The position numbers and the translations under genes were made by a program. From Octopus sinensis (taxonomy: Eukaryota), in NCBI RefSeq assembly GCF_006345805.1, contig NC_043011.1:59532464-59596463 (forward strand): a stretch of DNA of 64,000 nt. The letters are read 5' to 3'. Under the pieces are notes generated by a model, which saw only the letters and a list, made by a program, of their open reading frames with translations, had not been told where the DNA came from and did not search any database. This document shows, in pieces, positions 1-64,000 of this stretch (positions within the stretch are counted from its first letter, which is position 1; every line of letters starts with the position of its first letter).

Positions 1-12400: not shown

Positions 12401-12773
12401 TCTTTACTCTTTTACTCTTTTACTTGTTTCAGTCATTTGACTGCGGCCATGCTGGAGCACCGCCTTTAGTCGAGTAAATCGACCCCGGGACTTATTCTTT
12501 GTAAGCCTAGTACTTATTCTATCGGTCTCTTTTTGCCGAACCGCTAATGGACATGGACGTAAACACACCAGCATCGGTTGTCAAGGAATGCTAGGGGGAC
12601 AAACACACACACATATATACGACAGGCTTCTTTCAGTTTCCGTCTACCAAATCCACTCACAAGGCATTGGTCGGCCCGGGGCTATAGCAGAAAACACTTG
12701 CCCAAGATGCCACGCAGTGGGACTGAACCCGGAACCATGTGGTTGGTTAGCAAGCTACTTACCACAGAGCCAC
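12398..12773 (-). mobile_element. Family B SINE
   Basis: Near full length, very similar to 32834-33250. Confidence 0.9.
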
Positions 12774-12992
12774 AGGTGAAATATTTGGGATATATTTCTT
12801 CCGGCTGGTTTATCTTCTGAGTTCAAATCACACAGAGGTCAAATTTGCTTTCATGTTTCTGGGTCGATACATTATACATACATACATACATATATATATA
12901 ATGATTCAGCTAAGTTACTATCCCAAATTATCTTTATGGTTTTACCTCTGTGTGTGGTGGGGAGGGGCAAATATACGCACAAAGACACTTAG

Positions 12993-13143
12993 GCAAGGGC
13001 TTCTTTCGGTTTTCGTCTACCAAATTCACTCACAGTACTTTGGTCAGCCTGGGGTTATAGTAAACATTTGCCCAAACATTTGCAGTGTGCTTGAACCCTG
13101 AACCCTGTAGTTGGGAAGCAAGCCTCCTACCACGCAGTTCACG

Positions 13144-13146
<3 letters not shown>
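12993..13146 (-). mobile_element. Family B SINE 5' part
   Basis: Degenerate head and CORE-like segment. Confidence 0.7.
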
Positions 13147-13220
<74 letters not shown>

Positions 13221-13254
13221 GTACGCCTATATATATATATATATTATATATTAT

Positions 13255-13286
<32 letters not shown>

Positions 13287-14140
13287 TATATATGTCTATA
13301 TATATTATATATATATAATATATATATTATATATACTATATCTACATATATACACATATATAAACATATATATAAACATATATATATACACATGTATATA
13401 TATATATACATGCATGTGTGGTTGTGTGTGTGTGTGTGTGCGTGCGCGTGGCGAAATTGAAATTTTTCTAAACGTTAGAATGTCTGTCTGAGGAAAACAA
13501 TTAATTTTTTTTTCTATTTTTTTTTATGCTTTGTGGGTGAGAATTATTGAACAACGAGCAAGAATTATTGTTTTACATTGATTGAAAATATCATCGTTCT
13601 TCATAATCGACTTTTCAAAAAATACAGAAAAAAAATCAAACAAACAAACAGAAAATGAATAAATAAAATTTTCAAGCAAAATAAAAAAAAATAAAATAAA
13701 AATGCTAATTATATTTCCTCATTCATTCCATCTTCTTTCTCTTTTCCTTCTTTTTTTTTTATTTTTTCATTGAATTATTGTGTTTATTTCTTCTGCAAAA
13801 GATGGATGCATATAGATTCTTGATAATAAAGACAGAAAGAAAAAGAAAAAGAAAATGAAAAAAAAAAACTCATTTGCAATGCCAGTCGTTGACGTAGCAT
13901 GGCAGCCATTGAATTTGACACTTGCAGCAAAAGGAAGAAGTCAGCTAATCTCGAAGACAATACAAGCAAGGCCAGGAATTAGTTAAAGCTGACATTATCA
14001 GAGATGGTTTGACTTCGTTGAAACTAAGAGAGTCATTATTATTTATGGAACGAGCTTTCTACAATTCCAAAGGAGACACTTTCTCTTTCTCCTTCCTCTC
14101 CCCCTCTTGCTCTTATTTACTCACCGCCTCTTTGCCTCAT

Positions 14141-14184
<44 letters not shown>

Positions 14185-14424
14185 CTTTTTCTCTGTCATT
14201 TTCTCTCCTTCTTACACTTTTCCTCTCTTTCGTATTATTTATTTCCTTCTCTTTTTCCTCACATTCTTTCTCTCTTTATCTCGCTCTTTCTTCTAAGTCT
14301 TTCACGTTATCTCTCCCTTCCTTTCTCTATTTCTCTCTTTCTTTCTCTGTCATTTTCTCTCTCCTTCTCACAATTTTCGTCTCTTTCTTATTATTATTTC
14401 CATCTCTTTTACCTCTCATTCTTT

Positions 14425-14467
<43 letters not shown>

Positions 14468-14895
14468 AACTCTTTCTTCTATTTCTTTCACGTTATCTCT
14501 CCCTTCCTTCTTCTATTTCTCTATTTCTCTCTTTCTCTCTCTCTCATTTTCTGTTTCCTTCACTTATTTGTGTCTTTTCACTTTCTTTAGTAATAGAAAG
14601 AAAATAAAGACGCAGAAAAACTCATCTCTTTTGTATTATAATTGAGGATTTGAAAGACACTCTTTATTTAATCTCTCATATCCTTGTCGCTTGGGTTTGA
14701 TGTCAAAGGAAAAACACAAACGCCAGAGACGTTATTGTTTAATTAAAACAACAAACACAAAACTAATACAACACTTGTTCGTCATTTGAAATTATTTTCA
14801 AATGAGATGCAGAAAACAACTTTTCTGCTGCAATTTTACTATTATTAATGCATCCATTCACAATTGTTTTTGAGTGTATGCATATTTACATACGC

Positions 14896-15210
14896 GTGAA
14901 GGCGCGTGCCTTACAGATTAGGGTCTTTGGTTCACGATCGTAAGGTCATGGGTTCGATCCGCGGCGATGCGTTGGGTCCTTGCGCGAGATAATTTATTTC
15001 ACGTTTCGTCAGTTCGCTCAGGTGACAAAACTGAGTTGTACCTGTAATTAGAAGGAGCAGCTTTGTCAAATGCTGTGTCACATCGAAACGCCTTCGGAAC
15101 AACATTAAGAGTAGGCGTGTCTGCGCAGTGCCCGGTGACGTGAAGGTTAATTTCACCAGCAGGATGTTCCTCTCCTAGAGAGATGTTCTGACAATATGTA
15201 GGGGTTTCCA
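14896..15210 (+). mobile_element. Family D SINE (tail type 1)
   Basis: gtgaaggcgcgtg head, B-box gggttcgatcc, tail gttgtacctgtaatt shared with 18363 and 46436. Confidence 0.75.
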
Positions 15211-15846
15211 TCACTCCTGGTGTCTTTATTACTTGTTAATCCAAGCATAGCTGGAGCCCTGACAGGTGTTTGTACTCCGAGGGTGAGTGTAGACCTGAGA
15301 ATAACAGTCGCTGAGGTGTTTCCTCCACCCTCAAAACCTTGGAGCTCCTGAACCAGGTCCCCACACCTGGAAGATTAAATTTATACCCAGGACAGCTCAT
15401 ATACACAGAGACAGACAGACGTGTGTCCGTTTCGAATGAGACAATGTTGTTGAGAGTGAAGAAACAATAGACTATTTCGGCGTATTTGCTCTTATGAAAA
15501 TAAAATTAACGGCCAGAAGTTTTCTTTATGAAACCAGTTATGATAATGAAGTCTGCAGCAGTATAATCGTATTTCCAAATAGATTTCAATAACTCGCACG
15601 TCTCCGTTAAATGTCGTCATATTGCGCCAAAACGGAGAGTAATCATATAATATACATTATGTACCGAATTATATTGTAAGAGATATGGCCAGTCGTTCAT
15701 ATACTCTATATTGTCTCTACGGTATGCAGTTGCCATTAGTACAAGCTGGCTAACGGAAATCAAATATGAATTAATAACACGCATTTATATAGTTATGAAT
15801 ATAGATATGTATGTGTGTCTGTATGTCTGCAGAGAGGGAGATGTGG

Positions 15847-15909
<63 letters not shown>

Positions 15910-15911
<2 letters not shown>

Positions 15912-16300
15912 TAGTTTTATTTTTATAGCGTGCTTTCATTTCACTACCGAGCGCAGCTCTGTGTGCCTTGGGTATGTGTTGTGATTTGTTGTAGACCTCT
16001 GATTGTTACTGTATTGAAAGTGTTCTGCGTAGGATGTGTGCAGTGCCCAGTGGTGAAATTTTCTGTATGTTATATGTGTTTGTAAGTCCTGGTGTTTTTG
16101 TTATGTATTTGTCTGAATATTTTTTATAATATTTTTTATCATACCTAATGCGCCTACTATGATAGGAATTGTTTCTGTTTTTAGATTCCACATTCGAGTT
16201 ACCTCCATTTCCAGGTCTTTGTATTTTGAAAGTTTCTCCATTTCTTTTAGGGACACGTAGTCATCTGCTGGTATTGATAAATCAATTAGAAAGCATTTTT
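15910..16300 (-). mobile_element. R4/Dong-type non-LTR retrotransposon 3' end (RLE domain and 3' UTR)
   Basis: KCFLIDLSIPADDYVSLKEMEKLSKYKDLEMEVTRMWNLKTETIPIIVGALGMIK...IQKISPLGTAHILRRTLS; flanked on both sides by (TAA)n, the known Dong target. Confidence 0.9.
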
Positions 16301-16338
16301 TAATTATTATTATCATTATTATTATTATTATTATTATT

Positions 16339-16377
<39 letters not shown>

Positions 16378-16601
16378 ATCATCATTATTTCGTCTGTCGT
16401 TGTCGAAGATGACCAAGAACATCGCGCGAGGGAAGATGGGTTGTGACCGGCTGTGGCCGATCCGTTCGAGGCGAGTTCGGAAAGTTCTGTTGCAGTTCAG
16501 GCCCTGTTGGTCTGCTGGTACTGAAAACAACGAGCTGGTTCTGGATTTGCGTTGTTCGTGCCTTTTTTCTGCCCCTGCAATCCTGTTCTGTTCGTAGGGG
16601 C

Positions 16602-16653
16602 AAGTTTTTCGGTCTTTTGTATGACCTCGTCAGTATAGTAATAGTACTAACTT
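16602..16653 (-). ncRNA. Candidate hammerhead ribozyme motif (type III-like, imperfect)
   Basis: CUGACGA GGUC-auacaaaa-GACC GAAA is perfect; AAGUU/AACUU could form stem III, but the stem I and cleavage-site register is imperfect. Confidence 0.4.
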
Positions 16654-17235
16654 TTCCGTAAATCAGGTTTTTGGCAAATTTCCAAGCAGAAAAATATTTG
16701 GTAGAGCATTTAGTGGAATATATGTCATCTAGAATATTTAAGTCTATTCCAGAGCCAGAGAGCGCAGAGTGTCCTCAAGAAAAGTACTTAATTTCACGGT
16801 GTTGCAGTTCAATCAGCTGAAAACACGTATCCACAGTTACGAGAAGTAACCGTATGACAAACCGGCCTTCTGTCCAGGTTGAATCTCATTAGATTAATAC
16901 TTTTATTAATACTAGAAACCGCCCATTACATTATTTTCCGGTTTAAGTGGTTACACGGATTGCAATTAATATTTTAAATGCAAACACGTCTGAAACCACT
17001 TTGTTATCCCCTTGACTAAAATCCTGATTCTGTTTCTTAACAGAATTTACTCAAGCCAGTGATGATTTCTCTTCCACTGCAACTTAAACGTGTTCGCCCT
17101 ATCTGTTCTTAATCTTCAGCTTTGGGTATCCTGTCTTCTCTCTGTTAAAGATCCGGTTCTTTTTATTGGTTGCAGATGTGTCTCTAAACTCGCTTTGCAA
17201 ACAGCACATTTAATGACATCCCATCCTAGTATACC

Positions 17236-17461
17236 TATTTCTTTACTACCCACAAGGGGCTAAACACAGAGGGGACAAACAAGGAGAGAAATAGTTATCA
17301 AGTCGATTATATCGACACCAGTGCGTAACTGGTACTTAATTTATCGACCCCGAAAGGATGAAAGGCAAAGTCGACCTCGGCGGAATTTGAACTCACAACG
17401 TAACGACAGACGAAATACGGCTACGCATTTGGCCCGGCGTGCTAACGTTTCTGCCAGCTCG
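17236..17461 (-). mobile_element. Family A SINE
   Basis: Full reverse-complement copy of the family A consensus. Confidence 0.9.
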
Positions 17462-17654
17462 TGGTAACGCCACTTCTCACATACAGTGGGTTTTAGTTGG
17501 GCCTTGTTTTAATCCGCTGATCCATCAGAAATGGCTGCCTAAGGTCACTAGTTTTACAAGTTTGTTAAAGTCCTTGTACGATGCCACATATCGGCAGTCG
17601 CTTAAACTAACTCCGATACTTGATTTTATTAACAGAGTTATGGATCAGAGCTAC

Positions 17655-17910
17655 GGAGGTGTGTGGCTCAGCAGCTAAAGTGCTGCACTCACAATCATAA
17701 AATCGTGGTTTCGACTCCCATACCTGATGCTGCGTTGTGTTTTTGAGTAGAAACACTCCATTAATTCACGCTACTCCAGTTTATTCAGCTGGGAAGTTAA
17801 ACCTGCGACGGACTGGCGACACATCCAGTGGAGAGTGCTGTAGTCCCAATCACCACGGAAACTAAGTAAAGCTCCGACTTTATGAGTTCAAGGACTCACC
17901 ACAGACCCCT
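17655..17910 (+). mobile_element. Family D SINE head with tail type 3
   Basis: tRNA-like head, CORE-like middle, aacctgcgacggactggcgacacatccag tail. Confidence 0.75.
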
Positions 17911-18362
17911 ACAGATGTAGAATTAGCTACGATGATCCACCTTTTCCCACATCCTTCCTTAGAAGCACCTCAATATTTCAGATCAAACCAAAGCGAATAT
18001 TTGCACAGTTCTGTCCGTTGAGATAAACACCAGGTATCACAGGTTCAGACAAGTTTAAGACGTCGTCACGCAACTCCAATGTTTAGTGTTCCGATAATGT
18101 CCAAGACCAGTTTCGCCAACAAGATCCTTGTTGCTTTCCTCCAAAGTTCTTCAATCGTATCCAACTCGCTAGTCTAACCGTTGTTGGTCTCGCGCCCAAA
18201 ACAGTCCTTGCAGCTATTTCTAGCAACTCAATCCTACAGACCACACCCCGTTCCATGCGTTGCTTCTGTTCTTATTATTATAACCGATATTGGTTTAAGA
18301 GTTTCTGAAGCACTTGGCACCTTCGCCGATGTTGTTACTACAGTTAGTTATTCTATTCCCCT

Positions 18363-18746
18363 GTGGAGGCGCAATGGCCCAGTGGTTAGGGTAGCGGACT
18401 CGCGGTCATAGGATCGCGGTTTCGATTCCCAGACCGGGCGTTGTGAGTGTTTATTGAGCGAAAACACCTAAAAGCTCCACGAGGCTCCGGCAGGGGGTGG
18501 TGATCCCTGCTGTACTCTTTCACCACAACTTTCTCTCACTCTTACTTCCTGTTTCTGTTGTACCTGTATTTCAAGGGGCCGGGGCCGGCCTTGTCACTCT
18601 CTGTGTCACGCTGAATATCCCCGAGAATTACGTTAAGGGTGCACGTGTCTGTGGAGTGCTCAGCCACTTACACGCTAATTTCACGAGCAGGCTGTTCCGT
18701 TGATTCGGATCAACCGGAACCCTCATCGTCGTAACCGACGGAGTGC
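18363..18746 (+). mobile_element. Family C SINE (tRNA-Arg-like head, tail type 1), near full length
   Basis: ggaggcgcaatggcccagtggttaggg A-box, ggtttcgattccc B-box; ends gtaaccgacggagtgc. Confidence 0.9.
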
Positions 18747-19074
18747 TTCCATCTATTCTATTCCCATTAGTTTCAAATATTTCTTTCAACCTTCTCTGAC
18801 AGAGGAGACTGGATAATTCCATTGTGCAAATATTCTTCCACTACTACATCTGTAACCATTTCCAAATAGTTTGTTTCGGCAAACGTTGGGTAATAAAGCT
18901 CGATTATTTTTCCCTCGGAGGGAAGATATTAAACAACAAAATGCTCTCTTTAGTTACTGAATATGTTACAAAGTCAGTGATGCATTAAAGTGCGACTAAA
19001 TTTATCGGAGAAAACATATTGGTCCGAAATTTTAAGAATTTTGCTTTCAAGTCAGACTCAGTCAGCAATCAACG

Positions 19075-19940
19075 AGGTGGTAGTGGTAATGGTGGTGCTG
19101 GTGGTGGCGGTGCTAGTGAGAATATTGGTGGTGGTGGTGGTGGTGGTGGTGGTGGCAGCGATGCTAGCGATGATATTGGTGGTGCTGGTGGTGGCGGTGG
19201 TGGCGGTGCTAATGATGATATTGTTGCTGTTGCTGGTGGTGGTGGTGGTGGTGGTATTGGTGATGCTGGTGGCGACGGTGCTAATGATGATATTGGTGGT
19301 ATGGGTGGTGGTGGTGGTTTTGCTACTGGTTGTTGTAGTATCGTTGGTAGTGGGAGTATTGGTTGTTGTCGGGTTGGTGGTGGTGGTGGTGGTGGTGTGG
19401 TACCGTTGGTAGTGGGGGTATTGGTTGTTGTCGAGTTGGTGGTATTGATGGTGGTGGTGGTGGTGGTACCGTTGGTAGTGGGGGTATTGGTTGTTGTCGG
19501 GTTGGTGGTATTGATGGTGGTGGTGGTGGTGGTACCGTTGGTAGTGGGGGTATGGTTGTTGTCGGGTTGGTGGTATTGATGGTGGTGGTGGTGGTGGTAC
19601 CGTTGGTAGTGGGGGTATTGGTTGTTGTCGAGTTGGTGGTATTGATGGTGGTGGTGGTGGTGGTACCGTTGGTAGTGGGGGTATTGGTTGTTGTCGGGTT
19701 GGTGGTATTGATGGTGGTGGTGGTGGTGGTGGTGGTACCGTTGGTAGTGGGGGTATTGGTTGTTGTCGAGTTGGTGGTATTGATGGTGGTGGTGGTGGTG
19801 GTACCGTTGGTAGTGGGGGTATTGGTTGTTGTCGAGTTGGTGGTATTGATGGTGGTGGTGGTGGTGGTACCGTTGGTAGTGGGGGTATTGGTTGTTGTCG
19901 AGTTGGTGGTATTGATGGTGGTGGTGGTGGTGGTGGTGGC
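19075..19940. repeat. (GGT)n-rich tract grading into a 66-bp minisatellite (about 9 copies, 19339-19939)
   Basis: Unit taccgttggtagtgggggtattggttgttgtcgagttggtggtattgat(ggt)n, with starts at 19401, 19467 and onward. Confidence 0.95.
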
Positions 19941-20421
19941 AGTCGTTGTTCCAATCAACCAAAGAAACTCTATTTCCATTGGGTGTTTGTTTTCTAATTG
20001 TTGACACAGTCTTACAGTTGCAACCACAGACGATATCACAATTCTACGGGGACGGTGCGATATTTGAATTCAAAAGGCACAGAGCCGGAACGCTTACTAC
20101 AAAGTATCCTTTGTGATCATGTAAATATTTTGCAAACTCTCTGCTATCCACCCTTAGACTAGGATTTTTTATTGACCCTGAAATTAAGAAATACAAAATT
20201 GACGTGCTAGTGACTTGAACTCGGAGTACAAAGAATCGGATGAAATAGCACGAAGCGTTTTATCCAAGGGCCATAATGACTCTATCATTTTACCAACAAA
20301 GTAGTCAATGGTTCCTCACTCAGAAATGAAAAGCATCATAACTAAATACTCAAGACATTTTTATCCGGCATCGCCAATAATAATAACAATAATAATAATA
20401 ACAATAATAATAATAATATTA

Positions 20422-20457
<36 letters not shown>

Positions 20458-20489
20458 ATCTTTGCTGCTGAAGACACATGGTCTGAAGT

Positions 20490-20666
20490 GTTGGGGAGGG
20501 GACTCATCGATCACATCGACCCCGGTGTTTCACTGGTACTTAATTTATCGACAACGAAAGGATGAATGGCTAAGTAGACTTCGGTGGAATTTGAACTCAG
20601 AACGTAGCGACGGGTGAAATACCATTAAACATTTCGGCTGGAGCGCTAACGTTTCTGCCAGCTCGC
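20490..20666 (-). mobile_element. Family A SINE
   Basis: Reverse-complement core domain and head. Confidence 0.85.
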
Positions 20667-21091
20667 AGAAGAAGAAGAAGAAGAAGAAAGAAGAAGAAGA
20701 AGAAGAAGAAAAGAAGAAGAATTCTTTCTAATGTTGGATCAAGACCAGCAGTTTTGAGAGAAAGTGTAAGAGGATTTAATCAACTTCAGTACTTTATTTT
20801 ATCGACCCCCAAATGCAAAGTTCTCCAGGTGGGATTTTACACCAGAGCGTAAAGAAGTTGAAGAAATGCCATAACAATTGTGCCAGTTCACTGATTTTTT
20901 TATAGCTTCAAATTCCGGTACAAGGCTGAGATGTTACACGCATACTGATAGGATTTCGCTGATGCACCAATGTCCACAACAAACTGCATCGAGTTATCAG
21001 ATTGTATCTAGATTTTCTGCAAGACAGTAGCTATGGTGAGAGCCTAGGTTTTATAGGTTATTGTTAATATCAAGTTAGAATTTTGCGTTAA

Positions 21092-21240
21092 AATTTCGCC
21101 GAGGTCGAATTTTCCTTTCATCCTTTCGGGGGTCGATGAAAAACGTACCAGTTGAGTACTGAGGACGTTGGAACAAATTTACCCCCTTCTCCCACCAAAA
21201 AACATTGCGGGTCCTGTGCCAAAGTTTGAAATCAACATTA
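21092..21240 (+). mobile_element. Family A SINE fragment
   Basis: gccgaggtcga...cctttcatcctttcgggg core. Confidence 0.75.
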
Positions 21241-22355
21241 ATTTATCATTTTGTATCTGTGAATATTTGAACCACATTATTTACTAGAATATTGATCAGA
21301 AGTATTTTTTTTACATTATATACATCATATACATTATATACATCGTAACTAACTAAAACGGTTAATATATTATAGCATTAAATATATAAATTAATATCAT
21401 TAGTATATATATAGTATATATATTAATGTATACAGACAATTAATATAATACTTAATATTTCTTTTTATGTATACTAACAAATGTGCTTTTTGGTCTTTAT
21501 CAATTATGTGAATATATTTTTTCTTACTTTCTCTACCGGTGAGAAATCTAAAGGGTTGCAACAGGTGAAGTTTATATAATTATAACTTAAATTATAAAAT
21601 GCAAACGTAGAAATGGGGATTGTCATTTAAACGGTGAAAATAACATTTCTGCCCTATAAGAAATGTATTTTTTAGAAAATAACTGCGTTAAATGTTCATC
21701 TGCAAATATGAAAACCATGTATAAAAAATATGTATAGCATAAATAAAGAGTACTCGAAAAAAAAATTAAAACCGAAAATGTATTGGAATATATCGATAAA
21801 ACTGTACGTGTTATAAACAATAATAAAAAAAAACAATAATGATTAGAATAAGTTGAAAAATAATTCCCAAACCAGTCTGGTGCGGCTGCCTTTAAATTAT
21901 CGACTCATACTTTAAAAATTCAGCGTGAAAACTATGCACACAATTTTCACAAATATACCTCTTTTTTAAAATAAAAGAAAAAAAAATTTAATATATACAA
22001 TTTGATACAAACGAAAATCACATGAGATGTCCGCCATAATGTCTCCAACAGTTCATATGAGTCAAGTGAAATCGTGTGATTCTTGCTTTATTGAAATGAT
22101 AAACTTTATCTACGAAGTGTTCTCATGCAACAATATCTAAATATATGTAATATTTGTGGACCATGGAGGGTATTGAAAAGCTCATTTTGTTCTCAATATC
22201 AGAGCTGATCAAACATATTTTTTCTATTGCTATATTTTCATACACCAACACAGAATTCTATGGTTAGTTAGTTTTGCACGCAATAAAGCAAAAAAGCAAA
22301 CTTCTTTTTAAACGTCCCCATTCTGTCATATATGTATATATATATATATATAATA

Positions 22356-22395
<40 letters not shown>

Positions 22396-22688
22396 TACAT
22401 ATTTCTATATATCTTATATCTATCAAGCTATAGCTATCTATCTATCAATCTATCTATATATATATACATATTTTATATATATTATATATATTTATATGTA
22501 CTTGCATATATATGTATAAGTACACACACATATATATATGTGTGTGTGTGTGTGTGTGCGTGTACATGCTTATATTGATATGTATATATATATATCCATA
22601 CATACATACATATATATACATGTATATATATATATATATATATGCATATATATATGCATATATGCATATATATATATATATATATGTG

Positions 22689-22719
<31 letters not shown>

Positions 22720-23549
22720 AGAATGATTCAACATGTTTTTTTTTAATTGTAGAATCTGTATTTATCAAAAAAATAATTCTATTCGATAGTTCTCTGTTCC
22801 TTGCCATTAATTTCGAACGGAATTCATGAAAGTATATATGCTTCTACAGACTGAGAGTTTCATCCCAATTGAAAGATTATGGTAACTCTATTGAGTTATT
22901 CTGTTCAGAATAATTCTCCAGCCATTTCTATTGAAACATTAATTTCCCTTAATATCAAATAATAGTTTGTAAATTCTGAAAAAGATCTTAATGGACAAGC
23001 TGTGGCAGAGGAATTTTATGTCATATTTTCAACTTCATCAGTTATCTGCATATCGATTCCACATATTTCAGCTGCTCTGTCTACAGTATCTTTTGCATCT
23101 TCATTCCTTTTCATCTAATTTTGTGTCTTTTCTACTTCACTTTACCACCATGAACTTTTCTCTGGTCACGCTCGTCTTGCTATTCTTAGCTAATTATTGG
23201 GGAATTTTTTTGCCCAGACACACCTTATTTTCATCGAATATTACATCTATTTTGTCTAACTTCAGGGCTACATTTTGCCTCTGTTATTATTTGTAAGACT
23301 GCCGTATGCTTCAGTATATTTTCGTAGGCATTGAAGGTCGTTCACTTCTGGGTTATGCTTCTTATGACTCAAACATCGAATAATTCCGCTCTAGAATCTC
23401 TGTTTACCTATCTAACGGACTACCATACTCTTCCTTTCTCTCCCCACCTATCATTCTATCGTATATACACACACCAACACAAACACCGACACACATACAC
23501 ACACATATATATACATACACATACATACATATATATGTATTTATATTTT

Positions 23550-23724
23550 TTTCTCTCCTTGTTTCTCTCCGTGTTTCTTTTCTGTGTATCTTTCTGTTGA
23601 AGAGCGTAGGCTCGAAACGTAAAAGACTTGTTCTATTTATATTCCTGAGCGCCATACTAATACAATTGTTTGTTTGTATTCCACCTACCTTCGTCTTTTG
23701 CTTATTTTCATAAAGCTTCCCGTT
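23550..23724 (+). mobile_element. Penelope-like terminal-repeat remnant with mutated minimal hammerhead (23589-23626)
   Basis: ucuuu CUGUUGA A GAGC-guag-GCUC GAAA CG UA aaaga; downstream part homologous to 43308-43410; abuts (TA)n. Confidence 0.65.
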
Positions 23725-23726
23725 AT

Positions 23727-23791
<65 letters not shown>

Positions 23792-23792
23792 A

Positions 23793-23843
<51 letters not shown>

Positions 23844-23847
<4 letters not shown>

Positions 23848-24400
23848 AAATGAAGTTAAAAATGTCGAGAATATATTAGAAGTAATTAGAATTTAGTTAT
23901 ATCTTAATTATATAGGCATACACTTATATTAGATTTTCAAAAGTGTGTATTATATGGAGCTAAGTCATAAATTATGTATGTCCTGGCTGTTGCTATAAAA
24001 ATCATTTGTTTTTAAATTAGAAATGTTTTTCAGAATGCTTTCCGTTGATATACAGATTGATTCATCAACTTTCACGTGGTGCAAGAAGGTCTCATAAACG
24101 CTTTTCTCCATCGATTATGTCATCTGACAGTTAGAAAACGAAGATATTAATGAGTGATATATTATTTGTTTACATAAAAATGTTGGAGACAGTTATTGTT
24201 TATTATTATCATAATTATGGCCAGAATATACATAATTCGGCAAACAGCTCCATATAGTGTACACATTTGAAAACCTAATGAGAAATGAGTCAGGTTTATT
24301 CCTATATTCAAATATAATCAAATTCTAATTAATTCTAGTATATTCTCAATGCCTTTTTAAACTTCGTTTCTTCTATTCATGCACTTGTTTGGATGAATAA
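23844..24400. mobile_element. Foldback element with about 75-bp terminal inverted repeats inside (TA)n
   Basis: 23844-23920 is the reverse complement of 24297-24372 (aagaaatgaagtt...gagaatatattagaagtaattagaattt). Confidence 0.65.
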
Positions 24401-25707
24401 CAATATATATATATATATATATATAAATATATATTTATTTATTTATACAGAGAGAGAGAGAGAGAGAAAGAGAAATAAACATAAATATGTGTCTATCTAT
24501 CTATAAAATGTTGTGATGAAAGCTGTGATAGATTAAAGCTACGAGTTTCTCTGAAGTTTTTCAATAATAAATTCAAGGATCTTTTGCCATCATTTGCTAT
24601 GACAATTGAACATTTATAAGAACAGGACAATTTGTTCCTAAATAATATCGTTTCACAACATTCATATTATACGATCCATAATGCCCAAAGCTATTTTTTC
24701 TTCCTCAACCACGATCACCGCTATGGAATTTCATATTCTTTGGATCTAAACCTAGATCTAACACTAACTTTAACATTAACCATACCCCCAAGCCTAATTC
24801 CGCTTTTTATATATTTTTTTGTTCATCCTTGTTAGGAATCCCTACAATCAAATAATATTTCATTGTTGCAGAAATTCCTGTAAGAGGAAACTTATGGTAT
24901 ATTTTATTAAAAGATTGATGAGCGGTAAACCAGCACACGACTTATAATAAACCGCTATCAACATTCACTTGCATAGCGTTTCGATAAATATGAATAAATT
25001 TCTGTGCGGCATAACTTTTCTTCTTTACAACGTCGCTGCGAGATATCGACAATTTCTATGTGTCCTACCCTGGGCATCAGGAAGGATTGCCTTTTATCTT
25101 AACATTCTGTTTTTCATTTTAATGGAATAGAATTCTAAGGATCAAGTTGCTCTAGGAATGTTGCATGCTGCCTCATTGTAAATAGGTTTTGTAAAGATAT
25201 TCTCATGCATTTTGTATGCTGTATGCATAGATATTACACGTTATGAATTTTATCTTCATTTTGTGAGATTTCCTTCCTGAGAAATACTTTCTTGAAATTT
25301 TTCTATACATACGTATGAAAAATTCTTTCTAAAGCTATTCCTTACTTCCGATTCATATGTCGTTTTCTGTTGAAATAGAGATATTGCAACTGTCATGTCA
25401 ACTACAGCACAACGTATGAATGAGGAAATCTTTAGGTGGTCGCAGCACCTGCTAGATATGGAAACCAAATCTCAATCATAACACCCATTACTATGTTAAT
25501 AAAAGTAATAGCACGTTAAGATAATCAACACCGTCTGAAATAGGTGATGCCTGACAAGACGGGAAGTTTTCTATTGAAATTCATTTGATTATAGGTCTGA
25601 ACACTTTGGGCGGATCTGGGATAAATTACTAATACTGCTACTACTACTATAACTACTACAGCTGTTGCTGCTGCTGCTGCTGCTGCTGTTGCTGTTGCTG
25701 TTGCTGT

Positions 25708-26077
25708 TGAGCGAACGGTCTTCGTCCCAGAGCTCGCAAGATGGGAGAAGTCCGAAACGTGGTCCTTTGATATTCGTAAGACCCGCAAAAGAGAAAGCAG
25801 GTCAACGCCCGACACCGAGAGCATCGACGGATGGATGAATGCGCATCCAGGCTCAGTGATTGCGTAGGAAGTCGGGGACAAGAAACAGGAAGAAAGAGTG
25901 AGAGAAAGTTGGGGCGAAAGAGTACAATAGGTGTCACCACCAGCCCCTGCCGGAGCCTTGTGGAAGCTTTTAGGTGTTTTCGCTCAATAAACACACACAA
26001 CGCCCGGTCTGGGAATCGAAACCGCGATCCTCCGACCGCGAGTCCGCTGCCCTAACCAATGGGCCATTGCGTCTCCA
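25708..26077 (-). mobile_element. Family C SINE head and body with a different tail (type 2) ending in (CAA/CAG)n
   Basis: 25880-26077 matches 18363-18555; 25708-25879 is unrelated to the type 1 tail. Confidence 0.85.
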
Positions 26078-27447
26078 ATGCTGCTGCTGTTGTTGCTGCT
26101 GATGCTGATGCTGCTGCTGCTGATGATGATGATCTTTTCTTCCATATAGGCAAAAAAAAAGCCTGAAATTTTGGCGGACGAGTGACTAGTCGATTACATC
26201 AAACCAAGAATTCGACTTGATTCTTGTTTTATCGTCCACTGTAATTCTTAGAATAAGAAAACAAAACTTTGTTGCATTTTTATTTTATTTTGTTTTGTAT
26301 TGTCTTTGTCTTTTTCTGGCAGAATAATGGGAAGACATAATAGCTGTGACGTATCAATATTTTTCAACCAATTATTAGAAAATAGAAACGAAACCCATAA
26401 TTTAACGATTGCTATATTTGTCGACGGACCGAGTGACAACTGAATTTCTTCTCTCTCTCTCCCTCTATCTCTCTCTCCCTCTCTCTCTCTCTCTCCCTCT
26501 CTCTCTCTCTCCCTCTCTCTCTCTCTCTTTCTGTCTTCTCCACTCTCAGACAAAGATCAACGGCCTAGAATTTCACTCTTTGGGACAAACGAATATATTG
26601 AAGTCTTTTATCAACTTCGCCTTTTTTGCAATGTCTTCAATCTCTACTGACATGTTAGCTTTACTTCTACTTGTCAAACTCTGCGCTTCACTTCAGATAT
26701 TTTTTGGTTCCATTCAGTTCTTCTCTCTCCCTTTATCCGTTTTAAACCACTCAAAATGTCAGGAAACTTTTCTCCTCACAATAAACAAACTTATCCAAAT
26801 TTGTGAACTTTGCTAAATGAATTTCTCCGACGTTGACAAACTCTACTCTCTTAGAACCATGATGTTTATGTTATATTTTATTTATTAACCGATTCGAAAT
26901 GATGCAGAATTAAACGTCATGTCCAGAAATACAACGAAATACCTTTTAACGTCGAAATCACAAGCTATAAATCGTCAATTACCGGTTAAATAATCTTTTC
27001 TCGCTCGGCTGTTGCGTCTTTAAACAATGCCATAATCTGATGATATAAATTTCGACCACCATCCTGTAATTACTAACTGCCGAAGACAGAGCAATAATTA
27101 AGAAGAAGAAATGGTAGCAACACTGCAGTGAAAATGATGGTAAACCAATCACTTTATATCAATTTCTAAACAGGCAGTAACAGCAAATGACCACAGGGTA
27201 GGAAAGGAAACGATCAATGCGGTTTGTAGTCTGTTAACGACACAGCATTATTGTCCCATCTTGTTAAATCGTTGAACTTAATTGTTGGTAATGACCAAAA
27301 AGAGAGTAATAGATTTAAACAACAGCGGTAATTAGAGCGCTAAGGATATTCTGATTGTCTCTTAGAGAGTAAGGTGTGACAGGGACGAAACGGAGTGGAT
27401 TTACTCACGGTGTATGACTTCAGTGGTGTCTTCATTGGATATATATC

Positions 27448-27863
27448 TATTTCTTTACTACCCACAAGGGGCTAAACTCAGAGAAGACAAACAAGGACAG
27501 ACAAACGGATTAAGTTGATTATATCAACCCCAATGCGTAACTGGTACTTATTTAATCGACTCTGAAAGGATGAAAGGCAAAGTCGACCTCGGCGGAATTT
27601 GAACTCAGAAAGTAACGGCAGAGGAAATACCTATTTCTTTACTACCCACAAGGGGCTAAACACAGAGAGGACAAACAAGGACAGACAAACGGATTAAGCC
27701 GATTTTATCGACCCCAGTGCGTAACCGGTACTAATTTAATCGACCCCGAAAGGATGGAAGACGAATTCGACCTCGGCTGAATTTGAACTCAGAACGTAGC
27801 GGCAGACGAAATACCCCTAAGCATTTCGCCCGTCGTGCTAACGATTCTGCCAAGCTCGCCGCC
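27448..27863 (-). mobile_element. Family A SINE with tandem-duplicated body
   Basis: Two consecutive body units, as at 10505. Confidence 0.9.
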
Positions 27864-28667
27864 CTTTTGTTGGATATATATCTGTTCGTTAAAAATCAAA
27901 ACCGCTTTAGAAAAATAATGCCTTCCTCGGTGAGTGTGGAATTTTTTGATTTTTTTGATTGCCAATGTCCAAGGCAGTCACGTGGATGGCGATAATTATG
28001 AACGTAAGCTCACGGAAGGACACGAACTCAGCATTGTGAGCGAGCGAGTTAAGGAATCTCTAGATGCTATTTGGTCAATCTATAGATTAGAAATAGCAAT
28101 CTAATTTCCCTAAAAACACATCCTGTCAACATAAAGGGTGCGTTAGAAAATGTAGTCACTTATTTACCTTCTTTTAGAGATTCACCCTACGGTGTCCTCT
28201 CAGTAGAGAAACTATTGTGGACCACCGACCACTTTCTGGTATTGTATGCATTTTTATTGTCTGTCAGCACCATCCATATGGTCTTAGGATGTGTGGGGCA
28301 AAAAAAGAGCAGAACGGGTGCAGCAAGGATGCATATTAAAAGTGGGGAGCCATCTGTGCGATATTAGGGTGGGATAGACGTTAATTCATATGTTCAAATT
28401 TATACATTCAAAAATATCCAGGCGGATAATTTCTTCCTGAAATTAAGATAATGGCCAAGATAGAAGTAGACTGAATAATCTGGCAATGCAGGAGTTTAAG
28501 ACATTGTTATCACTTTTGGCCTTCGGCGTTTAGTAATGTTTTGGTTGGCGGTCGGTGCCTACGATCAACTTGTCATAGGCTTCGGTTATACGGCATTGTT
28601 GTTCGTAGTTGTTGTCATTATACTCATACAGAGACAAACGTGTATATGTACACATACACATACATTC

Positions 28668-28720
<53 letters not shown>

Positions 28721-28799
28721 AATGTCTATTTGCCTACTCAAAGTGGCAGTCCTGCGTTGAACGATGTTACTACTTTTTAGCCCTAGGAAAACATATATT

Positions 28800-28838
<39 letters not shown>

Positions 28839-29386
28839 AGACATGTGTGTATGTGTGAGTGCGTGCGTGTGTCTTACAGTTTTGGAATTGTGTAGATTAT
28901 TTTAAGGTTCGTTCTGACCCGGAACAGAGTATGCTATGAGGGAAATTTCCCTGCAATTTTTAACCTATCGCTTGATGCCACACCATATAGGTACTTATTA
29001 ATTCCTTGGCTCACACGCTTGAACATTTGAGCTTTAGTGATTTTGTGAGCTTATCTTCGCAATAACAACCACCCTCGCGACCCCGTTTTTAATCATAATA
29101 CACCACAATTACCCTACTACGAAAACTACCCAACAACTTCCACATTAAATATATCAGGCCGAACTTAACTAATTATATGAGTTTCATCCAAGATTCACTC
29201 TAGAGAAGTTCTGCCATGTCATTAAATAAAATTGTCTTATCAGTGAATGAGCCGCGCAAAAATCTTAAAATTAGTTAAATGACCTCATAAATACATACTG
29301 CACAATATTCGGGTGGTAATGTTTAATAAGGTCGAAATTTCTCAAGAGTTGTAACCCTAATATCAGAGTCGTTCTCTACTACTTAC

Positions 29387-29472
29387 CTTTTTTTTAACAT
29401 CTCTGCAACTTAAATCTCTCCCCTCCTCTGCGTCTCCCTCACTCTCTCGCTCTTCTTCTTTCGTTTTCTTTC
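29387..29472 (-). other. Candidate internal exon (86 nt)
   Basis: Acceptor tatttcttgttttcag and donor AAG|GTAAGT both near consensus; purine-rich; only one open frame (KKTKEEERESEGDAEEGRDLSCRDVKKK). Confidence 0.5.
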
Positions 29473-30647
29473 CTGAAAACAAGAAATACTAACGTAAATT
29501 GCTTTCCTTTTTTATTGGAAGTTTATTTTCAATCGATTGACCAAACGTTTTCACTCAAAATATAAAACATTGTAGCCTACTATGGTGTAGCTATATCTTT
29601 TCTATGCAAAACATGACCCTTCGGTACCTCATTACCACCACTCCTTGGTTGAGTGAAGAGTAAATGACCACCTTGTAGCGATAGCATTCATAGATTAATG
29701 CCTGACCAAATACAAAGCCACGGCAGAGTAATAAGAAACGAACAACAATAACAGCTGTTGATGTGATAACTAAAGCAAACGATGGCTTATCTTAAATTGA
29801 GCAAGTAAACAGAACGGCTGAATCACTGAATACCGGTGTGCAGCGAACTGTTGCAACATAAATATACCACATACAGTTTATATATATATATATATAGGTA
29901 TGTATGTATATATAACTGCCTTAAATGGCAACGCTGGCATTATTATGCTTTGCTGATAATAACTGAAGAATTTTGCTGTGTTCCGTGTGTGAAGGAGAGG
30001 TAGGTGTTTATTTAACTGTTCCCTTGATTCGAGACGGAGAGAGAAATACCGAAAGAGAGAGAGAGAGAGCGAAAGACAGACAGACAGTTAAACAGATAGA
30101 CTGTGGTTGATAGTGTATTTGCCAATGAAGAGAATGGATAGACTGTGTGCATACTTGTGAAGTGACGAATTAATATGAATATTTATGTCTTCGTGTTGAG
30201 AACAAGTTTGAGAGGAGAGAGAGAGAGAGAGAGAGAGACTGAGAGATAGGTATAGAAAGACAGACAAACAGAGACAAAGAGGATAGACAGACAGAAAGAG
30301 AGCGGAGAAAGAGAGACAGACAGAGAGAGAGAGAAACTAGAGGTTAAAATAGTAGGGAGAAAGCAGAAAATAGGTAAAAGGCAGACGAAGAGAAAGAAAA
30401 GTAATAAAGATGGAGATTGACGTAAATATAGAGAGACAAAAATACAGAGCCAGATGTAATTACAGATAGAATTTTAAAAAACACACAAATATAAACAAAC
30501 AAATAGCACAAAAATAATTGTGTCGAGAGTGAAAAAAAGTAGAATGTGTATTTTATTTGTGGCGTGATTCACGTTCAGTTCATTCTGATTACATTATATA
30601 TTTTCTATATACATATATATAAAAAAAAAGAAAATCATTATATATAT

Positions 30648-30821
30648 TCTTTTCTATTCTAGGCACATGGCCCAAAATTTTGGGGGAGGGGGACAGTCGA
30701 TTAGATCGACCGCAGTACGTAACTGGGACTTACTTTATTGACCCCGAAATGATAAAAGGCAAAATCGACCTCGGCGGGATTTGAACTCGGCGTGCTAACG
30801 TTTCTGCCAGCTCGCCGCCTT
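30648..30821 (-). mobile_element. Family A SINE (internally deleted)
   Basis: Core domain plus head, reverse complement. Confidence 0.85.
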
Positions 30822-31028
30822 CTTATAGTTCATATATTGTCGTTGCAGGCTTACCCATATCTACTAAACCCTATTGTATATTTTGCTGTTATGTGGGTCC
30901 AGTTTCAGTCTCACTGCACGGCACCTTGAGCAATTGTCTTTTACTAGATCCTCGTGCCGACAAATGCTTTTGAGAAACGGAGAATTTGTGAAAACTCGTT
31001 CTGTGTGTGTGTGTGTGTGTGTGTGTGT

Positions 31029-31088
<60 letters not shown>

Positions 31089-32100
31089 TAGACCCAATGA
31101 AAACTCAAAAAGCTTAGACAATCCATTCGAATGAAGAGACCGAACAAGAGTCCTAAATCGACCCGCATTCCCCATAACAATGTGCGCCAACACAAATCTT
31201 AGATAAAATAAAATCCCACAATTAGAAACTGGAGGGATTAGCGATCCCCCCATCCAGTGTACCCAGATCTGCCGCTCTCCAGGCTCTACCTGTTCAGTCC
31301 AATGAATATATAGGGTTTGAGGAAAACGATTTTGATGACACAAAATGAAGAGAAAGCGACTGTAAAGAAGCGGGTAGCACATTGCACGGGCTTACGTTTT
31401 CTAAGAGAGATAAACACTTGCGCTGAACAATGGCGAAAATGCATCAATTGTGATAGAGACTAAACTGAATAACACGTCTGAGTGAAGAAAGAGTTAATGT
31501 GTCAACAGATGTAATATGGACGACGTTAATAAGAAACTTTATGCCCCGGTTTTGCATTATATTCAGCACATTACCTGCTAGCTTCTGCTGTATTTGAGAA
31601 AATTACAATGTTAAACTTAGAGGCCGACAACTTAGACGTAAATAATTATGTGAAGAATTTGTATGGGCAAATCCTTGTCTACCGAGCATAATTTCATTTA
31701 AAGCCAAGCCTGACAATCGCAACCTAATATGGTACATTTCGCTAATACGTGCAACGCAGGCGCGGGCACAGACACACAAACATATGTATGTATATGTATG
31801 TATATAAACAAATTTATATGTATCTGTATATGTACGCACATATATGTATATATGCATATATGTATGTATATATATGTATTTATGTACGTATATGTGTATA
31901 TATGTGAACATACATGTATGCACATATATATATGTGTGTGTATGTGTGTGTGTATGTGTGTGTATGTACGTGTCTATGCATGTGTGTGCATGTGTATGTA
32001 TGCATGAATGTATATACATATGCATATATACACACACACACATATATATATATATACACACACACACATATATATAAATATAGAGAGAAAGAAGGAGGGA

Positions 32101-32300
32101 GAGGCATAGCTATGTGATTAAGAACCTCGCTTTGCAACCACGTGGTTTCGTGATTTCTTCCGCTACGCGGCGCCTTGGACAAAATGCCTTCTACAACGCC
32201 TTGCCCCAAAAGTCCCAAACTTTTTCAAAACATAAAAACTGGCGGCGACTTGTTCGAATCAACCATTCAAGGCGCCATCCCGCCCTTAATGCAGTTTACT
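32101..32300 (+). mobile_element. Degenerate family B SINE
   Basis: gctatgtgattaagaacctcgct...gcggcgccttggacaaaatgccttctac. Confidence 0.65.
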
Positions 32301-32411
32301 GGCTAAAACAAGATATACATGATATATATATATATATATATTTACACAAATACATATTTATATATGTATAAAATCCATAATGGAAACGGACCTCATTCCT
32401 CCACGTGAACA

Positions 32412-32473
32412 GCTTGACAAATTGTTAAGATATTAAGATATAATATTTTTCTTAACATGAAACCAATGGTAGC
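32412..32473 (+). ncRNA. Decayed hammerhead motif in a (TA)n-flanked repeat
   Basis: gc UUGACAA AUUGUUAAGA...UCUUAACAU GAAA CCAAUGG UA gc; two core transitions relative to CUGACGA, stems II and III retained. Confidence 0.45.
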
Positions 32474-32547
32474 ATTAAAACACAAATAAAGTAATTTTAT
32501 CCATCAATGCGGTGTTGAGCACTCATTCTCGTTGATCGACAATAACG

Positions 32548-32603
<56 letters not shown>

Positions 32604-32833
32604 GGGGGGAACGAGACAGAGAAAGAGAGGGAGAGTGCGTAAAGAACTATTACACATAGCCGTATTACTATTTATGATATAGAGAGCTATTTGTTGTGAT
32701 TAGATATTGCCAAGTATTGTAAATGACCACAAAAGTGGAACGTGCATCAGAACAGAGAATGAAAGTTAGTTCTTATCGAAATTTCTCCTATACGTACATA
32801 GATACATACATAGAGGCATACATATATATATAT

Positions 32834-33250
32834 ACTCTTACTCTTTTACTATTTTACTTGTTTCAGTCATTTGACTGCGGCCATGCTGGAGCACCGCCTT
32901 TAGTCGACCAAATCGACCCCGGGACTTATTCTTTCTAAGCCCAGTACTTATTCTACCGGTCTCTTTTAGCTGAACCGCTAGGTGACGGGGACGTAAACAT
33001 ACCAGCATCGGTTGTCAAGCAATGCTAGGGGGACAAACACAGACACACAAACATATACACCTACACACATATATATATACATATATACGACAGGCTTCTT
33101 TCAGTTTCCGTCTACCAAATCCACTCACAAGGCATTGGTCGGCCCGGGACTATAGCAGAAGACACTTGCCCAAGATGCCACGCAGTGGGACTGAACCCGG
33201 AACCATGTGGGTGGTAAGCAAGCTACTTACCACACAGCCACTCCTGCGCC
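32834..33250 (-). mobile_element. Family B SINE, full length
   Basis: ggcgcaggagtggctgtgtggtaag head to (gagtaa)n tail. Confidence 0.92.
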
Positions 33251-33268
33251 TATATATATATATATATA

Positions 33269-33323
<55 letters not shown>

Positions 33324-33709
33324 CATACATACAGACACACATACACATCTCTGCGAAAAGATCTCAGAATTTTTATTGATTTGCTTTTCGTAGAAAGGAA
33401 AGTTTCTTGTCGAAGATACGTCTCGCTTTCACCTTCGAAACGTAGAGTAGATGAAACCATAGCGACTGAAGAAGAGGTTTTTTCTTTGTGTTAATTTTCC
33501 TGTACTCTATTTTTTTGTTGATTAAAAAAATCTCCAGTTCCCTTGGTTTGTGTCTATGTTTTCGTTTCTCATTGTGTTCGACGTCTTTTTGGTGTCCTGT
33601 ACCCATATATGCGTGTATATGTACATGTAGAGGTAGGTACGTACATATATGTTTATATATATGCATATGCCCTATTTATTAATATATATATATATATATA
33701 TATATATAC

Positions 33710-34142
33710 GCGGGAAAGAAGCAACAAGAATGGATAGGTTTTTAGTACAATCGTTTCATACAAGGACAGGCTTTATTAAAAGTTGTAAAAATTACAGCAT
33801 ATAAACGTGTCCCGTACTCATCAGCTAAAATACATGTGAGTTCTCTAGACATCCTAGTGGTTGAGGCTATACAACCACTAGGATGTCTAGAGAACTCACA
33901 TGTATTTTAGCTGATGAGTACGGACACGTTTATATGCTGTAATTTTTACAACTTTTAATAAAGCCTGTCCTTGTATGAAACGATTGTACTAAAAACCTAT
34001 CCATTCTTGTTGCTTCTTTCCCGCTTATAATCACCCCGCATTACTGTATTGTTAAAACAGTATAGTTTTTTTTTTGTGCATCTAAGTTAGGTACCATATT
34101 CAAGTAAATTCATTTAAATTAACTTGAATCTTTATTGCTTTT

Positions 34143-34145
<3 letters not shown>
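33710..34145. mobile_element. Penelope-like inverted terminal repeat: 154/153-bp near-perfect palindrome (33710-34024) plus extension
   Basis: Arms 33710-33863 and 33872-34024, 8-nt loop aggctata, one indel; embedded in (TA)n. Confidence 0.85.
33905..33994 (+). ncRNA. Type I hammerhead motif with long stem II (mirror copy on minus strand at 33740-33830)
   Basis: uuuuag CUGAUGA GUACGGACA...UGUCCUUGUAU GAAA CGAUUG UA cuaaaa; 6-bp stem I, GUA cleavage triplet. Confidence 0.75.
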
Positions 34146-34181
<36 letters not shown>

Positions 34182-34609
34182 CATAAGATTAACTAATTTT
34201 TCATTCACTCTAGTGCGTGTTGGCAATGTGCCTTAAACATTCCTTTTTTTTCGTGATTTGTGTTTAACTGCCCTTTTTAGCTTGTAAAAGAAGCCCTGTT
34301 AAGTGTCTTCTCTCCGTGTATAAATCTTTATACACTCTTACATAAGATATATATGTGTATGTATGTATGCATGTATGTATGTATGTATGTATGTATGTGT
34401 GTATGTGTGTAATCCTAATTCAGTGCGTAAATTCGTTTTTCGTGTCTGACGTCTAACGTTGAAAATGTGATTATATTAGTTTAAGCTTGCTATTCACCTA
34501 ACAGCTTTGCTTGACGGCATAAACCAAATGTAGTTACTATCCACAATAAAACGTTTCTTCCCTCTTATATTTCAGAAGGATGGTCATCATTTCGGTGTCT
34601 ATATTATAT

Positions 34610-35100
34610 TAATAATAATCTTAGTCGTTCAACCGATCATATTTATAGGAAAAATAATATTTAACCTCACTTATTGTATTAAGCGTCCGATTCATCGAAA
34701 TAGAGAAATATTATAGTAAATCTATTAATTAACATCGGAAAAAATGAAGTCTGTCCATTTTCCGATGCCATTCAATTTGATTTCAGCGAATTGTTTGATT
34801 TAAATTATATTGGTTATCGGAATTGTTCGAAGCACTCGATCAACAGTTGAAACTCACGCGTTCGTAATATTTCAAAATGGAGTCGTGTTATCGAAATAAA
34901 GCACAGGGTCCTTAAAAACGCTGGGACTTGAATCATTAAAGACGTGTTAAAGGAGTTTATTGTCTTGCTGTCATTCGGATTAGAGGTTCCTCTTCGCTAC
35001 ACCCACACAACGTTTTTACCGTTGTGAAACCAGGATTTTCTACAGATGAAGAATTTTGGCATTAGTTTGGAATCCGATTGCGTTGACAGCCCAGAACTCG
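34610..35100 (-). mobile_element. Decayed Penelope-like ORF C-terminus (linker and GIY-YIG region)
   Basis: Remnants TNAK, TTVKTLCGC, FKSQRF, and EVKYYFSYKYDRLN* resemble the PLE C-terminal E-yFI-k-p-LN motif; lies between two hammerhead-bearing inverted repeats. Confidence 0.4.
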
Positions 35101-35305
35101 GGTTGAGTGCTTCTGCGGAAATATGTCACATTTATGCCCTGCCAAGACCTAAGATATACCTATATATATATATATAATATATATATGTAAGTTCAGCAAG
35201 ATTCAGATTCAGACGAATATGGTACTTAAGTCAGAGGCACCAGAATTTTGTATGGTATTATCCATATAAATCCATGGGGTGATTATATACTTGTTGCTTA
35301 TTTTG

Positions 35306-35339
<34 letters not shown>

Positions 35340-35342
<3 letters not shown>

Positions 35343-35748
35343 GTAAATGCAATATGTGACACTTATTCGGTAGTCATGATAAAACTCCGAGTTTCGGATG
35401 CCGAGGTGGAAATCCACACTACCATCTCTTCAGTTATCGGGCCATCGGAAAAACGCTATGAAAAATAATCGTTATACAAAGGGAAATTACTGTGTTATTG
35501 ACCGCTATTTGGACAAAAGCGCTATTCGAATGATCGCTAATTAAGGTAAGGGGGTTAAAAGTTCATAGTATACGCGTAAGCTCGACTGTTCATACGTATA
35601 CCTGTGCACCCGCACAACTACGTGCATACGCATACAAACTCAGAGTTTTATCTTGGCTACCGAATAATTGCCATATATTACATTTACAGAAAAATTCCTC
35701 TATTTACATAATATTGAGGTTCTTTCTTTTGTTATCTTACCGTTTTTA

Positions 35749-35750
<2 letters not shown>
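35340..35750. mobile_element. Penelope-like remnant with inverted repeats (35340-35394 and 35636-35690)
   Basis: tctgtaaatgcaatatgtgacacttattcggtag...gagttt versus aaactcagagttttatcttggctaccgaataattgccatatattacatttacaga; (TA)n on both sides. Confidence 0.7.
35378..35438 (-). ncRNA. Type I hammerhead motif
   Basis: gauaa CUGAAGA GAUG...CAUCC GAAA CUCGGAG UU uuauc; stem I gauaa/uuauc, quasi-palindromic stem III. Confidence 0.65.
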
Positions 35751-35838
<88 letters not shown>

Positions 35839-36077
35839 GATAGATAGATAGATAGATACATAGATATAGATATATATATGAAAATATATACATATATATA
35901 TATATATACATATATACATACATATATATATGTGTGTGTGTGTATACAGAGAGAGGAGAGAGAGAGAGAGAAATAGTTATTATAATGGAATAATTACTGT
36001 GAAGCATTGTGTAGAATATATTGTATAAAAGATCGAAGGTAAATCACAAGAAAACAGATATGTGAATTAAGACTCAC

Positions 36078-36169
36078 CTTGCATTCAATATTTCGGGGTT
36101 TTGAACCCATTTTCAAGAAATTGAAAAATGTTGCCGATGTGGGTTTTATACAATACACCGTCCTCTTCA

Positions 36170-36235
<66 letters not shown>

Positions 36236-36296
36236 AAGAGAAGAAGAAGAAGAAGAAAGAGGGGGAGAGGAATAAGAAGAAGAAGAAGAAGAAATA

Positions 36297-36343
<47 letters not shown>

Positions 36344-36404
36344 GTAATAATAAAGGAGCTCTTAAAGTCCTATGCAACGTATTTTCTGTCTAATATCTTC
36401 ACAT
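36078..36404 (-). other. Candidate exon, mostly non-coding and microsatellite-containing
   Basis: Acceptor ttttctttcttggtttcag, donor AAG|GTGAGT; ends with AAAATGG reading MGSKPRNIECK in phase 0. Confidence 0.4.
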
Positions 36405-36566
36405 CTGAAACCAAGAAAGAAAATATTTTTCTTTTCCTGCCTGCCGTCAAAATCCCAGCTTTCACATGAACAAAAATAACATTACTACCACACCACACTT
36501 ATTCAACAACGACACCACCTACTACTACTACTACTACTACTAATAATAATAATAATAATAATAATA

Positions 36567-36608
<42 letters not shown>

Positions 36609-38090
36609 GTGATAATAATAATAATCTGGTCGTTCGATTGAAAAAGCGGACACTCTCATTTAGATGTTCATGCTAAAAGACAATAGAACAAATATAGAAT
36701 CGGTAAAGGAGCTTAAGAGAAATTCTATAACGTTATAGCAATTGAGCTGCGAGTAATTCTCTTTCTATTCGCTGATAACGATAAGCTTTGCAAGGCAGAC
36801 AATACCATCGGCTCTACATGCACCAAACAACAATAACAAAACGTGAGACCATCAAAGGAATGTGACATGTTTTCGAGATGCTATAACGAGTCTTCAGATT
36901 TATTTGGGAGAAAAGCAGAGATTATGACACGCTCATGTCTTTCTCGAGAGCATTAGCAGTGTAAATGAAGTAAAATGACTAATTGAAAAATCGAAACCGT
37001 ATTACGGCCTCGTTTCTTCAAGAAGCTTATTTCTATTCGAGGGCGTTCACTTCAGTTGCAATATACGACGATTGCAATATTTATTTTTAGCATTGTTACA
37101 AGGCTTCGAATTTGGGGGAAATATATAGTCGGCAATATCGATCCAGGAATTGATCGAGGTTTCATTTTAGTTTATCGATTCATATGAATGAAAATCAAAG
37201 TTGATGTCTGCGAGAATTGAACTCGAAACATATGAGGCCGTGGCATAATACTGACAGGGGCTTTATGAAATGTTCTGCGAAACCAATCGCAATAATGGAA
37301 GAAAGACTTACGTCACTAATGCCTCTTCAAAAACATATGCACATCAGAGAAACTGATCTCGTTTTCCTATAAAAGTATCGTCTTTATAACTAAGAGATCA
37401 AAATGCAGACTGAATCAGTTTATTTTATCAAAAAGGAAACAGGAAATTCAGCAAGACGATTGATGTGAGGTTCTAAGTACATCTTTCTATTAACATCTCA
37501 CTTTCTTCGCTATATAAATGATAAATATGCATTTTTCACTTTTCTAAGAGCAAAGTTTAAAGAATTACTTGTATAATTTAAACAAGTTTATAGTTACTCC
37601 AAACAAGATGGCAGCGTGATTATAATGCTACACTGAATATGGAATGGAAGGGCTCCTCGTGTTATTTACGTTTAGACAGACAAGAAACCCATATGCAAAA
37701 GCAAAAAATCAATGAAGAAAAACGAATTTTCATGGTTTTGCTGATTCAGTTGAAGAAAAATCAAAATATGCACCGGACTAGAATAAACAAGATCTTAACG
37801 ATTAGCAAATCCTTTTGAAGCTTATTCAAACCAGTCAGAAAATGGTAGCTGGGAGCAAAGTTCATATATTATAATAATATTCACATTTAAAACCACAAAT
37901 GCACGGTTTATACGCATCAAACTTATGAATAAGATATATTGAAATAATTAAACTATAAAAACCGAAACGTGAGAGGAATTAGAGAGCAATGTGTATTTAC
38001 TGGAACTTCTAGGGCAGGCCACAATGTTAAAAGTATGCACACGCACACATACGTGCGCCGGTGAGTTGTATTCATATATTTATATGTATG

Positions 38091-39036
38091 CGAGGGGAAG
38101 TAGTCAAAATTATCCGTACTTTGGCCATAGAATATCTTTCTTATTATCACAGTGCCTTTAAGGTGGCGAGATGGCAGAATTGTTAGCACGCTGGACGAAA
38201 TGCTTAGCAGTATTTCGCCCGTCGCTACGTTCTGAGTTCAAATTGCACCGAAGTTGACTTTACCTTTCATCTATTCGGGGTCGATTAAATTGAGTATTGG
38301 GGTTGATGTCATCGACTATCTCCCTCCCCCAAATATCAGGCTTTGTGCCTGTTATAGAAAGGAAAGGATTATCACACTGCCTTCTGTGCACGCGTGCTTG
38401 TTGTTGGTACTATTGTGCTCACGTAATCGAAGTTTGATCTGATCACGCCATTTTTCTTTCTGGCTTTACGGTGTAAGCATGGCCGCTGCACCAGCAGTGT
38501 GCATCAAAGGGGAACATTAATCCGATTTCTCTGGTCGGTAGGTATGTCAGGTGCTGAAATTCATCGGAGGCTGTTCGCACAATACGAGAACAACACACTA
38601 CAGTAGAGTAGATCGAGAACTTTAAAAGTAGCCGGACAAGCGTGACACATGAAGAGGGAGTAGAACGCCTGTCAACCTCCACCACATACGAGAAGATTCT
38701 GCAAGCTCGAGAGATGGCAATGATGACCCGGTTCACCATTGCCATTTCTTGGATCACTGCTCTTTGTTCTTCATTGCTACTGGAGCGGCCACTGCTACTG
38801 TAGCGGTCATTGCTACTGTAGCGGCCACAGTAGCGGCCATTGCTACTGGCGCACATTGCTACTGGAGCGGCCAGGCTCACACCGTAAAGCCAGAACGAAA
38901 AATGGCAAGATCAGGTTCAAATTTCGATCACGTGACCACAATAGTACCGACTATGAACACGCATGCGCTGGAAGCAGTGTGACAATAAAAAAGATATGTT
39001 ATGGCGAAAGTACTGATAATATCTGACTTACCCCTG
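38091..39036. mobile_element. Mariner-derived foldback element made of two head-to-head 5' ends
   Basis: About 190-bp inverted arms ending cgagggg/cccctg-TA; + strand encodes IRFLWSVGMSGAEIHRRLFAQY...FKSSRTSVTHEEGVERLSTST (mariner HTH), - strand encodes EEQRAVI. Confidence 0.85.
38160..38368 (+). mobile_element. Family A SINE inserted in the mariner arm, with target-site duplication
   Basis: TSD ttatcacagtgcctt (38144-38158) and ttatcacactgcctt (38369-38383). Confidence 0.9.
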
Positions 39037-39043
39037 TATACTG

Positions 39044-39099
<56 letters not shown>

Positions 39100-39538
39100 C
39101 TTTCTTCTTTTATTCTTTTGCTTGTTTCACTCATTTGGCTGTGGCCATGCTGGAGCACCACATTAAAGTGATTTTAGTCTAAGAAATCGACCCCAGGAAT
39201 TACTTTTTGTAAGTCTGGTACTTATTCTCTTTTGCCAAACTGCTAAATTACGGAACGTAAACACACCAACATTGGCTGTCAAGCAATGACGGGAGTGTTT
39301 GAATGGTGGGAGTACAAAACACGGACACAAAGCCGCACACACATAAATAAATACATACATATATATATATATATACGACGGGCTTCTTTCATTATCCGTC
39401 TACCAAATCCATTCACAAAGCTTTGGTCGAACCCGGGGTTACGGTAGAAAACACTTGCTCCTGGTGCCACGCAGTGGGACTGAACCCGGAACCATGAGGT
39501 TGGGCAGCAAGCGACTTACCACACAGCCACGCCCGTGC
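39100..39538 (-). mobile_element. Family B SINE
   Basis: Full head, CORE-like segment and tail. Confidence 0.88.
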
Positions 39539-40052
39539 ACATATATAGACGTTTGTATAGATAGAGGTCTGTATATATGTGTGAGTGTATGGATGTGTGT
39601 GTGTGTTTGTGAGTGATAATATGCCTATTACTGAGAAATGTGAGCAACTTCATGTCAACTGAAATAAGGAAACAGTAAGAATATATAAACATCATAATTT
39701 TGTACATGTAGAAATCAAAGACACCATTCTTGGCAGTAAACACAGTTAAATATCACTTTAAATCTATAAGTTTTATATCTAATCTATGTGTCATACTTGA
39801 TGCATACAACTGCAGTATTCGTACAAGTACAATATTGCTTTTAAGCATCTACTTTCATAAGTGATGTTATATCAGGATGAATGAGGCAGTGAGTTGCCTG
39901 TCAACAATGAATATTTATTAATTATGATACATAGATGCTGCTTCGGTTGCGGAAAGCGGATAAATTAGTATTAATTCCCTTCTTCCCGTTGGTGTATAAC
40001 TAATGCAAACAGCTCACAGCACTCTAATAACTCTAATCTCCCTAAATATACC

Positions 40053-40277
40053 TATTTCTTTACTGCCCACAAGGGGCTAAACACAGAGAGGACAAACAAG
40101 GACAGACAAACGGATTAAGTCGATTATATCGACCCCGGTGCGTAACTGGTACTTATTTAATCGACCCCGAAAGGATAAAAGGCAAAGTCGATCTCGGCGG
40201 AATTTGAACTCAGAACGTAACGGCAGACGAAATACCGCTAAGCATTTCCCCCGGCGTGCTAACGATTCTGCCAGCTC
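40053..40277 (-). mobile_element. Family A SINE
   Basis: Near-consensus copy; ctccctaaata-like direct repeats on both sides. Confidence 0.92.
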
Positions 40278-40439
40278 TCCCTAAATAGACCGTTAATGTA
40301 AAAAATCAAATGTAACTTAAATAAATCGCCCAAATAATGCAACGATTACGTTTTTTGACATTTAACTTAGTAATTCTCTCCTCACTTCTTCGCCAAGGAC
40401 AGGGATCTTTACGTGTTTCTGAAGGGCGTCATCAGCGAG

Positions 40440-40940
40440 GCTCCCCTCTCTGTGCTCATGAATCGGCTTGCCAATGTTCACCTATTCACACTGTGTTATG
40501 CTGGATGCTTACAATGAACTAGGTTCCTGTTTCTAGCCCATTCTTTGATGCCGTTCACAAGCTTCTTTAACGGCATCCTGCTCTCTTCCTCTTAATATTT
40601 GATGCTTTGATGGTTTTAGCCAATAACTTGTGGCGCATTGTATGTCCAGACTATGATAGGGGTTTGTCCATTTCGTTATTGACAATAGGTGTCTTTGGAG
40701 GTTCAGCTTTTCTTGTACTGCAGCGTTTGTTACCCTGTCTTTCCAGTTTACCTGGAATACTCTGCGAATGATCCACGTCTAAAAAGCATCCACGTCTGAA
40801 AGGCATCTGAAAGGCATCAATCAACTTTTCTCTATTGCTCTGTTAATTGCCCTAGTTTCTGTCCCATACCGGGTAATTAGCATAATTATAACAGTTTACA
40901 AACCTCATTTTTATGTGTAGTGTTATGTCTTTGAAGCTAA
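40440..40940 (-). mobile_element. Decayed RTE LINE (post-RT region)
   Basis: ITLHIKMR...YGTETRAINRAIEK-LIDAF...WIIRRVFQVNWKDRVTNAAVQEKL, typical of RTE/BovB. Confidence 0.8.
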
Positions 40941-41309
40941 CGAGGAAGGATGTAATAAGAGCGAAACGTGTACATGGTTGTCACGATCGTTGTACTTGAA
41001 TGAGTGTCATTGCTTTGAGGTTTTAATATATTTTCTCTAACCGCATGGTTAGTTTCTAGTTTGCTTTTTGATTCTCCCATCATTAAAATATCTTAACACT
41101 AACTTAATGATTAACTTACTTTAACGTGTAGGTTCTTAAATATAAGGGATATACAAGTATTGTATCTTTCCTAATAATATATTGTATCGACTCTGCATAA
41201 GGGAAGGGGGAAATCGAACGTAGCAAGGTGTGAGTCGAGACTGTAGAAGGATGTTTCTGTATTTTGTACGTAAAGCATTTAGTCGTCTCTGCTACCGTTT
41301 CTTCCCCTT

Positions 41310-42230
41310 CATTGCTTCTCTCGATTACTATAATAAAGCTAACACTATTCCACTAAAATCGATGATGAGACTAAAACAACAGCAACAGATTTGAAAATCC
41401 TGAAATTGCTTCGCATTTTCAAATTATTATTTTAGTTAATCGTATTCAGGAAAGCTAGTGTGTCTGAATGCAAGATTAAAACGGCGCTACACTACATCAC
41501 TGGTGCTATAGCAACGCAGACAGTCAATATCGCAAACGGAATATTCCGTGGAGACCTCAGTCGCACCATTAATATTTTCTCTTGCTTTTGGATGCGCTGG
41601 CGTGCTGACCTCCATTAGAAGTGGTTAAAGGATAGGTAAATATATATAAATCATATTCAGTTTATACAGAAATCCTACCAAACTCTATAGTAATTCTGAT
41701 ATACAGTTGGAATACATTTTTTTTCTTCGTAACAAATAAAACAATTTTTTTTTCCAGAGATTTTTGAAAAATGAGAACTACTAAGCTAGCTACAGATTAC
41801 AGAAAAAGAAAGAACAAGTTCAGCTTACAAATATCGATATGTCAGTTAACGGTTAAAACATCGTGCCAAAATGAAAAATAAAGCAAGTCGCAAACTTAAA
41901 CAGATCCTGTGTTTTTGATTGATCCTAAAAGCGTAAAATAAATATGTAAGTTAAGATGAGACTAACCAACAATGTGTACGTGACTTCAGAAACTTATAAC
42001 TTCATTGTAATAATTAGAGGATACATGAGATTCAAGTAGTATGGACACAGCCTAGAAAACAAAACACAAAATTCAATTTAGATCATCTCCAAATGCTGAT
42101 GTGTGCTGCATTTACATATCGATCCAGCAGAGAGACATGTAGCCTACACAGTTTGAGATGAACTCGAACGACCATAAAACATCTGTAATGTATTTATCAG
42201 TCTAGCGAAGATGGGAAACAGTGGTAATCT
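41310..42230 (+). mobile_element. Decayed R4-clade reverse transcriptase
   Basis: DYYNKANTIP (DYKKAFDSVP), VNIANGIFRGDLS-PLIF (GIFQGDSLSPLLF), NHIQFI and PNADVCCIYI (HPKADVDRLYI) occur in the correct order. Confidence 0.7.
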
Positions 42231-42330
42231 TCTTAGAGTGAAGAGATGGTGGATCCTTGAGTGAGGTTAGTGAAGTCATTGCAACACAACAGAGAGGTTA
42301 AACGGAATTAATGCAGCCGGCCCTGTGAAG

Positions 42331-43276
42331 TTGCGACCGATTAATGTTGCATGGAATAAATGTGGCAGATTTTGTATGACTGATGAATGTTGCAGGTTAG
42401 TAAACTTGGTGTATTTAACATTGCAGATTTGTGCACGTTGATGCATTTAATGTTAATGCCTGAAATAGGTTTACTCATTCGAACTTGTAAATGCTGCACA
42501 GTTAATGTTGCATGGTTAAAGCGGTGAATATGGCGCAGTTAATGTTGCATACGTAAAAAGGTACAAGTAGTGCATTTAATATTGCAGATTTAAGACAGTG
42601 ATACAGTGCAGTTAATGTTGCATATTTAAGAAGGTGCATATGATGCAGTTAATACTGCAGCTTTATGAAAGTAGAGGTGATGCAGTTAATTTTGAATAGT
42701 TAAAAAGATGCAGTGATGCAGTACTTAATACTGCACATTAAGGTTGAAGCTGGTGAAGTTAATGTTGCATATAAGGAGGAGGGTTGCAGTTAATGTTGCA
42801 TATTAAGATAATTTCTTTCAGACGATCATGTAAAAATGGTGGACTTAATGTTGCAGATAAGTTGATGGACTTTAGTGCAACTAGTTTCGAGGATTAGTGG
42901 TTGGTGTTGGTTAATTCTGGATAGTTAAAAGAATGAAGCGATGCAAGTGATACAGCGACGTATTGCAGATTAATGTAAAAATAGTGAAATTCTTGCATAC
43001 TCATTATATTTATGGTGCAGTAAATGTTGCATATTTATAACATTAATAATGCTGTTAAATTTGCATGTTTAAGAAGAGTGGTTCTTGGACGATGCGGCCA
43101 ATGTTGCACAAAAATAAAAACTGGTTCAGTCAATCTGCAAAAGTGTTGCAGACAGAAAGCTAAATATTGATGCAGATGATGCTGCACACTATCAACTAGT
43201 GCCGATGCAGTTAATGTTGCAGGTAAATAGGCTCAAATGATTGTTATATTTTTGTGGTTACGTAGTTAATTTTACA
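42331..43276 (+). repeat. Degenerate array of about 25 units, period about 37 bp, conserved core TGCAGTTAATGTTGCA
   Basis: Cores at 42534, 42571, 42607, 42644, 42681, 42717, 42754, 42785, 42840, 43016, 43050, 43093, 43171, 43206 and others. Confidence 0.85.
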
Positions 43277-43912
43277 TATATGCGTGTATATATATATATA
43301 TATATAAAGACTTTTTCTATTCCTGAGCGCTATACTAATACATCTGTTTGTTTTGTACACCACCTCTCTTCGCCTTTTGTTGTGTTTTTTTCGTAAACTC
43401 TCCCAATATAGATATATATATATGGATATATATGTGTGTGTGCGTGCGTGTGTGTGTATGTGTGTGTGTGCGTGCGTATGAATTTATGTGTATATATAAA
43501 AATTAAATCTCCTGCTAGTTAATTCAAGATCCATTGACGACAATACAACCTTCATTTAACTAAGGTATCTTCGCCCAGATGAGTTTAAGTAGTGGATTAC
43601 CCCTCACTGGGTGATTATTACGTCCGAGGTTCTGCTATCCGGGAAACATATATAGCCTGGAATTTACCTGCTCCTTTCCCCCAATTTGCTTTTTTTTACG
43701 CATCCATAGCAAACAAAGATGCTAACTGTGAAATATAAAAGTAACTTTTTCCAGCTCATCGAACTTCAATATGGGAAAATCCTACAACCTTATACGCCAA
43801 TAAACTATTATTGTTCTGAAGGTCGTTCTTTTATGCATACTACTGACTGCTCGAGGCTTACTAACTCCCTACACGTTGATCCTTGGAAATTACAATTATA
43901 TATTATATATAC

Positions 43913-43974
<62 letters not shown>

Positions 43975-44134
43975 TTGTGTTTGTTATATCCTCCCCCGCC
44001 ATCGCTTGACAACTGATGCTGGTGTGTTTGCGTCCCTATGATCTAGCGGTTTGGCAAAAGTGGTCGATAGAATAAGTACTAGGCTTACAAAGAATACATT
44101 TCAAAATCTAACTAGATGCGGATCGTTGGCGATA

Positions 44135-44295
44135 TGTTTCCTCCGTCTCCTGTTTCAGACGAAGAGCGTCTGCTCGAAACGTAAAACCATCTTTCTTTCT
44201 TTCCCTGAACGTCTGCTAATACTTTACATGTACCACATCCTCGCGTTGTTGTTTTTTACTTGTTGTGTTTGTTCTTTGTTTTTTTCTTCTTGGAT
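44135..44295 (+). mobile_element. Penelope-like terminal-repeat remnant with mutated hammerhead (44152-44187)
   Basis: guuu CAGACGA A GAGC-gucu-GCUC GAAA CG UA aaac; homologous to 47150-47290. Confidence 0.65.
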
Positions 44296-44319
44296 ATATA
44301 TATATATTCTTTTATACTG

Positions 44320-44722
44320 TTACTTCTTTCAGTCATTTGACTGCGGCCATGCTGGAGCACCGCCTTAAAGGGTTGGGCTTTTAGTCGAAGAAATTGACAA
44401 CAGGACTTATTTTTGTAAGCTTAGGAGTTATTTTATCGGCCTCTTTTGCCGAACCCCTAAGTCACAGGGACGCAAACACACCAACATCGGTTGTCAAGCG
44501 ATGGTGGGGGAACAAACTCAGACACAAGCACACACACACACACACACAGACACATATATATATATGCACAACGGGCTTCTTTCAGTTTCTGTCTACCAAA
44601 TGCACTCACGAAGGTTCGGTCGGCCCGAGGCTATAGTAGAAGACACCCGCCCAAGGTGCCACGCAGTGGGACTGAACCCAGAACTATGTGGTTGGGAAGC
44701 AAGCTTCTTACCACACAGCCAC
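44320..44722 (-). mobile_element. Family B SINE
   Basis: Matches the family consensus. Confidence 0.88.
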
Positions 44723-45154
44723 ATTTATATGAATTCGGTGCAATTATTTCTGCAGACAAATAGGATAAGGAGGCAGAGTTAATGCTGAGGACACTTAAAT
44801 GGATGTAATGCAGCGTTGGACGCTGTGGGTTTCTTGTTGAAACTCGAGTCTGCTCCTGTTGCGCATACTTATCATCAACATCGCTTGTGTTTATATACCT
44901 TGGAGTACATTGTTTAAACGTGCTATTCTGTGTTATTTTCGACAGAGGATGTGATTTGAAAGAGAGATTTCACAAAGCAACCCAGTGATTGTTGGATTGC
45001 AAATTAGTCGATGAATGTGGTGCAGTTTCTTGAACATTCATAAATAAAAGAAAGAAGAGTACATAAATAGATATAAATATGAGAACAATTATTGGCTGAA
45101 ATACTGTTTCTAGGAATTAAAAACGGGAAGCATTATTGGAGACGGAAGAAAAAT

Positions 45155-45363
45155 CTTTTCTACTCTAGGCACAAGGCCCGAAGTTTTGGGGGAGAGGACC
45201 AGTCGATTAGATCGACCCCAGTACCCAACTGGTACTTAATTTATCGACCCTGAAAGGATGAAAGGTAAAGTCGACCTTGGCGGACTTTGGACTCAGAATG
45301 TAGCGGCAGACGAAACACTGCTAAGCATTTCGCCCGCGTGCTAACGATTCTGCCAGCTCGCCA
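45155..45363 (-). mobile_element. Family A SINE
   Basis: Matches the family consensus. Confidence 0.9.
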
Positions 45364-46435
45364 ACAATGTGTAGGGATTATGGTTTAACATGATGAAATA
45401 TATATATGTGTTTGTGTGTGTGTGTGCGTGTGTATGTGCGTGCGTGTGTGTGTGAGTGTGTATGTACGTGTGTGTGTGCTTCCACCATTTGTCTACCAGT
45501 GTTGATTTGGTTGCGTTTCCATTACACAGTGTTCCCGTAACAACCACACTTCAAAACATAGAACAAAGTGGTGCTCTAGCATGGCCACAATTCAATGACC
45601 GAAACAAGTGAAAAATAAAAGAAATATTGAATAATATTACCCAAAATGATGTTGCCAAACATACCACTGCTACGAATGTCTGTAATCATGCGCTTTCGAG
45701 GCTCGGTTTCAAGAACTGTTTGAAAGAGAATTTTTTTTTAAAGCCTCACACGTTCTCTTTATAGCTATGATTAAACCAAAACACTTAAAATTTCTTTCGC
45801 AACCAGCAAATGCTTAGACTGTTGATGGCTGCTGGACATTTTACGAGGCAACAATAAAGTTTACATTGGAATAATGTTCACATTTTTCAATTGAGACATC
45901 TATCATTTTATAGGCCACGTCAGTAATAATTCTATTTACGTGACAGTTGCACTTTCTATGATACAGATCAACGAGCAAAAAGTTTTATTCTCTGTATCTC
46001 ATCTGTCCTTACGACAACCAACGCTGTTCTATTGAAATTACCACTCTAACACCACCACCTATACTTACTAACCTCTGTCTCACTGTCTCCTCATTGTTCT
46101 TTCTCTGCTGCTACTGCTGAGGTTGCTGCCTTTCGGAGTTGGTTGGTTTCAAGCAACCACTTGAGTTTAGCAACCCTCCAACAACAACAACAACCATTTC
46201 GTTTCTCTTTCCCTCGTCGCCCATAATATTTCAATAAGCAGCATTGACTACTTTCCCTCAGCCGTTCCTCTCTTGCTCCTGGTCATTGTGGAATTTCCTC
46301 TCATTCATCCAATAATCCTCCAGCCGCCGTCCAATTGCATCGATTTCACCAACTCCACTGGACCTCCATAAACCATGGGAACAACATTTTGTCCCAGAAT
46401 TTAACAACACGTGATACGCATTCTTTCTCGCTTTC

Positions 46436-46746
46436 GGCACTCCGTTGGTTATGACGACGAGGGTTCCAGTTGATCCGATCAATGGAAAAGATTGCTCGTG
46501 ATTTTCAACCTGCACTCCGCGGACACATCTACCCTTAATGCAGTTCTCTGGGAGATTCAGCGTGACGCGGAATGTTCTAAGGCGACCGTTTGAATTACAG
46601 GTACCACTCATTTTTGACAGTTGAGTGGACTGGAGTAACGTGAAATAAAGTGTCTTGCTTAAGGACTCGACACGCCGCCTAGAATCAAACCCACGACCTT
46701 ACGATTGTGAAACAAATACACTAACCACTAAGCTACGCGCCTTCAC
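46436..46746 (-). mobile_element. Family D SINE (tail type 1)
   Basis: gtgaaggcgcgtagcttagtggttag head, gtccttaagcaagacact CORE-like segment, tail shared with 18363. Confidence 0.85.
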
Positions 46747-47233
46747 GATAGCCATATCATGCTTATATTCGGACCAGCTATTCATCTCCTCCTTCCATTC
46801 TTTTTTCTCTTAATCCTTTCTACTGAAGAGCGTAGGCTAGAAACGTAAAACACCTGACACACCTGCTTATTGTTCCTACACCTATCTTGGTCCTTTGTTT
46901 TCTGTAAATTTGAACGATATATATGTATATATGCATGTATGTATGTATGTATCTATGTATGTATGCATGTATGTATGTATGAATATATGTATGAATATAT
47001 GTATGTATATACGTATATATATACATATATATACATATATATATATTTATATATATCACGTGATCGACCAGACTATCAGATGTTGCTACACATCGCTGGT
47101 CACAATGCGCTTCGCATTGCTTTAGCCCTCAAATGACGCCACCCCGTTAATCCAAACATGAAAACACAACAACGTGAGGACGTGAAACAAATATAGTCTT
47201 ATTGGACGCTCTGGAAAGAAGGAAAGAAGGAGG

Positions 47234-47268
47234 GTTTAACGTTTCGAGCGGAGCTCTTCGTCAGAAAC
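47234..47268 (-). ncRNA. Minimal type I hammerhead motif with intact core
   Basis: guuu CUGACGA A GAGC-ucc-GCUC GAAA CG UU aaac. Confidence 0.75.
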
Positions 47269-47318
47269 ATAGGAAAAGGAAAAAAATCGCCAACGGTACA
47301 CAAGCGGTCACTCTTTGA

Positions 47319-47393
<75 letters not shown>

Positions 47394-47564
47394 AGCATGG
47401 CTATATACGCGTATGAAATCTTGTACATGGACACAAGCCGAACAATTTGATGAAACGCTTAGTCGAACATATCAACCCTTGTAGAATGAAAGTCAAATAT
47501 TATGACATTCGTCTGGACTGAACTCCGCCTATAATGTGCCCCCACCAGACGCTCTCGCTGTCGT

Positions 47565-47883
47565 TGAATCGCGGTTTCGATTCCCAGACCGGGCGTTGTG
47601 TTTATTGAGCGAAAACACCTAAAGCTCCACGAGGCAGGGGTCGTGGCGAACCCTGCTGTACTCTTTCACTACAACTTTCTCTCACTCTTTCTTCCAGTTT
47701 CTGTTGTACCTGTATTTCAAAAGACCGGCCTTGGTACGCTCAGTGTCACGCTAAATCTCCCTGAGAACTACTTTAGGGGTACACGTTTCTGTGATGACCT
47801 CAGCCACTTGCGCGTTAATTGCACGAGGAGTTTGTTCCGTTGATCTGATCAACTGGAACCCTCGTCGTCATAACCGACGGAGT
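47565..47883 (+). mobile_element. Family C SINE, 5'-truncated
   Basis: Matches 18415-18746. Confidence 0.88.
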
Positions 47884-48491
47884 ATCACGATATGTATGTA
47901 TGTATGTATGTATAAAATCACGAAGTTGTTAACGCCTGGCATGCGATCTGATAGAGTGTTGCAATTGAGATGCAGTGACGATCGAAGTGTCATTTTAGCC
48001 ATTAGCACAGACAAACCGTTAATTTCAATGTTATATTTACTTTTTAAGCAAACAGTCCATTACAGCAAAATACATTATCGCTCTTCTGCGACCTGGTCAT
48101 TGACACGGTTTCACAACCTGTGTTCAAAGTCGCTTACCAGCGAGTTTCTTCTAAGCCTCGGGTGGTTTAATTTCCTTTTACCTCTCCCATGACTTTCCTG
48201 TTGAACTTTGAAGCTCTGTGTTGTCTTTGTAGGAATTTCGAACGCCTAGTTCTTCACTCACTTTCGATTTTCTGTTCTCTCTCTCACCCCCTCTCTCCCT
48301 CCCTCCCCCCCTCTCTCTCTCTCTGTATGTGTATATATTTGTGTGTATGTATAAATGTCTATTTATATGTTTCTATATATATGTGTGTGTGTGTGTGTGT
48401 GTATACATATGCATATATATATGTGTGTGTGTGTATAAATGAATATTTATGTGTATGTATATATATATGTGTGTGTGTGTATGTAGATATA

Positions 48492-48721
48492 TATTTCTTT
48501 ACTACCCACAAGGGGCTAAACACAGACGGGACAAATAAGGACAGACAAACGGATTAAGTCGATTACATCGACCCCAGTGAACTGGTACTTAATTTATCGA
48601 CCCCGAAAGGATGAAAGGCAAAGTCGACCTCGGCGGAATTTGAACTCAGAACGTAGCGGCAGACAAAATACCGCTAAGCATTTCGCCCGGCATGCTAACG
48701 TTTCTGCCAGCTCGCCGCCTT
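48492..48721 (-). mobile_element. Family A SINE
   Basis: Near-consensus copy. Confidence 0.92.
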
Positions 48722-48771
48722 AATGTATGTAGATATATATGCATACATGTATTTATATATGCATATATATA

Positions 48772-48811
<40 letters not shown>

Positions 48812-48901
48812 TATGTGAATATGTATATTTATATATGCATATATATATGTATGCATATGTGTATAATTATATATGTGTGTGTATACATGTGTGTATGTGT
48901 T

Positions 48902-48932
<31 letters not shown>

Positions 48933-48999
48933 GCGTGTGTGTGTGTGTGTATCACATATTTATTTGTCCGTTGTCATCACTACCACTACTACTACTATT

Positions 49000-49051
<52 letters not shown>

Positions 49052-50601
49052 GTTTTATACTTAGTAATATTTTCCCCACGGTAGTTTGCTTTTGAACTTT
49101 GTGAGGTCGCCTGCCATGTTTGTACTTTGTGTTTCAGAATATGTTTGAAATATTTGCTTAAAGTACAATTCTATTAACATTCGCTTGTTGCTAAATTGAT
49201 GTATTTAACCTTTAATGGCAAAAACAAAGTGAAAAAAACACAAACCAATATAGATTACGGTATATTTGTATGTGCATAATAATATGAAATTGTCAGCGTG
49301 CGTGTCTGTATGAATATCTGTACAGACGTATTGTTACATGTAGATATACATGTAATATATGTATACGTATGTGTGCGTGCGTATGTGTGTCTCTGTCTGT
49401 GTCTGTTTACATATATAGAGATACAATATCGATTATACGGTATATTTTTTCCATAGCATTTTCCAGATTGATGATTGTTTCCAATCAGGGGTTTTCCCTT
49501 TGACCAGACACTCTAATTGAGACAAATATTAAATTTATTTAAATAATAAGCCCCGGGGTCGAGTTGCTCGATTAAAGGCGGTGCTCCAGCATGGCCGCAG
49601 TCAAATGACTGAGACAAGTAAAAGAATAAAAGAAAAGAAAGAATTAAAATTAAGCATAGGTACCTGTACACTAGTGTAGATTTGTGCAGATTATAAGTTC
49701 CGGACCATCAGTGTCCGGAAAATTCGGTGTTGTACCGTTATAATTTTGCTCACACATACTTACACACTTACACACATATGTGTGTTAACGTGAGCGCATA
49801 TGTGTACACACATGTTTATATTTATAAAACTGGTCTAAGTAGAGAAGGGAATACGCTTACTTTTAGGTACCGATTTTTGATCTTCCTCCAATCAGTTTTA
49901 CGGTTGTAGTCTCATATTTTGGGGGAATGATTTCACAGGGTCTCTCGAATATCGGACATTATTCTTTGTGATATTTAGAGCGACTGTTTGCATTCTAAGT
50001 TCAAATCCTGCTGAGACCAATTTTGACCTCCTCCTCCTCCTTTCGGGGTCAGTTAAAAAGTACCCATCCAAGGAGATGGACCAGCGGAATTATAACAACG
50101 TCGAGTCAGATACTTTACAGTAGTTATTTCTATTCTTTGTATTCTGAGATCGAACCTCTTCTTCCTTTACGAGGAATTCGCTCTGTTGCAGGGATTTAGG
50201 CCAGATTTCTTCTGATCTATGGATATTTACTGCTCTGTCTCGGATGTTCTGTAAAGTACCATGAGCACTCGTGACTAAAGATGTTAGAAGTAACTATTTT
50301 TTCCTTATTTCCTTATCTCACAACACCATAGGAATGGCAACGTCTCCAACTGTTCCAACCCAAATTGTGCCGCCTTTCGTCTGTTTAAAATATGTCCGAG
50401 TTGTTGATCTCCAATGTGTTCCTCGGCAGCAGTAAAGTTGACGCCAACAGCAGGTTTCAAATGTGTTTCTGGTGTCTTTATTATTTAAAAAGAAGGGTTT
50501 CATTCGATTTGTTTAGTCCAAACCTACCAGCTGAATGTGATTTTTTGAATTGCAAAACTTCTAGTCAGAATACAGTTTATATTTGAAAGATGAGGAATTA
50601 T

Positions 50602-50820
50602 GAACATTATTTACATTATTTAGATTTGACGGATATTTGTCCTCATCTTGTTTGTTGTTAACACAATGTTTCGGGTGACATACTCTTCAGCCTTCTTCAG
50701 GTTCGAAATTTCCCCAAAACACCTGATGAAGGCTGGAGAGTATATCAGCCGAAACGTTGTGTTAACAATAAACAAGATGAGGACAATTCTCCGTCGAATA
50801 TAAATAATGTAAATAATGTT
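50602..50820. mobile_element. Imperfect palindrome of the hammerhead-bearing repeat
   Basis: About 100-bp inverted arms; same family as 2557-2670. Confidence 0.85.
50718..50763 (+). ncRNA. Minimal type I hammerhead motif (decayed mirror copy on minus strand at 50661-50704)
   Basis: aacac CUGAUGA A GGCUG-gagaguauau-CAGCC GAAA CG UU guguu. Confidence 0.75.
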
Positions 50821-51350
50821 TTAGTGAGAAGCCTACTTAGTTTTGGCCGAGTACATCAGAGGTCCTCAAGAGTATATTTGGGAATATATATTCCTTGCTA
50901 GATGCCAAAGAAGACCCAAATCATTTGAATCGACAATACCACTTCATTTGCATTAACCAGTTCCACAAATTTTCGAAGTAAAGTTTCGTCAGTAGGTGAA
51001 ATGTAGTGATATCATGTCCATTCTTAGAATAATCTAGTTGATGAGATCATATTCATAGTTGCACTCGTCAACTCTTTCGTTTTATCACATATATCAATGA
51101 TAGTTCTATTATCAGGTAAAATTTGCGATGTGTGCGTGCGTGTATGGAGGGTACGTGTGTGTGTGTGTATGTATGTGTGCTTCTGTGTACATAAATTCGA
51201 TTTTAGCAGTTGAACTGGAAGAAGATGAAGTTATTTTCATTTTATTTAAATTATCATTTTCATTTTTGTCAGCGTTTCTGTTATAGACACGAACTTAGCA
51301 AGAACTAGAAGTTAATAAGCATACATTTCCAACTTTCTTTGTTGCCATAC

Positions 51351-51393
<43 letters not shown>

Positions 51394-51866
51394 ATATATA
51401 TATACATATTGCGAACTATCTCTGCAAACATTTAAAATGAGTTCCCATATGGCAATCCGTGCTACAAATAAGTACTATTGGCGGAAAAAGAGATGGAATG
51501 ATAGCAAATTGAACAAATGAATAAATTTAGAATACTGGTAGAAAAGAATGAAGAATGAACAAATTGAATTTGGAAGTGTTTCAGGGCCCATAAGCCAAGA
51601 GTTCAAACTACAATAGTAGAATAATCGCAACGGGGTAAAGTTCAACAAATAAGAAAAAGAGAACAGAAATAGTAATTCCCGATGTTTATAAAAATTTGCT
51701 GGTAACAAGTTTCCAACAGATTCAAAGGAAATCGTAAGTGATGACGTTGTAGAAAGGCGGGAGAGAAAAATAGAATTGGTGACGTAATAGGTTGTTCTTT
51801 GAAGGAGTGAACACGAATGGAATATAACAGTTGTGTGTTTTGGAAGGTTCTTCCTACAATGAAACC

Positions 51867-51908
<42 letters not shown>

Positions 51909-52177
51909 ATGTATACGCAAGTACATGCGTAAGCGTCCGTGTTAATCTGTATGCATGAAAATCTATGAACGCACACACATTTATTGGTATAAAGTGGATA
52001 AGTGATAAAGGAATTCGTCGATCCGCAGCCATGTTGGACACGGACACTAATTATAATTCAAAATTACCAACTTTGTTATACACTGCGATTCTGTTTGGGT
52101 ATTATATTAAAGTAACAAGTGACTAGAAATACTCATTCTCTGGAAACGGGATAAATCGGTAGATTTATATATCAAAA

Positions 52178-52409
52178 AGGCTGCGAGCTGGCAGAAACGT
52201 TAGAACGTCGGGCGAAATGCTTAGCGGCATTTCGTCTGCGTTACGTTGTGAGTTCAAACTCCGCCGAGGTCGACTTTGCCTTTCATCCTTTCGGGGTCGA
52301 TAAATTAAGTACCAGTTACACACTGGGGTCGATGTTAGCGACTTAATACCTATGTCTGTCCTTGTTTGTCCCCTCTGTGTTTAGCCCCTTGTGGGTAATA
52401 AAGAAATAG
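52178..52409 (+). mobile_element. Family A SINE
   Basis: Near-consensus full copy. Confidence 0.92.
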
Positions 52410-52499
52410 GTATATTTATATATCATGCCTTATGCCTCCAAGCAGTCCTTCAGGCTCAAATACACATACACACACACACACACCACACACACACACACA

Positions 52500-52537
<38 letters not shown>

Positions 52538-52551
52538 GATTAAATGATTGC

Positions 52552-52931
52552 TGTTTTGCTTGTTTCGTTCATTAGACTGCGACCATGATGATGCTCTGTC
52601 TTAAACGGTTTAGTTGAACAAATTGATACCAATGCTTATTTTTTTAAATTTGACTCTTACACTGTAAAGCACATTTGCCGAACCGCTAAGTTACGGGAAC
52701 GTAAGCAAATAAAAAGCAGCCGTCAAGTCGGAGTGGGACTAAAATAAACTCATACACACACAGACACACACACACACACACCACAAACATACAAACACAC
52801 ACACACATATATATATACATACATGGCCGACTGACCTCCACACACTTTCCGTCTATCAATTCATTCACAAGCTATTCGTCAGCCTGTGCTGTAGAAACAC
52901 TTATCCAAGGTTCTGAGCAGTGGGACCGAAC
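52552..52931 (-). mobile_element. Degenerate family B SINE
   Basis: gccgaaccgctaagttacggg and ttccgtctatcaattcattcacaag. Confidence 0.75.
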
Positions 52932-53642
52932 CCTTAGTCACACAGTGGTGTCTACGTCCATCCGAACCGTGCCCGACGTATCTTCGTTATGCATCTCTTC
53001 AAAATTCACCGTTTCTCTTTATACACTACATTAATCTCATCTCGTGACTACATTTCTTAAACGTTTGTTCAATTCTTCAAGTTCAACCTTTTGTACCTCC
53101 AAACGTTCTTAAATCAGTTATTTTACCTCTTTTCCCCCTCGAAATGTAAACCGTATTTCCTATCTCCTCTGTTATAGAATTGTTCTCAATAATGTAACCT
53201 CGAAGAACATTGAAAACATGCATTTAGACTAAGTAGCTGAAAATCTTATACTTTCGGGTTTCGCATTTAGCATTCCAAACAAATAGCAACAGAAAAGCCG
53301 AGCAACAATATCAAACTTTCTTTTTTTTTTCATTTCCTTTCCAACAAACCAAACACATTTGTTTTGTCAGAACTCTCAAACATCCACATTGTACCTAAGC
53401 TTTTTCTAAAATTACCATAATGTGATGTTACTTTCACAATTCTTGATATAATTCCTTCTTAGAATACTTCGATGCAGCGATCTTTTTCATGCTTCTTTTA
53501 CGTTTGACTTCCATTTGTGTAAACATCGCATCTCGCCATTTCCAGCTTCTCTTCTCGCATTTTTTCACGCATCCCAAATACTTCATTTTTTTTTTCTTTA
53601 GAAACTATCGTTTCAATAACCTAACGATTTCACGCATATAAT

Positions 53643-53866
53643 ACTCTTTTACTCTTTTACTTGCTTCAGTCATTTGACTGCGGCCATGCTGGAGCACTAC
53701 TGCCTTTAGTCGAGCAACTCGACCCCGGGACTTATTCTTTGTAAGGCTAGTACTTATTCTATCGGTCTCTTTTGCCGAACCGTTAAGTTACAGGGACGTA
53801 AACACACCAGCAATGCTAGGGGGACAAACACAGACACACAAACACACACACGCATATATATATATT

Positions 53867-53902
<36 letters not shown>

Positions 53903-54070
53903 TATGACGGGCTTCTTTCAGTTTCCGTCTACCAAATCCACTCACAAGGCTTTGGTCGGCCCGGGGTTATAGTAGAAGACACTTGCCCAAGGTGCCACGC
54001 AGTGGGACTGAACCCGGAACCATGTGGCTGATAAGCAAGCTACTTACCACACAGCCACTCTTGCGCCTAT
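53643..54070 (-). mobile_element. Family B SINE
   Basis: Near-consensus copy. Confidence 0.92.
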
Positions 54071-54259
54071 ATATTTTATATTTCTTGAGAAATTTTAAAC
54101 TGCTTCTAAGTTTCTAATATCGAAGCTCCAATTGATATTCAAATACTATTCCATTTTAGCCATCAACAGAGCTTCTCTATGATCGCACAATATGCTAGAA
54201 ATAACAGCAATATTCCCTTAAGTTACGTCCCACCGTCTTGAAATTGGATGTCTACACTG

Positions 54260-54530
54260 AATATTTCTTCCTGTCTTGGTTCGCAGTGAGCAACGGGAAG
54301 CAGGGCGTGACTTGAGCATTTTAAACCAAGCAATGAGTTTCTTTTTCTAGATTTAGAGTTGATATTTTTACCTGCGAGTAAAAGAGAAGAACAACCGCCT
54401 CTAGTATACGATTGATACTTTATTTGTCGATCCCCAAAAGACATAAAATAAAACTGACCTCAGCAAAACTTTTACTCGAAGCACAGAATATCGCAAGATA
54501 TTCTATCCACGGCTGCAACGCCTCTACCAG
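54260..54530 (+). repeat. Local direct duplication, copy 1 (copy 2 at 57051-57321)
   Basis: ggttcgcagtgagcaacgggaagc...ctaccaga shared with scattered substitutions. Confidence 0.9.
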
Positions 54531-55359
54531 ATCACTTTCTACATTATTTTCCCCTATCTCCTAAATATAAACTGTCCGATGTTAGGACGGGAAGGTCGTG
54601 GCTTGTAGGAATGTCTTTGATCATAGATGTAGTCAGTCAGAACTGATCTATTGCTAAACAATAACATCGACAACGACAATTATCCCTCGTTTGCCACAAT
54701 TTATGTGAACCATTCGTAACTAGTCACCTATCTTCTTTCATTTATATACAGTCAATAAACCCAACTGATATCGTTTCAACAGTCAATACGCCATGGTTCA
54801 ATAGCTGTCTTCCTACCTAAACTAATTTAATTTTCTTTATTTCAGTTTCGAACAACACGATGCCTCACAAGGGGTATTGTCATTGTCATTTGACAAATCA
54901 CAGCTTCACAATATATTAACTTACAACAAACGTGTTCAATCTAATTCTCTGTGACATTTTTTTTTTGTACAGACTGACAATGAAATCAAAATAACATTTC
55001 CTGCTCCTTAACAATCAACTTTGGAAACACAAATGAAACAAATAAAGCGCAATATAGAAAATAACTCAACTGATAAGCAACAAGTCACCCGATCGACAAA
55101 AGATCTATTATTATTATTATTATTACTTTTTTTTCTTCTTTCAAATTTGCTTCCATTTCTTGCCGAGTGTCTTCCCGACTCCTAGGGCAAAGAAACTCAT
55201 AGTATACATTGGTATGCCATTAAACCAAACTCAATAGTTCGTTCATTTAAAAAAAAAATGTATTCGACTTGTGCCCTCCCCAAAAATTGCTTCCTTTTTG
55301 GCAAAATTTGAAACCATTTTTGTTGTTATTGTTGATAAGGCAGTGAGCTGACAGAATTG

Positions 55360-55398
<39 letters not shown>

Positions 55399-55408
55399 AT
55401 TATTATTA

Positions 55409-55491
<83 letters not shown>

Positions 55492-55493
55492 TA

Positions 55494-55710
55494 AGATGTC
55501 CAGCTGGCAGAATCGTTAGCGCGTCGAGCAAAATGCTTAGCAACATCTTGTCCGTCTTCCCGTTCTGTGTTTAAATTCTGCCGTGGTCGACTTTACCTTT
55601 CATCTTTCCGGTGTCGATAAAAATAAGTACCAGTTGTGTGCTGGGGTCAATGTAATCGACTCGTGCCCTCTCCGAAAATTGCTTCCTTTTTGGCAAAATT
55701 TGAAACCATT
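55494..55710 (+). mobile_element. Family A SINE
   Basis: Head and core; its 3' end is duplicated at 55260-55365. Confidence 0.85.
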
Positions 55711-55766
55711 TTTGTTGTTATTGTTGTTGATAAGGCAGTGAGCTGACAGAATTGTTTATCATTATT

Positions 55767-55806
<40 letters not shown>

Positions 55807-55807
55807 G

Positions 55808-55892
<85 letters not shown>

Positions 55893-56410
55893 GAGTGAGA
55901 GAGCAGTTCATGCCATCAAAGTGACACTGGAGTAAAATATACGAAGCCCAATATACCCATCATGACTATCCGTCTGATAAAGGTACACCAGGCACATGCA
56001 TCACAACCATATGTGCGCGACATGGTGATCTCATATCAAGATAAACAACACATGACCTTGCAGGTGGGGCCCAGTTAGAATTTTCTTCAGGTTGAGTAGC
56101 CCATCCCGCTCAAACGGTCCCTGAATAAGGGTTGTTTAAGGATGTTGAACGAAACACCCATGTTTCCAGAGGTGAATTATTCAAACCCCAAATAATCCCT
56201 CTCAACACATGGCTATGATGCTCCCCCTCTACTTCTGCTCGTGATCAGAGATGCACATATCGTCAGCCACTAAGGGACATGCTCAACTGGTTAAGGTCAA
56301 ACAACTGACAAGCAAATCTGTGGTATTGAGCAGAATATTTGCTGTAGCCCATCTTTTATACCAAGACAAAACAATGTACATGATAACACTTCCAATCAGT
56401 TAAGATCAGA
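55893..56410 (-). mobile_element. Probable retroelement 3' UTR inserted in (TAA)n
   Basis: About 520-bp block, richer in GC, sharply bounded by (TTA)n on both sides; no ORF. Confidence 0.55.
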
Positions 56411-56432
56411 ATTATTATTATTATTATTATTA

Positions 56433-56488
<56 letters not shown>

Positions 56489-56490
<2 letters not shown>

Positions 56491-56705
56491 GGCGGCGACC
56501 TAACAGAATTGTTATTGGGCCGGGAAAAATGTTTAGCAGCATTTCGTCCGTCATTACGTTCTGAATTCAAAATCCTCCGAGGCCGTCTTTGCCTTTCGTC
56601 TCTGTTAGGGTTGCAAAAATAAGTACCAGTTGTGTCCTGTGGTCGACGTAATCAACTTGTTCCTCCCCCGAAATTGCCGGCCTTTTGCCAAAATGTGAAA
56701 CCCAT
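56489..56705 (+). mobile_element. Degenerate family A SINE
   Basis: aaggcggcgacctaacagaa head and core remnant. Confidence 0.8.
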
Positions 56706-57321
56706 ATTAAGGTTTCCGAGTTAAACAATATTGTGTCTTAATGCTTTTCCTGTCTTGAATGCGACAGGTGCAATAAAGGATGTACCACATGTTCTGTTAA
56801 TTGAAGAGTTTGCGTGGAATTCTTCGATCGGAATGGGATGACTTGGAACGACTCTGTGGCTATGATGATCTATCAAGGCTCATTGGATATTTCAATCTGT
56901 TTTGGTAACAGAAAATTCTAGCACTGGACGCTCGCAGAAATATGGACATACAGATAGCGAGAGACATAAACATTACAATATATAAATCACTTACTCTAGT
57001 CTCATACACATAAAGAGAAATATGGTTGCACATAAACAGAGGCAGAAACAAATATTCCTTCATTTTGTGGTTCGCAGTGAGCAACGGGAAGCACGGCGTG
57101 ACTTGAGCATTTTAAACCAAGCAATGAGTTTCTTTTTCTAGGTTTAGAGTTGATATTTTTTCCTGCTAGAAAAAGAGAAGAACAACCGCCTCTAGTACAC
57201 GACTGATACTTTATTTGTCGATCCCCAAAAAACACAAAATAAAACTAACCTTATCAAAACTTGAACTCGAAGCACAGAATATTGCAAGGTATTCTATCCC
57301 CTACTGCAATGCGTCTACCAG

Positions 57322-57354
<33 letters not shown>

Positions 57355-57989
57355 TCTGATAACAAGTCAACGTCTTGACAGCGACATCAAATTGGCAAAG
57401 CCAAAACGTTCCTTATCCTTGTTCCATCATGACTTTCAAAGCTTACAAGATTATTGCAGTCGTTGTTGTTTATAACCTCATACATCATTGAAGTGTAAGT
57501 ACTAAGAAGTTTCGTTTGGAATTCTAAGTTGTAGACTCATGTCTGAAAATGTATTAAAAACGTATAGTTGGTTAACGCGTCTGGTTGTAAGAAAGTTTGC
57601 GTTTTAGCCGAAAGAAAATTCGCCTTGAAAGAACATAAATTGTTAAACGAAAGAAAAAGCATTAGCTGTTTCCTTAAAATGCCAGCTTCGACTAATCTAC
57701 CAATTAGAGAGAAAGGTAATTCCTTTAAAATGAGTTATCTAGTTGACAGTCTGCTTGTGTGCTTCTGTTATGGCAAAAATTCCGGACATGAAAACATCCA
57801 GTGCGTTTGACCAGTATTTTATGTTATCTATTACCAAATAATGAATGGTACAGTTTATTTCTGCGAGATTTGAACTCAAAACTAAAGCAAGGAGTGGAAC
57901 GAACTACTGCAAGACGACTTTTCCAGAGCTCTACCGATTCTACCTGTAATGGTATAGGTGTTAAAGTCCTAAAAGACTTTTGCTTACTT

Positions 57990-58660
57990 GTTTTCTATCA
58001 TCATTTCCATCCCAAATTTGTGTTAATTTGCGGAGCCTCGAAATTCATTTATTGCAAGGTGTGCAATCGAAGCTTGAGTATATTTTCCGTAAAAAAAATC
58101 TCCCTAATCCTTCTGGGTTTATATTTTTGGAGTCACAAACGAAGTAGATTATATTTCTATCTTCCCTCTATAAACTATCTTCAGCGTATAAAGCTGCCAT
58201 TTCGCGGATTTCCCCAGAAGTTAGATATTTTCTTTAACGCCATATTTTATGTTATTAGAAGTGACCAAAGAAGTTTTCTTTATTCAAATCTCTTTAGTAC
58301 AATCAATTCACTGATTCCAAGCTATCTTAAGCTCCTTTGTATCAAAACCAACTCCTTCCCCCACTTCACCCCCCCCCCCTCTCTCTCTCTCTCTTTCTAG
58401 ATCTAATTATAGAACAGCATAATTTTACTTATCCTTTTTTTGAAATTACGCATTCTATCCTACCACATTTCAATACCATTCTCACCTGGGGCTTCACATG
58501 AAATGTAATAAAAGATTCTCTACAAGAATCACATAAATTTGCCATTTTCTTTCTTATGCTGCATCAGATTACTCAGCATTTCTTGCGCACCCTTCTTCTG
58601 TATTTCCTGGCTGCTTATAACAGCGTATCAAGCTTAGGTATTAGTTCACTGTCAGACATT
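57990..58660 (+). mobile_element. Highly decayed CR1/Jockey-group LINE C-terminus
   Basis: Weak remnants such as FLSYAAS...HPSSVFP resembling SFFPRT-LWNSLPSSVFP. Confidence 0.3.
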
Positions 58661-58739
58661 ACTGAAATGGCTCTACTCATCCTCCCAGACGATCTCTTTC
58701 TTCTGTTGCCCAATAATAATTATCTTCATTCTTTCACAT

Positions 58740-59630
<891 letters not shown>

Positions 59631-59866
59631 AAAATTTCGAAGTTCCAACCATTTAGCCTCTATATTTTAATGGTAGTTTTAAATGTTTTTGCCATCTCTT
59701 CTATCATTTCTTCTTCTAATTCACAATTTCCAATATGCTTATTCCTTTCCTCCTAATTTCACAAACTGCAACTTTGAAGCCATGTTTATCCCCCACATTT
59801 TCATCGATGTGGAGATAACGCTACATGGTATCTCTCGACCTGCTGTAAATAGCTGTCAAATCTCAG

Positions 59867-60335
59867 CTCAGCTACTGGGAAAGGTTGAAACAGCTAAGAC
59901 TATACTCCCTGGCGAGAAGACGGGAGGGGTATGCAGTAATATATATCTGGAAGATCCTGGAAGGAATTGTGCCAAATGCTAGAACGGGACGACACTGCAT
60001 AGTGCCAAAGATCCCAGCAATGCCATCACGCTTCAGGACCAGCTTCTGTAACAGACTGGGTTTCAAGGGCCCACAGCTTTTTAATATTCTCCCAAAGAGT
60101 CTGAGGAACTTGCACAAAGTAGATGTAGCAGTTTTTAAATCAAAGCTGGACCTCTTCCTGTCGAGAGTCCCAGATGAACCTACTTGACAGCAAGAAGTGC
60201 AAATGAGGGTAGCTATATCAAACTCCGTTGTTCACCAAGTGCCACATATTAGAGGAGGCTCCTAGTAATAACAGTGTAGCAAGACGGCGGTGCATCAGCA
60301 TGGCCGCAGCTCTGAGCTGAAACAAGAAAAAAAAT
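59867..60335 (+). mobile_element. CR1-group LINE 3' end (ORF C-terminus and 3' UTR)
   Basis: LSYWERLKQLRLYSLARRREGYAVIYIWKILEG...GPQLFNILPKSLRN...FKSKLDLFLSRVPDEP; tail ggcggtgcatcagcatggccgcag. Confidence 0.9.
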
Positions 60336-63156
60336 CCATGAACACTGTAGCGTTTTTAGAAAATAGTAAGACAAAATGAACTATCCAGTATTTGATAAAT
60401 AAGGCAAAAAATAAAACGGGATTGGCATGGTTGGACTTCTTCTGATTGGACCGAACGCAGCCAGCTTGGCCGAAACAACGAATTCCATGTTTTACCTTCC
60501 GATTTTTATCATTTCATTTATGACTGATAAATTTTCTTTCCATCACTTCACCGCACTTAGTATCTCTTCTCTGTCTTTCTATCCATCTCTCTCTACCCCT
60601 TTCTCTTTCTCATTCTGCTCCCTCTCTCTCTCTCCCCTCTTTTTTCTCAATTCTTTGTTTTTCTACCAGAGCGTTTTATATGACTCAATGACTCACAGAT
60701 TTATTTGTCCTACAACAGGTTCCCATCTCCTGCATTTCGTACCTTCTCTTCAACTTTATACTTTAGTATCTACTAAAGTATAACTAACCACACAACAAAA
60801 ATTGCTGAAACCTGTAGAAATACCACATTCTATAGTTTCTTATATTTATCTTCTTACTTCATAATACGATATTGATATATAAGTCTGTAGATCTTCATAA
60901 TAATGTTTCGATTATGTCTCCAATGCTGTTCCATAATTTCGCTTATAAAAGCATTATACGCAAAGAGATCATGGCAAACAACATATTGCTACTCCCACAG
61001 TATGCAATAAAAAGATGCACACATGCTTCAAATCGGTTTCGTTTCTATTCTTGTTTCTTTTATCTTGCTTCTCTTAGTCTCCTTTGATAAAGTGTTCACC
61101 CGAAACATCTGTTTTCTTTTCCGTTTCCTTTTTATCGGAATATAATTCACTGGGCACAACTTTCGTTGTTAGTTTTTGTGTCTACATTTTATCCATCACT
61201 TGTAAAAGTTTTGTCTGCCTCCTGTAACCTTTCCCGTTGTCCATCTACCTATCTCTTATTCCCGTCTTCCTCTTTTATCTATTTCCCCTAAGAATATTAT
61301 CATCGTCTGTTTAGTGTATGGAACAGTTGTATAGTTGGGTTACTACCAGGCGGAATCTATCCTCTCCGATATTTCACCGTTCTTTTCACATGCTCAGCTT
61401 ATCAATCTCTATCGTTAATGCTCATTGTACAATAAAACAAAACAATTTCTATAAGATCGCTTGTCCTAATCAAACATCCACCGGCGTCCAAGTGTGTTTA
61501 TTATCGAAATGTTGACTACTTCCATTCCATTTGTTTGTTTCCAATCCATTACTCGATGAATCCTCAACATTCTGTTTGTCTGTTTGTCCGTAAAAATTGT
61601 CGGTTCCAGTCCATACCAATCAATGGTGATCGCGAATAATCTATTCCATCAGAACATATGTAGAATTAGAACTCGAAGCGTAAAGAGCGGGAGCAGATAA
61701 TACTGGCTATTTCGCCCAACACTCCAAGAATTCCATTAATCCATTGACTCGGTTGTTTATCGATCCGGAAAGGATGAACGGCAAAGTTGGTTAATAGCAT
61801 CAGATAATTTTGCATGATACGGTGGAAGGAGGATCAGGCTCATAAAATATTTCTCGGTTTATTGATGTCGCGAAACTGTGTGCTGTAATTCGTTCGTTGT
61901 ACGAAAGTCGATGTGAATACGATGGAACAATTTGAGCGAAAATATTTAAATGTCATTTGTCGTTCGCAAATGTGGAAAATGTTCACGGCGAAATACGCTG
62001 ACAAGTTAAACGGACGGATTGCAATTCTAGGAAGAATAAATGATACATGAAGTATATAAATCTGCATTTTGTAGATACTCAGACATACATTAAAGCAAAA
62101 TTGTGCGTGGAGAAAGCTATAAATATGAGAATCAATAATGAGTACTGAGTGAGAATTGAAAGACATTCTAAACATTTATTTGAACATTAGGAATATTGGT
62201 AAATGCGATTGACATACTTTATGTAGTAGAGTATCACGTGATTTGGAAGAGGACATAACGAGATACGAAACTGGAAACAATTTATCACAACACTGGAAAC
62301 TTATGAAAAAAGAAACAGCACAAATATATTATGAACAACAAATTTACAATTCAGAAGAGAAAGTTGCCAGATTCATGTTAGTATCAGATAACAGTTTAAG
62401 AAAGTAATTAAGGCTGCCCATTATATTTTACATTGAAATGAAAATAATACAGGGACCATTCAGAAAACATTCATAGCCAGTAAAGGAAATGTGTGAAATA
62501 ATATACTTTTGTTGGTGTAGAAAAAACAATATCAGAACGTCTTATACGTCAGGGATACAGGGACGATGTTTACAACGAGCAACACTCGTTATTTTGATGG
62601 GGCTATTAAACATTAGACATTTGAAAAGGGCCGTTTCAGCGGTATTGATTATGCCTTTTCTGCGGGCGAAATGGAAGAAGGATTATGTTAATCATTGCTT
62701 TCTGCTTTGATTTTAAGAGAACGGAGTGTGGTTTAGTAGGAATTTGGTTGCAAATTCTAACAGAACGAACAAGCATATTGCGTTCCAAAACTAAGGTAGT
62801 AAGTATTTCATCTTATGCAAATGTTTGAATGATTAAACATTATTTATGAGACTTTCAGATAGCTGAGTTGAATTGTAGTGGATATTAGAAACTGAAAGTA
62901 AAGCATAAACCCACAATTGTATTCCAGTAGGGCAAAAACCTCTCCTGCACCAGAACTCTTAGGAGCTTCATAGGCAGTTTCGTTATTGAAGAAATCTTTA
63001 ATGTTGAATGAGTCAAGTGACATCCAGGTAACGATGTAACAGCTTTACCAGAAAAGATGACATTTTGTTTTTTGTTGTTTTTTTCTTCATACGGAATTCC
63101 ATTAGTATTAAGTTCATGTCGAAGTAGCCTCTTTCTTTTAGGGTCTTGTCTATCGT

Positions 63157-63339
63157 TCAAGTTGCATTGGAAGGATTCTTTCCGCTGCGTTCTTCCATTT
63201 CGTGTTCGTCGACGTGGATTCGTGGCGGCTGGCGAGTTCTTGAAATACTGCCGCCGCCATAACTTCCACCTTCCTCCCCTAAACCCCCAATGGTTTGCAC
63301 CCCGGAGCATCCGCGCTTGCTACGGGCGTCTACACCTCG
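63157..63339 (-). CDS. Candidate terminal coding exon of a gene starting beyond the window end
   Basis: ctaat branch-like motif and tttctgctatcag acceptor; GC-rich 60-codon frame RGVDARSKRGCSGVQTIGGLGEEGGSYGGGSISRTRQPPRIHVDEHEMEERSGKNPSNAT*; followed by about 1.3 kb of repeat-poor, UTR-like sequence. Confidence 0.45.
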   Translation of the reverse strand, partial: RGVDARSKRGCSGVQTIGGLGEEGGSYGGGSISRTRQPPRIHVDEHEMEERSGKNPSNAT

Positions 63340-64000
63340 CTGATAGCAGAAATCGATTAGCAATATATATTTCACGAACGTTTTTCTAGCACCACCAGGA
63401 GCAACTAAAATATAGGTGACTTCATTCTGCTGGGAGGTACCACTAAAAACTTGGCCGTTACAAATGAATATCAAACGGTAGCATTTATCACACGCTCATC
63501 AATTGTTTTCGGCTCTGCTAAATTTAACCCAGCGTCATATAACATCGCGTATATATCTCAGCTAGATAAAGAAATGATCGCTCGAGCAATCGGCTCATAC
63601 ATATTTTCAACTGAGTAGAAGAAAGATAGAGATTTTTAATGATAATAATACAAATATTGCATATTTTGATATCAAACAGGCCCAGAAAAATGTTTCATTT
63701 TTTGTTTAATGAGAAATAAAATGTGAACGAGGACATCGGACACTTTTTTCCCCTTTCCTCAACTCAGGTCTGTCTCTTCTGCTTCGCTCCATTTGGACCG
63801 CTGCTTTTCCAGTTTTTGTCCTCAGCCTCCAGCATTTCTCTGACGGAAAGCCTTCCTCTCCCAGGTCTTGCTAGTTCTGAATTGCCTTTGAAGCCTCTGT
63901 AAACTTTTTTCTTTAATAGAAAGGAGTGTTTGGTTATACACTAACCCATTTTTATCACTGATAAGGGGTGATCCATATTAGTCGGCCCCTGGCCTGTCTA

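What the first reader, a model, noticed from the sequence alone, without database searches (positions are those of the whole stretch)
42331..43276. Repeat-spacer-like array: about 25 TGCAGTTAATGTTGCA cores at about 37-bp period
Seen: a 16-bp core with palindromic TGCA ends and central TTAAT recurs at 36-37-bp spacing (42534, 42571, 42607, 42644, 42681, 42717, 42754). The roughly 20-nt linkers all differ (tacgtaaaaaggtacaagtag, gatttaagacagtgatacag, tatttaagaaggtgcatatga, gctttatgaaagtagaggtga) yet share a faint TTAA-GGTG consensus. Exact cores persist 600 bp apart (42607, 42785, 43206). Inference: an old minisatellite with selective retention of the core, possibly a homotypic DNA-binding array (homeodomain TAAT or C2H2 zinc finger) or a processed-RNA array. 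No cas-like genes are present.
Basis: partly seen in the sequence, partly recalled or inferred. Interest (0 to 1): 0.7.

Follow-up and report, generated by a model that had tools for sequence, protein, structure and literature searches.

The report
Old minisatellite with slow-changing cores
This is an old, single-copy tandem repeat in an octopus genome whose short repeated core differs from a related species less than half as often as the DNA between cores, so it is likely a cluster of binding sites for a regulatory protein (a known kind of element), though plain decay is almost as likely.

Summary
The array is real: 21 recognisable 16-bp cores on one strand, regular 36-37-bp spacing only in 42497-42754. 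It is a decayed minisatellite (37-bp unit, 110-bp higher-order repeat). The linkers are homologous to each other, not acquired spacers. It is single-copy in G000, shows no family, TE flanks, coding frame, RNA fold or Rfam match. An orthologue about 8% diverged has the same unit number. The whole array is not more conserved than its flank (8.2% vs 6.5%), but within it cores changed less than linkers (7 of 224 vs 33 of 403 sites; P about 0.015 after modelling how cores were picked). That test saw only 40 of 79 differences, cores are not significantly better kept than the adjacent 1 kb, and indels alone can mimic much of the core-linker contrast. Best reading (0.45): a frozen minisatellite whose cores are kept as a homotypic protein-binding cluster, perhaps for an aminergic GPCR gene 44 kb downstream. 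Neutral decay: 0.38. No binding or expression data. Known kind (tandem-repeat motif clusters).

The parts
42336..43276 (+). Decayed minisatellite, 21 recognisable 16-bp cores, C-poor + strand (GC skew 0.36), single copy in G000
42497..42800 (+). Best-kept part: nine cores, 36-37-bp spacing to 42754, 110-bp higher-order repeat; 2 of 144 core sites vs 16 of 160 linker sites differ in organism F (subset chosen after seeing the data)
42856..43015 (+). Degenerate units whose cores are mostly unrecognisable (one at about 42906)
43016..43276 (+). Right third: seven cores, irregular spacing; 42952-43282 differs at 31-39 of 331 sites in organism F, positions not shown by the tool
41305..42324 (.). Single-copy left flank, about 5.2% diverged in organism F (53 of 1020 by subtraction), possibly part of the same constrained region
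43287..43306 (.). (TA)n microsatellite that bounds the array on the right

Best explanation
A single-copy 37-bp minisatellite that has stopped changing in unit number keeps its cores with fewer changes than its linkers, likely because the cores are held by selection as a homotypic cluster of binding sites for one DNA-binding protein, which would act as an enhancer or silencer. Shown: unit structure, 110-bp higher-order repeat, single copy, same unit number in organism F, fewer core than linker changes in the part seen. Inferred: the array arose by local slippage or unequal exchange, froze as units diverged, and was co-opted; the contacted bases are TTAAT and TGCA, perhaps the dyad TTAA-N3-TGCA-N3-TTAA, which would suit a homeodomain/POU-type or zinc-finger protein (motif classes recalled, not tested); the target would most simply be the aminergic GPCR gene 44 kb downstream on the same strand.
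For: Organism F: cores 7 of 224 sites vs linkers 33 of 403 over 42325-42951 (Fisher P 0.008; P 0.013-0.017 in simulations run through the same core-picking; with a hand-set list of 15 cores 9 of 240 vs 31 of 387, P 0.023, and 0.03-0.04 in simulation). Not explained by base or trinucleotide mutability estimated from repeat copies (predicted 1.06 core vs 1.00 linker; P 0.015). Core columns 6-9 and 12-16 show no change in the 14 cores to 42855; the two most variable columns among units (5, 11) hold 3 of the 7 changes. Among units, core-minus-linker identity 0.31 vs 0.18 and 0.23 under uniform decay at indel ratios 0.08 and 0.2 (0 and 6 of 300 reach it). Only two 1-base gaps in 958 bases against F, so ongoing homogenisation is unlikely.
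Against: Only 40 of 79 differences were visible; if 3 hidden ones fell in a core P is 0.051. The unseen right third is 9-12% diverged. The whole array (79 of 958) is no better kept than the left flank (93 of 1424; P 0.12), cores are not significantly better kept than the adjacent 1 kb (P 0.12), and local rates vary twofold within the flank (P 0.002). Counting only changes free of ascertainment gives weak P (4 of 198 sites, 0.03-0.2). At an indel ratio of 0.4 the among-unit contrast is ordinary (72 of 300). Two other arrays in 864 kb show a contrast of 0.29. The TTAAT-N2-TGCA spacing is not enriched elsewhere (12 vs 8-19 at other spacings). One species comparison only; several units have lost the core; no binding, chromatin or expression data; the link to the GPCR is proximity alone.
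Confidence: 0.45

Rival explanations
1. Neutral decayed minisatellite. The 'core' is the stretch on which diverged units still line up; indels put the rest out of register, and the lower between-species rate is a chance dip in a small sample.
For: Array no better kept than flank; rate varies twofold locally; indel-rich decay reproduces most of the contrast; similar core-and-linker look at window 7990-8440 and at L158; no family; motif spacing not enriched.
Against: The core-linker difference was the test named in advance and gives P about 0.015 under neutral simulations with the same picking, not removed by context correction; observed indel ratio against F is low (2 gaps per 79 substitutions).
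Confidence: 0.38
2. The cores are kept as RNA-level sites (RNA-binding protein or branch-point-like words) in an intron or non-coding transcript that crosses the array.
For: Strictly one-stranded motif; 16 AYUAAY words on the minus strand vs 1.35 expected, 3 UGCAUG on plus vs 0.43 (motifs recalled; the counts follow from the repeat itself). The GPCR has a splice-acceptor-like site upstream of its start codon, so a long 5' intron is possible.
Against: No structure (z -0.18 and -1.21), no Rfam match. The variable two bases in mid-core break any contiguous 7-8-base miRNA-type site. 37-bp spacing is too short for a microexon array.
Confidence: 0.1
3. Cores stayed alike because they served as junctions for exchange between units (conserved boxes, as proposed for nematode satellites), with no regulatory role.
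For: Spacing varies in the linkers while cores persist; higher-order repeat; precedent PMC3694981 (abstract).
Against: No unit gain or loss against organism F, cores differ from their consensus by about 17% (42 of 240 sites), so exchange has stopped and cannot explain the recent rate difference.
Confidence: 0.05
4. Relic of a repeat-coding exon (12-residue units).
For: 36-bp spacing is a multiple of three; short Cys- or Ala/Val/Asn-rich readings recur.
Against: Stops in all six frames, most spacings 37; longest ORFs 65 aa without Pfam match; 1-base gaps against F.
Confidence: 0.02

Closest known systems
Tandem-repeat homotypic motif clusters acting as enhancers (MORC3-repressed IFNB1 element; PMC13373173, abstract and section 12 read)
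   Same: Single-locus tandem repeat with tens of copies of one short motif; there the motif cluster is kept across mammals while unit size and consensus vary.
   Different: Those repeats vary in copy number and have shown binding and activity; this array is frozen, heavily decayed, and has no known factor or assay.
gypsy insulator, 12 Su(Hw) sites in 340 bp with variable AT-rich spacers (PMC2374998, passages read)
   Same: Architecture of kept cores and variable spacers at similar density; 2 units match the 12-bp gypsy consensus exactly (42616, 43025; background 0.012 per kb).
   Different: Only 2 of 21 units match; the best-kept word TTAAT is outside that consensus; no retrotransposon around it; Su(Hw) is arthropod-restricted (recalled).
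Satellite DNA with conserved boxes and higher-order repeats (Meloidogyne; PMC3694981, abstract read)
   Same: Diverged monomers, kept short motifs, higher-order repeat.
   Different: One locus of under 1 kb, no satellite library, no sign of present shuffling.
Helentron/MITE-borne dispersed tandem arrays of molluscs (PMC7492417, abstract read)
   Same: Short dispersed array beside a microsatellite in a mollusc.
   Different: Array and left flank are single-copy; no shared flanking modules found.
CRISPR repeat-spacer arrays
   Same: Superficial: repeats with differing intervening DNA.
   Different: Repeat of 16 bases and degenerate, linkers homologous to each other, no cas genes, animal chromosome.

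Membership tests
Minisatellite (decayed) | Head-to-tail units of 10-60 bp with homology along the whole unit | tested here: met
   Self-match at lags 37, 73, 110, 147; TRF periods 36 and 73 at 76-77%
Minisatellite (active VNTR) | Copy number changes between lineages | tested here: not met
   Two 1-base gaps only against organism F; one against organism D over 42325-43225; individuals not tested
Tandem-repeat homotypic motif cluster | Many copies of one short motif in a repeat | tested here: met
   21 cores in 940 bp
Tandem-repeat homotypic motif cluster | Motif kept better than the rest of the unit between species | tested here: inconclusive
   7 of 224 vs 33 of 403, P 0.008-0.05 by treatment; 40 of 79 differences seen
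Tandem-repeat homotypic motif cluster | Bound by a factor, with enhancer or silencer activity | not testable with these tools
gypsy/Su(Hw) insulator | Most units match the 12-bp Su(Hw) consensus | tested here: not met
   2 exact matches among 21 units (consensus)
gypsy/Su(Hw) insulator | Lies in an LTR retrotransposon; host has Su(Hw) | tested here: not met
   Array and flank single-copy, no Pfam domain in window; Su(Hw) presence not searched
Helentron/MITE central repeat | Multi-copy conserved flanking modules | tested here: not met
   a very old element could be missed, and the DNA search scores few candidates
CRISPR array | Near-identical repeats with unrelated spacers | tested here: not met
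CRISPR array | cas genes nearby | tested here: not met
Structured or processed RNA array | Stable repeated fold or known RNA family | tested here: not met
   z -0.18 and -1.21 for 42490-42810; 0 Rfam matches

The most novel reading that the evidence does not exclude
A minisatellite was co-opted in octopods as a 20-site array for a dimeric factor that reads TTAA-N3-TGCA-N3-TTAA, forming a lineage-specific long-range enhancer or insulator of an aminergic receptor gene; the second core-and-linker array at 7990-8440 would be another such element of the same locus, and fossil minisatellites would be an overlooked source of octopus neural regulatory DNA that can be found by core-versus-linker rates.
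Probability: 0.12. Interest if true: 0.65.

Novelty: new member of a known kind. Interest (0 to 1): 0.3.

Why it matters
If the constraint is real, it is a clean natural motif experiment: about 20 copies show which bases matter, and it offers a candidate regulatory element for a neuromodulator receptor in an animal whose enhancers are barely mapped. The kind of element is known from mammals and flies. If neutral, it shows that decayed minisatellites can mimic repeat-spacer arrays.

Tried and rejected
Family search: the exact core has 8 sites in G000, 3 here, the other 5 isolated. A looser dimer gave 15 matches, 6 here and 9 at 7 other loci; none has the 37-bp unit. A 16-bp array on C24 and a 15-bp array on C9 share a word with the core, but no flanks with this locus, and dimers of that word are not enriched (52 vs 57 control): treated as likely chance. 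The read-backwards controls contain CpG and are weak. Expression: no RNA holder listed; one 175-base contig of a run only guessed to be RNA covers 42745-42919; neither is used as evidence. Helical phasing: 36.75 bp is 3.5 turns, but the other spacings do not fit; dropped without a formal test. Microexon array (lead from earlier notes): spacing too short, no AG-GT-R-AG sites. Weak Pfam hits below gathering score (4, 1, the latter overlapping the array start) ignored. Literature: the core 11-mer occurs in 15 papers, 13 listed, none about this by title (listing only); searches on octopus minisatellites and satellites and on degenerate-repeat exaptation listed nothing on such an array; PMC13652810 (passages) has no mention of tandem repeats or satellites in its main text, supplements not seen. 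PMC1935007 (passages) gave no POU site that matches the core.

Full report
Observation. The window is G000:C15:59532464-59596463 in a 2.72-Gb animal genome; a protein encoded nearby carries Octopus labels in public sources. Fourteen of 16 window matches to the 16-bp core (up to 3 mismatches) fall in 42497-43221, all on the plus strand, against 0.95 expected. Spacing is 36-37 only from 42497 to 42754; elsewhere 31-55, with a degenerate gap at 42856-43015. TRF sees only 42535-42739.

Anatomy. The linkers are diverged copies, not acquired spacers: the best self-match lag is 110 bp (71 of 100 bases), then 73, 37, 147. The array thus grew from a 37-bp unit through a three-unit higher-order repeat. 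The best-kept bases are TTAAT and the following TGCA; with the linker's TTAA they form a dyad TTAA-N3-TGCA-N3-TTAA, met with at most one mismatch in 8 of 22 units. All six frames hold stops; neither strand folds better than shuffles; no Rfam match.

Copy number. The array and its left flank each match only themselves (the search scores few candidates). The exact core has 8 sites, the 5 others isolated; a tight dimer pattern hits only here. Two shorter-unit minisatellites (C24, C9) share a word with the core but not flanks, and that word's dimers are not enriched.

Context. None of 280 non-repeat ORFs of the window reaches a Pfam gathering score. In 100 kb on each side I scanned the 150 longest of 389 non-repeat ORFs: hits were transposase or reverse-transcriptase fragments and one uninterrupted 7TM ORF at L015:3746-5077, closest in the PDB to 5-HT1A and alpha-2 adrenergic receptors, named 'probable G-protein coupled receptor No18'. 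It starts about 44.5 kb downstream of the array on the same strand, with an acceptor-like site about 780 bases before the start codon. Small exons of other genes could have been missed.

Between species. Twenty runs of 11 studies hold all or part of the stretch. In organism F one contig spans 40901-43282 with 172-176 other letters and 49 gap letters (two runs); over the array, 79 other letters and two 1-base gaps in 958. So unit number is fixed. The array as a whole (8.2%) is not better kept than the left flank (93 of 1424, 6.5%; P 0.12), and the flank's halves differ (40 of 404, 53 of 1020; P 0.002) (counts by subtraction). The tool listed 40 of the 79 differences, those up to 42951. With cores picked by script, 7 of 224 core sites and 33 of 403 linker sites differ (Fisher one-sided 0.008). 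Neutral simulations passed through the same picking give P 0.013-0.017 (300 runs at each of three indel ratios). With my hand-set list, which adds a poor core at 42906, the counts are 9 of 240 and 31 of 387 (P 0.023; 0.03-0.04). The nine central cores give 2 of 144 vs 16 of 160 (P 0.001), but that subset was chosen after seeing the data. Trinucleotide mutability from 3613 repeat alignments does not favour the core. Against this: up to 8 differences are missing from the tool's tally, and 3 of them in a core would give P 0.051; cores vs the adjacent 1 kb give P 0.12; the unseen right third is 9-12% diverged; core sites that match the consensus changed 4 of 198 times, P 0.03-0.2 by assumed rate. 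Organism E shares the 7 listed changes in 42456-42665 with F, so it is no independent branch.

Among units. Core-minus-linker identity is 0.31. Substitution-only decay gives 0.07-0.09, which overstates the case; with indels and identical picking the null is 0.18, 0.23, 0.28 at indel ratios 0.08, 0.2, 0.4, reached in 0, 6, 72 of 300 runs. A seed-based survey of 864 kb found 10 candidate arrays; this one ranks first (0.31), two others reach 0.29, one of them in this window at 7990-8440, not alignable to it (score 27 vs 35 +/- 5). The look of core and linker is therefore not unique.

Mechanism. Shown: a frozen, single-copy, hierarchical minisatellite with fewer core than linker changes in the part seen. 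Inferred: selection keeps the cores as a homotypic binding cluster (0.45). The split pattern of kept bases (two short words with free bases between) suits a DNA-binding protein better than an RNA seed; the factor is unknown, and the spacing TTAAT-N2-TGCA is not enriched elsewhere. Neutral decay stays close (0.38); RNA-level sites 0.10; exchange boxes 0.05; coding relic 0.02.

Known systems. It would work like tandem-repeat motif clusters (PMC13373173, abstract and section 12) and is built like the gypsy insulator (PMC2374998, passages), of which it is no member (2 of 21 units match, no retroelement). Conserved boxes in satellites (PMC3694981, abstract) and Helentron-borne arrays (PMC7492417, abstract) are the other comparisons; the second fails on flanks. 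It is not CRISPR-like. Searches listed no description of this array; the library lacks most subscription papers.

Verdict. Real, ordinary in kind, with a modest and testable sign of constraint. Interest 0.3.

Noticed in passing
window 7990-8440: Second, more decayed core-and-linker array, about 30-bp spacing, same C-poor plus strand (GC skew 0.49); not alignable to the main array.
   Followed up: partly
L015:3746-5077 (+): Uninterrupted aminergic GPCR ORF (5-HT1/alpha-2-like), 44 kb downstream; acceptor-like site at about L015:2970 suggests a 5' UTR intron.
   Followed up: partly
window 38368-38986: Element with 70-73-base terminal inverted repeats and internal 18-bp tandem repeats, MITE-like.
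   Followed up: no
window 19076-19939: Young 66-bp tandem repeat (94% matches) inside a GGT-rich tract with long open frames on both strands.
   Followed up: no
L063:4461-4806 and L062:4387-4940: 16-bp and 15-bp minisatellites that share a word with the core; the second is old and has a 218-bp duplication. Likely chance.
   Followed up: partly
window 41305-42324: Single-copy kilobase with lower divergence (5.2%) than its left neighbour (9.9%) in organism F; possible conserved non-coding element.
   Followed up: partly
L022:300-1280 (+): 327-aa ORF with a sub-threshold DUF4371 hit, probably a hAT-type transposase piece (family link recalled).
   Followed up: no
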